DNA of 64,000 bases from Camelus dromedarius (lineage: Eukaryota): assembly GCF_036321535.1 (NCBI RefSeq), contig NC_087444.1, positions 44,082,001 through 44,146,000 of the forward strand. The letters run 5' to 3'. The notes below the pieces were generated by a model, which did not search any database, was not told where the DNA came from, and worked only from the letters and a program-made list of their open reading frames with translations. Shown in pieces: positions 1-64,000 of this stretch. Each line of letters starts with the position of its first letter. Position 1 is the first letter of the stretch. The translations under genes and the position numbers were made by a program.

Positions 1-613
1 TCCTCAAGGAACTCCTGCTGGGACGTGAGGACAGACCAGTGGAGGGCAAGCCTGGGGAGGCTAAGGCACAGCCAGAAACCAGCCCCCACCCCATTTAAAA
101 GGCCCCTCTGTGCCAGTCCTGCCCTGCCCCCACCTGCCATCTGCCTGGTCCCTGGGGTCCTGGTCCCCCCAGCTGCTGGGTTTGCTCACGTGATGCCCCA
201 TCTGCTGTGAGTCAGAAGGCAGATTGAGGGCCAGTCTTGGTTGGCGTTAGGGTTGCTGAGCCTCCTCTGGTTCTTGGTAGGGCGGCGGCACTGAGAATTG
301 GGGCTGTGTTGTCACATTACCCCCATCCTCTCACCATCCCTGACCCAACTCTTCACTGCATCCCTGACATGGGTGTGGCCCCTACCACTCATGACTCACA
401 GGCAGCTCTTACTGAAGATGAAGTGACCTGAGGTCCAGCTCAGCTGGAGCATAGTCCATGTGGCCCACTTGAGGCCACATGGAGGGCTGTCCCTGCCCTC
501 CCCCTCCCATCTCTGTCATGCTGGGCCCTGCTAGGAAGGCCACCCCACAACGCACAGACCTGGCCACAGCTCTGCCTTCTCTTTTACCGTCTTTCTCCTG
601 GGCTGAGTGGCCA
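1..613 (-). promoter_or_regulatory. Duplicated promoter-like module, copy 1 (AP-1 207-213, E-box 187-192, GC box, TATA-like about 93-100); probable ADGRG1 alternative promoter
   Basis: Direct repeat of 20559..21201; the motif order fits minus-strand transcription. Confidence 0.6.
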
Positions 614-3260
614 ACCCTTCCACCTCTGTCTTCACAGCCATGAAGCTGCCCTCCAAGCAGGAGCCTAGAGCCCCTGAGCCCAGGCCTAGGGCAGCCAGGC
701 CAGCCCTGCCTCACAACCCTGCCCTCCCCATCCAGCTGCAGTGGCAGCCTGGGCACCCAGACCCCAACCCCAACCCCACCCCAACCCTCTGGCTGCAGTA
801 CTACCCAAGACTTCCCATCACCCCTTCCCCTGAGAGCAGATTGGGACCTGCTGGCCTGGCATTCAGGCCACAAAAATGACCCTTGCCAGATCTCCAGTGC
901 CATCACTGCCCCACCCCCCCACCCCTGTTCTCATCATTCCCAAAACTTTTCCCACGTAGTGTCCTCTGCCAGGAATGCTACCTTCCCCCACCCCAATCTC
1001 CATACACGCAAGCCAAACCCGCCTCCCCTCACCACCAGCCTCCATGGCCAGCCTCTATGCCCTCTGCAGAGCCTCTGGGTCCTCCCAGTGGGAGAGTTCT
1101 CTCCTCCTCTTCTAGCAAGCTTATCTCACTCCCCAGCCTCAGATCCTAACTGTCTTGTTTGTTTGTGTCCCTGACCAGATGAGGATGTCCCAGCCATGCT
1201 GACTGGGCCCTGCCCAGTGGCCCAGGGAACAGAAGTGGCAACAACAGTGCAGGCTGCCTAGCATAGCCTCCCCATCCCAGACCACACCTGGAGTGGTGTC
1301 CTTCATGACCTAACACTCTCAGAGCCGAGCCCCAGGACCACGGGAGGCAGGACAGCTATGATCACCCCCATATGCCCACTTAGTACGTGGGCCCAGAGGG
1401 AGAGGCAAGGCAAGGTGGCCATGATGATGCTATGACTGAGGTCCCTGGGGCCCCTGCAGCAAAGGGGGGTCAGGTCTGGCCCCAAGAGCTAGTCCCATCC
1501 CTGGACATGGGCAGTGAAGACCCCATGGGACCTCTGGCAGCCAGCAGTTCTCACTGACTGGAGACGCTTCTTCCTGCTCAGTCTCCAACCCCAAGGAGTC
1601 AGTCCTGAGGAAATCAGCGGCAGTGGGCAGGGCCTTGGTTCTGGGTCTGGACCACCCATGAGTTCTAAAACACCTTATTTGTCTCATTCGCTGCCATGTC
1701 CACCATCCCTAGAACAGTACCAGGCACACCATAGGTGCTGGATAATTATTTATAAGAATAACGTATTTGGCCCTCTATAGCCACAGAGGCTATTCCTCCC
1801 CACGCTACCTAGCTGAGGGCAGAGCAGTTCCAGGCAGGGTGGGAGTGGGGTAGGTAGAGGGGGGCCCTGCCTCAGTTCATGCTCCCCAACCCTCTCAGTC
1901 AAAAAAAAAAACACCAGCCTCCTCCCATGGGGCCATGGGAGACCCCAACTCAGTCCCACAGGAAGGAGGCTGGTTGGGGAGGCAGGGAGGACAAGAACCA
2001 GCAGTTGCCCCAGGTGGGAACTGGCGGTGGGGAGGCCCTATCTGTGCAAGGCAGATGGGGGCCCGGGGTCTGGCAGTTGGCAAGCAGCGAGTCCTCAGCC
2101 TCTGCTTCCCCATCTACTGCCACTGGTTCCCAGGGTGTTCTCTCTAATCCCAGGTCCTCCATGCTCAGACCCTACTTCCAGGACCATCTCCTCCCAAAGG
2201 TGGCCTGGGTGATGAAGAGCCAGACTGTCCCCAGCTCACTGGGAGCCCTGAACGCAGCCCCCAGGTAGCTGCAGGTGAGGGCTGCAAGAGCCCTGTGCCT
2301 AGTCCCCTGCGGCGCCCTCTCCTCCCTGGGGCCAGATCCTGGCTTTCTATCCCCAGACTTGTTCTGTGACCTTGGGGATAAGCCCCCTTCCTCTCACAAC
2401 TTTGGTTCTCCTATCTGTACATGGGAGCAGGAGAGGATGGTTATCTCACTACCCAGAGAGCAGACCCCAGTTTGCTGGGCCCAGTGACTCTATGACTCTG
2501 AGCCTCAGTTTCCCTGGCTAGTGGCTCTGACAAGTTTCATCCTCTGGGGCCCCATCCCCTTCCCAGGCATCTCCCTGTCCATCCACCCCCAACTCTAGAG
2601 ACCCCGCACAGCACTGCTCATGTGGGCTAGCTCCGAACCAGTTACCAAGACTTCAGTTCTCCGGTCTACCACCGCCCCACCCTCTGCCGCACACACCCCC
2701 ATCCCTCCTCCCTCCTGCTCTCATGCCCTCCATCTGGTACCTGGTGACAGTTAGAAGGTCCCGCATGGGGCCAGGCAGCTGAATTGCCTTTCAAGATCCA
2801 CCGCCGAGGCTTAACCTGCCAGCTGTGGTCCCACTGCTGAGGGAGCGCCTGTGGTGTGGAGGCTCCCAGCCCCTCTCCTGCAGCAGGGCAAGGCAGGCAG
2901 CCAGTGTGGAGCCGGGGGAGGTGCCTGAGTGTGTTTTGGTGGGGGGGACACCCCCCTCTGCCCCAGCTGGGCTCCTCCCTCCTCCTAGCTCTGCTGGGGA
3001 TGACGGGACCATACGTGAGTCACGGATTTCTCAGAGGGAGGCTGGGAGGGGGCAGGGCTGAGAGAGCTGAGGCAGGGATACTGGGGGGGATGCCCATGAC
3101 TCAGCGCTGGGCAAGGGGGCACTTCAGCCTCACCCCACATCCAGGCAGACAGGTGCCAAGCTTCATGGATGGATCCTGGTTGGAGATATCTCTGCCTCCT
3201 CGCCTTCCATCTGGCGCTTCCCTAGAGCTGTTCTCCCCAAAGTTCCCGAGAGAGGCCAGG

Positions 3261-3274
3261 GTTGCTATGGCAAC
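3261..3274. promoter_or_regulatory. RFX X-box GTTGCTATGGCAAC, with AP-1 sites at 3016-3022 and 3097-3103
   Basis: Canonical X-box match (GTTNCCATGGNAAC-type); consensus TGA(C/G)TCA sites nearby. Confidence 0.55.
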
Positions 3275-6200
3275 AGGCCGCCCAGATGCTGCCCCCACCC
3301 CCCAGACCCAGGCGACAACTGCCCCTTCCTGAAGGAAAGTCCAGCCTCCTTGGCAGCAGGCAGGAGTCGGCGCTGACAGGCAGAGCGGAAGGCAAGCTGG
3401 GGAAGGGAGGTGTCAAGCAGCCTGGCATGTGGCCAGCCAGGCCATGCACTACTGGCCACCTGACCTTGACTCCTCCCTGAGCCTCATTTAGTCCTCCCAG
3501 CAAAGGGACTCATCTCAATGCTCCCCAAGCACTCATGGTTTCAACATTCCAAGACTCAAGTTCTGGATTCTGAGACCCCCTACGGGTGTCTGGAAATGAC
3601 CTGCCAGTCCAAACCTAGCAGACGTGTGACCTTCTGCCAAAGGGGAAACTGAGGCCCAGGTAAGAAGCCACTGCTGGTGGTTCCAAAAGCTCAAAAAGAG
3701 AAATTTTGAAATAGGCTGACGCCCCTACCCCATTTTCTGGCCACTGGTGTCTATCAGCAGTCCCCTCCCACTGCTAAGGTTCATGGCCACCTTGAGAGTC
3801 AGGAAGCTTCAGATGGCCCAACAGCCTGCCCTGTGGGGTGGGGACTCCCCATCCTCCCTCCAAGGTGAACAAATGATTCCCAAATCACAGATGCTATAAG
3901 GATTTCACAACCTAATTAGGGTAAGTGATGTCGGCAATAATAACAACAGTAATAATAATAATGATTACATTTACTGATCATTTACTACATTCCAGACTCT
4001 TCCCTGGTGCCATTGCTGTTGCACCACAGGAAAATGTGTTGCTCAGAACAGTGCCTGGCACTTAATATGCTTTCAGTCAACATTTGCAGTGAATGTGGTG
4101 ATAAAGAAGAAAGAGAAATGAAGCCCAGAAAAGAGAATTAACTTGCCCAAGGTCACACAGCTGGGAAGGGGCAGAGTTGGGACAGGAGCCCAGGTGGTCT
4201 GGCTCCACAGCTGGCTCTCCTAACCATTCATGAATCCAGCCTTCCCAGGCCTCTGGAGATGGTTCTGGACACAGTGGATGCTCAGGGCACTGAGGTCTGT
4301 TCTCTCTCACAGGGATCTGCATTCTAGAATAGTGGCATGGAAAAGTCACCTAATACAGCATCAATGGAAGCTCTTTAAGGCAGCCTAGGAGGCGAGGGGT
4401 CACTGCAAGTGAAGTCCACCCCTCACCTGCCTGCATAAATCAAGCTTCAGGGAGGAGGAAGGTCAATAAAGCTATACACTGGGGTGCAGGGAGGCCCCCC
4501 AGGCCAGAGCTTTCTCCAGGCAGTCAGCCTGCCATCCAGACTGTGGCCAGTGCCTGGAGCAGGTGGGCTCTGTGGCCACTGGGTCCATGTCTAGTCCACT
4601 GCTCCCTCCCAGGGTCACAGGGGTTATTACCTCATTGATGGGGCAGGAGGGGCTGGCCCATGCTAGAGGCCAAGAAACGAGAGAGCAGAAGTAAGCTTTC
4701 CAAAAAAGGATGGGGAGTCCCTTACATGCCATGTCTTTGGGAAAGCTGCCACCTCCAAGCCTCGGTTTCCCCAAGGTCTGTCCTTCAGGGCAAGGCCAGC
4801 TGGTCACTGGGGCAGCCTCAGCTGTTCCCCAGGGTCCAGGCCAGCTGGACAGCAGTCACTCACCTGACACACACACCACAGAGGGTGCTGGCCAGCAAGG
4901 CACGGGTGGAGGGTCGGCAGCACCACTCTCTCTGCAGTTGGCAGGGGCTCTCCGGGCTGGATGTCCGAGCAAGGAACGCAGAAGCCCAGAACCAGCTGCC
5001 ACTCTGGCCACATACGAAAGGCCTATGGGGTGGCCCAGCCAGGGCAGGAGGTGGCCCGCCAAGCTCTGCCTGCACTCTCATCAGGTTTCTCAGAGACCTA
5101 CTATGTGCTGGGCACTGAGCCAGGTGCCAGGGGGTGGAGAGATCAGCCCGGCTCACATCATGGTGACCCTGGGGAGTCAGTTATTGGCACCATAAAGCCC
5201 CCAGAGGGCTCTGGGAGTCAGAGGAGAGAAACCAAATAAATTATTATTAGTCACAACACTACCTATTGTTAGTACCAACAGGACTGATTATAGCAGCTGA
5301 GTCCATAGGGTTCACTGTGTAAGACGCTCTGCTCTATGTGGGTCCTTCATATTTCATCCTCTCGAACCCGTGTCCCACTCGCATGTCAGAGACATGAAGT
5401 AGCTCAGCCAAGGCCATACAGCTGGTCTGTGGCTGGGCCTCCAGACGTGTGCTGCAAAGGAGACAGAGATGGGGCCACAAGGGAGGTGAGAGGGCACGTA
5501 GTTCCCAGGACACGAGGGAAGACGGGACATCCATGGTACACACAGTGACAGAGGCTTGGGCGAGTGCAAGGACACACTGGGGCTTCTTCCCAGAGGCCTC
5601 ACCCTTCTCCATCTCTAACCCTTCACCAGGGCAGCCTTGCAAACAGTGAAGAGCTGTGCCCACCTGCGGGAAGAGTCACGGGCAAACACTGCCTGCATGG
5701 TGGTGGGTTTTTATTGACAAGAACAGTTCAGGTCCAGGTTTCTCCCCTTGCAAGCTGAGTGGCCTCATAAATCATCGAGCACCACGCCTGGCACACAGTA
5801 GGTGCTCAACAAATGTTGGCCAACATCAGATACCAAAGGCCCAGCACTCAACAGTTTATAAAGGCCTTTCATGTCCATTGTCTCTATAAACAGTGATGAT
5901 TGTTCCTATTTAACAGAGATGGAAACTGAGGCTCAGAGCACTTTTCCAAAGCCTCTCAGCACATCAGTAGCAGAGCCAGGACTCGAATCCAAGTCCTGTG
6001 ACCTGGCCCACATGTTTTGTGGCCCGTGCTCCACGCCACCTCCCTGTTCATTCCCGTGGGAAAGCCTCCTGGCCAAAGGAGTGGGGGCAGCTGCAGTCCC
6101 ATGATAACGCCAACTCCCGTCACAGCCACCCCAGCGCCTGGGGGGATGGCATTGCCCATGTGACTCAGCCGCCCTCACAAAGGGAACTGTGTGCCTTAGG

Positions 6201-9200
6201 CCTGCTTCTCTCACCCACCACCCATCCCCCAGCTGGAGAAGGAGCAGGGAGCCTTACAAACCCAAGACACAGGGATAGCTAGAGACACCATCAGCCATTA
6301 AAATGGGACAAGTCTCATGGAGATTCAAGCCCAGGCTTGGGTGCAAGAGGCTGATGCCTGCTCCAGTTAAGGAATGAAAGGCCAGGCCAACAGAAGGCAG
6401 AGACCGCCCAGGTCCAAGCTGGTTTTCTGAGGCCTTATTTGGTACTCCAAGGACAGACTTAACACCCTTGGACTCCCTCGGGGGTGGAGCCCAGGCAGGT
6501 GCCCTGCCCACATTTACCTGCATCAGGTTTCAAAAGCACTGGGGCTTATGGTCTGGAAAAAGACACCCCCGGATACCAGCCCAGCTCCTGTGTCCACACC
6601 TATCTCCATCACTGACCTCTTTCCACTCTGACCCCCTGAAGGCTTCAGACTCAGAGCATATGTGCCACTATTGAGCTCTTATTGTGTACTCAACTTGAAT
6701 TTTCTCCCACAGTCCTATAGAAGATTTGCTTTCTCCATTTGCTGAAGGAATAGACTGAGGCTCAGAGAGGGAGGGGGCCCAGCCCAAGGTCACACAGGAT
6801 CTGACTTCAAGGCTTGCTTCCTCTCCCAATACCCCCTTCCCAGTTCCAGTGGCATCTTTACCACATGTCAACAAGAAGTGTCCTTGGGCCTGCCCCAGAC
6901 AGGCAGGCACGCAGACAGACATCCCCCACCCTCCACGGTCACCATGCTCCCACCCAGGAACACAACAGAGGTCCTCAGACAAAGTTCAGGCTGGCTGGGC
7001 CTCCAAGGGCCATTCCTGCTGACCTCCCCAGAAGGCAGACATGCCTGGGTGCCCAGCTACCCGAGATAGGAGGTAGACAGGGCAGCCGCCCCCTCTCCTT
7101 AGGCATGACAGAATGTCTGATCTCAGCCCAGCCCCCCAAGTACACTTGGCAGGAGGGTTGGATCCAGCTAGAACAGGCCCGGAAGGTCATTCTGGCCACA
7201 TTCTTGCCTTCCAGCCTTCAGAAGCCTCTGAGCCCAGGGCAAAGGCAGGCCCACCACAGACAAGCTACAAGGCCTCTCCACAACCCCACTGCCATGTTGC
7301 CCGCCTGGGCCACTCTTGCTGTGGGGAAGCAGGTGCAGGGCTGGAAACCCAGAGGCCTAATTTCTTCAGGTAAGACCCTAGCCATCTGTAAGTACCAGGC
7401 GTCCCTTTGCAGCTCAAGGGATTGGAGCCGGTAGGCTGGGTGGTGCCTCACCACTCAGCTTTGGAAGCCAGAAATGCAGCCCTTCCTGGCGACGTGACAT
7501 CCGGGAGAACCCTGAGTGATTTGATCAGAGGCAGCCTTGCCTGGGGAAGACCCAGTGATTGGGAGGCTTCAAACTGCCCCTCAACTCACCTAGACTCCTC
7601 CCAGCATTGCCCCCAAAGTCTTCCAAACAGCACAGCATGGGTCCTGGCATCAAACTATCCAGACCTGAGCTTCTGAGCCTCAGTGTCTGCAGGTGTAAAA
7701 CGGGGACACACAGGCTCATCTGTAGCCAGGGCCTCTGAGTAGGGCAGTAACAGGTGCTGTCACTACCCCAGGCTCTCTTTCAATGCAAATTACCCCCCTT
7801 CGGGGAACAGAAGAGGCTTCTGCCTTCTCTATAGGAGTCTCCCTTCCTGAACAAGAGGGCCCAGACAGGCCATCCCAGCTGCTGCTGATGTCTCCATGGT
7901 TGTACCCCTTCTGTCAGCAGCGCCCCCAGCCCTGGTCTGTGAAGTTTGGGTGTCAGCTGCTCCAATGCACAAGACTTGGGCCAGGTGGCTCTGGTCAAGG
8001 GTGAGGATCGTCACTCCCATGCCAAGGGAGGCAAATGAGGCCCTGAGAGGTTGAGTGACTACCCACAAATTGGCACAGCAGTGGGCAAAGAGAGCAGGAT
8101 TCACTTTGTCTTGGGGTGACAATGTGCCATCTCACTTGACTGCCACAGGCTCCCCAGGGCCCAGTCTCTCAACCTTGACCTCCCCACGCACCCCACTGCC
8201 ACATCGCCCCGCCTCCATACACACACCTACTGAAGCCCAACAGAGAACAATGCGAAGGTGTTGCTGCAGGAGACCCACCTGAGGAGTCGTAAGAGGGTGC
8301 CTCAGTGTCCTTCCCTGGAAACCAGGGCTGCCGTCACTTCTCTTTTGGTAAAATGGTCAGGTGCACTTTGTGGAAAGACCAGCCTCACCCCAGGAGATGC
8401 CCCCAGTGCTTCCCAGAAGCACTGCTTTCCAAACTGTGCCTCTGCCCAGGGACCCCCCCCCCCCCCGGGGCCTCCTCGTAAGTGCTAGGGCACAGATGGC
8501 TCAGGAGGTGTAATGGGGTGAGGATGACAGACACTCATTAGTAGGGGCGGCCTAATTAACAGAGGGAACATGAGGGGCCCATTTGACCACCCACACACCC
8601 CAGGGAGCCGAGTTGGTCGGCAAAGAGCTGGCCAGATGCCAGGCCCCCTCCCAGCTCCAGCCCCCAGCCTCTGTCGCTACCGTGTAGGGCCAGGAGACTA
8701 AGCGTGTGTGGGTGGAGGTGAAGCTGGAAGACTCCAGCTCCCTGCTTTGTTCTCAAACCTCTGTTTCTGCCCACCTCCCTCGAGGCAGACCGCAAAACAG
8801 CCCAGAGAAGGAAAGCCTGGTCGGAGGTCCCACAAGAGGCACTGGCAGGGCTGGCCCTTTCCTCCACGATGGCTCCCTGACCCTGCTGTGTCCTGGGCCA
8901 CCATTTCGGGGTCTCACCACAGAGGCCTGGCCCAGGGCAGGCAAGCGACCATTCGGGGAACAGTTTGACTTTCACCTCCTGCCTCTGGCAGCCAGGGGTT
9001 GGCAGGGGGGAGGGCTGCACTGCTGGGTAGGGGGGCTGGGGAGAGGCGGAAGGACCCTGTCCTGGCCAGAGGGACAGGCATATACCCCCAGGCTTGGGCC
9101 CTGTCCCCACTCACCTGGGGAGACTGCCCTCATCCTCATCAAAAGTTAAACAACCTGAGCCAACCAGCTCCTAAACCAGTTTCCCATGGGATCCCTGGAA

Positions 9201-9611
9201 ACAGGCTCTAGGCACCGGGAGAGGAAGCCAGCAGAGACACTGGCTGCAGGCCTCCTGCCTCCCCATCTAAACACCCAGGTTTGCAGGCTCCCCTTGACCC
9301 CCAGCCCTCCAGTCTCTTCATCTGAGCACAGGGAACACACCTCACACCCTGCTGGCTTCCCTGTGCCAAGATGGCCACCACATAAGCACAGCCAGCCCAC
9401 ACTCAGAGTGGCCGGGGGTAAACCCAGGATAGCCAGAGCCTCCTGATTTGGATCAGCCCAAAACCCTGAGCAGGCCAAGGGCCAGGCCTCATACATGCCT
9501 TCAGGCAAGGAACTAGACCTGGGGGTCGGCCAAGGTCAAGTGGGCCAGGCTGGGAGCCACACTCTCCCACCTTTCCCACCCCGTCCCCCACCCCGAACAG
9601 CAGATTCTTAC

Positions 9612-9746
9612 CTCAGGTCTGGGCAGGCCCCTGGCTGGACTCTGCCTAGGCTGCCTCCTCCCCTTTCACCTCCTCCAGGGATCACAGGCACCCAGCCTGA
9701 GCTTGTCTGGGCAGGAGGCCCCAGGTGTGGCTCCGCCTGCCTGTCC
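9612..9746 (-). other. ADGRG1: ADGRG1/GPR56 alternative non-coding first exon
   Basis: Minus strand CAGGCGGAGCCACACCTGGGGCC...CCCAGACAAGCTCAGGCTGGGTGCCTGTG...GGAGGAGGTGAAAGGGGAGGAG...CCTGCCCAGACCTGAG closely matches my recollection of the human GPR56 mRNA 5' end. Donor GAG|GTAAGA; ETS site CCGGAAAT at 9760..9753. Confidence 0.75.
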
Positions 9747-10934
9747 TGCCCCATTTCCGGCTGGCCCCATGGCTGTGCTGCCGCCTCCCTCTCTCATTCC
9801 TGAGTTTCCCTGCAGGGGCTGACCTGATCCCTTGGGTGCTGAGTGTCCCCCCCACCTCACCTCAGCCCTTAATGGGCTTTCAGCACCTCTACACAGGGAC
9901 AGTGGGCGGCTGGCCCACCCATGGACCCTGGATGAGCTGGGGGAGTCGCTGAATGTCTCTGAGCCTCAGCGCCCCCCTCCCCAGGGCTGTTGGGAGTTGC
10001 TGCCCCGAACCCCATGCATAATTACCAATTCTGCGAGTGAGCGCTGCCTCCTCTCTGAGCTCATGCCCCACCTAAAGCCTGGGTCCAGATTCACCTGCTT
10101 GTAATAAAAACAAGCCAAGAGCCAGCAGCTGGCTGGAGGCAAAAGGCGAAGTCGGGGTGCAGGGGAATGGGGCGAACATGGTCCCCACTCTCAGAACATC
10201 CAGCCTCCTGTAAGACATAAAAGGGGAGCTGACACAGACAAAGGGTTGGGGCAGGGATAGGAGCTTCCTCCTAGGAAGGGATTAGGGGCCGCTGCCCCAG
10301 GTATCCTGGGGGTACAGAGGAGAGTGGTCCAGTCAGGCTCTGCTTCACCTGCGAGGCCCCCACGGAGGCTCGGGGCACAAACATCCCAGCCTCCTCCTGG
10401 ACCACTCTCCCCCAACCCTGCCTTCATGGCCCCTGGGCCACACTTCAGACCTCACCTGAAACCAGCCGTTCTCAGGGGGAGCCTTTCAGAGTTCTCACAC
10501 TAGGCATCCACTCCCTCAGGTGGCTCTGGTTCCCACTCCCACCCCCAATATCCACAATATTGAGAACTGGGCTACCACCTCCTCCAAGAAGCCATCCAGA
10601 CAGTTGTTGATTCATTTGACAAAGTCTGTGTGAGGAGCCGCTGTGGGCCAGCCCCAAGCGAGGCACTGAGTGTACAGACATGTGCCTTGGGAGCCTTCCC
10701 TCATTTCCTCATTGGACTGTGTCTCCCATGGCCCTCTGGGGTCCCCCTCACCTGGGGCCCATCTCCCAGTGTCAGAATCATTTCTTTCCTTGTCTGTGTG
10801 TCCTGCCAGATCACCAAACACAAGTCCCAGCAGAGGGACTGGTGTAGGAAAATTCTGGGTGACCAGTGGGTGAAGGAGAAAAAGTAGGGATGAGAAATAG
10901 ATGATGGATGGATGGAAGGCTAGACAGGTGGACA

Positions 10935-11460
10935 GATTCAGTCATGCATTTAGGGCCTACTGTGTACCAGGCACTCACCTAGGCACTGGGGACACAGCAG
11001 TGAACAGAACACAAAAATCTCTGCCTTCTTAGAGCTGGAGGAGACACATAATAAATCAATAAGTATATAAATAGGAAATACATCCAGTGGTAAGAACTAT
11101 GGGGCAAAATAAAACAAAGGGAGGGGAAAGAGAATGATGGAGGAGGGAGGGTTGGCTTAGATTTTCTCTGAGAAGGTTGACACTTGACACAGTCTAAATG
11201 TGATAAGGGAGGTAGACTTTATGATGTCTGGAGAGCATTCTGTGTAGCAAGAACAGCACACACAAAGGCCCTGTGGTAGGTGGCTGCTTGGTGTGTTTAA
11301 GGAACAGCCCAGCATGGCTGAATGAAGGAATCGAGGTAGAGATGAGCCCAGGGAGAAGAAGGAAGGATGGATGGACAGATGGACACATGGGAACAAGGGT
11401 GGATTCAGGTCTGGTGAAGTGTTGGAGAGCTCCAGTCCCCTGCAGAAGGATCTAACTGTT
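10935..11460 (-). mobile_element. L2 fragment
   Basis: attcagtcatgcattt...cctactgtgtaccaggcac...ggggacacagcagtgaac is the reverse complement of the L2 3' end. Confidence 0.75.
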
Positions 11461-14095
11461 GGCCACAGCTCAGATCCATTCCTGGAGGCTAGCCCAGACC
11501 TCACTGGGGTTCCCAGCCCCAGATTACCTCCCTCTCTTCACCTGGGGAAATTTCCAACTGCCGATAAGACCTCTGCTCTGACCATGGGCATACGAGCCTG
11601 CTCTGCTCAGCAAGATGCTTTGCCACAGATAAAGGGATACCAGGAGAGGTGGGGTGTTGGAGAGAAACCAGCCTTCAGAAAGACAGCCTGACCCCTAAAA
11701 CCCCAGAGTTTCCCCAGGGCCCTGAGATCTATACCCATGGCCCCAGAGATGCCACCCGTCCCAATAAGGACACCAGGGGAGTCCCAGTGACTTCCTGTAT
11801 ACTCGTCAGTGACTCCCCCACTCCTGACACCCACTCTAACCTCCCCACCACTACTCTGCCTTCAGGGCCCTGGCTTGTGATGTAATCACCAAGCTCTGTC
11901 AGGTGAGCAGGAGCGGCTGGGGTTGCAGCTCTGGGCTGGGTGCACTTGGAGGACGTTGCTTAACCTCTCTCTGCGCCTTGGGCCATCTATGAAATGAAAA
12001 CAGGCCTTCGCCCTGCTTGCCTTCCAGAGGCAAAGATAGGAGAATGGATAGGGTCTGGAAAGTGCCCTGACAGAGCAGCTGTCTGAGGAGCACTTGTGGG
12101 GCTGGGAGGTTGGTCTCAAGGATCCCCATCTAGGACCTGTGGATTATCCCATCAACTCCTTGCTATGCCCTGTGAGGTAGGAGCCACTTTTTAATGTGGG
12201 TTTTACAGATAAAGGCGGGGTTGGGATGGGGCGAGTGTTAAGTGACACATCTGAGGACATACCCAGGCAGTCGGATCCAGAACTGGGCCCTTTATCTGAT
12301 CCTGGGTAACCTCACTCTCCCTCTGCTCACCTGCACCCCCACTCAGTGGGGATCCTTAGGAAATACAGACCCCTTCCTTGTCAGGGTAAGGGGGAAGTGT
12401 GGAGGGGCATGAAGGGCCACTAGTTGTGACATCTCATGCTCTAGCAGGACCTCAGTCTCAGTCTCCAAGCTCCTTCTGAGAGCTAGTGCTATCCACAAAG
12501 TCAGGAAGTGAGCTCCCCATCTCCAGGGGAAACCAAGGTCATGCTCAGCTGGAGTGTTACAGAAAAGATACTTGTCACATCTGTGGGGAGGACTCAGAGT
12601 TCTCTAAAATCATTTTCTACTTACAGGTTATTCATGTGGGCCATTTTTTACTAATTCACATATGCGTTCACTAAACTGATAACTGCAGAGTAATTCCTTG
12701 GTGCCAAGACCTTCCTTACATTTTCAAAAATAAAATGCCAACAGGGCAGGCAGCAGAGCTGTGACTGGGGATGGGGCTCCAGAGCAGACTGGGTAGGGCA
12801 TCCCAGCTCCACTTCCCAGTCAATTTGCCTCCCTTCACCTTGGTTTGCTTATCTACAAAATGGGGGTGATGGCAGCATCAATCTATGAAGTTGTCATGAA
12901 AATTAAATGAGAAAATGCTAAGTGCTTCCAACAGTGGCTGGCACGTGGTCAGGGCTCAGTCAATGTTCGCCACATCCAAATGCAGAGGGGAGTTCAAGTT
13001 ACTTACTCTATAAGGCCCTTTCCTGTCTTCAGTGTTGCCTCTGTATTGAAAGGCACTGGGCTCTTCCTCCTTTTTGGTCACATCTAGAAGTAGGTGACCT
13101 CCATGGCCAGATGTGGGTTTACAAGCCCACGGCCCTCCCTGTGCTGGGATGGGTAGAGAGGTAGCCAAGGGCATTATCCTGCTTCCCATGAGGAGTTCAT
13201 GCTCCACCATCTGCATCCTTGGTCACATACCCTCTAGGTTCCATCTGTACCCAGTCACCATCTACACTGTCTGAGGATCAGGAGAACTGGTTCCAGTCCT
13301 GGGTCTGTCGCTCACAAGCTCTGTGGTGCTGAGCAGATCAGGGCCCTTCTCTGAGCTTCAGTGTTCCCATCTGTGAAATGGGAATGATATGAGAACCAAT
13401 CCTGCAGTGTTTTCAAATTACATGAGGAGACTTGGGGCAGGGAACCACTCTGAAACCACTTTGCCAACCAAAAGGCTCATTTCACCATCCTAGCCACTCT
13501 GACGGGTTTTGTCCCCACTTTACAGATGAGACTGAGGGTGACCCAGAGAGAGCAAGTCACCCAAGCCCACATGAGTCAGCAGCATCAGGCTGCAACCCTG
13601 GCATTCCGTGACACCGCAGGAGCTGTCCTTGTGCAGTCTCAGGGGGCCTCTCCAGGTTAAGTTGACTGAGTCCTACCAGGGTCAGGATGGGGCAACTGAG
13701 TCACGTCCTCCTGGGGCGTTTTCTGCCAGGCCTCCCCACGTCTCCGTCGAGTCTGCACTCACTGGGTAGCAACCAAACACAGGAAATGGGTACAAACCAG
13801 ATGTTAAGACTGTGGGGGCGGGAGCTGTGGGCCTAGAATGGGGCAGCACATGCCTGGCCTAGCTCTAGGCAAAGAACGGAAGGCATCTCATCACAGCCCC
13901 AGCACAGCCCTGACCTGCCCATGGGTCTCTTACTGAGACCAGGCGTCCATCCTCTCTCCTGATATCCCCACCCCCATCTCTGCCCAGACAAATTCCACTC
14001 TGCCCCCCTTATGGCCAATTTCAAATGCCCTTCCTCCAAGAAGCCCTCTTGGAGTTTTCTCATCCTTCCCCACAGGAAGTCAGCCTCCGAACCTC

Positions 14096-14620
14096 TGCCA
14101 GGCAGGAGGAAATTTCCCCCTCCACTCCTCTTGAGTTCTTGTGGTTGGACTAATAATAAAACTAACACGAGATGGATTAATGGAGAAAAAGAAACAAATT
14201 TTTATTTGTGTGCAGGGAGGTCTGAGAAATGGGGCCTAAGAAGTGGCAAAAGCAGGCAGTTTTAAACTTTTTAGAGAAATTTGTGAGGAATTGACAGGAC
14301 AAAGAAACTTAGGTGTAGGTGCTTAATTAATGAAAAATCTAAACAGAGTTTAGGCCTGGGGTAATAAATTAAAGAACTAACAAGGTTTGTTCATCCAGGC
14401 CTCTGGACCCTGAATTCCCTATCTCTGGCGATAAGGATGTCCTTCCATCTCCAGAGGCAGGAAGGGCACCTTTCACATGAGAGATTTGTTTCCTGCTTTC
14501 AGGCGGATGGAAAGGGGTCAGAGCTTTCTTCCTGCATCAGCTGCTTCTCAAGCACCTTTAGTCCAAAATAATCAATATGCCAGTGTGGCACATTTGGGGG
14601 CAGCCTGTCCCAAGCCCCAA
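14096..14620 (-). mobile_element. ERV solo LTR, 525 bp, flanked by the 6-bp direct repeat AACCTC
   Basis: AACCTC at 14090-14095 and 14621-14626; minus strand ends in CA; minus-strand AATAAA at about 14206; ggcatattgattatttt motif near the 5' end. Confidence 0.75.
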
Positions 14621-14904
14621 AACCTCAAAAGTCCTATAGCACTTAACCTACAAGAATACTAACATCCAATTCTCTTGACACCTCTCTGTGCCAGGCCCTT
14701 TCCTTAAACTCTGCATGGATTGATTCATTTAATCCCCACAACAACCCTACAGAGGGGAGCTATTATTTCAGACAAGAAGACTGAGGCCCAAAGAGATTTG
14801 GTGACCTACCCCAGAGCATATCACCAATAAGTGGCAGAGCCAGGATTTGAACCCATATCTGTGTTGGACCATGATTTGTATCTCTATGCAACTTCTTGGT
14901 AAAA

Positions 14905-16100
14905 GTATTTCATTCATTGATTCAACAAACATTTTCCAAGTGCCCACTAAGTGCCAGGCCTTATGCTAGGCTCTGTGGACATGAGACAGCCACCACCTCT
15001 GCTTTCATGGAGTTTATAGCTTGATGGGGTAAGGGATAAAAGAAAATCAATGAAATAATTAATAGAGTAATTTAATAAGTATGAAGAAAAATGATTACAT
15101 ATAATGGAAAGGCAATGAAGGCAGCAAACCAAAAAACATAAAGGCAGAGATGGCATGCAACAGGGACCTGCTTTAGTCAAGTAATCAGGGAAGGCTTCTT
15201 GTAACAAGGTCCTGATGGATGAGGAAGAGTCGGCCTTGGAAAGACTGGGCCTGAGGCACAGAGTACCAGGCAGAAAGAACAAAATGTGCAAAGGCTCAGA
15301 GTGGGGAATGAGCTCAGAGTGTTGGGGAAGCAGGCAGCTGGTAAGTGTGGCTGGAGCACAGGGGCAAGAGAAATGAGAGCAAAGAGCAGGGTTGTGAAGA
15401 CAAGGAGGGAGGTGCAATCTTGGTCCCAGAGCAGTGGGAAACTATTGGTGGATTTAAGCAGGGGAAGAGGGTATCAATTTTGGGGGGGGGGTGGGGGGGG
15501 TTGTACAGAATTACTTTAATTGGTCAACTTAAATTAGAGTTTTTCTTTTTTTTTTAACATTGTTTTATTGAATTAGAGTCATTTTACAGTGTTGTGTCAA
15601 ATTCCAATGTAGAGCACAATTTTTCAGTTATACATGAATATACATATATTTACTGTCACATTTTTTTTCACTGTGAGCTACCACAAGATCTTGTATATAT
15701 TTCCCTATGCTATACAGTATAATTTTGTTTATCTATTCTACATATGCCTGTCAGTATCTACAAATTTTGAACTCCCAATCTATCCCTTCCCACCCCTCTC
15801 CCCCTTGGCAACCACAAGTTTGCATTCTATGTCTATGAGTCTGTTTCTGTTTTGTATTTATTTTCTTTTTTTTTAGATTCCACATATGAGCGATCTCATA
15901 CAGTATTTTTCTTTCTCTTTCTGGCTTACTTCACTTAGAATGACATTCTCTAGGAACATCCATGTTGCTGCAAATGGCATTATGTTGTCATTTTTAAGGC
16001 TGAATAGTATTCCATTGTATAAATATACATCTTCTTTATCCAGTCAGAGGGTATCAATTTACATTTCAACAAGAGTAGCTAAAGGATTAGGCTCTGTCCT
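14905..16100 (-). mobile_element. L2 fragment split by the L1 insertion
   Basis: ttcattcattgattcaacaaacatt...gtgccaggccttatgctagg; continues after the L1 TSD. Confidence 0.7.
15481..16045 (-). mobile_element. 5'-truncated lineage L1 3' end with 15-bp TSD, inserted in an L2
   Basis: TSD AGAGGGTATCAATTT at 15466-15480 and 16046-16060; T-run at 15540-15555. Confidence 0.9.
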
Positions 16101-16329
16101 GACCAGGTCAAGGCTACTAATAGAGGTAACTAGGCACCAAGCAGGAACCCTGCAGAAGTTCCTCCAGGCAGAGAGTGGGGCGGCCTCCCATTTCCTATAG
16201 GGGGGATACACTGACTCTGGTCCACCCAGGGTAGTTCGTTCCCACAGAGCTGGAAGGCAGTCTGTCTGTCTATCTACCCATCAGCCCTCTGCAGCCTGGG
16301 GTCCAGAACAGGCCTCTCCCATATCACAC

Positions 16330-17500
16330 TAGTATCGAGAGCTAAGTTGTAACTTCTGGCTCTCTACAAATTGTTCGGACATAAATATTGATATTTTCAT
16401 TTACATCAACAAGACAAAAGTGAAACAATGAAGACATGTTGGAACTTCACTTGTTCGTCGATGACATGAATGATTTTTTGCTAAATGGGATAATAGTCCT
16501 TGAATACTGGAATCCTTGCTGACTCAGATAATTGCTTTTGAATACATTGCTGAATGGGATAAGAGTTTTCCTTTGTTTTGTGCTGTTCATGATGTGATGA
16601 CCACAGATGTGACACACTTGATTGAATGTGCCTTGTTAACATTTTCCCCACCACTTCCTTAAGTCTATCTAGATAGTCAGCAAAAAAATAAATCAAGGCC
16701 CAGTTTGTAGCATTTGCAGATCTCCATGGTGTAAACACTCCTGCCACAGCCAATTTCAAGATACAAGCATTGACTGTGGAATTGGAGAGAAGATGTGCTG
16801 TGGCTCACCATTCTATAGCATGTCTACTGTACCAGAGCAGTGGATGTCAATAACCACAAGAGCACAGATGATTCGTGCGCTAGTGCTCCCGTGCGTGACA
16901 AAGTACCNNNNNNNNNNNNNNNNNNNNNNNNNNNNNNNNNNNNNNNNNNNNNNNNNNNNNNNNNNNNNNNNNNNNNNNNNNNNNNNNNNNNNNNNNNNNN
17001 NNNNNNNNNNNNNNNNNNNNNNNNNNNNNNNNNNNNNNNNNNNNNNNNNNNNNNNNNNNNNNNNNNNNNNNNNNNNNNNNNNNNNNNNNNNNNNNNNNNN
17101 NNNCTCTTGCCTTAATCTTTATATGACATTCTCCCTGTGTCTGTGTCCAAGTGTCCCCCTTTTATAAGGACACCTGTCATATTGGGTTAGGGCCCACCCA
17201 AATGATCTCAGATAAACTTGATTCCCTCTCTAAAGATCCCCATCTCCAAATAAGGTCACAAATGGAAATACTGAGGGTTAGGACTCCAACGTATGAATGG
17301 ATTGGTGGGTCACAATTCAACCTATATCAATAGATAATAACAAAATGTGACATCATAATTAGACAGTAGTCTATTTTGAGTATTTATTGCTATTTTTAAT
17401 ATAATTAAGTTTATGTTATTTAATTCCTAATAGTGGCTGTGTTTACCAACCAACAACCAGCTCTTGCAAGCCAGTACAAACAGGCTCCAACACACCAATG
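16330..17500. mobile_element. hAT DNA transposon relic (Zaphod/Arthur1-like), interrupted by an MLT1 LTR
   Basis: ccatggtgtaaacactcctgccacagccaatttcaag and the terminal gcaagccagtacaaacaggctccaacacaccaatg; subfamily tentative. Confidence 0.55.
16908..17330 (+). mobile_element. MLT1-type MaLR LTR (5' part is N)
   Basis: ggacacctgtcatattgggttagggcccaccc...ccaaataaggtcaca...cacaattcaacctatatca matches an MLT1 3' end. Confidence 0.8.
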
Positions 17501-20500
17501 GCTCTTGCCTCCCCTCAGCCCTGTCCCAAACCCCAGCTGACCTATAGGCTCAGATGACGGACAGGTCTGGAAAGTGGGTTTAAGTCCTGAACATCTTCTC
17601 TGAGGAACCTGAGAACCTGGGCTTCTGACCAGGGAGGGGCTCCTGAGGAAAGGATGCTCCCATGACAAGCTGGGTTCACAGGGCTGCCTAACCCTAACTT
17701 CCAAGAGCTGGGAACAGTCCAAATGCCCAGCACCAGGAAATCGCTCAGAAAGCACAGCCCAGCTCTGCACCCCTGCGGTGACCAATCATCTCTATTTGCC
17801 CAGGACTGTCTGTTTTAGTTCTGGGTCCCAGGAAATGCCTCAGTCCCTGACAAACTGGACAGTTGGCCATCCCCACTCATTCATATGGTAATGACAAAAA
17901 AAATGCTTATAAATACTAAATTCAGTGAAAATAAGAAGAAAACAAAGGTGGCATCTTCACCCGTCCCAGGGACCTGTTTCTCTGCTCTGAGACAGGGCTG
18001 GTACCGAGGGACCACTCAGAAACTGCAGAGTCAGTGGTGGCAAATTTGTGTCTCTGGGTCCAGCTTACGAGTAAGTGTGGGACACTGGAGCCGGTTCAAT
18101 TTCAGCTCTACCACACACTTGCTGTGTGACCTTGGGGAGGTGACCCAGCAGCTCTGTGCCTCAGTGTCCCCATCTGTAACCTGTTCCTACCCTCTTGGGT
18201 GGTTGTGTAGCTTCAGTGAGATCAATCACAGAAAGCACCGTGCTGGGCGTGCTGCAAGCACTTGAGCGATGCTGTTAGGAAGCAAAGTCAGTTGGAAGGA
18301 TTGTGGGTGTTCTTTTCCATTTTAGAATTATTTCCATTATGGCTGCTCTAAAGTTGTTTGCACAATACAATCAAAGCAAAACAAAAAGCATACATATCTG
18401 CGGACATGGATGTATATAAATAGAGCCTGAAACCAAATGTTACACTGGTTGTGGGGTGGGGAGTGAGGGGCTGCTCCCCGGATGCGGTGGCTGGCCCCAA
18501 AGCTTGCCATTAGAACAGCTGACAGGAGATGCAGCTGAGGCCTCGCTGAGGTTACCCCAAACCATGTCAGAGCTAAAACCTGAGCAGGCAGCTCCAGTTG
18601 AGGAAAGAGGAGGCAGGCAGTCTCCTGAGTCAGAGAGGGTGTCTTTTGTTTCCGGGGAAGCCCAGCACAGGCACGACTCAGCCCCACCCCCACAGCTGAC
18701 ACAGATTCCATTCCCCTCAGCCCTCACCTTGTCTTGCAGACAGCAACTTGGGACTGCCATGTCCCCACAGGTAGGAAGGTCTGCTCCTGTACACAGAAGG
18801 GGCAGCCACGCTCTCCCAATCTGCTTTTTCATTTGTCTCTGAACTCCTAACCTAGTATGAAGTATGTCTTGTGCAGGGTGGGCAGAGGGAGCAGTACCTA
18901 GGGTACAAAAAGGTGCCAATAACCCTGCACCTCACTCTAACCCGCCTGGGACTCTGATGCAGACTCTGTTATTATCTCATCTCAAAGTCAAAACAAAACA
19001 AACCACAAGGCTCAGAGAGCAGAATGTTACTTGCCCTGGAAAGTAGCAAAGCCAAGATGTGTAGCCAGACCTACCAGGCTGCCGTGCCCACTGGCTTAAC
19101 GACTGAGCCATCCTCTCCCTGGGCACATGACACCTGGCTGAAGCCCAGGTGACTGGCATGGCAGGCAGCATGCTGAAGCTGAGTTTGTAGGCTGGAGCTG
19201 GGCTCTCAACTCTGTCCAGGCTCACCAGGTGACCTTGGTCAAGTCCCTTCCTGTCTCTGTGCTTCAGTCTCATTGTCTGGGGAAGCTGATGGCTGAACTG
19301 GAGCAGGAGTTACAAACCACAGCGCCCCCCCACCCCCCGCCCAGGGCCAAACAGGGCAAGCTCATGAGAACAGGAGGGAAGTCAGGGGTGGGGGGAAGAC
19401 CATAGGTAGTGGAGAAGCCTGGGTTGAACTAGAGAGTACGGGCCATCTTGGGGAGTGCTGCCCAGCACCAGCCAAATGTCACTTGAAGGGATTTGGGCCC
19501 AGTGTGGCCTGATCCTTCAGTTTTTTGAGAAGAGTCAGAAATCTGATTTTTATATGACAATCTAAATTGTTAACAGTTAAGATTTAATTCAAATAGATTT
19601 AAAGCCCTTTGAGAGTCAAAGCCTATATAGAGCCAGACACTGCCCATTGGTCTCCAGCTGACAACCCCCGGACTCCATGTCAGACCCTTTGGTGTTCCCC
19701 AATATCCACTGGCCCCCTTCTAATGGAATAGAACCTCATGTTTTTAGCTGGGTTCATAGCTTCCCAGAATAAAGACATCATTTCCCAGTTTCCCTTGCAG
19801 CTAAGTGTGGCTACACAAGTGCATCTATCTGCCCAATAGGGAGATCACAGAAGCTAACATCTATATGGGTCATGTGCTGTTGTAAACACATTACTATGGC
19901 AACACCTTAAGGCTCACAGTAGCCCCACAGCAGATACTATCTTATCCACTTTTTCTAGATGAGGAAAATGAGGCAGATGCTCAAGTTCACACAACCAGAG
20001 AGGAACAAGGCCAGGATTCTCCCCCAGGCAATCAGCCTTCCTATCTCGGAGGGTCCTGTCCCTCCAAAGGAGTGTGGGCTTGGCAGTAGAAGGAATAGAG
20101 TTCCAGACAAGGCCACATGTCCTCTGGTCCCCAGCACAGAATCTGGCCTGGCCAAGAGGCCCCCTCCCCAGTGAGGGGGCAGGAGAGCACCGTGGATAAG
20201 AGCCCAGACTCTGGAGCCCCCACGATAAGCAGTCACTCCTGTGTAAGCCTCCAGTGCCTCAGTGTCCTCTGTCTCTAAAGTGGGCACATCAGGAGCTCAT
20301 GCCTCGCAGGCATAAAGGTGCATGTAAAGCACTAAGCCCGGGGCCTGGCAGAGGCTGAGGGCTGGAAGGTTCAGGACTGTTCTAGCCCAGCTGACCCACC
20401 AGGAAACCAGGGAGAGTTTGAGTCTTGAGGGGCCTGTAGGGATGTCTCAGCCCACTTGTGTCCAGGCAGGCACCCGCAAGGGCTCAGAAAGCGTGTGTCC

Positions 20501-20558
20501 TAAGCTCCTCCCCAGAGCAGCCCTGGCCTGACCCTGAATCTGCAGGGCTCCCAGGGGG

Positions 20559-21201
20559 CCTCAAGGAACCCCTGCTGGGACGTGAGGACCAGACTGGCAG
20601 AGGACAAGCTTGGAGAGGCTGAGGCCCAGCCAGGATCACCCCCACCCCATTTAAAAGGCCCCTCTGTGCCAGTCCTGCCCTGCCCCCACCTGCCATCTGC
20701 CTGGTCTCTGGGGTCTTGGTCCCCTCAGCTGCTGGGTTTGCTCACATGATGCCCCATCTGCTGTGAGTCAGAACGAGGGGTTCACTGGGCTGCCTGGAGG
20801 ATGGGATAGGGGGTGCTAAGCCCTGCAATTCAGGAAGAGGAGGAGGCATTGAGGTTTGGGACTGTGGGCCTACATTTCCCCCATCCCCCTACCTGCACCC
20901 CCAACATCCCCACTGCCTCCTCCATGCCATCCCTCAGGGCCCTGCCACATAGAGAAGCCACCTTTATCCCTGAGAGGGGCGCAGCCTCTACCACCCACCC
21001 CCACACTGCTCTTGCTGAGGATGAAGTAACCCGGGGTCCAGCTCAGCTGGAACACAGTCCATGTGACCCCCTTGGTGGCTGTCCCTGCCCTTCCCCCACC
21101 ATCTTTGTCAGGTTCTGCAAGGAAAACCACCCCACAACACACAGACCTGACCACAGCTCTGCCGCCTCTTTCACCTGCCTTTTCCCTGGGCTGGGCGGCC
21201 A
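20559..21201 (-). promoter_or_regulatory. Duplicated promoter-like module, copy 2; probable distal ADGRG1 promoter
   Basis: 83-217 aligns to 20639-20773 with 4 mismatches and no indels; 406-613 aligns to 21008-21201 at lower identity. Confidence 0.6.
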
Positions 21202-22920
21202 CCTCCCGCTCTGCCCCAGCCCTGCATTTCCTTGTTTTCCCCACTCAGACTGCTTCTCTCCAGGCTGAAGAGGCCTCCACGTCTGGACTCCTGGGTACTC
21301 ATCCCATGGCAGCTGTGTGACCTCTAGCAAATCACTGCCCTCTCTGGGCACCTCTGCATCCAGACCCAAGGCCTCCCGCCGCAGTTTCTGAGTTAACTGG
21401 TTTTGGATGGTACCCAGCATTAGTAATTTTTTTTACGCCTCTCCCACCAAGTGACTCAACTCTAGTGTCAGGGAAGGGGGAGGGTGGTGTTTTCTTCCCG
21501 AGGGTCAGGTGTCAGGCTCCCATTTCTCCACCTGCCTCAGTCACTGGCTCAGCCTCTCCCCTGGAGGTGTAGGGTACCTGGAGGCAATGATCCGGAAGGA
21601 AGAGGCCCCAGAGGGTCAAAGTCTGGGCCCGTCAGCAGTAGACAATGAAACCCTGGCTGGCCAAACACTCAGAGGCTGCACCTGCTGCTCCACAAACACG
21701 CCTCTGAGCAGCAGGAGCCGCAGGGTCAGCCTCCAGCAGGCACTCAGCCAGGCCCACCCCACCCCAGCCCTGTTGAGCTTCTGCCAGAGTGAGAGGGGCC
21801 GCTACAGGCCAAGAATGCAGCACAGTCACCCATGGGGTGGGCCACAAGACATCACAGAAACAGCCCAGCCCTGGAGACATGCAGACCAGGGGTCCTGTCC
21901 CCCTTCCATCACTGACTTGCAGTGACCTTGGGCAAGTCCCTTTCGACTGAGCTGCAGTGGGCCTTTTCTTAGCAACAATACGGTAAATAAAGTGCCCAGC
22001 CCAGGGTCCAGCCTAGAGTTAGAGCAGCAAACAGCACCACAACAGGAAGAGAAAAAAAAAAAAAGATAAGCTGTTTCTTCTTTCCAGTGCTTGCTGAAGT
22101 CAATAAATAATGTGAAGGTTAATAAATCAAGAAATAGCAGTAAAAGCATGTTATTTATTGCCATAGAGGTAACCACACATGAATTAAAACTGTTAAGTGG
22201 TTGGCTCTGAGGAAGGGGTTTTCAGGAAACTGGGCCTTTTGATAAGTAAGTCCTTTATTACCAGTTCATGTTTTTTAATATCTATTTCTTAAAAGTATTT
22301 ATTAAAAAGTGACTCAGCCTCTCCAATGTTGTTTTGAGAGGTCACCACTCTTAACAGAAGTATTTGGGGCTGATAAGGCCAAAATCAGTTCAAGTGCTCA
22401 AGATGTAGAGTCAGGCTGCTGGGGTTCAAATCCGTGCTCTGCAACTTGACTAGCGTGCCACCTTGGGCAAGTTACTTAACCATTCTGTGCCTCAATTTCC
22501 TCATCTACATTCCATGCTGCTGGCATATATAACTGTGAGACATTATTATTATGGATCTATAACTCATATATGCAATTGGTTTAAAAAAATAAGATCATTA
22601 TGCTATACATAGTTTTTTGTAACTTGCTTTCTTTTTTCTTGCCAAGATATAATGGATATCATTCCAGATCAGTACGTAGAGTCCTATTTCATTCTTTCTA
22701 ATTGAGGCAAGAATTCCATTGCACAGAATGTAGAACTGATTTATCCATAACTTCCTACTGAAGGAAATTTAGGCAGTTTCCAATTTTTAGTACAATATGC
22801 TTTGCAGCAATGAACATATATTTTGGGGCACATGTGTGGCTATTTCTGAAGAATAGATTCCTAAGAGAGGAACTGCTGAGTCAGAGTTTGTGCAGTTAAA
22901 ACTTCTATAAACTTTTATAG

Positions 22921-23028
22921 CTCAGTAGTAGAGTATGCATGAGGTCCTGGGTTCAATCCCCAGTACCTCCGTTAAAAAATAAATTAAAATAAGCCTAATT
23001 ACCTCCCCACAAAAAAATTAAAGAAAAA
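22921..23028 (+). mobile_element. Camelid Vic-type tRNA-derived SINE with 12-bp TSD, inside an old minus-strand L1 fragment (about 22520-23900)
   Basis: ctcagtagtagag...gaggtcctgggttcaatccccagtacctcc...cctaattacctcccc; TSD AAACTTTTATAG at 22909-22920 and 23029-23040. Confidence 0.88.
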
Positions 23029-24571
23029 AAACTTTTATAGATACTACTAAATTGCCCTCCTTAAATAGTACCCATTTAGATTCCCACCAATACTGTGCGG
23101 AAGTGCCGATTTTTCCCATACTCACACCAATGTTTCTTAACTTTTGCTGATCTGGAGAGGGCTAATGTCATTATTTTCATGTACCTATCTATAATTGTGA
23201 AGGAGATCAAATACCTTTTCATATTTTACTTTCCACTTTGTTTTCTTCTTGTGTGAAACAAATGTGTACATCCCTTACCCATTTTCAATTGGGCTTTTTG
23301 TCCCTGATTTATTTTTCTGACAGGTTTGTAGGACCTCTTTTCATATTAAAAATCTTAATTCTTTGAATGTATATGCATGACTAGAACATTGCGCTGTACA
23401 CCAGAGATTGACATGTTGTAATTGCCTGTACTTCAATTAAAAAAAAAAACAGAAAAAAAACAGAAAAAACTTAATTCTTTATTACATATGAGCCAACATT
23501 TTCCAGTGATCTACTGCATACCTTTTAGCTAAATTCTCTATGTCTTTAGTCATAAAAAGTTTCACATTATTTTTTGTCAAACATCTTTATGAATTTCGGC
23601 CTTTGTGTCTTAGCTTTTTCTGGTTGGAATTTATTTAAAATATTCTTCTATATTTTATTTTAATACTTCTATAGTTTTTCTTTAACATTTAATCCATCCA
23701 TCTTTAATCCATCTGGAGTGCTTATAAGTGTATATATGGCATGAGGTAGGAATCTAATTTTATTTCCTTCTAAATGAAGAACCAATTGTCCCAAACAATA
23801 CTTATTGATTAATCCATCCTTTCCTGGCTGACTCATGATGTCCCTCTGCCAAATGTAACTCTGACATTTTAAGCACCCTTGTTGAGACTGGCACATGACA
23901 GAACTCTATAAAATGTTGACTTTGGAAGTAACTGAAGTGACAGCTAAGTGACACCAGCATACACTATCATGCAGCAAAGCACAGGTCTCAGAAGTTAGAA
24001 CTGGCAGTGAATATGAGTGGCCCCTGACATAAATGCATATTTGTGACTTTGGTTTTTATATTGTTTTCAAATTGGCTTTATCTACCTGCAATAAAATTTC
24101 CACATTTTAAGTGTACAAGTTGATGGCTTGACAAATGTGCATGCTCATATAGCAAACACCCCAATCAAGATATAGAGCCTTTTCGTCTTTCCAGAAAGTT
24201 CCTTCATGCCCCTTTGCAGTCAACTTCCTCTCCACTCCCACCGCAGGCAACTATGATTCTAAACTGTGTGCATGTAGTACATTGATAACATTTTTAGAGA
24301 TATAAATAACCCAGCTGCAGCAGGAGCCTGTTGGCTGTGGAGGAAGACCAACTTCCCCTCTGGGAAAGGACTACTCTCTTGAGACTGACAAACACCTCCT
24401 TGGACTTGTTTGGTTAAGGAGGGTAGGGGGTCAAGGGGGTGACAGGGGAACCCAGGCCAGGTCTCCTCAACTTCAGGCAGGCAAGTTTGTCGTTTTTCCC
24501 TCCAAGTCTAGAAATCAAATCTGCCAAACATTCACTTAATATTTTCTTTTAGAACTATGGATCTTTTTAAA

Positions 24572-24658
24572 AACATTTTTTGATGGAGGTATTGGGGATT
24601 GAACCCAGAACCTCATGCATGCTAAGCATGCGCTCTACCACTGGGCTGTACCCACCCC
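24572..24658 (-). mobile_element. Vic-type SINE
   Basis: Reverse-strand A/B-box body; imperfect 18-bp TSD at 24554-24571 and 24659-24676 (2 mismatches). Confidence 0.85.
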
Positions 24659-27600
24659 ACTATGGCTCTTCTTAAATTTAATTCAAATCATTGCTTTTAA
24701 AAGAAAACACAATATTCCTTTGTTAAATGACCAGGATCCTATGCCATACTTAATGAAAAGCTATTCGTAAGAATAAAATTAAAAATTAATCTCCCTGTGC
24801 CACCTAAAATCACATTCATATTGCCTCTTATGGAGAGAGCTGCCGACACAGAAGAGGTAAGTGAGCAGCAGAGAAAGAATCTGGAACTTGAGGGTGGAGG
24901 CTGTGACTTGAGGGCCAGAAGCGTAGCTGCAGGGGACAAGCAGCCTCAGCAGATCTAAGGACCGGAGGCCTTTTTTTCACTAAAGCAGTGGAGCTGTTTT
25001 AGGAACAGACCTGAGTCCACACACCCTTGCCTGTAAACCTGTGAGGAAGTCAGGTACCAGTTTCTCAGCTCTCAGGTTCTGGGACCTTCCAACCACAAAA
25101 GGAAACATGTACTTGAAGGGTCACTAAAGAAGAAAATACTTTTGGAGTCAGAGAGACCAGGATCCATTTGTACTTAGTCATGTGTTCTTGGGGAAGAGAA
25201 TAGCCTTTCTAAGCCTCAATTTCCCCACCTGTAAAATGGTCACAACAATAGTACCTCACTTTAAGGACTGAGCTGATGAGGTTTGCAAAGCACACGCACC
25301 TCTTGGCACAGAGTTGGCTCTCTGCAAATGAGAATCACTTATGTTTTATCTTCTCTAAGATCTTTGAGGATGCAAACCACAGATATCAGCCTTTGCCTAA
25401 GTGATGAAGTAGCTAATGAAATCAGTCCCTCCTGAAAGAAGCGGCTCTGGCAGTCACCAGCTTCATTAATGAATTGCTCGTTAAAGTTCTTCCTGTTTGG
25501 CTGATGGGTGCAATTAATTGCCTGCAGCTGGTGGCCCTAACTAAATGGTAATTAATTCGGGGATTGGTCTGGAGGCAGGACAGGATTGGGGTGTATGGGG
25601 TCCCAGGCCACAGGAGGGGTTGCTGAGGCACCTGCTCTGGCCTATCCCGAGGTCTCTGGATATAGAGGCTTGGGGCCTGACTCCAGCCCCTGAGGCCTGG
25701 CCAGAGGGGGCCTTGGTGAGTGGGAATTACTTTTTGCACTGAGCTGTGCCAGGCCCTGGGGGGATTATCTCAGGTAATTCTTCCAGCCCTGGCCTGCCAT
25801 GTTGGGCGCTGCTGCTCTGGCCATGCACAGGTGAGGAGCACTGAGGCTAACAGAGGGCAGACAATGAGGTGTCAGGGCAGTGCTCCCTGTGCCCACACTC
25901 AGTGCTGCCTTTCCCCTGTGGTGGGGGCAGGCGGAGATCAGGACCACACACCAGGAGGGGCAGACACATGTCCTGATGGGCAGGCCATGTTGGGCCCTTG
26001 AGACTTATGTACGCTGTTCCTGGTCCCATTTCACTGATGTGGGACTGAGGCCCAGAGAGGGGCAGGGACTGGCCTGAGGCACAGAGTCAGAAGCCACAGC
26101 CTGGGTGTCCTACCTCAGCTCAGGGAATACAGTTTGAGCAGGGCTTGACACGCCAGCCTGGGCTGCCCAGCCAGGGGGCTACAGTGAGTTCTCACCCCTC
26201 CCCCTCGCGAGAAGCTACTCACCGAAGCCTGCTGTGGGGTAACACCTTCTTAAGGCAGCTGGTTTGAGGCTGCATGTTCTCAGCTGACGGGTTCCTGGAA
26301 GGCAGCTTTAACTGATCATCCACCCAACATCCTCCCAGCCCTGCCCTATCGGCTCCTTGAGTCACCTCAGCAACTAGGATCCCCAAACCCCACAAACCTT
26401 GAGGCCTGGTCAGAACACCCCTTGCCAGTGAGATGGAGCCGAAGGCAGGCAGAGGGATGACTGGCCTTTCCCCTTGGTTCACCAACAGGGAAAGCAAGGC
26501 TCAGAGAGGGAAGAGACCAGGCCACAGTCACACAGGTGGTCAGTGGTGGCAGAGTTGGTACTAGAACCCTGGAGTGCCCCCTTCCAGGTCAGGGAGCCAG
26601 TCAGTGGCCTATTGGGTGGCTTTGGTGGAGTCTCTGCCCTCTCTGGGTCTCAGTTTCTCATCTCTAAAATGAAGGGTTGCATGAGATTAAAAGAGCAAAG
26701 GCAGCACTAGTATCATGTCTCTTCTTTTCAGTTTACGTGGAGAAGTGCATGAAACAGTTTTTAATCATACAATTTTTAAAAAGATTTTATGTTCCAGGTG
26801 CTCTCTTAAGAGCATTACAATTAGTAACTAGTTTATTCTCCTATCAACTCTATAAGCTAGTTACTATTATGATTATCCCATATTGCAGACCTGGAAACTA
26901 AGGCCTGGAGATGGTAGATAACTTCCCATGGTTACACAGCTCAAACGTGAAGGAGCTGGGATTTCCAACCAGCCAATGCTTTCATCAGCCCACGGCCCTG
27001 TGCCCATCCATGGAGGAGGAGGCAGGAGGTCCTTAGGGCAGCAGTCTGGGGACAGGTGGACATAGGTGAGGTCACTTGGAGATATGCCAGTAGGCGGGGA
27101 GCTGGGCTCCACCCTCCTACCTCCCCAAGGAAGGGAAGGCATCTGATCTTTCCCTGAGTCCTGCTGGCCGTATCTAACTCACTTCTGCTCACACCACCTC
27201 AGAGGACACAGCCTCCTGGCAATAGTACACTGAAGAGGTGACAAAATGTAGGCTGGATGTATGTAGAGACTGCCATTGCGAAGAGAACATTTTCTTCTAT
27301 GCAACCCAACACAAAAAGTCCCCTCAGACCCTCAAAGTCAGTGGAACTAAAACTGACCTTAAGATATTTGTTTCCAGTGATGCCACACTTTCTCTTCCCC
27401 TTGAACACAGTTTAAAATCCTGAGTAACTTTTTTTTAATTACAGTGCTAAAAGGATTGTGAGAAATCAGCAGGCTGAATTTGAAGAGAAAATATAACCCC
27501 AGAGAGGTAAGCAAAATAACAGAACCACCAAAGTCACTTCTGTATGAAGGGTATTGGCAGATGCCATCCACTTGGCCTTAAGTCTGGGGGCTTTCAGAGG

Positions 27601-29224
27601 AAGCAGGACAGAAGTTAAGGCCAAGGGTTGGTCAAGGGAGGGGAGTCTTAAAGCAGACCCTCCCCATGTAGGTTAGGACCCCTTCCTCAGGAAAAGGGTA
27701 AGCCAGAACTAAAGCCTGTCCCTCCTCTTGCCTCCAGAAAGCAATTTGGGACTGAGAGGAGCAGAAGAGAAGGGGCAGGGGAAGAAGCCCGTCTGAGAAC
27801 TGGTAGCCACAGACTGACCCGCATGCGCTTTGCCACCCCAGGCACAGTAGCCTGGGGGAGACAAGGAACCTCAAGCTGTGAACCTGGTCTGAAATTTTTC
27901 TACCTGTAAGTGTCCCAACTGCCTATATAAGAAACAAATACAAGGCTGGAGGGGGCCACGTCCATTCCAGACCTTGGGGAAAGCCCCACAAATAATTTTT
28001 CAAAGCCAGTAACCGTAACCAGGTCAAAAATGACAAAATACATAAAGACAAGAGGGACTATAAGTCAGAACCAACAGAAGTAGAGCCATGATTACTGAAG
28101 ATACTGTAATTATCAGACAAAGAGGATAAAGTAATTACCCTTACTATGTTCTAAAAAAATGAACAAGCTGAAAATAACTTCAGAGAATAGTAAACTACAG
28201 AAAGTGACATGGCATTTTTTTAAAGAGCCAAAGGAAATTTCTAGAAACTTGAAGATAAATCAGAAGAAATTATCTAGAATGTACTCCATACAGACAAAAA
28301 AAAAAGAAAAAAAGAAAAAAAGAAAAGAATGGTAAGAGGGAACCATGGAGGATATAATGAGGGGAACATCTAACATATATTTAATCAGAATCTCAAGGAA
28401 AGAGAATAAATAGGTCAAAGGAAATATTTAAAGAGATAGTGACTGAATATTTTGAGTATTTTCCAGAATTGATGCAAGACACAAGTGGCCACAAATACCA
28501 GTGGCCCAGAAAAATCTCAAACAGAACAAAGAAACTGATATTTAACAGAAACAGAAAAAGCAATGAGAAAATATTAAAACCAGCCAGATAGAAAAGACCA
28601 TTTATTTTCGAAGGAGTGGCAATTAGACTTACAGATCATTCTCAACAGCAACAATGGAAACCATAGAAAAGTAGAATGAAATCCCTAATGTGATGAAGCA
28701 AAATACCTGCCAACCTAGACTCTATACTTAGCTGGATCATATGCAAGTCCAAGCTTTTGAAGACCCCTTAGGGCTCTTTCTAAGCTAACAGGTTGAAGAT
28801 GATGGAGAATGAAAGCAAAATAAAGACACTTTCTTTCAAGCGAAAACTGAGTTCATCACCAGCAAACCCCCACTAAAGAAAATTCTAAAACACGTACTTG
28901 AGGCAGAAGGAAAATTATATCTAGATGGAAGGTTGGAGATACAAAAAAAGAGTAAAGAGTAGAGAAAGTAGTAAAAATATGGACAAATGTATAAAACATT
29001 TACTGTATAGAACAGTAATTATAAAGTCTTGTGCAATTTAAAATAAAATGAAAATATTGTCCAATATAACATATAAATTGGGAGTGGGAAGTAGATAGAA
29101 TCAAAATGTTATAATATCAATGTGATGTTCAGGGAAGGGTAAAGGTTTTGATTAATTTTAGCCTTTGATAAATTAAGTGAGCAAGTTATCATTTTTAGGG
29201 TTAACATTAAAGCAAGGGTCAGGA

Positions 29225-29420
29225 CACTGACACATGGCTCAAACAAGCTTACAACCTGTTTTTGTACAGCCTGCAAGCTAAAAATGGTCTCGAAATACTT
29301 TAAAAGGGTTATAAAGATCCAAACAAAGAAGAATGTGTGACAGACTGTCTGTGGCATGCAAAGCCTGGAATATTTATCATTTGGCTTTTTACAGAAAAAA
29401 GATGCCAGCCTCTGCACTAA
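29225..29420. mobile_element. MER58-like hAT-Charlie DNA transposon inside the old L1
   Basis: cctgtttttgtacagcctgcaagctaaaaatgg...gcaaagcctggaatatttatcatttggctttttacagaaaa resembles the MER58 consensus. Confidence 0.7.
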
Positions 29421-31480
29421 AGGAACAGAAACAGAATATATCATTCCAAACTTGTTAAGGAAATAAAGGATATGGATTAAATACAGGCAAACAACTCTTT
29501 AAAGGCCAGAAAGAAAAGAAAAAAATACAATGAGTAAGATAAGGAGCACAAAATAAGATGGCAGATTTAATTCCAAATATTTACAGTAGGTACACATTAC
29601 ATTTACACTTACCTGTACATATGCATTAATTATAAGTGGACTAAATGCTCTAGTTAAAAGGCAAAAACTTCAGACTGTATAGAGAGAAATTATGTTGTTT
29701 AAAAATGAACAAACACATCTGAAACATAAAAATAGAGAAAAGTGTAAAGTAATAAAACAGAAATACTACTAAAAAGAAAGCTAATGTAGCTATATTTTAA
29801 AAGACAAAGTAGACTTTAAGGCAAAACACATTACCAGAGGTAAAGATAATAATGACATTAATTCCATCAGGAGGACAGAATAATATTAAATCTGTACATC
29901 CCTAATAACATAAGCTCAAAATACATACAGCAGAATTTAACAGAACTACATGGAAAAATAGATCAACAGCCACAGTAGATTCTAAAGTATCTTTTTCAAT
30001 TCAGTAAAGAAGATGAAGATATATAAGATTTGAAGAACTCAGTTAATAAACTAGACTTAATAAACATAAATAGAACACTGTACACAACAAAAGTAAAACA
30101 CCCATTTCAAACACATCTAGAACATTTCTAAATATGGCTCATATGCTGGGCCATAAAGCAAATCTCAATAAATCTCAAGGGATTTAAATCATTCAGATAG
30201 TGTATCTCTGACCACAATGTAATTAAGTTGGAAATCAATATAAAATATATAACTAGGCAATCCCCACATATTTAGAAAATTTAAAGACATACTCCTTTAC
30301 AACATACAGGTCAAAGAAGAAATCACAATTAAAAATTAAAATATTTCTAATTGAATAATAATAAAAACATCATATATTCAAAACCTGTTAGGAAATTTTT
30401 CTGAAGTAATACTTATAAGGAAATACATAGCATATATTAGAAAAACTAAAGGCTTAAAATTAGTTAAGTAAGCATCTACCTCAAGGAGTTAGAAAAAGAA
30501 CAATAAATTAAACCTGAAAAAGTAGAAGGCAGAAAAATAATAAAGATAAAAGCACCAGTTAGTAAATTAGTAAGCAAACATACAACTAAGAAAATCAACA
30601 AAAATCAAAATTGGCTCTTTGAAAGACCAACAAAATTGACAAACCTCTGGAGAACTGATAAAAGTCAAAGAAAAAAAGGCCCAAAAACCTGTGTCAGGTT
30701 GGAAAAGAGACACATCATTTATGCTATAACAGTAATCATATTAAACAGAATATTATGAACAATTTTATGCCCATAAATTTAACTATTAATCAAATATAAT
30801 TAAATATTATAAAAGTTCTAGGGAAATCTTGCTTACTTAATCTGAAGTAAGACATTCTTAACAGAAACAGAAATCCTAAATAGTCCTATATACTAAATAA
30901 CTTCCATCTATAGTCAAAGATCTTCCCATAGTGAAAACCCAAGATCAGAGAACTTCACTGGCAAATACCACAGAAAATTCTGGGATGAAATTATAATTTT
31001 AAGTTGGCCCAACCTCTTAATGAAGACTCATTTTATGAAGCTAGCATAATCTTGACATCAGAACCCAACAAGGCAGTATGAGAAATAAAAATTATGACTC
31101 TCTTTGAACAACACAGAGACAAAAATTCTAAACAAAGTGAGCAAACTAAATCCAGGAACATATAAAAGGATACTGCTGTGATCAAGTTAAGTTTAACCAG
31201 TACAAGGCAGATTTAACATTAGAAGAAAAATTAATGTAATTCACAACATTAACAAATCAAAGATGAAAATCGTAAGGATCATCACAATATATGCAAAAGA
31301 GATCTTTGACAAAATTCAGTATCTATTTATGATTTTTTAAAAAACCTTAGCAAATATAAAGGAACTTCCTAAATATGATAAAGGGTATATTTTTTAAAAA
31401 CCCTACAACAAATCTGATAAAGGGTATTTTTTTAAAAAAACTCTATAACAGATATACTGTCAAAAACTTTCCCTTTGAGA

Positions 31481-33092
31481 AATGGAAAGATACCTCATGC
31501 TCTCTGTTTGGAAAAATTAATACTGTTAAAATGGCCATATTATCCAAAGCAATCTACAGTTATAATGGGATCCCTATCAAATTACCCGGGACGTTTTTCA
31601 TAGAACTACAACAAATAATGCTAAAATTTATATGGAATCACAAAAGACCCAGAACTGCCAAAGCAATAGTGAAGAAAGGAATGAAGCTGGACTTCAGATA
31701 ACACTACAGAGCCACAGTAATCAAAATAGCATGGTATTGGCACAAAAACAGACATATCAATCAATGGAACAGAATAGAGAGCCCAGAAATAAACCCACAC
31801 AGCTATGGTCAATTACTTTTCAATAAAGGAGGCAAGAATACACAGTGGAGAAGACAGTCTCTTCAGTGAATGGTGTTGGGAAAGCTGGACAGCCACATGC
31901 AAATCAATGAAATTAGAACACTCCCTCACACCATACACAAAAATAAACTCAAAACAGCTTAAAGACTTAAATATGATAAGATACCATAAACATTCTAGAA
32001 GAGAACATTGGCGAAACATTCTCTGATATAAATGGAAGCAATGTTCTCCTAGGGCAGTCTACCCAGGCAATAGAAATAAAAGCAAAAATAAACAAATGAG
32101 ACCTAATTAAACTTATAAGCTTCTGCACAGCAAAGGAAATCATAAATAAAACAAAAAAAAAACCCTACAGAATGGGAGAAACTCTTTGTAAACAATGCAA
32201 TTGATAAGGATTTAATTTCCAGAATATACAAACACCTCATTACAACTTCATAACAAAAAAAAACCCAATCCAAAAATGGACAGAAGACCTANNNNNNNNN
32301 NNNNNNNNNNNNNNNNNNNNNNNNNNNNNNNNNNNNNNNNNNNNNNNNNNNNNNNNNNNNNNNNNNNNNNNNNNNNNNNNNNNNNNNNNNNNNNNNNNNN
32401 NNNNNNNNNNNNNNNNNNNNNNNNNNNNNNNNNNNNNNNNNNNNNNNATGCTGGATAAAGTATGGAGAAAAGGGAACCCTCGTACACTGTTGGTGGGAAT
32501 GTAGTTTGGTGTAGTCATTATGGAAAACAGTATGGAGATTCCTTAAAAAACTGAAAACAGACTCAACCTATGATCCAGAAATCCCATTCCTGGGCATATA
32601 NNNNNNNNNNNNNNNNNNNNNNNNNNNNNNNNNNNNNNNNNNNNNNNNNNNNNNNNNNNNNNNNNNNNNNNNNNNNNNNNNNNNNNNNNNNNNNNNNNNN
32701 NNNNNNNNNNNNNNNNNNNNNNNNNNNNNNNNNNNNNNNNNNNNNNNNNNNNNNNNNNNNNNNNNNNNNNNNNNACTTATTTACAAAACAGAGACAGATT
32801 CACAGACATAGAAAACAAACTCATGGTTACCGGGGCAGAAGGAGACGGTGGAGGGGATAAGTTGGGAGTTTGGGATTTGCAGATACTAACTACCATACAT
32901 AAAATAGATAAACAGCAAGGTTCTACTGTATAGCACCGGAAACTATATTGAATACCTTGTAATAGTCTATAATGAAAAAGAATATGAAAAGGAATATATA
33001 TATGTACAACTGAATCACTATGCTGTACACCAGAAATTAACACAACATTGTAAATCAATTATACTTCAGTAAAAAGAATAAAAAATTTTTTT
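31481..33092 (+). mobile_element. Younger 5'-truncated LINE-1 (ORF2 3' part and 3' UTR) with 17-bp TSD
   Basis: TSD AAACTTTCCCTTTGAGA at 31464-31480 and 33093-33109; ORF2 peptide ...[19 protein letters not shown]...[13 protein letters not shown]; A-rich tail. Confidence 0.93.
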
Positions 33093-33383
33093 AAACTTTC
33101 CCTTTGAGATAGGTAGCAAGATAAGGAAGCCTGCTATTACTGCAGCTTTTCTGCATGATTCTATAAGACCTAGGCTGTGCAATAAGAAAAGGAAGAGAAG
33201 CAAAATATACGTTTGGAAAGAAAAAAAAACAAACTTTATCATTCATAATGATAACATGAATACATTTTTTAAAACTACAGATAAACTATTATAATTAGTA
33301 AGAGTTTAGTAACGCTGCTGGATACAAAAAACCAATATTAAAACATCATTATACAATACTACATGAAATTTTTAAACGATCAT

Positions 33384-33825
33384 GTAATGGGCTCTGTTCA
33401 CTACAGGATGGCCCCACATGATTCCGGCTTCCGGGTAGTCGTGCCCCTCCCCAGGTGTGGGCTGTACTTAGTAACTCAGTTCTAATGAATAGAATATGGC
33501 AGAAATCACGAGATGTCATTTCTGACATCAGGTTTTTAAAAGACTGTGGCTTCCATCTTGGTTCTCTCTCCCTCTCTCTCAGATGACGTGCTCTGGGGAA
33601 GCCAGCTGCCAGGTCATGAGGCAGCTCTACGGGTTCCCTCCACAAGTCAAGCCTTTAGATAAAACCACAGCCCTAGCCATCAACTTGCCTGCAGCCTCAT
33701 AAAAGACCTTAATCCAGAGCGACACAGCTAGGTGCCTGACCCACAAAAACTGGAGATAATAAATGGTTGGGTTTTTGCCACTGAGTTTTGGGATAATCAG
33801 TCACATGTGGATAGATAACAATACA
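33384..33825 (+). mobile_element. MaLR solo LTR (MLT1-type)
   Basis: tgt...aca ends; gaatagaatatggcagaa, ggggaagccagctgccaggtcatgaggcagc and gagataataaat motifs. Confidence 0.75.
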
Positions 33826-34435
33826 GTCACCATTTACAATACATCAAAATATATCAAGTACGTGGAAATAAATCTTAGCAGAAATATGCAAAATTCAGAT
33901 AAAATTCTAAAACTTAGTTGGGACATACAGAAATAGTCTAGAGCACTCACCAACAGTCCCATCCATAGGAGGCTGCCTGATTTACAACAGAGGTGGTGTT
34001 TCTGAGCATTGAGGAAAGACCTGACTTTTCAATACATGGTGCTCAGATGGTTGGATATCCATGTGAGAAAAAAACAAAACAAAGCAAAATTCGACTCTAG
34101 CACATACCAGTCACGAAAATCAACTGCAGGTAAATTAAAGACCTGACGACGAAAAGCTCCAAAACTTCTGGGCAATGATATAGAAAGATGTCTTTCTGAC
34201 TTGTATCAAGGATGGATTTTTTGAACACAAAAGCACTAACCATAAAGTAGATGTTTAATACTTTATGAACTCAATTAAAACATACTGAACTGAAAATTTT
34301 CTATTCATCAAAAGACTACAGTGGAAAAAAGTGAACACACAAATCACAGAGTAGAATATAACTGCAATAGCATAAATGGCAAAGGAGTTGTATCCAGAAT
34401 ATATAAATATCTCCTACAAATCAATAAGAAAAAGA

Positions 34436-34810
34436 GGAGGAGACGCCAGGCGGCCGAAAGCGGCCCAAGCACGCCCTCCGCCCCCGGGACTCCGGCACCA
34501 AGGCGAGGCCGGGCTGACGCGGGCGGCCTTTTCCTCGCCAGAATCTCGACGCCGTCCTCCCCCAGCCCAGCCAGGACCGCGTCCGCCTGTACCTGTCGGC
34601 AAGAGAACCGCTGCTTCTCCTCAGGCCCCTCCTCATCCTCCATCATCATCATCACAGCAAGCGGTCCCTGGGAGGCGCTCGAGGACACAAAGAGGCTTCG
34701 GCCGGGAAGGCCCAGTCGGATTTTCCCGCCACGGCGCCGGGCGACGGGCCGCGTGGGGGCCCAAAGCGCGAAGCTGCCGGCTGCCGCCTCGCGCGCGCGA
34801 CCTCGGTAGG
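34436..34810 (-). pseudogene. CENPS: Inserted fragment of CENPS/APITD1: 5' UTR, coding exon 1 (34593..34643/34652) and about 155 nt of intron 1
   Basis: MEDEEGPEEKQRFSCRQ|gtacag versus recalled human MEEEAETEEQQRFSYQQ| (17 codons, phase-0 donor); E2F site GGCGGGAAA at 34730..34722; about 45 CpGs in 370 bp. Confidence 0.85.
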
Positions 34811-36334
34811 CCTTGCAAAATCCAATGTAGGTTTTTATAATTCCATCACCATAGTGTCACAAAGTCAGACCACGGATAAATGCTTGATTTCTATCCCACT
34901 CAGTGAATAAATTGCACACCCCATTAACATTGATAAAGGAGTACAGTTCTGACCCTAATGTTGGCTGATTTTCCTTTATGTCAAAAATTAAGTAAAAATT
35001 AAGTAAAATGAAACAATGAAACTCAAAAATAAAGAGGAGAAGTGAGGCTGAGACAAGGGCTTGGCTGTCTAGAAGATGATGCCAGAGGCGGAGTGAGGGG
35101 TGGCGAGAGTGAGACAGGGCAGGCAGACACCCCAATATAAGGGTGTTGTCAAGGTTGGTGCTGTAGACAGGGGCCCTCCAGGACCTCTGAGGAGCTCCAG
35201 AGCTGTTTCCATGAAGGTCAGGAGGTGGAGCACCTGCCCATCAGCTATTATGCCCCCATTCCAAGTTTGTCCCCCACACAGCAGCTGAAATCAGATTGAC
35301 CCTGGCACCAGAGACATATGCTACAAACAACCCAACGGGAAAAAGGCAAAAGATTTAAATAGACACTTTAAAAAAAAAAAGGCAGGATGAGGGAATCCAA
35401 CCAGCCAACCAGCCAATAAATATACGAAGAGATTCTGTATCTCATTAAATTGCCTTGGAAATACAATAACAATGAGATGCCACTACACCAAACAGGATGC
35501 CAATAATTAGCAATGCCAAGTGTGGCACCAGAGAGCAAGGGGAACGCTCAGCCAAGCAGAGGGGGACTGTAAATTTGTTCAGCCACTTCAGAAGACTGGC
35601 ATCATCTGGTGAAGTTGAAGATACCTATGACCTGTAGCCCAGAAATCCCACTCCCAGACATACACCTTTGAGAAACACGTATATATTTGCACCTCTACTT
35701 ACATACGAGAATGCTCATCGGAGTATTCCTTACAATAGCCCCAACCTGCAAACATCCGAAACATCCATCAACAGGAGAATGGGTTCACAGCTTGTCGTGT
35801 GGTCACGTACTGGATAGCATACAGCAGTGAACTTGAATAAACTGTACCTACACGACAACACAGATGAATCCTACAAACCTAATGATAAGTTGAAGAAACA
35901 TGGATTTTGCTTATATAAATTTCCAACAGGAAAAACCAAAACGAAGTTGTTCAGAGATACAGAAACAGGTGGTAAAATTATCAATACAAGTGAGGAAGTG
36001 AAGCCTCTAAATGTCAAGATGTTTCCCTCTCCGGTGTGATGGAGAAAGGAGGCTGGGGGGTTCTGGGTGGAGAGAGGGGGTTACATTATCGCCAGGGGAT
36101 TTGCTTTATAATTTTTGTTAAAATTGTGTGTATAGCCAGTAAATTCTCTATAGTTCACCATTTTCAATGTTTAAAAATAAAGAATTACATCAATAAAACT
36201 GATACACACACACACCACCTGTTCCCCCTTCGTGGGTTCTCTACTCCTGTTACAGAGAGGCCACCCAACAACCCAGGACCCCAAGTATCAGCCTTGATAA
36301 CTCAGTGAATGTGGGATAGACAGAGGATAGACAG

Positions 36335-36510
36335 ACAGTTGTTGGATGGATGGATGGATGGTCAGGTGGATGGCTGGATAAAGGGACAAATGAATGGATA
36401 GATGAACAAATGGAAAATAAAGGGATGATGGATGGATGGTCAGACAGAAGGATGAATGGATGAACAGATGAGTGAATGGACAAAGAGGCAAGTGGATGGG
36501 TGGATAAAAG
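36335..36510 (+). repeat. Degenerate (TGGA)n-type simple repeat
   Basis: ggatggatggatggatg arrays. Confidence 0.8.
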
Positions 36511-37380
36511 AACAGCAGACAGTCCAACAGAGGGATGCAAAAACTCACCAATTGTCTTCTTTAACACAGGTGAGAAAGCCAAGTCAAGGCTTCAAAAGCA
36601 CTCTTGCTGGACACAGCCCATCTTGCAGTTGACAGGAATGTGGGTTTCGCCGATGTCCTCTGCACACTGCCCATGAGCTCTGGGACCAGCAAGGAAGGCA
36701 GATGTGGCCACCTCTGACCCCTGGTGGTCACTGTAGGAATGACTACCCCAGAACCTGGCTTGGCAACCCCAGCCGGTGCTCAGTCAGGGCAGATGCTGAC
36801 CTCCTGGTCCCTAGGCTGAGGCTGCCATCTGAACGTTCTTAGACACAGCTCACAGAACCTGGACCGGGTGTTCGCTCACACTCGGAAGGGCCCGCTCTTG
36901 GCCAAGTCCTGTTAGAAGCTGCCTAGAGATAGTGGCTGAGGACATCCGTGAGCAAGGTGCCTAATACAGCCCATTGAAACATTGTTTATCCTGCCAGGTG
37001 GTGGGACAGGCCACTCACACTTTTCTCTGCTACAACACAAATGAACCTTGACAACATGCTAAGTGAAAGAAGCCAAAAACCAGAGTGACGATTGTACGAT
37101 GCCATTGATTTGTAATGGTCAGAAGAGGCAAATCCTTACGGACAAAAAGTGGATTAGTAGTTGCCAGAGTCTGGGAGGAGAGAGGAGTGGGGAGTTACTG
37201 CTAATGAATACGGGGCTTCTTTTTGGAGTAATAAAAAAGTCCTGAAATTAGATAGTAGTAATGATTGCACAATTTGGTAAATACCATAAAACTGCTGAAT
37301 TGTACACTTTAAAAGAGTTCACTTTATGGTATGTGAATTATACCTCAATAGAGCTATTATTTTTTTAAAAAGACAGAAAT

Positions 37381-37685
37381 GAACTTATTTACAAAACAGA
37401 AACAATCACAGACATAGAAAACAAACTTATGGTTTTGGTGGGGAAGGGGTGGGAAGGGATAAATTGGTAGTTCGAGATTTGCAGATGCTCACTACTATAC
37501 ATAAAATAGATAACAAGTTCCTTCTGTATAGCACAGGGAACTATATCCAATATCTTGTAATAACCTATAATGAAAAAGAATATGAAAACGAATATGTGTA
37601 TATATATGTGTGATTGAAACATCATGCTGTACGCCAGTAATTGACACAGCATTGTAAACTGACTATACTTCAACAACAAAAAATT
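37381..37685 (+). mobile_element. Lineage L1 3' end, lying between an older + strand L1 3' end (about 37000-37380) and a minus-strand L1 fragment (about 37690-38330)
   Basis: Same 3' UTR family as 32775-33092. Confidence 0.85.
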
Positions 37686-40164
37686 GCATACAAGTGGCAG
37701 CATGGACTTGTTTTCATTTCTCTGAGTAAGTACCCAGGGGTAGGATTGCTGCCCCATGAGATAGGTGTATATATAACTTGGTAAGAAGCTGACAGACTTT
37801 TCCAAGGTGGCTGTACTATTTTCCATTCCCACCAACAATTTAAGACAGTTCCTGTTGCTTCACATCCTCATTAGCACTTGGTATAGTCAGGTTTTTGCTG
37901 TTGTTTTGTTTTCACTAATAGGTGAGTAGCATTTTTCCATTGTGGTTTTAATTTGCATTTCTTTTATGATTAAAGATACTGAATATATTGAGATCTCCTC
38001 ACATGCTTATTTTCCACCCATATCCCTTCTTTGTTGAAGCGTTTGTTCAACTCTTTTGTCCATTTTTAATTGGGTTGTTGGTTTTCTTATTTCTGAGTTC
38101 GGAGAATTCTTTATATACCCTGGACACAAGCCCTTTGTCAGACACGTTTTGCAAATTTCTTACAGTTTGTGGCTCATCTTTTCATCTTATTAAGAGTGCC
38201 TTTTTGAAGAGCCAAAGTGTGCAATTTTAATGAGGCCTAATTTATCCATTTTTTGCATGCTTTTTGTGTCCTAAGAAATTTTTGCCTGACCCAAGCCACA
38301 AATATTTTGCCTATGTTTTCTTCTAAACTGGCAGCTGAGACAGACAGGGATACAGACAGTCGTAAGAGAGAGAAATAACTACTGTCAGGGTGGGGCGGGG
38401 GTGGGGAGAGCAAAGGTTGTGGAGTGAGAGAAGGCTCCATCCTAGATTTTGGAGATCAGGGGCAGCCAAGTTCATAAGGGTGTGTTGTCATCTTTCTGCA
38501 GATGAAAGATCTGTGGGCCAGTGTTCCAGGTAGCTGTCCCAAAGCCTGAAGGTGAGAAAGGACCTGTTTGGGGAACTTAACAGTTCAAGATGGCAGGATG
38601 GAGGAGGACGAGGACGGAATGGTGGGAGTCAGGCAGAAGAAGTGAGCACAGGTGGGACCCCCAGGGCCTTTCTAGCTCCAGTGGGGATTTTGAGAAGAAG
38701 GATGGTGGAGGGTGTGGAAGGGTTCCACCAGAGAAGTTCAGGCCACAGGACAGAAAATTCCCTTAAGTTTCTAAATAAAGCTCGGACTGGGAATGGGGAG
38801 GCAGGGAGGCCTGTATCGAGGCTCTGTGAGGGATGGAGGCTGGGTCTGGACCAGGGTTGATGGGAGGGCACCACGAGGTAGACCCCTTGAGTGTCCTGGT
38901 GGCAACCTTGGCTGACAAGGGAAGCCACTGGGGAGAAGCCTCAAATTGAGTGTGGGGCTCATTCAGTGGGCAGAGGGCTCCCCAGGCACCACATGTGTAT
39001 TCATTTGAAGGGTGAAAAGTGTACACCTCGGACTCCCAAGCCAATGCTCCTTTCTAAGAGTGTTGCAAGACTTAGGAAAAGAAAGAAAGAAAAATAAAGA
39101 TAGGGAGGGGGAGAGCTAAAGGATGCCCAGTTAAATTTGAATTTCGGATAAACAGTGAACATTTTTTTAGTGTATGTCCCCCAAATTGGGCATCCTGCAT
39201 TTTATCTGGCAACCTTCATTTACTACAGGACCCCTCTTCCCCCAACAATACACTCACGATGCCTTTTTGAAAAAAAGCAGCAAAGCGACACAGAAACTGC
39301 TGGTCTGTGGCCTTTCTGACATCTACTTGTCATTCTTCACCAGATGCCTCCTCAGAGACTCTGGACCTGAACAGTGGCCCCAAACCCCACCCATTCCATC
39401 TTCCTGCTAGTCTGGAAGCCCCCGAGAGCTGAGCCCAGCCCAGTCTTGGCAAGGCCGGGACCCTGCCGAGAGGGAGGGGAGAGCACAAAGGCCCAGCAAC
39501 GTCTCTCTCATCCCTGCCCCTACACCCGGTTGGGGCATTTCCAGGAAGTGGTCCCTGCCCAGAGCTTGGACCCCAAACGGGCTCAGGGCCACATGTCTGG
39601 GGCTGTTCTTGGAACTACCAGACCCATCTTGTGTCACTGTGGCCATATCCTCCCTTGGGTAGCCCTGGGCTTGGTATGATCTAACAGGCCAGACCCAGGC
39701 TAAGGTAGGGATTGGTAGGGATTGGCAGGGGGTGGTGGGTACCAGGCAAGGCCCTGCTTCACTGGACTATGGATGCAGCCTGGGTTACCACTCCCTGGAG
39801 CCGCCCAAGAGAGGGGCTAGAGGTTCCCACGATCACCCTCATTGGCACAAGGACCCACCAAGGCTAGGGAGCCTGGTATAAGCCAGCTGAGTCAGTGGGA
39901 ATTTAAATAGATTAGAGGACTGGAGAACTGAGGGGTAGGGAGACAGGTGGCAATGACCTATGGGCTGCACTGTGTGGGAAATGTTTCTAAAATGACAAAA
40001 GGTCAGCATGCCTGGAGCAGATGCCACTCTGGGGAAAGTGGGAGAGAAGATGGCAAAGCCAAGGGACTGCAGGATGTTCTGAGGGAGGAGCTGGGCCTGG
40101 AGCTTAGATGTGTGGGCCTCTGAGACTGAGTTAACACTATTAATAATAATAGCAAAAACGTTAA

Positions 40165-40390
40165 CGATAACAACAACCACTTACTGGGCACTTACCCTCT
40201 GCTAAGCATCTTTCTATGGATTATTTTATTTAAATACAAAATAGGTACTACTATTACCCCTATTTTACAGATAGGAAAACTGAAGAACAGCGAGGTGGAG
40301 TGGCTTGTCCACAGTCACACAGCTGACAAATGACAACGCTGGCATTTGAGCCCAGGCAGTCTGGCTCCCAGAGCCTGCACCACTCTCCAC
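40165..40390. mobile_element. MIR (one of many MIR/L2 remnants in the window, e.g. about 25140-25330, 26760-26960, 43280-43440)
   Basis: ttttacagataggaaaactgaag...cacagtcacacagctg core. Confidence 0.7.
40225..40230 (-). terminator. Candidate ADGRG5 polyadenylation signal AATAAA, inside a MIR
   Basis: TTTATT on the + strand about 1.6 kb past the stop; the nearest AATAAA I found by eye; no transcript evidence. Confidence 0.3.
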
Positions 40391-41841
40391 AAGGGCTATT
40401 TACATCAAGAAATGAGCAAAGGGCAGAGGGAGATCCCCAGGGAGAAAAGGGATCCGGCTCCAATTCCCTCTCTGTGACATTCAAAGTCATTAAAATCTGT
40501 CTGATGGCCTGGAGTGGGGCCCTGGGAGCCTACCCCAGCCCACCACTCTAGTTCCTGGTCTGCCAGAGCACAAGACTCCAAGAGCTACAGCGGGCAGCTG
40601 CTTTGGAAAAGAGAAATGGCTGCATAGATGGTGCTAGCATTCCTCCTGCCAGTCACTCCACAAGTGCAGTCCTGGAGGCAGGGAGGGCCTCTCCATCTGG
40701 TGTGTCATGTCCACAGACAGGCGACCACAGCCTCTCCAGGCATGGTTTTGGAGCCAAGGGCTTCTGAGCATGTGCCAACAGCGCCCCCTGGTGTGCACCC
40801 TTGGAAAGGCGTTGGCTTCATGGGCAGTCCCTGGCTTGGTCAGACAGGACAGGTCAAGCACAATGGTGATTCTCTACAACTGTGACCTGAGCGTGGGATT
40901 TAGAACCCACACCCTCATGCCTGCCTACCAGAGGAAATTCATTCCTGCCCAGTCATCAAATATCAGGGTGACTGGAGCTCAGATGGAGGGGAAAGAGGTG
41001 CCCTGCTTCTACCTCCAGAAAGCTGTATTGACCCAGTCTCTGGTCTATATGGGGGTCCTATGTGGGTCTTAGGAGCCCTGGAGGAGGACCCTCTGGGAAG
41101 GATGGGACTTCCCAATCTTTGGGAAAGGTAGGCTTGGAGTCAAAGTCACCATAAGTTGGGAGCTAAAGGAAAAGAGGCCTCAGGCATAGGTTGGTGAAGT
41201 CTCAGTGAGTGGGTCTCTAAGCACTGGGCTGAGGACCCCTGGCCAGGGCTGACTCTCTCCCAGAGGAAGGGAGCAGGGCCCATCAGGTGTTTCCAGTGGA
41301 GGCTGGCCAATACCCAGCCCCCAAAAGACAGGTAGAGGTAATAGGGCCAGGGTGGGGATCCCCACCCCACTGTGACCTCCTCCTTCCTGGTCCCATTCAT
41401 CCTGAACAAAGCTCTGGGATTAGGCAGGGCCAGAGCCATCTTCCCCCATGTCACAGATGTGAAAACCAAGGGTCAATGAGAAATGACAGGCCCAAGGTCA
41501 TACAGGGAGACTCAGAGCCAGGCCTTAAAATGTGATCTCCTGACTCCCAGGCCAGTGCTCTGGCCATAGGCCTGGCCAGATCAGCCCAGGCACCAGGAGA
41601 AAGTTTGCTGCCCCAACGTGGGGTTGGACCTGCCTCAGAGCAGAATGCTAGGGGAAGCAGAGCAACACCCTGCCCCCTGGGCCTGGGGAGTTATGGAGGT
41701 GCAAAAGCACCCCTGGAGGGCACAGTGGTCTCTGGTGTCCAGCAGCTGGCCTGCCATCTTCTCTGGTAGAAGCCAGGGTCTCGGGCTGCAGGCAGCCAGA
41801 TAGGCTGGGGGTTCTGGACCAGGAGGCTCAGACAGTCCAGA

Positions 41842-41942
41842 CTACTGCATCGTATGGGAGGAACTGAATGCCTCCATCTCCGCCTCCGCCTCTGCCTCTG
41901 AGCGGCACCTCTGGGAGCAGAACCATAGGAAAAGGAAGAAAC
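41842..41942 (-). CDS. ADGRG5: ADGRG5 last coding exon (FFLFLWFCSQRCRSEAEAEAEMEAFSSSHTMQ*)
   Basis: gcttgcag|GT acceptor, TAG stop at 41844..41842. Confidence 0.95.
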
Positions 41943-44900
41943 CTGCAAGCAAAAGACTGGTCAGTGGGAGCATCATGGGAGCAGTGGGGCACCTCCCCCA
42001 GAATCTAAGCACCTCCTTCGTTGGGAGGTGAGTTGGGCCTCCCTGAGGCCCAGGAGTAATTCTCAGAACCCCTTACTGTTGGAGGCCAGAAGAGGGCAGA
42101 GCACAGGAGCTGGAGGACCCAACCACCACTAGCCTGTTGGGTGCCTTTGTGCAAATTACAAGGTGGCGCCCCTTTCTATGGGTAGATGTAGCCCCAAACA
42201 AGCTTGTCAGAGGCTAGATTTCAGCCCCCAGCTCGTCCCCTTGACCTGAAGCCCTTCAGCAATAAATATACACCAGCTGTACACGCCCCTGGGGTTTCCT
42301 CCACGACACCCATAGGCCCTACCGTAGAGCGAGTTGAAGATGGTGAAGAGGAAGAGCTGGGGCAGCAGGAAGACGCCAAAGGAGAAGAAGGCCAAGGCCC
42401 AGGTGGTGCCCAGGAGCACGGTGAGGCCCAGCACGGTGACGGTGTCCCGGCAGGCCCGAGGGCCTGGCGCCTTCTCCTTTGCCCGCAGTTTGTGCAGGAC
42501 CCGCAGCGCCCAGGCCAGCACCACCAGGTTGAAAAGGGACGTGAGGCCACCATAGCCCATGACCAGGACACTGTGCACCCCAGGGTTCCGTACCCAGCAT
42601 CTGCAGGGAATGAGTGAAGCGCCAGGGTTGGTGTGGCTCCCAAGGCTGGTAGAGGGAAAGCCGCAGTCTTCTGGGCCTCTGGACTGCCTCTTGAACCTGG
42701 TCCTATTTCCCAGCCCAGACATATTGTTTCATCATGTGGTGAAGTCCACCACAACAGGACCCACCTGCTACCTTGGCCTCCTGCCCAAAGCCCTGGCACA
42801 CCTCCTTTCCAGCCACACCAGTCTCTCTCACTCCTCTGTGCCTTTACCCACCTGAAAACTCTTCCTCTCCTCCTGCTTCTACGGCCAGCCCAACCATCAA
42901 CTGGTATGCTATCGATTGGATCATTGGTCTGGAAACTTCTTCTACCCACCACATCGTTATCACCATCTCATCATCATCTTTGTGCAATGGCCCTAGGATG
43001 CCCTCTCCACTTATACTGGGCCACCTGCCCTTCCCTGAGCCTTGAATGAGCTGCTGCAACGAGCCTTGGTAGAGGGGCGCTCTCCATGTGTGGACTGAGG
43101 AGCAGAGGGAGCAGCAGGAAAGTTCCACCAAGGGCAGAGGAAAGAGCCAGAGAGATGCCTGACAGAGGCTGCATCCCTGGTCCTGCCCTCCCTGAAGTCT
43201 TCACTCCCTTTGCTTCCCCCAGACAACTGTAAGACAGGTGCTGCCTTTTACCCAGTCAGGTCACGTGATTTCTGTAAATCAGCTATTCAGTCCTCATGAT
43301 GACCCTATGAGGCAGGTGCGTAATCATCCCCATCCTACAGATGAAGAAACTGAGGCTCTGGTTTAGGAACTGACACTAGTAAGAGGCAAAGGTAAGACTT
43401 GAAGCCCTGTGATCTAAGCCCAGAGCTTGCATCCCTGATTGTCACGATCACCTGCTCAGGCTCTCACTGTGGGCTCCTGCCACTGCAGACACCAGGGTCC
43501 CTGAACATTATCTTGGAGAATTAGCCAAGTAGATGAGGGTGGTGGTGGATCATTCCTTTCCACTGTCTAGCAAGGGTGGCTCTATCACACTTACTAATCT
43601 GGTGTCCTGTCAGCGGGTACTAGAGTTATTTTCAAGGTTTTTTAGAATTGCTGTTAAAGAAGATGTGGTGTATATATACACGATGGAATATTATTCAGAC
43701 ACAAAAAGAAGGAAATCTTGCTATTTGCAANNNNNNNNNNNNNNNNNNNNNNNNNNNNNNNNNNNNNNNNNNNNNNNNNNNNNNNNNNNNNNNNNNNNNN
43801 NNNNNNNNNNNNNNNNNNNNNNNNNNNNNNNNNNNNNNNNNNNNNNNNNNNNNNNNNNNNNNNNNNNNNNNNNNNNCAGGAGGTGGGAGCAAAATGGGTG
43901 AAGCAGGTCAAAAGGTACAAACTTCCAGTTAAAAATAAATAAGTCCTGAGGATGTAATGGACAGTATGCTGACTACAGTTAATTACACTGTATTGCATAT
44001 TTGAAAATTGCTAAGAAAGTAGATCTTAAAAGTTCTTATCACAAGAAAAAAAAATTCTGTAACTATGATGACAGATGTTAACTAGACGTACTGTGGTGAT
44101 CATTTTGCAATATATACAAATATCTAATCAGTATATTGTACACTTGAAACTAATATAATGTTACATGTCAATTACACTTCAATTAAAAAAAGTTAAAAAA
44201 ATTTTTTAATTGTTAAAGAATACATACATACGCAGTAAGGGTTTTTTAAACGCAGAAGTATAAAAGTCACAAGATCCGGGGTAAGAAGGGGGAAGGAGCG
44301 GTGAGGAAGACTAAAGAGAAGCTGGTTCTCAGGGCGGGAGCTCTCTAACATCCCTACATTCATGTGCTTCCTGGGCTGGTGTGTCACTTCAGTTCTTTTG
44401 TCCATGTCACATACTAGATAATAAAACACCCTGTTTAATGAATCCTAAGTCACACTTCCTCTAAGAAACCACCCAACCCTCACAGTGAGAGGAATTAACC
44501 CCACCTCAGCTCCACTCCGAGCCAAGCCCCCACTTCCCAGAAGCTGGGAGGGGCGGTAGTTGGGGGCAGGACTCTGGAGCCAGCCTGCCTGTGACCCTTA
44601 ACGGGCTGGGTCCCCTTGGGCAGGGTTCTTCAGCTGCCTGAGCCTCAGTTTCCCTAACTGTCCACAAGGGCTGACAATAGGACCTACTCCTTGCTGTGAG
44701 GATTAAACAAGCTGACCCACAGGCCTGCCAACAGCATCAGCCCTCAGCAATCCTGAGCTCACGTCAGCCAGGAAAGGAAAAAAGGCCAGAAGGCCAGCTG
44801 CTGGTGATGGGTCTACAGGGGTTTGTTAAGCTAGGCTTGCTCTGTTGGCTGTTAGAAACTTTTCGTAACAAGAAAAGGTAAATGTCCCAGAGCACAGGAA

Positions 44901-47900
44901 GCAGCAGCAGAGTCTGTCCCCAGACTCCCCCAGGCCCCCTACCCCCACACACTCTGAGCCCAGTCCCTGGGGTGTCCCAGCCTCTACAACACTCTCTTCG
45001 CTGATTAGGAGTGTCTGAGGGCTGGCAGTGCCATGCCAGCACAGATTGGGGGAACCAGTGCCGGAGCCTGAGCAGGCGAAGCAAGGTGGTCGGTGGGGAA
45101 GAGCCAGGGGCAGGCTGAGCTCCACTGAGGGCCTGAGAGTCCAGGGCCAGGGATGGGGGGTGGTGCTGGCCTGCAGCTGTGCGTTGCCAGGAGGCCTGGC
45201 CTAGGAGGCCGTGTGTGGGCACTGGAGTCCTAGAGTTAGCCAGTGGCAGAATAGAACATGAGCCTGGCCCGCGAGAGGCCTTGGGGTTCCAGCACAAGGC
45301 TGTGGCCAAGCCCCCTGGAAACTGCCCCCTGTCTAAGAAGTGGCCCCCTCCCTGCCCCACAGCCAGTGCCCTGCCTGCAGGCCACCGTCTGGAGCCCCAG
45401 GGCCCAGTGGCCCTGCTGTCAGAGCCAGGGAGCTGCCGCAGCCCTAAGCACACTCACATGGACATGTTCTGGAAGCCCGTGCTGTTTCCCTGGCTGTTGG
45501 AGAGAGGGATCACGTAGGGTCCGTAAACTGAGCTCTTGACAGCAACAAGGAGCAGCACCAGGGAAGCTGGGACCCCTGAGGAGTGGGACAGAGGCTCAGA
45601 ATCTGTCAGAAGTCCCCAGAGGTGAGCTGGCTGTGAGTTCCTGGGGCTCCTAAAACAGAATTCCACTGGGCAAGTGAAGTGGCCGGAGGGAAAGAGACTG
45701 TTTCCAGCCGCTGTCACGTGATCCAGCCTCAGTGCAATCAGCCTGGTGGTCTTAGAGAAGGCTGTCTCCAAAGTGATATGAGTGAGGGCCCTAAGGTGGG
45801 ATGGTAGCAGCTGTAGTGATGGTCACAATGTGAGGTGGTGGCTCGGAGGTAATGGGAGAGAGGGTTTGGGAACTGGTGAGGAAGCAGCTAATAAAGTGAG
45901 GGGCTAGGATGGCAATAGAGATGGCAACGATGGTGGTACCAGAGACAGTGGTGAAGGTAAGGATGAGGATGGCAGTGGTGATGGAAGTGGAGGTGATGGT
46001 GGAGGTGATGGTGGTACTGGAGGTGGTGATGATAGAAGTATTGAAGGTGGAAGTGGTAATGAGAATAGCAGTGTAGGAAGCGGTGGTGGGTGTTGGCAGG
46101 GGTAACGGGTGGTCTTGGCAGCAGTCACCGTGATGAGGAGGAAGAGAAAAGGAAGGATGGAAGGGGCAGACATATGGTCTGGCTGGAAGCCTCAGGAAGC
46201 AAGAGCGGAGGGAGACTCTGCTTACCCCAGCCCACGGCACAGAGCTTGAGCACGTATCGGCGGATGTAGACGTTGTAGACACGCCCAAGTAGGAGGTAGA
46301 GGTTGAAGCCTTCAATGGCCATCCAGGTGAGGCAGCTGAGCAGTGAGTAGTGCAGGATGGCAGCCAGGGCCGTGCATGCTGACCCGGGCACGGGGGGCAT
46401 GGCCAGCACTGGGCTCAGCAGGAAGGCGACATTGAGGAACAGCACAGAGGCGTGCAGGTTCATGTGGATGCGTGTTATGGAGTCACTCTGCCTCCTGTGG
46501 GTGGGAGCATGGCCCTCTGTGACCTGGACATCACCAGGCAGTTCCACTCCCTGGGCTCATAGACACACAAAGACCAGGACACAGGTCGAGAGGGGCAGGG
46601 ACCCAAGAGCAGCCACACAGGGAGGCTGATCTCCTGTCTCCCAGGATCTGCCCTCTGGAGAAGCCCACCAGACTCTGGGGGACTGAGCAGGAAAGAAGGA
46701 GGAGGGCTGAGCATCAGTGGGTGGGCAGGCCCAGCAGGAGAGCAGGGGAATACCTGGCATAGAAGTGCAGCAGGACAGTGAGCAGTGAGGCCACGATGGA
46801 GATGCTGCAGCCCACCAGGGAGATGTACGTGAGAGGCGCCAACAACTCTGCAGGGACTGGGGCCGGAGAGAGTTGCTGTGGGAGGGAAGGAGGGCCAGAA
46901 GCATGGAAATACCCTCCCCAGGCTGAATTGGAGAGATCTACCAAGACCTTACCTCTAAGACCCCACCCTACAATCCTAGCTGTAGTCCTGGCTTGAAAAC
47001 AGCCATAGCAGACATAGTGGCCTTTCCACCTCCCAAGTCCCATCTCCCCTCCACTCCCTCATGCTCTAGGCACATGGGTGGACCCTCCACTTCTCCCACT
47101 ACGTGCAGTCAGGTGTACCAGGCCTGGACTATCAGGCCTATCCCTCCTCCTGCCCCCAGTGACTGATTAAGGGATGGGCATGTGATGCACCCTAGGCCTG
47201 TGAGACTCAGTCCCAAGACTTTGGCTGGCAGAATTGGGAAGACAGCTCTCGGTCTACTGGCCTGACAGCTTGCAGGACATGAGCCTGGGACTACTAGCAG
47301 CCATATTATTATCCCATGGGGAGATCTAAGCTAGCACAAAGCAAGCACAATTGACAGACAGAGATAGAATGAGATAGATCCTATCCTGGTGCTACTGAGC
47401 CCCTGGATCAAGCCGTGCCTGAGGACTTAACTCCAGCCTTTTCAGGAACATGAACCCATAAATTTCTTTTTTTTTTTTTTCTTAAGCCCATCTGAGTTGG
47501 ATTTTCTGTCTGTTGAATCAGCTTTTGCCTTTCTCCTCTGTCCTGGACATGGGGCTCTCTGCAGTTCTGACCACCCTCACCCAGGCTGGATGCGTACATA
47601 CCATGAGAACAGCAAAGTAGGTGAGGTGGGTGCAGCGGCAGAGCACCTGGGAAGGTGAGGGCTGCTCTGTGCGACAGCCCTCAGGGCTCCAGACCCCCCA
47701 GTGCTGTTTGCTGGCTCCCTCCTTCCAGAAGACACAAGTCACCATGTAGCCTTCCTAAGGGGAGATGCTGGAGTTGGGTGTATCCGAGGGGTGCAGGGGA
47801 GGGCTGTGGATCAGGGTCTGGAAATTGTGGGGGCCAAAGGTGACTCATCTGTACCCTGGTCAACATTTTACCAGGCACTGGCTGGGCTTTGACATCAGAC

Positions 47901-50900
47901 AGACCCAGATTCCAGCCCCACCTCCACCATGGACTCTGAGAGTGACCTGGGAAGTCATAGAAGTTTCCTGAGCCTGTTTATTCATTTGCAAAATGGGATC
48001 ATTTATACCCAAGTCACAAGGATGTGGAACAATCAAAGGCAATGAGGAATCTTGAGCACCCAGCTCTGGCCTATACAGTAGGTGCTCTATAATCAACTGT
48101 CCCCTTCCCTTGCCTCCCTTTAGGGAACAGTGATGGTCCAGTCCCTTCCCAGTGGGGGAGAGAGAGAGTCATCCACAGACAACCCTGATGCCAAATCATG
48201 TGGGTGGAGAGGTGCCATGAAATACCACAGAGGAAGTGACAGAGAAGTCCTGAGACGGGAAGGGACAACTGGGGCACTGAGGCCTTAGAAGATGCATCAG
48301 ATTTCAACAGAAGAGGAGCAAGGATGTACCAGGTGAAGGGAACCACAGGGATAAATTCCAGAATGAAAGAAAACATGATGGGAAAATTGGGAGTGCAGAT
48401 GGTCCTGATGAGGCAGACAGAAGATAGGGCCAGACTGCAGAGGCTCTAGGCTTTTCACAAATACGATCAGGGCTTGTGCCTACCCAGCAGCCCTTCTTCT
48501 TTCAGTATCAACATCTGCAGTTTCCTGGAGGACCCACCCATCCCCCAATATCAGGTCAAATAAATCCAGCCTAGTCTCTGGGCCATGTGACCCAGGTCTG
48601 GCCAATCCACCTGTCCCATGCCCCTGGGCACATTGATGGTTCTGGATGGACACATGACCCAGCTGGACCTTCAGGATCCATTGTAGATCTTGGTTTGCAC
48701 TAGTCAGAAAGAGCCTACTGAGAAGAGGGGAAGGAGTCCAGCACTTCAGCTGTTATCTTGCCACAGAGTGGAGAGCCAAGGCAGGAGACCATTGTTAAGA
48801 GATAGAGACTGAGCTATATGGCATCATATCAGCCCCTGGATCCAGCCATGCCTGAAGCTAGAACAGCCCTGGATGTTTCAAGTACATGAGCCAATAAAGT
48901 CCCTTTACTGCTTAAGCTGGCTTGAGTTGGTTTTCTACCACTTGCAATTCAAAGAATCCTGACTAATGCAGTGATTAAAAGCTTCTCTCTCTTATTTCTT
49001 TGGCAGGAATTCCCAAAGTGTGATGAATTTAAAGCAGTTTCCCAGATGGTTCCACAGGTTTGGGCCTCCTCAAACCAATGTTCAACAGGACAGTCACAAG
49101 GGGGCAGGGGTGGGGTGGAAATGGGGGTGTCCCCAACATTACCAGGCTTTGGTTGTGCCAGAAGCTGATGTTCACTGGCTCACTGAGGTTGTGCACATGT
49201 CCATGGCCCAGCTGGGCCCCCAGGACATAGTTATTGAGCAGAGATGAGTTGATGTCTTTCTGGAAAGGCAGAGAAAAAGGGCTGACTTGGGGGACATGAG
49301 GAGACCTTGGATGAGGTCCAAGACCCACCCCCCTCCTCCCTGGATGAGAAAAGCGGCATGGTTTTCATGTGTACAGCTGGGCCACTTCCCAGTCTTTACA
49401 CATGCTGCCCCCTCCACCTGGAAAGCTGACTTCTCACCACCACCCCCACCTCCCATTTGTTAAATGAATTCCAGCCTCATACCCTCCACCTCACCCTACC
49501 CTAATTCACTTTCAAAACCAAAGTTAAAAGGCACCTCCTCCAGAAGTTGTATCTCTACGGTTATAACCAAACCTGAGCTAAAATTAAGTCTCTTAGCTCC
49601 TGGTCTAATGGTTGAGCTATTTCTCCAAGGGCAGGGATCTGTGACCTACTTGTCTGCCTCCCATCTGGAGACAGGCACAGACACAGTAGATTTCTTAGGT
49701 CTCATTTGCCCATTGGAATTGCGCCTCCCTATCACTCTGCTAAAACTGAGCCCCAGAGAGGGGCACTGACTGGCTGAGGTTGCACAGTAGGCTGGTCCCT
49801 GCCCAGAGGCCAGGAGGTGGCATGGATACCTGTGATGCCCTCAGGAAGGGGCCAGCTCCCACCCTGCTTGGTCCATCCTGGAAAAAGTGGGTAGTGGAGA
49901 AGTAGATGCAGATGAGACGCAGCTCCCTCTGGTGGGTCCTGCAGGCATCTCTGGTCAGCTCCGCTGGGAACTGCATGGCGTGCTGGGCTGGGGCCTGCAG
50001 ACAGCCAAAGACAGGCTGGGCCTGGTGTCTGAAGACCCCACACTCACCGCAACACCTTCACTGCTTCCCACTCCTAGTGAAGCCTTCCCAGCCTGGCCTT
50101 GAGCATCTCCTACCTTGGAGCCTCTACCCACAGAACCCTCTCCTGCCAGGCTGCACCTCTACCCAAACTTCCCGAGGTCCCAGGCCTTCCCTCCAGGCCG
50201 TCCCCCCAGGCTGCTCCAGTCTTGAGTTTGGGTTATTTACCCCACCCAATTGGAGCTTGAGGATGGAGCACCTTAGGCCCCAGCACCCAGGCATTCAGCG
50301 GGAATCACAGCAGGATCCTCAAAGGAGCCCAGATTCCCTGGCCTCTCCCACAGCAGCCTCCCCTCAGGAACCTGCAAAAGCAGAAAGAAGATGCTGCTTC
50401 TGAGGGGCTATAAGCATCGTTTTTCCATCATTCACATGAAGAGTATCAGCTCCATTTTACAGAGGAGGCAATTCACAGCTATTAGAGCAGAGCCTGGATT
50501 GGTGGGGAGGAGGGTGATGGACCCTGGGGAAGGTCCAGACCTTAAACCCGTGGAGGATTTCTGGGGTGGAGGCACTGGCCACCCCCCATCCCCAGCCACC
50601 TCTGACCTGGGGGACCCGCCCCAGAGCAGCACTGCTCAGTGAGAGGCCAGTGAAGTCGCAGCCCAGCTTGAAGGCCAGTGTCTGGATGGTGTTCGTCTGC
50701 AAAGTGAGGTTGTGGCCCCCGAAGCTGGCGTTGAGCAGCCTACACTCCAGGCCATGGATGAGCCTGAAGGCAAGAGAAATGACCAGAGCCCCGAGTGAGG
50801 ATGGAGGTGAGAGGGGCTCTCCACAGCCTCCCCTATCCCATACCCTAATCTCCAGACATTTGCACACACAGTATTCCTGACACTCTTACCTCCCCACCCC

Positions 50901-51739
50901 ACCCATCCCCTTCTCCCAATTAACTCTCATTTGGGTCCCAGTTTGTCAGCGCCTCCTCCGGGAAGCCTTCCCTGGCTGCTTCTGGCTGACTAAAGTGCCC
51001 TAAAGTCCCCGTGCTTCCCTGGTTAGCCATCAGCATTGGCCTCTCACCCAGAACTGCTTGGCCTTTGGGTCATAGACTTTAGAGAGCCCAACCTGAGTCT
51101 CAGAGACACTTCTTAGAAAAATGCATGGAGACCCATGATTCTGTACCTGGTTTCATGGCATCCATGGTTAAGGGCCCCAACCAGACACTAAACTTGATGA
51201 GGATAGAAGTGTGTCTATCATGCATCTCCAGAGCCTAGTGCTGGGCACACACTAGGTACTCAATAAATGCATGCTGAATAGATGAATTTATAGTCTACAC
51301 TGGATCAACCCCGGATCATTGATTCAAGGTGCAAGCTGAGGGTGGAGGCACAGCTGACTCTGGGAGGATGAGGAGGGACACCCAACTCACTCAGCAAAAG
51401 AAGTCAAGCTCCGGCTCCTGGTCGCCGTCTCCATTCTCTTCATCCAGAGCAGGGTTTCTTCAGACGCCTCTGTGGGAAGAGTCAGACCACCGCCTCAGCC
51501 TCTGTCCGCAGCTGCCCCCAGCCCATGGCCTCCGGGCATTCCGCCCCAGCCTGCTGCTCCCCCAGGAGACCTAAGTGCCCCCTTCCAATCTCCCTTGCTT
51601 TCAGGCCTCCCCCTTCACATCACAGCCAGAGGCCTGGGCTAGGATTGCCCTCACAGCTCAGCACAGCCCTCTTACCCACTGTCCTGCTCTGAGAAGTCAC
51701 GAGGCACAGGCAGAGGAAAAGGACCCCATGGTGATCCAT
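41842..51739 (-). CDS. ADGRG5: Adhesion GPCR G5 (GPR114), complete spliced CDS in 11 coding exons; 1590 nt / 529 aa if the 49863 donor is used
   Basis: Exons assembled by hand with AG/GT sites and consistent phases. The protein runs MDHHGVLFLCLCLV...CVFWKEG...WSPEGC...CRCTHLTYFAVLMQLSP (GPS/Stachel)...7TM...EAFSSSHTMQ*, closely matching recalled human/mouse GPR114. Confidence 0.95.
42323..42600 (-). CDS. ADGRG5: ADGRG5 exon 11 (TM5-TM7), 278 nt
   Basis: ccctgcag|A acceptor, G|GTAGGG donor; CWVRNPGVHSVLV...FTIFNSLY. Confidence 0.95.
43655..44200 (+). mobile_element. L1 3' end in ADGRG5 intron 10
   Basis: gaagatgtggtgtatatatacacgatggaatattattcag...gtagatcttaaaagttc...aattacacttcaattaaaaaaa. 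Confidence 0.85.
45458..45575 (-). CDS. ADGRG5: ADGRG5 exon 10 (TM4, ECL2), 118 nt
   Basis: ctcctcag|GG acceptor, AT|GTGAGT donor. Confidence 0.93.
45790..46150 (+). repeat. Low-complexity GGT/GAT-rich tract in ADGRG5 intron 9
   Basis: ggtgatggtggaggtgatggtgg repeats. Confidence 0.8.
46226..46494 (-). CDS. ADGRG5: ADGRG5 exon 9 (TM2-TM4 start), 269 nt
   Basis: cccacag|G acceptor, G|GTAAG donor; contains RIHMNLHASV and WMAIEGFNLY. Confidence 0.95.
46754..46875 (-). CDS. ADGRG5: ADGRG5 exon 8 (QLSPAP...TM1), 122 nt
   Basis: cccacag|CAA acceptor, AG|GTATTC donor. Confidence 0.95.
47100..47520 (-). mobile_element. Old MaLR LTR (MLT1J/K-like); a similar element lies on the + strand at about 48560-48970
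   Basis: gccaataaa-type and tgagttggattttctgtc motifs typical of old MLT1; boundaries approximate. Confidence 0.6.
47602..47754 (-). CDS. ADGRG5: ADGRG5 exon 7, GPS motif with HL/T autoproteolysis site and start of the Stachel (TYFAVLM), 153 nt
   Basis: ccttag|GAA acceptor, ATG|GTATGT donor; translates as CVFW...W...GC...CRCTHLTYFAVLM. Confidence 0.95.
49143..49259 (-). CDS. ADGRG5: ADGRG5 exon 6 (KDINSSLLNNYVLGAQLGHGHVHNLSEPVNISFWHNQSL), 117 nt
   Basis: ctttccag|AAA acceptor, CTG|GTAATG donor. Confidence 0.92.
49863..49994 (-). CDS. ADGRG5: ADGRG5 exon 5 (APAQHAMQFPAELTRDACRTHQRELRLICIYFSTTHFFQ[DGPSR]); 3' end uncertain
   Basis: ctgcag|GCC acceptor. The homologous donor position 49878/49877 reads CAG|GA; in-frame GT donors lie at 49863/49862 and 49830/49829. 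Confidence 0.8.
50607..50763 (-). CDS. ADGRG5: ADGRG5 exon 4 (LIHGLECRLLNASFGGHNLTLQTNTIQTLAFKLGCDFTGLSLSSAALGRVPQ), 157 nt
   Basis: ccttcag|G acceptor, CAG|GTCAGA donor; lies within ORF 50457..50867. Confidence 0.93.
51391..51469 (-). CDS. ADGRG5: ADGRG5 exon 3 (EASEETLLWMKRMETATRSRSLTSFA), 79 nt
   Basis: cccacag|AG acceptor and GA|GTGAGT donor; the phases join exons 2 and 4 in frame; similar to human ETWEELLSYMENM. Confidence 0.85.
51676..51739 (-). CDS. ADGRG5: ADGRG5 exon 2, coding part (signal peptide MDHHGVLFLCLCLVTSQSRTV); exon begins at 51777 with 38 nt of 5' UTR
   Basis: Acceptor ttttccag|G at 51778/51777, ATG at 51739, donor G|GTAAG at 51676/51675 (phase 1). Confidence 0.9.
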
Positions 51740-52204
51740 GTCCTGTGCTCTGTCTCCTCCAAGAACCAGCTCCCGCCCTGGAAAAGGTGCATCCCGTCGG
51801 CATCGTGGTAAAAGAGCGGCCTCTAACTCTGGGTGTCTGGCATATCCCAAGATCAGGATGTGCAGTATTGTATTTGATCCTCAATACTCCTGCATTTCAC
51901 AGATGAGGAAACTGAGGCTCAGAGAACAAGGGGTCTTGGTTTGCTTGAGGCTGCCTGAAGCCAGGTCTCTGTGACTCCAGAATCCTTGACCATTTGGTAA
52001 TGCCCGCCATTTGCAGCTCTGCCTGAGACACTTCCCCCTCCCCAAAAGTGGTCTCTCTAGGGGCCTCCCCAGGGCTCTGACCTCACCCAGAGGAAAACTG
52101 GGAGACGCTTGTCATTAATCCTGTCCAGCCCTGTCATTCATCCACCACGTGACTTCAGGCAAGAATCTGTCCCACTCTGTTCTCATTTTCTGTGGTTTTA
52201 TTTT

Positions 52205-52305
52205 ATTATTATTTTTGTGGGGGGAGGGCAGTAATTAGGTTTATTTATTTATTTTTTAATGGTGGTACCGGGGATTGAGCTTTACCACTTGAGCTATACC
52301 CTCCC
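52205..52305 (-). mobile_element. Vic-type SINE with internal deletion
   Basis: gggagggtatagctcaagtggtaaag...aatccccggtaccacc...cctaattac on the minus strand. Confidence 0.8.
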
Positions 52306-53462
52306 TCCATTTTCCTTGATTTTAAAATGAACTAATAAACTTCTGCTTAAATATAGCAAATGTTATGTCTGCCTCCCAAAATGCCACTAAAATGAGAGTG
52401 AATGAATAAAACACACAAAGTCACAAAAGAGAAAGAAGACAACAGCAGATGAGAGATGCCAGAAAAACTTTGGAGGCTACAAAGCAGGTGGCCACCTCGT
52501 TAAAAAAAAAAAAAATTAGCAGATCATAAAACATTGAGCCCAAGTGCCTGCAGTGGGCAGAGGTGTGGGGTTGGGGTTGGGGGCATTGGGAGGCAGGAAG
52601 AAGCCCGCTAGGTCAAACCTGACAACCACAGAAGCACCTGAGAACTGGAGGCATCGGGAACTTCTGAAGGTGAGATGAAGGGCGAGGCTAAAAACAAGGG
52701 GTTGTTGGCTGTGAGTCTTTAAATGACCAGCTGGGTTCCTGGATCTCCTCTGCCCCCCAGGGCATCCAGGAGCCTTCCGCACTACCCTTCCATCCCCAAC
52801 CCCACCTCAACACAAAGTTCATCCCTTCCCTGGAGACAGTGCACCATAGAGAATCTGAGGCAAAGGGTGGGGTGCCTTTCTAGTGCAGGAAAATTAAGCC
52901 ACATCCCCTCTCCACTTCCTCCTCCAACCAGCTTCCAGAAGACTGCAGCAGCCAGGTAATGATACTCCAAGGCAGGAGAAAATCCTTTTCTGAAGAACTG
53001 ACCATTCCAAGAAACAGCCCGAAACTGGAAACAATCCCACTGTGCCTTCAGTGGGTGAATGGTTAAATAAACTCAGGTACACCCATAACGTGAAATACAA
53101 CTCGGCAAGTAAAAAAATATATTGTTACATACAACTTGAATGGGTCTCAAGGGAATCATGCTGAGGGGGAGAAAGAAAGTGCCAATGTCTTTTGCATCAA
53201 AATGTTGCATACTATATGATTTCATTTATATGATGTTCTTGAAACAACAAAATTATAGAGATGGAGAACAGATTAGTGGTTGCCAGTGGTGAGGAGGGCG
53301 GTGTGGTGTGTCTGTAAAGAGGCAGCACTAGGGAGCCTTGTGGTGATGGGACAGTTTTGTATCTTGATTATGGTGGTGATTACAAGAATCTACGCTTGTA
53401 AAATTGCATTGAACTAAACATACACACACATAAATAAGTGCATAAAAACTGGTGAAATCTGA

Positions 53463-53689
53463 TAAACAACATATTCATACTGTATATAGCACAGGGAACA
53501 ATATTCAATATCTTGTAGTAACTTACAGTAAAAAAGAATATGAAAATGAATATATGTATGTTCGTGTATGACTGAAGCATTGTGCTGCACCCCAGAAATT
53601 GACACATTGTAAACTGACTGTACTTCAAATATATACATATACACACAATAAACAAACAAACATTTATTAGTAAGAAGGCAAAAAAAAAA
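53463..53689 (+). mobile_element. Short lineage L1 3' end inside an older L1 3' end
   Basis: TSD TG(G/A)TGAAATCTGA at 53450-53462 and 53690-53702. Confidence 0.8.
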
Positions 53690-54485
53690 TGATGAAATCT
53701 GAATAAAGGCAGTGAGTTGTACCAATTTCCTGGTTTTGATATTGTGCTTTAGATATGCAAGATGCTACCATTGGAGAAAACTGGGTGAAAGGTAGACAAA
53801 ACCTTTTTTGTGTATTTTTTTTTTTGCAGCCTCCTGAGAATTTATCATTTTTTTCAAAATCAAAAGTTAAAAAATTACAGTACAATGGATCACCATTTCA
53901 CTAAGAAAAATTATGATGAAGATAGCCACATAGAAGAGGAACACAGCATATAGAGTGGAAAGAGCACATTGAAAATAATATGTATAATATAATCATATTT
54001 ATGGAAAATTATCTTTATATGCATATTTAAGCCTATGAGGATACATAGGAGAATGGTCACCAAAATGTTCATAATGTTATGGGAGGGGTAATTTTCTTTT
54101 TTTATGTTTCCTGTATTGTTTGAATCTTCTACAACAAAATATGTATTACCTTCACAACAGAAAAGCAAATTTTTAATGCTTAGGATTTTTGTAATACTCC
54201 AAATGACTATTAATCATTATAGAAAAAAATAATAGTGACATATTGCTTACAAAAAACAAAAAGAATGTTGCAAAGTAATGTAACCCGATCCTTGTAAAAA
54301 TTTTTTTTTTATGTATGCAAAATCTGGAAGATGCACATCAAGGTCATTTCTGGGGGAAGGGGAGGGTGAGATTCTGGGCCAATTTGTGTTGTTTGTCTAT
54401 GTTTATGAAGTTACCCCATATGTTATAAACATACATTTCTCAATTTTTATTTACTCTTCAGATGGTTTAGAAATTGAAATCTTTC

Positions 54486-54716
54486 CTGGGATTTCAAAAT
54501 GTAGAATAGATAAACAAGATTATACTGTACAGCACAGGGAAATATATACAACATCTTGTGGTAGCTTACAGCGAGAAAAAAAATGTGACAATGAATATAT
54601 GTATGTTCGTGTATAATTGAAAAATTGTGCTCTACACTGGAATTTGACACAACATTGTAAAATGACTATAACTCAATAAAAACATGTTTAAAAAATAAAT
54701 AAAAATTAAAAATAAT
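54486..54716 (+). mobile_element. Short lineage L1 3' end with 15-bp TSD
   Basis: TSD AAATTGAAATCTTTC at 54471-54485 and 54717-54731. Confidence 0.88.
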
Positions 54717-57361
54717 AAATTGAAATCTTTCAAGTACAAACAGTAAATACATAAAAAAAGGTATAAAATGCGAAGTATTCCTGCCTCTTGCGTCGCACAA
54801 CCACTGGGTTCCCAGTTAGTCACTCCCAGGGAACCACTGCTGTTAGCGTTTTGTGTGTCTTTCCCGGTTCCTTCACACAAATACAAGCAAATATGATTTC
54901 CTCCATGTTATAAAAAAAAAAAAGCAGCACACTCTATATACTGTTTTGACCTTAGCTTTTTTCACCTGAAAATGCATCTTGGAGAGCCTCCACTTTTTCT
55001 TTTACAACTGCACAGTCTGATGTAGGGAGAAACCACAATTTCTTTAACCAGTCCCCTGTTAATAGCCATTTGTGCTGGTTCCAGTCTTTTGCTCTTACAA
55101 ACTGTACAGCTGTGCTGGTATTTGCATCAGTTCCCCACATGTGCAGGTTCATCATCTGCCCATTTTTATATTGGGTTAGACTTTTCCTTACCAACTTGTA
55201 GAAACCCTTTACATAATAGGAAAATTAGCTCTTTGTCTGTCATATGAGTTGCAAATATCTTTCCTAGTTGGTCATTTGCCTTTTGACATTACAGCTGGTG
55301 TTTTTTGCCATGTAGGTCTTTTTTAAATAAAAAAATTCTTATGTGATGAAAATTACCAGTGTTTTCTCTATGGGCTTCTGGATTTTGAGTTGTAGCTAGA
55401 AAGACTCTCCCCATTCCAACATTACACAGAAATTCTCCTAAGTTTCTTGTAGAACTTTAAAGGTTTCGTTTTTTCACGTTGGAATCTACAGTCCATTTGC
55501 ATTGATCCTGGAGTGTGAAATATGGATTCAGTTTTTTTCTCCTGGTGGTCATCCATTTGCGTTAACACTACTTATTAATATGAGTGTTTATTTTTAAAGA
55601 GAATGACCAAAACTAAAGCAAACCCCCACCCCCACCCCCAAAACAAACAAAAAGAGAATGAAGACTTCGGAGTTGTGGAATGCTGAGTTCTTATTTCTTT
55701 GGCTATTAAGTTATTTATCTGGCTGTGTTACATTGGTCAATTCGCTTACCCTCTTAGAACCTCAGACCAAGGGAAAAGATTTGGGAAGACAAAGGAAGCC
55801 ACTCGATGAAACTGTTTGGAATGTTTCAGGTGAGAAAATTGAGAAGCTGACAGTGCAGAAAATGTCCACCCCCTTCACGGTACGAATGGAGAAACTGAGG
55901 CCCAGACAGTGGTGTGGATTTGACTGCCTGGATCTGGACGGGAAGGCTGGGTCCCCAGGCCCTTGGCCATGCTGCTCCCAGGCAGACTCAGAGGGGAGAG
56001 GGGCTTAACCTCACCACCCAGCTGGAGAAATTAAGGGCAAAGCAGAAGTGACACCTCCCCCAAGCACCCCAAATAGAAGCTGTGGTTTCCAGCCACTTTC
56101 TCAGAGCAAACCACAATCTTCACTTCTGCCTACAACCCCCCACATCCTCCTCTCCATTTTTTCAAAGAGACCACCACTCCCCATTACTCCGCACTCTCGA
56201 CTATCTCATTCTTTCTGCAATCCGTTATTTGGGGCCCTCTGGGAAACAGAGGAATCCCTTACCTGACTCCCAAGATGGTTCCAGCTGACCGTGGGGAAAC
56301 TGAGTACCGCACAAGGTTGTCTGGGGTTCTTCAGGAGGCCAGTGGTCAGGCTGAGACGCAAACTCACCTCAAGCGCTCTCCCGTGGTGCACTGCAGCCTC
56401 CTAAAGATGGCTGGGTGGCTGAGTAGCTGTATGGATGAACAAAACCCTATTTAGGCCAATAGAGGGTGAGCAGACATATGGAGCACAGAACAGAGCCTTT
56501 AGAAGATGTAAATTTGATAACTAGTTCCAATATTCAGTGCACAAGCTGTGACATTAGGCAAGGAACTTGACCTTCCTGCGCTTCAGTTTTTCTCATCTGT
56601 AAAATGAGATCTATTTCCCAGGGAGAAAGATTCAAACAAGCATTTCCATGATCCACATTCCTAGGAATCTGAGGTTCTCACCCCAGGTTCCCAGCCAGAA
56701 ATACATTGACTAGGAGACCTAGGAACACCTGCCTTCCTCTCCTGGGCCAGCTATGAATTCTGGCAGCCCACCCTCTCCCCAACAGCACCAAGGCCTGCTA
56801 AGCCCATGCACTCCTGGACAGAGCCCCACCTGCCCCTCAACAGCTGCTCCTGCCAACCACAGGCTAGAGTCCCCACCTCTGGCCTCACCCTGGCCTGGAT
56901 GAAAAGAGAAGCTGTAGTCTCTGTAGGGAAGTCCTGACAGGAGCTACTATCACAGGCAGGGAAAAGGGGGCCCCCATCAATACCCAACAGAGAGTCTGCG
57001 ACCCAGCCAGATCTAGAGCCACTGCCCTGAGACACACTGTCCCCAGGCTCCAGTCCAGGTCACTCAGAGGAACTGCAGCTACTCCGATTTGCCAGGCACA
57101 AACTCTGGGCCAGGCCCTCACCCCTATCACCTGAGGTGGAGGTTACTGGACTAGCCCCATTTCACAGATGAGGAAATGAGGTCCAGAAAAGCAAAGTCCA
57201 GTAACTTGCCCTAGGCCACATAGAGAGGAGTGAAGATTTGAACCCTATGCCTAGCCACCCCTTAATTTAAATTGCCTTTTTTCAAAAACATCAGTCTCTC
57301 CATTCTCAAGGTTTGGAGCTGCCACCAGGGGCCCAGGAACTGGTGAAGGGAAAAAACCTAC

Positions 57362-57600
57362 CTTGCTGCTCCAGGGATGTCACTAGTTCCGGGGATAAGG
57401 ACAGAACCTCTGGGGAGTGGGGCAGGGAGAGGCCCAGAGCGGCTGATCTGTGCCGTGCTGCTGTCTGGCTGCCTTCCCGCCGCCTTCTGCAGGAAGAAGG
57501 GGAAGTCGAGAATCTCTGGGCTGCCAGCGCCTGTTTGCTCTCTTCACCCTATGCCCCGCACCCCACACTCTGACTTCACTTCTCCTCTCACTGGCAGAAG
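57362..57600 (-). promoter_or_regulatory. ADGRG5: Candidate ADGRG5 non-coding first exon and promoter
   Basis: Good donor AAG|GTAGGT at 57362/57361; nearby GGGGAAGT (ETS/PU.1-like) and GAAGTGAAGT (IRF-like) motifs; locally higher CpG; about 5 kb from the CpG island, similar to the recalled human layout. Confidence 0.4.
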
Positions 57601-60600
57601 CCTTTTTGCTTCTTTTGAGGTGCTGGGCATGCCCAGCTCATCCCTTGACCTCAAACCTCCAGGGTCTGCAGCATTTCCTGGGGCAGCTACACATTTGCAG
57701 AGGTGCTGGGCGTCAGTGGGAGAGGGAGAGCAGGGGAGAGGGAGGAGGGCAGGCCAACACAGCACCCAGCAGGGTTCAAGACCCACCTCAGCTCTGCGCC
57801 CTTGGGCAAGAGATGTCACCTCTTAGACTCAATTTCCCCACCTGTATGTAGGAAAGGGAGAATGATCCCTGCCTGACCTGATGATCAATGAGATGGTTAA
57901 TGGCGAAGATCTCAGGCCAGGGCTGGGTCAAGCTGCCTGGGTTGAAATACCAGGCCCAGCACTTCCTGGCTGGGTAATTTGGGCAAGTGACTGAAATTCT
58001 CTGAACCTCAGTTTCCCCTCTGTAAAATGGAGATAATGACAGTACCACCTTGTGAGGTGGTGGTGGGGCTCATAAAAGGTGATGTTGCAGTCACCAGAAA
58101 TGCTCCATAAAGCCCTCATTTCACAGATGGTGGGGGGAGGGGGGTCCAGAGTTCCAGGGAGGATAAAGGGCTTGGCCCAGAGTTACCCAGCACAGAGCCC
58201 TCTGGAGAAAGGCCTCACTGGCAGCAGAACTCAGAAAACATGACCAAAACTATGAGAAGGCTGGCCAGCTTCTCCTTGAGCCCAAGGTCTGGACAAGCCT
58301 GTCCTACACCAGTCACTTCCTCTGCAGAACCCTCAGGGACAGGGGGAAGTGTCTGTGTGTGGGTGGGGAGACAGGGCACTATCTCTTGCCTGGGGCCCAG
58401 CCAGAATCCCTGGGAAAATTCTGACTCAGGAATGTGCTTGCCTACCCCCAAGAGTGAGATGGGGGTGCAGCAACAGGGAGAAACCAGGGAGGTCCCAACA
58501 TGGTCTCCCTCCTCTCTGCCCCGACACTGGGGCCCTTGCAGCATCCACCCAAGCCCAGCCCACAAGTAGCTCAGGTGGCCTCTGTGGAAGGAAGGAGGGG
58601 AGCTGCTCCTTGCAGGGCAGAGAGATTTCAGGAAAGCACAAGTCCACACATGCAGGCTCCCCATCCCAGCTGCAGGGACACCTTAGCACCTGTGTCCTGA
58701 CTCCTTGGCCACATTCCCGGGTGACTTGGGCAAACTGTTGCCCTCCTCTGAACTTCGGTTTTCTGCAACCATGACCCAGCCCTTGATCTCCAGGCCCTTC
58801 CTTTCTGAGGTCTCCTGACCACCTCTAGGGTTGCAACACCAGTAGCTGCTTCCAGGACCCAGGAGGAGGCCCTACTCACCCCAAACCCCTCTGTTTTCCA
58901 TCCTGGAGCTGTAATAGGCTCACTGTGCCCCACCTCACTTGGGGGTACTGTTACATAGCCCTGCACTGCAGATCCTGGAACTCACTGCCAAGACACTCCC
59001 CAGCTCAAAAGCCAGCAGTGGCTCCCCACTGCCTTCATGGTCTAGTCCCATCCAATTTCTACTTCCACCCAGTTCGAGAAGTGCCTGCCATAACCATACC
59101 CATCTCCCTGCTCTCTTCCTGCTGTTACATGTACATACCTGGGTGATGCTCCAGCTCTTCTCCATCCCTCAGGGCCCAGCTCAAGTCCTGTCTCCTCTGG
59201 GAAGGCTTCTCTGCCTCCAATTCCCCGATAAAACATTCCACATGCTTCCACTTTAGGAGGCATGCCAGGCCCTTGCTCAGTCGCCCAGGCAGGGAGGAGG
59301 CAAGCCACCCTGGGAGAACCACACCCCAGTCCTAGTGAAGAGCCTCTCCACGTGGGGCATGTTTCCCCTGGCGATCAGCCCAAGGGCAGTAAGTGGCATC
59401 CCCAACAGGGCATCAGATAAACTGAGTCACACCAGGAAAAATTCATTTCCTTTTCAATCTTTCTCAATCCTGGTGGCATCAAGAAGAAGCATCCGTTTAA
59501 AGCTAAATTGTGTCTACTCCATTTCTACCACTGCCTTCTATCCTTTTGATTTTCATTCTTCAACTTTTTATTAGACATAGAAAACAAGATATCTGATTTT
59601 TTTTTAAGATATCTGATTCTTAATGATTTTTATTGTGGCAAAATATACATGAAATCTACTGTTTTAGCCATTCTTAAGTGNNNNNNNNNNNNNNNNNNNN
59701 NNNNNNNNNNNNNNNNNNNNNNNNNNNNNNNNNNNNNNNNNNNNNNNNNNNNNNNNNNNNNNNNNNNNNNNNNNNNNNNNNNNNNNNNNNNNNNNNNNNN
59801 NNNNNNNNNNNNNNNNNNNNNNNNNNNNNNNNNNNNNNNNNNNNNNNNNNNNNNNNNNNNNNNNNNNNNNNNNNAATCCATGNNNNNNNNNNNNNNNNNN
59901 NNNNNNNNNNNNNNNNNNNNNNNNNNNNNNNNNNNNNNNNNNNNNNNNNNNNNNNNNNNNNNNNNNNNNNNNNNNNNNNNNNNNNNNNNNNNNNNNNNNN
60001 NNNNNNNNNNNNNNNNNNNNNNNNNNNNNNNNNNNNNNNNNNNNNNNNNNNNNNNNNNNACAAAGAGAAAGTTTCTAGCTAGATTGATGATGTTTACTTG
60101 GATGACATTTATTTTTATGATTTTCTTCTATTCATGGCAACTGATAACAGATTTCCTATTTAGCCTGAAATACATATATGTCCTAAAAAAGTGAACTAAT
60201 TTAAAGAAAAATGCTAAGTAAATAATGGCACAAGTGCTATGTGTTGATGGCAAAGAGTGGTGGCAGAGAGACAGGACAGAGAACAACTGAAGTGCGGGAT
60301 ATAGGAACACAGCCTCAGTCAGAAACTCTACTGTGCTAAGCTGGGTAAAGAAACCGCTCGGAGGCCACTGAGCAGCTCATACCAGATTAGCAGGGCATCT
60401 AGAAAGCTGGCTGGAGGTGTGATTTTAAGAACAGAAGTGAGAATAATAAGATTGAAAGTCAGGGCTCTCAGACCTCTCAGCTGTGTGACCTGAGCCTCTC
60501 ACTTGTCTTCTGATCGTTATTTTTCTCACTGTGAGAAGGTGGTGGCACCACCCAGCTCAAAAGATGGCTATAAAACTGAGTTAATTCATGTGAACTGGCA

Positions 60601-61378
60601 AGCTTATGGTCAGCACACGTCTTGGTTCCATGAGCAGGCAGCTTTCCTACCCCACCCCTTACAAGGGCCACCTCTAAGACAGTATTTTCGCTGCTTCTCT
60701 TCAGAGGGAGGGCCCAACTGTGATGACATGATGGGAGCTTAGGTTCACCATCAACTCAGCCTCCTCCACTTTCTCTATCCATATCGCCACCTCCAGAAGT
60801 CTGGGAAAGAACTCTCAGCTCTTGGTCCATGGCTGTCCTTACTGCCTGTGAAACTTTGGGTAAGTCTGAGCCAACAGCCTCCCTGAGCATTTCCCCAGAT
60901 TTAAAATGGGGATATTCCAGTCCTCTGAATACTCAATATCTGCATCTCACAGGTCCAAAGTACACAGGAAGCAAAGGCCAGCCACTGCAACATTTATAGA
61001 TTAGTTCCCTCTCAGACACCACATATTCCCACCAAAATCTGTCTCTAGCTGATTGTCAGTGGCTATCAACATTACCTATGCAAATACAATGCAAGTGGTG
61101 ATAAGCGAAACTGCAAATCTCGCAAAAAAGTGTGGGATTTCATGAAGTTGACAGAAGTGATGCTATGAAAATGGAGCAGACACTGACCACAGAGGAAGAG
61201 AACTTCTGTAAGAGAAATGACCAGGAAATTTCAGAATGAATTATTTGACTATCAAAGGATTCAGAGTGAGCCTTGAGTGTGAAACCCTCAAATATTTTTG
61301 CCAAAATGATCCTCTTGCTGCAAAGAGCCAATTCTTTGTTCATTCTAATGTGTACATGGCTGCAATCATAACCTAAAC

Positions 61379-61760
61379 ACAGGCATATCTCAGAGATATT
61401 TCCGGTTTGGTTCCAAGCCACCGCAGTAAATCAAATACCGCAATAAAGTGAGACACATGAATTTGTTGGCTTTTCAGTGCATGTAAAAGTTATGTTTAAA
61501 CTATATGGCAGTCTAGTAAGTGCTCAATAGTATTATGTCTAAAAAATGTACTTATCTTCATTTTAAAANNNNNNNNNNNNNNNNNNNNNNNNNNNNNNNN
61601 NNNNNNNNNNNNNNNNNNNNNNNNNNNNNNNNNNNNNNNNNNNNNNNNNNNNNNNNNNNNNNNNNNNNNNNNNNNNNNNNNNNNNNNNNNNNNNNNNNNN
61701 TTGGTGCTAAGAAACTCGCTCTAGACAGGGTTGCCGCAAACCTTCAATTTGTAAAAAACC
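61379..61760. mobile_element. TcMar-Tigger DNA transposon fragment (partly N)
   Basis: caggcatatctcagagatatttccggtttggttccaagccaccgcagtaaa terminal motif; gggttgccgcaaaccttcaatttgtaaaaaa 3' motif. Confidence 0.75.
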
Positions 61761-62049
61761 AAAAAACCAAAAAACCAAAACCCCTCAACATCTTATGAAG
61801 GGGAACAAAGAGACAGGTCTCAACTGTTAACCACGGGTTCAAACTAACTTATCTTGATCATTTTTAGATCATTTTAGTCCCAATACTCAAGGTTCCCTCC
61901 ACTATCTCTGTTAATTCTTGGTCCTCTTTTTAGATGGTTTCATCTTAGCGGCCTTCCAGGTGACAGGATGTAGTAAGAAGAGGGCCTCCTGGCACCCGCC
62001 TCCCCCTCGCTCCAAAACCGCAGACACCCACTCCCAAGAGAGGAAGCCC

Positions 62050-63430
62050 CAAAATGGCAGGTCATTTGGAAGGGCACATGAATATAATTGCCCACGACCA
62101 ACGCGCCAGCCGCAGCCCCTCGGGGTCAGGAAGCACCCTAGCACATCCGGGAATACCTCCGCCCAGCGGGCCAAGTGCCCCACCACGCTTCTCAATACCC
62201 GTGGGGCTACTTTGGTCAGCCCTTGTGTCGTACAAAGGGGAAACTGAGGCCTAATGAGGGGCAGCGACTTGCCGCTCCACCTCCATTTGGTAGTAGAGCT
62301 GGCCCTGGGAAAAATGCAGGTAACAAAAGTCAACACTTGGTAAACACGCTCCACGTGCTTAGCCCGGAAAGACAGTATCCAATTCTGCCTCTGGGCGCTG
62401 AGCACATTGTTGGCGCTCAAGAAACCTGAGGCGGGAAAGCTGAACCCTGCGGAGGCCCCCAGACCCTGCCTTCCGTCCCCCAACCCTCGGCCCCCAGTTG
62501 GGGGTGGGGCCTCTGTCGGGGTCCGGCCCGCTCTGTGCTGGTCCCACCGGTTCGGCCCGCGACCCTCGCCCCCAAATCAGGCGGGGGTTCCTCACCCCTG
62601 GCCAGGGTCAGAGGTAGGCCGCAACCCCGCCAGGGCCCTACCACCCCCGCCCCGCCGTCTCCTCTCCCTCTCCCTCCCCTCCCCCCGGGAGGGAGGAGGA
62701 GACTCCGCGGCCCTCCCTCGGCCCTCCCGGCGGCGGCCGCTGTAAGCCCCGTGCCCGCTCCGCCCAGCCGCGGCGGGTCGGACGTCCGGAGCCCGCGGGT
62801 CCCCCGCCGAGGTGAGAGGGGACAGCAGCGCAGGGGGCCGAAAGCCACCGCGTCCCGGGATTTCCCTCTAGGCCGCGAACCTTCCGCGGGAGGGAAGGGG
62901 TTAAGCTGAGGGGCGTGCTGGAGGAGAGGGGAGCAGCGGGGGCTCCCGCGTCCGCAGCAACCCTCAAACTCCCAGCAGAACTTCCTAGCCTCCTCCTCGG
63001 GTTCCCCCACCTCCTGGGGCCCCAGGCCTCGGGAGTGAAGGGGCTGCGGGAGTTGGGGGAAGGTCAGGACCGCCCTCGGAATGCAGTGGGCCTGGCTGGG
63101 ACGAGAGGGGGGCCGTGGCGGGCGGGGGCGGAATTTGGAACTCTCCCGGGGGACCCAACGTGGTCACCATGGCGAGTGCGGGATGGACGGGCGGCGTGGG
63201 CCAATCGGAGCACGGCGCTACTGCCCCTGTCCCGCTGCGGCTGCCAATGGGGGGCTGCGCGGCGGGGTGGGCGGGACCCCGTCGCCCAGGACCCAGAGCC
63301 CCTGTGCTCTCTGCCAGCCGCTAGGGGGAGCGGGGCGGCTGTGGAAGGGGCGAGGAAGGGAGGTTAAGGCGACTCCTGGTCTTGGGAGGACAGAAAGCGA
63401 ATTTCTGAAAGGAGTGGGACAGGTGGAGTG
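62050..63430. promoter_or_regulatory. CCDC102A: CpG island, probable CCDC102A promoter
   Basis: Very GC/CpG-rich, with GC boxes and CCAAT (ggccaatcgg, about 63198). Gene name comes from the recalled synteny CCDC102A-ADGRG5-ADGRG1, not from coding sequence. Confidence 0.7.
62700..62811 (+). other. CCDC102A: Candidate non-coding exon 1 of CCDC102A
   Basis: GAG|GTGAGA donor at 62811/62812 inside the island; divergent orientation to ADGRG5 as expected from synteny; start approximate. Confidence 0.45.
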
Positions 63431-64000
63431 ACGGCTCAGTGCAAGTAGAAGGGAGTGGGGGTTGGTTGCCCCACCGTTCTCATGGTGTGAACAAGTGATG
63501 TCCGGCAAGCCCTTTCCCCACCCGGGGCTTCAGTTTTTCTGTCTTAAGTGTGGGTTTATGTAGGGCTGTTGTGGAAGTTGGATTAGTTCCTGTTGGCACT
63601 AGTTCTGCCCACTTGTTGGACAGAGCTTTTAGGAATCTAAAAATCTATTAGTATCTCTCCCCTTCGTACCAGTAAGGAAACAGGCCTGGAGAGGGCATGG
63701 ACTTGAAGATATCACACAGAGTATCAAAGGCAGAGCTGGGACTAGTGGGAGGTCTTCTGAACAAAAGTGAATAGTTCAAGGAGTTGCTGAGAGGCCAGGG
63801 GCTCAGGTCCACCCTCATGAAAGCCCCACACACCCTCTCCCATACCAGCTATGCTTGTCCACTTGGCCTGATGCCTGAGGACCCCATCGTGTACTTTCTC
63901 CCAGGGGCATCTTGCCCCTCAGGTGATCACAACCCAGGAGGGGAGACATCCAATCCCAGCACTCTAGCGCCCTCTCCCCACCCCTCTACTTTGCTGCTAG

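Follow-up and report, generated by a model that had tools for sequence, protein, structure and literature searches.

The DNA analysed here, referred to as the window, is a stretch of 64,000 nucleotides from the dromedary (Camelus dromedarius, contig NC_087444.1) that lies upstream of the coding exons of ADGRG1 (GPR56). Coordinates are window positions, and negative values denote bases left of window position 1. ADGRG1 is a brain and immune receptor gene and the textbook example of a gene that owes its regional brain expression to an evolving array of alternative non-coding first exons. We found three 7tm_2 exon matches on the contig, all on the minus strand, and named them by their best match among solved structures (each with E ~1e-43 to 1e-45). 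The exon at 46224-46475 belongs to ADGRG5 (best PDB match 7eq1, E=2e-43); therefore, the 3' part of this gene occupies the right part of the window. The 7TM exon of ADGRG1 lies ~24 kb and the 7tm_2 exon of ADGRG3 ~52.7 kb to the left of the window. The signal-peptide exon of ADGRG1, which carries the ATG and matches an NCBI Camelus dromedarius protein, was located on the minus strand ~15.7 kb left of the window. Between the coding exons of ADGRG5 and ADGRG1 lie two copies of a non-coding module, hereafter A and B, read on the ADGRG1 sense (minus) strand and placed ~16 kb (A) and ~36 kb (B) upstream of the ADGRG1 ATG. Along the minus strand, the order is ADGRG5 - B - A - ADGRG1 - ADGRG3.

First exons used by ADGRG1 in other mammals were placed on the same map. 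The 5' UTRs of 45 ADGRG1 cDNA contigs, taken from RNA assemblies that represent pig, guinea pig, and three additional protein clusters, were mapped on the dromedary sequence. The first exons project to -12.0 to -12.7 kb, -7.5 to -7.9 kb, -7.1 to -7.26 kb, 2724-2924, and 9595-10146. The exon at 2724-2924 (minus strand) is a real, widely used non-coding first exon of ADGRG1 that is spliced straight to the ATG exon. It is represented by cDNA contigs of pig (5) and guinea pig (9), by three others, and by a golden-mole gene model, its donor is kept in the dromedary (CACCAG/GTACCA at about 2741/2740), and TGAGTCA and TGACTCA sites are found 100-350 bp upstream of it. The exon at 9595-10146 (minus strand) comes from cDNAs L036 and L037 of the P0096 species, in which it is the first exon. 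In the dromedary it falls in a stretch at 8-10 kb with a high G+C content (GC 0.615), probably a CpG-island promoter of ADGRG1. A further cluster of first exons lies ~7.1-8.6 kb left of the window, with donors ~7264 and 7902 bp left of position 1 in pig and P0039 cDNAs. The exon for the N-terminal extension of a cattle ADGRG1 isoform maps ~8.5 kb left of the window; it occupies 8474-8578 bp left of position 1, and the 52-aa extension it encodes is found in cattle and deer isoforms.

A BLAST search of positions 1-3000 within the window returned one non-self match, namely 2-613 against 20559-21201 (72.9% identity over 667 columns, E=2e-107). When 60 kb of sequence to the left was added, the full extent of the alignment was found to run from 725 bp left of the window to position 613, against 19828-21201 (81.7% over 1406 columns). 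The weakly matching middle is homologous as well (230-613 against 20799-21200, nhmmer E=1.6e-42), and no homology was detected past either end of the block. Copy A accordingly lies in part outside the window (725 bp to its left, L001:776-1500); its portion inside, 1-613, is made up of a diverged upstream half and a conserved core, followed by the beginning of the central region. Copy B is complete at 19828-21201, is collinear with A, and loses homology at both edges. Both read on the minus strand. The block is ~1.35 kb long and non-coding, and its copies lie in direct orientation 20.5 kb apart, with an offset of 20,557 bp at position 1. A preliminary description of this DNA had reported two separate pairs of similar segments, 1-217 with 20559-20773 and 406-613 with 21008-21201, in direct orientation and 20,556 bp apart. 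These pairs are indeed alike and turn out to be the better-aligned parts of one continuous alignment in direct orientation. The distance essentially agrees with the offset given above; the extent of 1-613 is real but partial, as examination of the left extension revealed.

Whole-genome searches placed each half of the block at exactly two sites in the 2.3-Gb dromedary genome, and no third, diverged copy was found within the 124 kb formed by the window and the 60 kb to its left. The interval between the copies (19 kb), compared in chunks by nhmmer, contains nothing collinear and only dispersed SINE-type matches. Because this interval DNA has no collinear counterpart, a remnant of a large 20-kb tandem duplication is ruled out. 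The 31-mers of each copy were present at 0.93-0.97 in several independent DNA runs, and an assembly artefact is therefore excluded. The block is thus a discrete 1.35-kb duplication with two copies. The local duplication in the ADGRG1 5' region that the preliminary description had proposed is borne out by the two genome-wide matches and by their position on the sense strand upstream of the coding exons.

The same description had set this duplication against exaptation of a transposable element. The block itself is not a transposable element, but its downstream half holds two SINE fossils. An iterated profile run over the 124 kb revealed a dispersed family of ~200 bp that is very dense here, with 88 profile matches on both strands, and which we take to be a MIR-type SINE on account of its resemblance to the MIR core. 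Fossil 1 occupies 20246-20352 in B and 205-309 bp left of the window in A (profile E=1.2e-11 and 6e-10, respectively), while fossil 2 occupies 19865-20041 in B and 514-679 bp left of the window in A (E=1.3e-25 and 1.9e-25). The two fossils have opposite orientations and sit in equivalent places in A and B; they predate the duplication. The promoter-like half of the block gave no match to the profile of this family.

The identity between the copies is a mosaic. Followed in gene orientation along copy A, the first segment (613 to 216) is 73% identical to B and rich in indels (K2P 0.34). It is followed by the motif core (215 to 80) with 96.3% identity (K2P 0.039) and by a segment (79 to 11) that, with 83% (K2P 0.21), has the lowest similarity within the central region. 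Identity then rises to 97.8% (K2P 0.022) from 10 to -450, drops to 70% (K2P 0.43) from -451 to -493, recovers to 92.5% (K2P 0.08) from -494 to -615, and ends at 71% (K2P 0.37) from -616 to -725. A background K2P of 0.34-0.43 is thus interrupted by three tracts totalling ~715 aligned bp in which K2P is 0.016-0.08 (0.016-0.039 in the core and the main tract, 0.08 in the third). On the minus strand of copy B, the main tract, apparently homogenised, corresponds to 20105-20567, whereas the second, which would be older or only partially homogenised, corresponds to 19941-20061. The longest perfect run between the copies, 192 bp, falls in the main tract; when the mismatches were shuffled 20,000 times, the longest run averaged 38 bp and reached 107 bp at most, so that 0 of 20,000 shuffles attained 192 bp. 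An RNA gene as the cause of the identical tract was ruled out by an Rfam scan of both copies, which returned only two sub-threshold MIAT matches (E ~0.5).

Near-identity of this kind may reflect either constraint or homogenisation, and the cattle locus served to tell the two apart. The cattle locus with its 10-kb flank begins opposite window position 223, and from that point its collinearity with the dromedary extends through the gene. On the basis of this synteny, the cattle segment L011:1-950 is the ortholog of copy A. Camel and cattle differ by K 0.24-0.31 over most of the block. In the long tract (10 to -450), A and B differ at 10 of 461 sites, compared to 107/452 between A and cattle and 100/454 between B and cattle, and its camel-cattle K of ~0.28 is the same as that of the neighbouring DNA. 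Since the tract has diverged from cattle to this degree and contains a SINE fossil, selection cannot explain the identity of A and B. We infer that the copies were recently homogenised here, by non-allelic gene conversion or by an equivalent partial re-copying. The camel and cattle lineages split ~64 My ago; scaled to this date, with K ~0.28, the K of 0.022 in the long tract would correspond to ~5 My, which suggests that the last homogenisation of the largest tract dates back only a few million years.

The diverged flanks bear on the age of the duplication itself. In the unconverted flanks, K between A and B (0.35-0.43) is similar to K between A and cattle (0.32-0.45), and by this measure the duplication would date to around the camel-ruminant split or before it. 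Over all 911 sites, the distance to cattle is practically the same for both copies (195 differences for A, 196 for B), an equality that a camelid-specific duplication whose flanks diverged fast would explain as well. Polarised with cattle, 8 of the 9 derived changes in the main converted tract fall on copy A (binomial p about 0.04), while all four derived changes in the core (4/4) fall on copy B. Such one-sided distributions are not predicted by a single clean conversion event.

The core stands apart from the rest of the block. It comprises ~135 bp in copy A (80-215) and corresponds to 20639-20771 in copy B, both on the minus strand; in copy A it contains TGACTCA, CAGCTG, CAGATG, a G-rich box, and the TATA-like motif TTTTAAAT. 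Copy A and cattle differ at 12 of 132 core sites (9%) versus 185 of 785 sites in the rest (24%; Fisher p=8e-5), which indicates that the core is under constraint, as far as 132 sites and one species pair can tell. The corresponding count for copy B is 16/132 (p=0.003). Change between camel and cattle is thus about three times slower in the core than in its surroundings, and one 50-bp segment within it is 98% identical between camel A and cattle. In cattle, TGACTCA, CAGCTG, CAGATG, and the G-rich box are preserved with little or no change. These patterns make the core most likely a constrained cis-regulatory element of ADGRG1, and the counts suggest that it has been better kept in copy A than in copy B.

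What kind of element this might be is the point at which our results depart from the preliminary description, in which both copies were putative promoters with candidate exon starts. Spelled out, both copies would be working alternative promoters of ADGRG1 whose cassette was duplicated as a unit, each equipped with a TATA-like box and with a first exon, non-coding and ~170-220 nt long, that starts near 65 (A) or 20623 (B) and is spliced to the ATG exon. The candidate donors are located 101 or 157 bp left of the window in A and at 20456 or 20400 in B, and the acceptor of the ATG exon ~15.63 kb left of the window. Its location speaks for this reading, as the copies lie on the sense strand upstream of the ATG of a gene known for many alternative first exons, and so does the constraint on the motif cluster between camel and cattle. 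We nevertheless regard it as rather unlikely. The minus-strand motifs on which it drew are in large part present: TGACTCA (AP-1) and TTTTAAAT occur in both copies, the E-box CACGTG holds for A but reads CATGTG in B, and the supposed GC box is a G-rich GGTGGGGGCAGGGCAGG and not a canonical GGGCGG. We rejected the TATA, E-box, and AP-1 matches as promoter evidence, however, since such short matches are weak and their identity between A and B follows from the conversion tract.

Comparison with the cattle ortholog of copy A also argues against the promoter reading. There, TTTTAAAT is replaced by CTCTCAAGT, CACGTG reads CACATG, and the best donor shared by A and B, CTG/GTGGGT, is lost (CTG/GGGGCT). 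The only donor kept is a weak one, CAA/GTGGGC in camel and CAG/GTGGGC in cattle, the conservation of which counts in favour of a first exon. The candidate exon start had been described as conserved between the copies. High identity is indeed found further downstream, but the ~70 nt that follow TTTTAAAT (79-11 in A) have only the 83% noted above, so that the presumed start is where the copies are least alike. Just downstream of the TATA-like motif, the ~50 bp at 33-82 contain 11 differences between A and B, eight of which are derived in A when polarised with cattle, a local burst of change in copy A at the presumed start site. The CpG observed/expected ratio is <=0.25 in both copies, and neither is a CpG island.

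Transcript data point in the same direction in part. None of the 45 ADGRG1 cDNA contigs, which represent about five non-camelid mammals, aligned to the module beyond noise (0/45), and none starts there. When cDNA fragments with the N-terminal exon were searched for camelid sequences, the best matches had 78-90% identity and none was camelid, and a search for orthologous contigs by means of a chance ORF in the module gave no match. On the other side, at least four dromedary transcript accessions at NCBI share the same protein, and sequence of both copies occurs in RNA-seq contigs, which indicate no start or strand. Around A, such contigs account for as much as 83% of 1.5 kb and extend upstream of the presumed start, as would be expected of intronic RNA; for transcripts with a start at 2.9 kb or 10 kb, copy A is part of intron 1, which explains this coverage. 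B-specific 31-mers (window 19758-21258) were found in RNA-seq contigs of at least five runs from two studies. In RNA runs of these two studies, the 31-mers of copy B were present at 0.43-0.57. Only 17% of the 31-mers of B are common to A, and therefore B-specific RNA or contaminating DNA must be present. Copy B is farther upstream than any ADGRG1 first exon identified in other mammals; its signal may stem from a start site that is more distal still, from ADGRG5 read-through, or from contaminating DNA. Overall, the evidence leans against the module as a promoter, without settling the matter, and for the core an intronic or upstream enhancer appears more likely than a core promoter.

A stronger version, in which A and B are both active as paralogous ADGRG1 promoters, or as a promoter and a shadow enhancer, and in which ongoing gene conversion keeps their regulatory core and adjoining DNA alike, strikes us as unlikely. 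It is doubtful, too, that the duplicated segment is functionless, with a neutral history of duplication and conversion and with a core preserved by chance or by a mutational cold spot. The neutral camel-cattle divergence of most of the block, the SINE fossils inside it, and a start site without transcript support would all agree with such a history; the threefold deficit of differences in the core relative to its flanks, significant for A as well as for B, and its 98% identical segment would not. Membership of the module in a dispersed transposon family, to which the two SINE pieces in the downstream half might point, and an artefactual second copy are both highly improbable, as the two-place genome-wide matches already refute a dispersed repeat as the identity of the whole block, the promoter-like half and the unique inter-SINE sequence have no other match in the 124 kb, the SINE pieces recur in the same places together with unique flanks, and both copies are present in independent DNA runs.

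We therefore favour, with a probability of roughly 0.7, an old local duplication of a cis-regulatory module whose copies have been kept partly alike by gene conversion. According to this reading, a 1.35-kb non-coding segment of the ADGRG1 5' region would have been copied once, in the same orientation, to a site 20.5 kb further upstream. The segment would already have held its cluster of transcription factor motifs and both MIR-type SINE fossils before copying. Non-allelic gene conversion would afterwards have overwritten ~715 aligned bp in patches, and the conserved core may have served as a homology anchor for these events. If the module is regulatory, local duplication and concerted evolution can be added to the ways in which the ADGRG1 array changes. 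If both copies were promoters, the non-coding promoter cassettes of a single gene would be evolving in concert, and part of the GPR56 array would have grown by local duplication rather than by transposon exaptation. The analysis also has a methodological side, in that an outgroup tells gene conversion from constraint in paralogous non-coding DNA, and it carries a caution, namely that near-identity of paralogous 'promoters' is not evidence of function.

Interlocus gene conversion is well known between mammalian segmental duplicates, for example the gamma-globin genes and their flanks. The dromedary module resembles these systems in its patchy, near-identical tracts of a few hundred bp within older, diverged duplicates that lie in direct orientation on the same chromosome. 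It differs from the typical case in that the copies are short (1.35 kb) and their background very diverged; an identity of ~70% is near the low end thought to sustain conversion. Tandem duplication and gene conversion have also shaped clusters of variable first exons, as described for the clustered protocadherins, which were contrasted with UGT1 and GCNT2 (PMC1885805). Common to those clusters and to A and B are paralogous 5' units of one gene in direct orientation and the homogenisation of nearby copies. The protocadherin-type first exons are, however, coding, numerous, and arranged in tandem, each with its own known promoter, whereas A and B are just two in number, non-coding, and 20.5 kb apart with unduplicated DNA in between, and their use as promoters is putative.

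The closest comparison is with the GPR56 array itself. The published accounts consulted describe a long 5' region with many non-coding first exons on one coding body, 17 in human versus 5 in mouse, and credit new non-coding exons and a regulatory element to the exaptation of Alu and LINE sequences (PMC9148063, PMC8525043, bioRxiv 10.1101/2020.10.21.348821, citing Bae et al. 2014). Gene and region are the same as here, and first exons of other mammals project onto the stretch analysed. In contrast, local duplication does not figure in those accounts, and the A/B module is only a putative first exon. Our literature search found no paper on a duplicated module at the ADGRG1 locus. The new points are thus the outgroup-based evidence for gene conversion, the constrained 135-bp core, the two SINE fossils within the cassette, and the map of first exons around it. 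Compared with these systems, the A/B module is a small, non-coding example, of putative function, of a known and ordinary kind of event.

Follow-up and report, generated by a model that had tools for sequence, protein, structure and literature searches.

Putative LINE-1-mediated retrocopies of the CENPS promoter region, antisense to the gene, in the genome of Camelus dromedarius

Organization of the locus

The stretch of Camelus dromedarius DNA considered here (GCF_036321535.1 NC_087444.1:44082001-44146000), 64,000 nucleotides long and referred to as “the window”, contains a LINE-1 (L1) element interrupted by two foreign pieces: a probable retrocopy of the promoter end of the CENPS gene, flanked by short duplications, and a filler sequence unique in the genome (Table 1). 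The L1 halves lie 885 bp apart, a distance made up of the retrocopy, its duplications and the filler, and they overlap by at most ~3 bp; in dispersed L1 copies of the same genome, AAAAAG is directly followed by ACAAACAACCC-like sequence. On the minus strand, the first part of the insert (34440-34811) reads four ATG codons, then EDEEGPEEKQRFSCRQ, and then the GTACAG donor; the exon 1 of the parent contains only two ATG codons, against four in the window copy. This part had been described in the first-pass annotation as a piece of CENPS in reverse, and the alignment to the parental gene confirms it, with exon 1, the 5’ region and the opening 153 nt of intron 1 all found on the minus strand.

The second part of the insert, an AT-rich block of 219 bp including its end (34812-35030), is joined to the first through a junction carrying a 2-nt GC microhomology. 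Both the parent and the two sister copies described below (contigs C31 and C2) retain the 155-bp segment missing at this point, which is lacking from the window copy only. The same first-pass annotation had described an AT-rich plus-strand segment with an A-rich end; its composition stands, but the A-rich end is not a tail, as it is templated by the parent through ...ACTCAA (35026), save for the last 4 nt. These four bases, AAAT, may be what is left of a poly(A) tail; no true tail is seen in the window copy, and AAAT is followed directly by a duplication beginning with A. A scan of 34300-35450 against Rfam returned two sub-threshold snoRNA matches only, which were taken as chance. The 11-bp tandem duplication found near the 3’ end exaggerates its A-rich look.

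The 9-mer AAAGAGGAG occurs at both ends of the parental homology, as had been proposed for a target-site duplication (TSD): the left copy ends 0-2 nt ahead of the homology start (~34440-34442), and the right one begins 4 nt past the homology end (35026). A third, unrelated exact copy is found in the window at 18604, and at least three copies per 64 kb were obtained in 21 out of 100 shuffles, so that the number of copies alone is not unusual. Their placement is a different matter. An exhaustive test over every window position, asking for a common 9-mer equally near two anchors 592 bp apart, found a comparable arrangement at 35 of 63,100 positions (~5e-4). Because the repeats sit at the edges of the homology with such a low chance expectation, we consider the 9-bp repeat a genuine TSD. 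In L1-mediated retrocopies, duplications of ~7-20 bp are expected precisely where the copy ends; here they measure 9 bp and lie 0-2 nt and 4 nt off. AAAGAGGAG starts with AAA, which is what priming on an A tail from a T-rich nick should give. The bottom strand at the putative nick reads CTCCTCTTT/TTCTT, which is T-rich but has T instead of A after the nick, as compared with ~TTTT/A; the CTTT/TT site thus differs from the classic TTTT/AA.

The filler had no other match in the genome, no telling ORF and no Rfam match, and it shows no duplication, tail or detectable source. AAAGAGGAG spans the junction between L1 and filler, with AAAG coming from the L1 and AGGAG from the filler; AGGAG follows AAAAAG in none of the 10 L1 copies compared (10 of 14 fetched). 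Since the duplicated 9-mer joins the L1 end with the filler start, the filler most likely predates the arrival of the retrocopy.

Table 1. Features of the window, of the parental CENPS locus (contig C14; L014) and of the sister copies (L015, L016)
Feature	Position	Strand	Remarks
Host LINE-1, left part (ORF2 3’ region), ending ...AATAAGAAAAAG	34300-34436	+	Many dispersed L1 matches
Left target-site duplication, AAAGAGGAG	34431-34439	+	Exact match; adjoins parental homology start
Whole retrocopy	34440-35030	+ (sense of the inferred RNA; antisense to CENPS)	Colinear with C14:64200019-64200734, 86-87% identity
CENPS intron 1, first 153 nt	34440-34592	-	Alignment to parent
Intron 1 donor GTACAG	34592-34587	-	Alignment to parent
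CENPS exon 1, coding part, 20 codons	34593-34652	-	Direct reading and alignment
CENPS 5’ region, belonging to the CpG-island promoter	34653-34811	-	CpG count
Internal deletion junction	34811/34812	.	Parental 155 bp (L014 4363-4517) missing
AT-rich stretch of old interspersed-repeat origin, upstream of the CENPS promoter	34812-35026	+	87% identity to parent
AATAAA hexamer	34906-34911	+	AACAAA in today’s parent
11-bp tandem duplication, AAAAATTAAGT twice	34983-35004	+	Private to the window copy
Second AGTAAA, product of the tandem duplication	34991-34996	+	Direct reading
AGTAAA variant poly(A) signal	35002-35007	+	19 nt ahead of the parental-homology end
AAAT, sole non-parental 3’ bases	35027-35030	+	CGTC in parent
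Right target-site duplication, AAAGAGGAG	35031-35039	+	Exact match; chance placement ~5e-4
Unique 282-bp filler within L1	35040-35321	.	Only self-match in genome
Host LINE-1, right part, resuming at ACAAACAACCC	35322-35600	+	Colinear with other L1 copies
Parental CENPS exon 1	C14:64200173-64200226 (L014 4173-4226)	-	Alignment
CENP-S domain exon	C14:64196757-64196882	-	Pfam CENP-S model
CENP-S domain exon	C14:64192279-64192353	-	Pfam CENP-S model
C31 copy	L015 4046-5345		Equivalent to parent L014 3356-4734; homology search
C2 copy	L016 5709-5100	reverse	Equivalent to parent L014 4064-4651; homology search

The parental CENPS locus

When the genome to which the window belongs was searched with the Pfam CENP-S model, the true CENPS gene was located on the minus strand of contig C14. 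Its exon 2, which reads RLKAAVHYTVGC..., follows exon 1 on the same strand at a distance of 3.3 kb; intron 1 measures ~3.3 kb. Window positions 34449-34778 correspond to L014 4031-4352 (86% identity), and 34797-35026 to L014 4516-4734 (87% identity). Both halves of the insert are found directly on the plus strand of C14 and in parental order, and the same holds for the copies on C31 and C2. The copied span of C14 takes in, successively, the beginning of intron 1, exon 1, the CpG-island promoter and the AT-rich upstream stretch, and it stops at a point 508 bp upstream of the CENPS ATG. The AT-rich part is, hence, upstream of the CENPS start, contrary to the former prediction that 34812-35030 comes from further down the CENPS transcript.

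The end of the homology has the properties of a transcript end. The parental AGTAAA (L014 4710-4715) lies 19 nt ahead of the homology end (L014 4734), and a T-rich stretch is found just downstream; a poly(A) signal is expected 10-30 nt upstream of a transcript end, and AGTAAA stands at 19 nt in both the parent and the window copy. Matches to the AT-rich part on contigs C5 and C10 were considered as extra retrocopies and rejected, as they lack the GC-rich part and their alignment runs past both ends; they are members of the old repeat family that gave rise to the parental stretch.

Sister copies and their ages

The copies begin at different points of the parent, i.e., L014 3356 (C31), ~4019 (window) and ~4064 (C2), as observed directly in the alignments. 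On the other side, the window and C31 copies have 3’ ends at most 3 nt apart (...TCAA followed by AAAT or AAT, respectively). The C31 copy ends in AAT, then A11, and then unrelated flank. The C2 copy stops earlier, ~21 nt after the hexamer equivalent to AATAAA and within another L1, and its junctions are too decayed to be read. AATAAA is common to the window and C2 copies; the parent and the C31 copy have AACAAA. Besides, at the point where today’s parent has C-G-T, both the window copy and the C31 copy show A-A-(A)-T, which either reflects a later change in the parent or tails that carry a similar T by coincidence.

Within 25 kb around each of the window, C31 and C2 loci, no further homology joining them was detected, and the copies are for this reason not considered pieces of larger duplications. 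A search for a TSD of the C31 copy yielded no copy of the 3’ flank motif in 25 kb. Its 5’ end adjoins a younger LTR-like repeat of ~398 bp (C31:22033649-22034046), with 1,545 candidates in a first look at the genome, 40 of which were scored and are ~90% alike. Upstream of this repeat there is no homology to the parent, and the 18.6 kb upstream of the C31 copy yielded neither DFFA nor any other sequence of C14.

Divergence from the parent amounts to ~11-15% for the window and C31 copies. Outside CpG sites, K2P distances to the parent are ~0.10-0.13 for the window copy, 0.12-0.17 for the C31 copy and 0.14-0.23 for the C2 copy, with 16, 29 and 38 private changes, respectively, and 15 in the parent. 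The mammalian neutral rate is near 2.2e-9 substitutions per site per year; under this assumed rate, the age of the window copy would come, as a very rough estimate, to 25-30 million years, with C31 and C2 being older. Quartet site support is star-like (8:7:0). The window copy and the parent have derived states in common (e.g., TTGCAC) where C31, C2 and the repeat paralogues carry T, and because these states are absent elsewhere, the sequences point to copying events separate in time, each of them from the parental locus.

Retention of the CpG island

Following Gardiner-Garden and Frommer (as cited in PMC2386082), a CpG island was defined as a stretch of at least 200 bp with GC >50% and a CpG observed/expected ratio >0.6. 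The GC-rich part of the window copy (34440-34811) is such an island, with 372 bp, a GC content of 71.5%, 46 CpGs and an observed/expected ratio of 0.98. It keeps 28 of the 34 parental CpGs; the C31 copy has a ratio of 1.07 and keeps 23 parental CpGs; the C2 copy has a ratio of 0.63 and keeps 8, with 10 others now CA or TG. The neighbouring DNA gives ratios of 0.09 (filler) and 0.18 (AT-rich part). In the window and C31 copies, the rate of change at CpG sites is no higher than elsewhere, which would imply that both have remained free of germline methylation.

The CpG contrast offers a dated and internally controlled view of whether island status travels together with sequence. We tentatively propose, at slightly less than even odds, that an antisense, perhaps read-through, RNA spread the CENPS island at least three times, and that two of the copies, at sites unrelated to the parental one, have remained CpG-dense for tens of millions of years. 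If true, this would constitute a natural experiment in which a CpG island shields itself from germline methylation by sequence alone, and antisense transcription would be a route for the spread of complete promoters and not just of gene bodies. As an “orphan” CpG island moved by retroposition, the window copy would then be usable as a promoter, and it is a possible orphan promoter at its present site.

Origin of the insert

With a probability that we put at roughly three in four, the window copy and its relatives are L1-mediated, 5’-truncated and uninverted retrocopies whose template was an unspliced and polyadenylated RNA running antisense to CENPS. LINE-1 target-primed copying is proposed because of the fixed 3’ end with an A tail, the ragged 5’ ends and the duplication beginning with A at a T-rich site. 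The tail and the A-first duplication stand on the plus strand of the window, and for this reason the RNA would correspond to the plus strand of C14, i.e., antisense to CENPS. The colinearity with the parent, the duplication, the common 3’ end, the A11 of the C31 copy, the variable 5’ ends and the retained CpGs can be read off the genome; what we infer is the RNA together with its strand and start site, as well as the involvement of L1 proteins. Counting against this reading are the bare AAAT of the window copy in place of a real tail, the deviation of the nick site from TTTT/AA, the failure to find a TSD for the C31 copy, the decayed junctions of the C2 copy, the A-A-(A)-T that opposes the window and C31 copies to the parent, the AATAAA common to the window and C2 copies, and the split quartet support (8:7:0).

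The first-pass annotation had instead taken a sense CENPS pre-mRNA as the template and LINE-1 twin priming as the mechanism, which would leave an inverted 5’ part followed by a sense 3’ part. A duplication flanking the insert, an internal deletion junction and a 9-nt complementarity between 34614-34622 and 35034-35042 are what such an event might produce. However, the opposite-orientation fragments typical of twin priming are absent: neither the parent nor any of the two sister copies has the two parts mutually inverted, the 155-bp junction deletion has colinear flanks, the position of the AT-rich part is upstream of the CENPS start, and the CTCCTCTTT-like microhomology predicted in the parental intron past the breakpoint is missing. 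We regard this origin as having practically no chance of being correct. The more general proposal made with it, that the L1 machinery retrotransposed an unspliced CENPS RNA, is supported as regards the L1-type copying and the unspliced template, but fails on the sense strand, as the 3’ end, the duplication and the A11 say the opposite. On the other hand, contiguous mapping upstream of CENPS had been anticipated as the mark of a DNA-level duplication. The mapping is indeed contiguous, but the corollary does not follow, because colinearity would equally result from an antisense transcript, which accounts for the A tail, the common 3’ end and the duplication as well. A fragment of the CENPS promoter captured in double-strand-break repair or through a small duplication, with no RNA involved, would fit a colinear genomic insert that includes promoter and intron, the lack of a clear poly(A) tail in the window copy, and the adjoining 282-bp filler, itself an earlier uptake of DNA at the L1 site with no duplication. 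Against it stand the exact 9-bp A-first duplication at the boundaries and the three dispersed copies of a 0.6-1.4 kb region on three contigs with no flanks in common; furthermore, two copies end at most 3 nt apart, 19 nt past AGTAAA, one of them with A11, and random breaks would not reuse one end. Such a DNA-level event is thus unlikely, albeit the least improbable of the competing explanations.

An L1 might also have supplied the transcript itself, as in LINE-1 3’ transduction, if an antisense L1 in CENPS intron 1 had been read into its flank and the copies were orphan transductions. An L1 3’ end in the right orientation is found at L014 ~3000-3390, directly before the copied region, and the C31 copy starts inside the last ~40 bp of this element. 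Yet the intron-1 L1 is old and 5’-truncated (~390 bp, plus a separate 230-bp piece), its relatives are 66-90% identical over short stretches and hence ancient, and no full-length, promoter-bearing L1 fits an intron of ~3.3 kb; no transcription-competent L1 lies directly upstream of the copied flank, and this explanation is very improbable. We assign about as little credit to a descent of copies from copies, in which one retrocopy (e.g., that of C31) kept promoter activity and gave rise to the others. The intact CpG island of the copies would agree with it, as would the A-A-T 3’ end that the window and C31 copies oppose to the C-G-T of the parent; but the GC-rich part of the window copy is nearest to the parent (K2P 0.115, vs. 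0.194 to C31 and 0.134 to C2), none of 15 parsimony sites groups the window copy with C31, and the TTGCAC-type derived states already mentioned are common to the window copy and the parent, with T in C31, C2 and the paralogues.

Under the preferred explanation by retrocopying of an antisense RNA, the template would have been transcribed from the strand opposite to CENPS on C14, starting in intron 1 or further back, and would have crossed exon 1 and the CpG-island promoter in antisense before ending at an AGTAAA-associated poly(A) site, which lies in the AT-rich stretch of repeat origin at 508 bp upstream of the CENPS ATG. The L1 machinery would then have carried out target-primed reverse transcription into the older L1: the bottom strand would be nicked in a T run (5’-CTCCTCTTT/TTCTT-3’), with the TTT end priming on the A tail of the RNA, and the 9 bp of AAAGAGGAG would be duplicated on integration. 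The 155 bp would have been lost internally, either at reverse transcription or afterwards, and the 11 bp tandemly duplicated, later or concurrently. The same RNA would have been copied at least two more times, to C31 and C2. As a lead only, the source of the RNA could be a separate antisense start or read-through from DFFA, which lies on the plus strand of C14, ~23 kb before the end point of the copy, and is transcribed towards CENPS. The same RNA runs, assigned to “reproductive system”, contain 0.94 of the words before the proposed RNA end and 0.88 of those after it, near-equal figures that may reflect host DNA or pervasive signal.

Comparison with known systems

A target-site duplication, a poly(A) end and 5’ truncation are hallmarks of LINE-1 retrocopies (PMC2912911, PMC2837659), and the insert of the window most likely belongs to this LINE-1-mobilised class; it does not belong to that of twin priming. 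Retrocopies made by LINE-1 in trans (processed pseudogenes, 5’-truncated) are alike in the duplication, the T-rich putative nick site, the 3’ end at a poly(A) site, the variable 5’ truncation and the dispersal across chromosomes; here, by contrast, the template would be unspliced, non-coding and antisense, which accounts for the intron piece, the reversed exon and the promoter within the copy. Twin priming produces two inverted fragments of one RNA between duplications, with an internal deletion (PMC2837659); the flanking duplication and the internal deletion junction are similar, but the window insert has no inversion. Current understanding is not overturned, although the locus does not stand as an example of twin priming; what it would illustrate is a little-noticed outcome of LINE-1 activity, by which an antisense RNA crossing a promoter takes that promoter intact to new places.

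A literature search found no paper on retrocopies of CENPS (APITD1) or on antisense RNA at the CENPS promoter, and the closest parallels come from other genes. In promoter retroposition, core promoters are copied together with retrogenes owing to an upstream start site (Okamura and Nakai, 2008; PMC2386082). Both cases have in common a CpG-island promoter moved to new loci via an RNA intermediate. There, however, the carrier is the sense mRNA of the gene itself, with part of the core promoter; here it would be an antisense RNA, the island is whole in the C31 and C2 copies and lacks 155 bp in the window, and ~380 bp of upstream DNA are included, with no functional gene body. PPP1R26P1, a truncated retrocopy in intron 2 of RB1 whose CpG island is now an alternative promoter (PMC3839921), similarly exemplifies a truncated retrocopy that brings a persisting CpG island near another gene. 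The carrier, an inferred antisense RNA crossing the island, separates the present case from both promoter retroposition and PPP1R26P1. In the latter, the island is exonic and its use as promoter is documented; the CENPS-derived island is that of the parental promoter itself.

Sister copies of the probable CENPS retrocopy

Besides the copy in the window, two sister copies derived from the CENPS locus are present on contigs C31 and C2. The longer one, on C31, ends in an A11 tail and no longer has the ATG. Its CpG observed/expected ratio is still 1.07, which makes it another retroposed "orphan" CpG island, the second. Its 5' end adjoins an LTR-like repeat with an AATAAA close to its terminus. This repeat gave 1,545 first-look candidates genome-wide, of which 40 were scored, with an identity of ~90%, and its family is thus abundant and fairly young.

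The C2 copy is the oldest of the three; its CpGs have mostly decayed (observed/expected 0.63), and it terminates ~21 nt past an AATAAA. It also sits in the 3' region of an L1 ORF2, at a point in the element ~60 bp beyond the one occupied by the window copy.

Coordinates of the sister copies and related features
Feature	Position in stretch	Position in contig	Strand
Longer sister copy, 1.3 kb (CENPS intron 1, exon 1 and promoter region)	L015 4046-5345	C31:22034046-22035345	
LTR-like repeat, ~398 bp, terminus ...TGTAACA	L015 3649-4046	C31:22033649-22034046	
Third copy	L016 5100-5709	C2:82443100-82443709	reverse
DFFA, convergent with CENPS		C14:64174118-64177777	+
Paralogue of AT-rich block	L010 ~1440-1690	C5	
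Paralogue of AT-rich block	L009 ~1400-1650	C10	

Possible source of the inferred template RNA, and origin of the AT-rich block

On the parental contig, DFFA lies on the same strand as the inferred antisense RNA, ~23 kb before the end of that RNA, and is a candidate read-through source for it. Regarding the AT-rich block, its paralogues on C5 and C10 run past both block ends, showing that an old interspersed repeat gave rise to the DNA upstream of the CENPS promoter and, with it, to the poly(A) signals used.

Other features of the window

The host L1 also contains 282 bp (35040-35321) matching only itself in the genome, with a CpG observed/expected ratio of 0.09 and neither target-site duplication nor tail; this stretch has the look of a filler that was inserted earlier. 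Positions 34614-34622, an antisense stretch of exon 1, are perfectly complementary over 9 nt to 35034-35042, at the right duplication (CTTCTCCTC/GAGGAGAAG); this is probably due to chance, since the composition is GAG/CTC-rich. Finally, four ATG codons follow one another in the window copy (34641-34652; CAT x4 on the + strand) versus two in the parent, a small triplet expansion.

Follow-up and report, generated by a model that had tools for sequence, protein, structure and literature searches.

How did a short CpG-dense block that reads like the start of a gene come to lie in AT-rich DNA downstream of ADGRG5 in the dromedary, and from which gene and by which route did it arrive there? In the window (the whole stretch of DNA that was analysed, 64 kb long, to which all coordinates refer) the positions 34436-34810 hold 46 CpG in 375 bp, with a GC content of 0.715 and a CpG observed/expected ratio (o/e) of 0.97. 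The same ratio is 0.33 in the left flank, 0.12 in the right flank and 0.195 in the whole 64-kb window. Counted in bins of 50 nt, the left edge of the block passes from GC 0.26 without any CpG to GC 0.78 with 7 CpG at 34436/34437, and at the right edge the count falls from 6 CpG per bin to 0-1 past 34810. These counts agree with the preliminary description of the locus, in which a CpG-dense island of about 45 CpG in about 370 bp with sudden edges had been reported. The features that are discussed below are compiled in Table 1.

Table 1. Features in and around the CpG-dense block and the neighbouring gene (window coordinates)
Feature	Positions	Strand	Description
Old L1, left half (ORF2 3' region)	33095-34434	+ (sense)	ends ...AATAAGAAAAAG, G at 34434; orthologous in bat
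Target-site duplication, left copy AAAGAGGAG	34431-34439	+	exact 9-mer; single equivalent in bat
Intron-like segment	34440-34592	-	153 nt right after the GT donor, GC 0.75, 20 CpG
Exon-1-like coding stretch	34593-34652	-	ATGATGATGATG followed by 16 codons, MMMMEDEEGPEEKQRFSCRQ
5' UTR/promoter-like segment	34653-34810	-	158 nt, GC 0.74, 24 CpG, CpG o/e 1.11
AT-rich segment (segment b)	34811-35030	+	220 bp, GC 0.33, 1 CpG; missing from bat along with the CpG block
Target-site duplication, right copy AAAGAGGAG	35031-35039	+	exact 9-mer
Nested non-L1 piece (segment c)	35040-35322		283 bp, GC 0.56; outside the insertion
Old L1, right half	35323-36200	+	resumes at ACAAACAACCC, to the 3' end near 36200; orthologous in hippo, zebra and bat
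ADGRG5 coding exons	42321-51739	-	ATG exon 51739-51677; last TM exon 42599-42321

Limits of the inserted unit and its empty site

As had been proposed, the neighbour of the block is ADGRG5 on the minus strand. Two regions (46128-46556 and 42210-42728, minus strand) gave Pfam matches to 7tm_2, and the same two exon regions scored 169 and 159 bits against the ADGRG5 structure 7eq1 compared with 78 and 48 bits for ADGRG1. The top matches of a full-length search were the ADGRG5 proteins of Camelus dromedarius and Vicugna pacos, with a per-exon identity of 96-100% and 89-100%, respectively. The CpG block is located about 7.5 kb downstream of this gene, with its exon-like reading on the same strand and directed toward lower coordinates. 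On the other side of the block, at lower coordinates, ADGRG1 would be expected from the synteny in other mammals.

Outgroup loci downstream of ADGRG5 were fetched through the ADGRG5 proteins of those species, and all fetched mammalian loci are collinear with the minus strand of the window. Only the locus of the black flying fox Pteropus alecto (L005) extends past the site of interest, as the hippo sequence reaches to about 35140, the zebra sequence to 35563 and the sheep sequence to 36523, which is about 100 bp, 530 bp and 1.5 kb short of the right copy of the target-site duplication (TSD), and the gray whale contig ends early. In the jaguar (L006 26431-33149) the flank downstream of ADGRG5 could not be aligned past window position 38325, and no homology was detected for the remaining 6.7 kb, which is suggestive of a large insertion or replacement in that lineage.

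In Pteropus alecto, window positions 36303-35032 align up to position 28133 of L005 and window positions 34429-33987 align from position 28130, with no Ns there. A global alignment of the bat sequence with a reconstructed pre-insertion sequence, in which a single 9-mer joins the nested piece to the left L1 half, is unbroken across the junction; 591 bp are absent from the bat orthologue, and a single stretch equivalent to AAAGAGGAG is present in it. This clean empty site with one target copy supports the earlier proposal of a displaced insertion, and the sequence comparison indicates that the insertion is lineage-specific and took place on the camelid lineage after its split from bats.

The empty site and the flanking repeat also indicate the extent of the inserted unit, which is 34440-35030, i.e. 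591 bp made up of a 371-bp CpG block and a 220-bp AT-rich segment. The extent of 34436-34810 (375 bp) that had been given before therefore has to be replaced by these limits. The flanking repeat qualifies as a TSD, exceeding 5 bp and being represented by one copy at the empty site in Pteropus, and of its left copy 4 bases belong to the end of the old L1 fragment and 5 to the older nested piece. The 9-mer alone is statistically weak, as repeats of at least 9 nt occurred in 14% of block shuffles, and it owes its weight only to the empty site.

The 3' end of the AT-rich segment is formed by a tract of 48 nt with 65% A (34983-35030), which ends with CAAAAAT against the right repeat, so that an A-rich 3' tract abuts the TSD, though it is degenerate and not pure. 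The segment contains the poly(A)-signal variant AGTAAA at 34991 and 35002, of which the copy at 35002-35007 precedes the last A run by 17-23 nt, and a canonical AATAAA at 34906, 77 nt before the A-rich tract, whereas a poly(A) signal is usually expected 10-30 nt ahead of the tail. A local alignment had been suggestive of an L1 fragment that continues across the break, but this candidate was dropped as the likeness of the AT-rich segment to L1 did not go beyond chance (z of only 1.4-1.7 against shuffles). The nested piece likewise showed no resemblance to L1 beyond chance, and for neither of the two segments was a repeat found in the window or in about 180-240 kb of fetched mammalian DNA. An Rfam scan of 33000-36500 returned sub-threshold noise only.

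The nested piece sits flush within the old L1, is single-copy in all DNA searched and shows an identity of 80-90% to hippo (L001, up to the end of that locus) and 77% to Pteropus (L005). Since it is found in hippo and bat it is not part of the insertion, and judging from these sequences it is an ancient resident of the L1. A composite insertion of 888 bp (34435-35322), flush in the L1, was also considered and was ruled out because hippo and bat carry 35040-35322. By the same comparison the landing point is the junction of the old L1 fragment and the older nested non-L1 piece. The block had been described as lying inside AT-rich L1, which is correct for the left flank. The right flank, in contrast, begins with the co-inserted 34811-35030 and continues with the non-L1 sequence 35040-35322 before L1 is reached again at 35323. 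A second old copy of the repeat in the window (38245-37929) aligns with the left half up to the break (38245-38082) and with the right half from the break. As the L1 ORF2 C-terminal pieces were not recognised by Pfam and ESM Atlas, the label L1, which we assume for the flanking halves, rests on sequence recognition and on this repeated in-window copy.

Several other repeats were observed around the old L1. A young L1 3' end in sense orientation (+) at about 31000-33090, with a poly(A) ending near 33090, is inserted into it and contains N-masked runs at 32292-32447 and 32601-32774. A segment with GC 0.49 at about 33400-33800 within the old L1 was recognised as a putative MaLR-type LTR fragment, and on its 3' side the old L1 is directly followed by a (GGAT)n / GGATGG-type microsatellite (36330-36480).

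With one outgroup alone reaching the site, one might think of an assembly artefact, or of a precise deletion in the bat in place of an insertion on the camelid lineage. Both are extremely unlikely: the block is part of gap-free sequence with the nearest N run 1.6 kb away, collinear orthologous DNA is present on both sides, and a misjoined assembly would not lead back into the original locus and duplicate a 9-mer there, while a deletion in the bat would need to remove exactly one repeat copy together with the A-tailed unit.

Gene-start anatomy and the source of the CpG block

Read on the minus strand, the block contains all elements in the order that the preliminary description had listed, namely E2F site, 5' UTR, ATG, GTACAG donor and a GC-rich intron, the last of which is 153 nt long compared with the about 155 nt stated there. 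The E2F motif is an exact GGCGGGAAA on the minus strand, corresponding to TTTCCCGC on the plus strand at 34722-34729. The exon-1-like frame starts with ATGATGATGATG, which is four times ATG (minus strand 34652-34641), and has a length of 17-20 codons with QRFSCRQ as last residues and 34593 as final base. Its phase-0 end abuts the donor CAG/GTACAG with the GT at 34592, and two Sp1-type GGGCGG boxes are located within the intron-like segment. Neither a further CENPS-like exon motif nor an exon 2 was found in the six-frame translation of the 64-kb window. A processed pseudogene consists of spliced exons joined without introns, and the CpG block is not of this structure. As promoter-like sequence is followed by one short exon and, after a GT donor, by 153 nt of noncoding GC-rich sequence, without an exon 2 in the window, we share the earlier view that the block is not an ordinary processed pseudogene.

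The gene from which the block derives is probably CENPS, to judge from the exon-like peptide. We take human CENPS to begin with MEEEAETEEQQRFSYQQ and its exon 1 to stop after that Q. Compared with this sequence the peptide from the last Met in the window, MEDEEGPEEKQRFSCRQ, would be identical in 10 of 17 positions without gaps and would agree with it in length and in ending at phase 0, and the presumably conserved CENPS motif QRFSYQQ would correspond to QRFSCRQ in the window with two residues being different. This likeness is suggestive, yet it is short and much of it falls into acidic low-complexity sequence.

Searches for a CENPS link gave no positive result in the collections that were covered. 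A PDB phmmer search with the 20-aa peptide yielded no match, and among the proteins of 56-178 aa in a database of 5.8 billion sequences none had three 5-mers in common with the exon peptide (the query was region 1-40 of the 102-aa read-through ORF, and three exact 5-mers were required in the cluster representative). Look-ups of the exact ORFs gave no record, no related loci were found in metagenomes, a degenerate exon/donor pattern did not match any metagenome or prokaryote genome contig, and a literature string search for the CENPS link was blank. All these blanks would be expected if the block originated from another CpG-island gene or from a noncoding promoter transcript, with the 17-codon likeness being due to chance, and the shortness and partly low-complexity nature of the similarity, two positions off the presumably conserved motif, point in the same direction. 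We nevertheless regard such an origin as possible but clearly less probable than CENPS. The blanks are weak evidence, given that the DNA scans covered hardly any mammalian sequence and that a protein match depended on three exact 5-mers; human CENPS would share with the block the length of 17 codons from Met to donor, the phase-0 Q end, the QRFS core and the acidic N-terminus; and an E2F motif suits a cell-cycle gene.

Camelid proteins are present in the protein database, as the matches to ADGRG5 of Camelus and Vicugna show, and the blank obtained there mildly argues against a near-identity of the copy to the cluster representative of its parent. An older copy that has been kept unmethylated would therefore fit better than a very recent one, although this argument is weak because of the clustering at 90% identity.

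Route of insertion

The TSD, the A-rich 3' end and the clean empty site together point to target-primed reverse transcription by the L1 machinery, acting on a non-L1 RNA, and we assign a probability of about 0.85 to the reading of 34440-35030 as such an L1-type retro-insertion. This figure was not set higher because of the noncanonical nick site and the impure tail. The nick site on the bottom strand reads CTCCTCTTT/TTCTT, which is T-rich but differs from the canonical TTTT/A, and if the TSD is taken as 14 bp with 2 mismatches the nick reads TTTTTCTT/ATTG. A retro-insertion of this sort is a known and fairly ordinary type of event. It has been described that L1 ORF2p inserts polyadenylated fragments of intronic or intergenic RNA with a TSD, which are termed class 1 templated sequence insertions (TSIPs), whereas class 2 TSIPs are without TSD and without poly(A) (PMC5110952).

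The impure poly(A) and the noncanonical nick site, together with the inclusion of promoter-like sequence upstream of the ATG, would also be compatible with an event at the DNA level without L1, either as a double-strand-break patch of the class 2 type or as a small segmental duplicate taken from the 5' region of CENPS. We consider this very unlikely, as the unit is bounded by a 9-bp target duplication that is single-copy in the bat, and the A-rich end is located exactly at the right repeat. Class 2 insertions with their NHEJ-type junctions show neither TSD nor poly(A) (PMC5110952), while the TSD and the A-rich end are both present here, and the idea of a composite patch of 888 bp fell once the nested piece proved to be ancient.

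Within L1-type retro-insertion, our favoured account is the insertion of an unspliced CENPS-like 5' transcript by the L1 machinery with its 5' part inverted by twin priming, and taken as a whole we give this account about even odds. In this scheme the L1 endonuclease and reverse transcriptase would have copied a non-L1 RNA in trans, after nicking of the T-rich target at the junction of L1 and nested piece, and nine bases, AAAGAGGAG, would have been duplicated. The template would be an unspliced RNA that started in a gene's 5' CpG island, CENPS being the most probable gene, and in the simplest case a short exon 1-intron 1 RNA resulting from premature polyadenylation inside intron 1. Reverse transcription from the poly(A) end of this RNA would have yielded the A-tailed 3' segment of 220 bp in sense orientation. 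A second priming on the other target strand, starting 153 nt into intron 1, would have run to the 5' end of the RNA, and the 371-bp 5' segment, which comprises the 5' UTR with the E2F motif, exon 1 and the beginning of intron 1 (153 nt), would hence appear inverted, as known from twin priming.

As the A tail sets the sense of the AT-rich segment to plus and the gene-like reading is on minus, two templates fit. In the alternative, the same L1-mediated event would have used one contiguous antisense RNA of the plus strand without any inversion; this RNA would be unspliced and polyadenylated, would start or be 5'-truncated in CENPS intron 1, run through exon 1 and the promoter and end in upstream AT-rich DNA. 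The TSD, the A-rich end on the plus strand and the empty site fit this template as well as they fit twin priming, one priming event is needed compared with two, and twin priming has to assume an intron-containing template. Class 1 TSIPs from intronic and intergenic RNA are moreover documented (PMC5110952). On the other hand, transcription of the antisense RNA would have to begin downstream of exon 1, antisense RNAs from promoters are confined to the nucleus and turned over quickly, and the parental island would have to stop within a few bases, with GC 0.74 and 24 CpG on one side and GC 0.33 and 1 CpG on the other side of 34810/34811. Natural CpG-island shores are usually gradual, whereas a switch of this kind is what an inversion junction should give. 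This abrupt change makes us lean slightly toward twin priming, and we regard the antisense template as the less likely one of the two. What the sequence displays of the twin-priming geometry is the arrangement of the segments and the sudden change at 34810/34811. Among polymorphic processed pseudogenes about 13% carry a 5' part inverted by twin priming, and among L1 insertions about 18-22% (PMC12016303).

Relation to known insertions and possible promoter role

With its unspliced non-L1 insert of hundreds of bp, the TSD of at least 5 bp, the A-rich 3' end with a putative cryptic poly(A)-signal variant upstream of it and a donor that is presumed to be intact elsewhere, the unit resembles the class 1 TSIPs (Onozawa et al., reviewed in PMC5110952). 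It differs from them in the degenerate tail, in a nick site other than TTTT/A, in the seeming inversion of its 5' two-thirds and in its cargo, which is a whole CpG-island promoter core. In addition, TSIPs have been described as human polymorphisms, whereas the camelid insert is fixed in the reference assembly.

Twin-priming 5' inversions were reportedly described by Ostertag and Kazazian in 2001. The unit shares with them the order of TSD, inverted 5' segment, sense 3' segment with A-rich end and TSD as well as an abrupt junction. Compared with typical cases, however, its template would be unspliced and the inverted part (371 bp) would be longer than the sense part (220 bp), and both segments are presumed to come from one RNA. 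Another comparison is offered by semi-processed retrogenes that retain an intron, e.g. rodent preproinsulin I, which arose from an incompletely spliced transcript including sequence upstream of the usual start. An incompletely spliced transcript with upstream sequence would likewise be the source of the copy in the window, but rodent preproinsulin I is a whole functional gene and the copy described here is a 5' fragment with 20 codons only.

The 371-bp block, with GC 0.71 and o/e 0.98, is a CpG island according to Gardiner-Garden and Frommer (a minimum of 200 bp with a GC content of 0.55 or more and a CpG o/e of 0.65 or more), and it is shorter than the length of 500 bp used by Takai and Jones. 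The dinucleotides in 34440-34810 (GpC o/e 1.07, TpG o/e 0.55, CpA o/e 1.01) carry no trace of CpG decay, from which we infer that the block either is of recent origin or keeps itself free of methylation in the germline. By its sequence it would represent an orphan CpG island and a possible promoter with a usable donor facing ADGRG1. One step further, it might act in camelids as an unmethylated, E2F-responsive alternative promoter and first exon, the donor at 34592 splicing into ADGRG1 at least about 13 kb downstream on the same strand. This is very unlikely in our estimate, but if it were true, an adhesion GPCR gene would have acquired a cell-cycle promoter with a retroposed unspliced 5' fragment.

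Precedents for such a role exist, as about 3% of expressed retrocopies inherit the parental promoter (Carelli et al. 2016, PMC4772013), and in RB1 the CpG island (CpG85) of the retro-pseudogene PPP1R26P1 has turned into an alternative promoter of that gene (PMC4537222). Like these, the camelid block is a retroposed CpG island that may stay unmethylated, possesses E2F and Sp1 motifs and has a downstream gene ahead of it. Unlike these, it has no coding body, being confined to 371 bp of promoter-proximal sequence that include a donor, and its site is intergenic rather than intronic.

If the proposed route is right, the locus would provide a base-resolved case of a CpG island made by retroposed unspliced promoter-proximal RNA, with both a TSD and an empty site in an outgroup, and insertions of this kind are documented as one way in which orphan CpG islands and new alternative promoters arise. 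Should the block prove free of methylation and be transcribed, one could learn from it, as from a natural test, whether the protection of an island from methylation is encoded in its own DNA once it has been placed in an L1-rich, CpG-poor setting. As a lineage-specific structural variant, the insertion could also serve as a presence/absence marker for the phylogeny of Camelidae and Artiodactyla.

A larger CpG island with 80 CpG, GC 0.73 and o/e 0.69 was observed at 62541-63400. The ATG exon of ADGRG5 is located about 11 kb downstream of it, and from its sequence and position this island may be the promoter of ADGRG5 or of a neighbouring gene.
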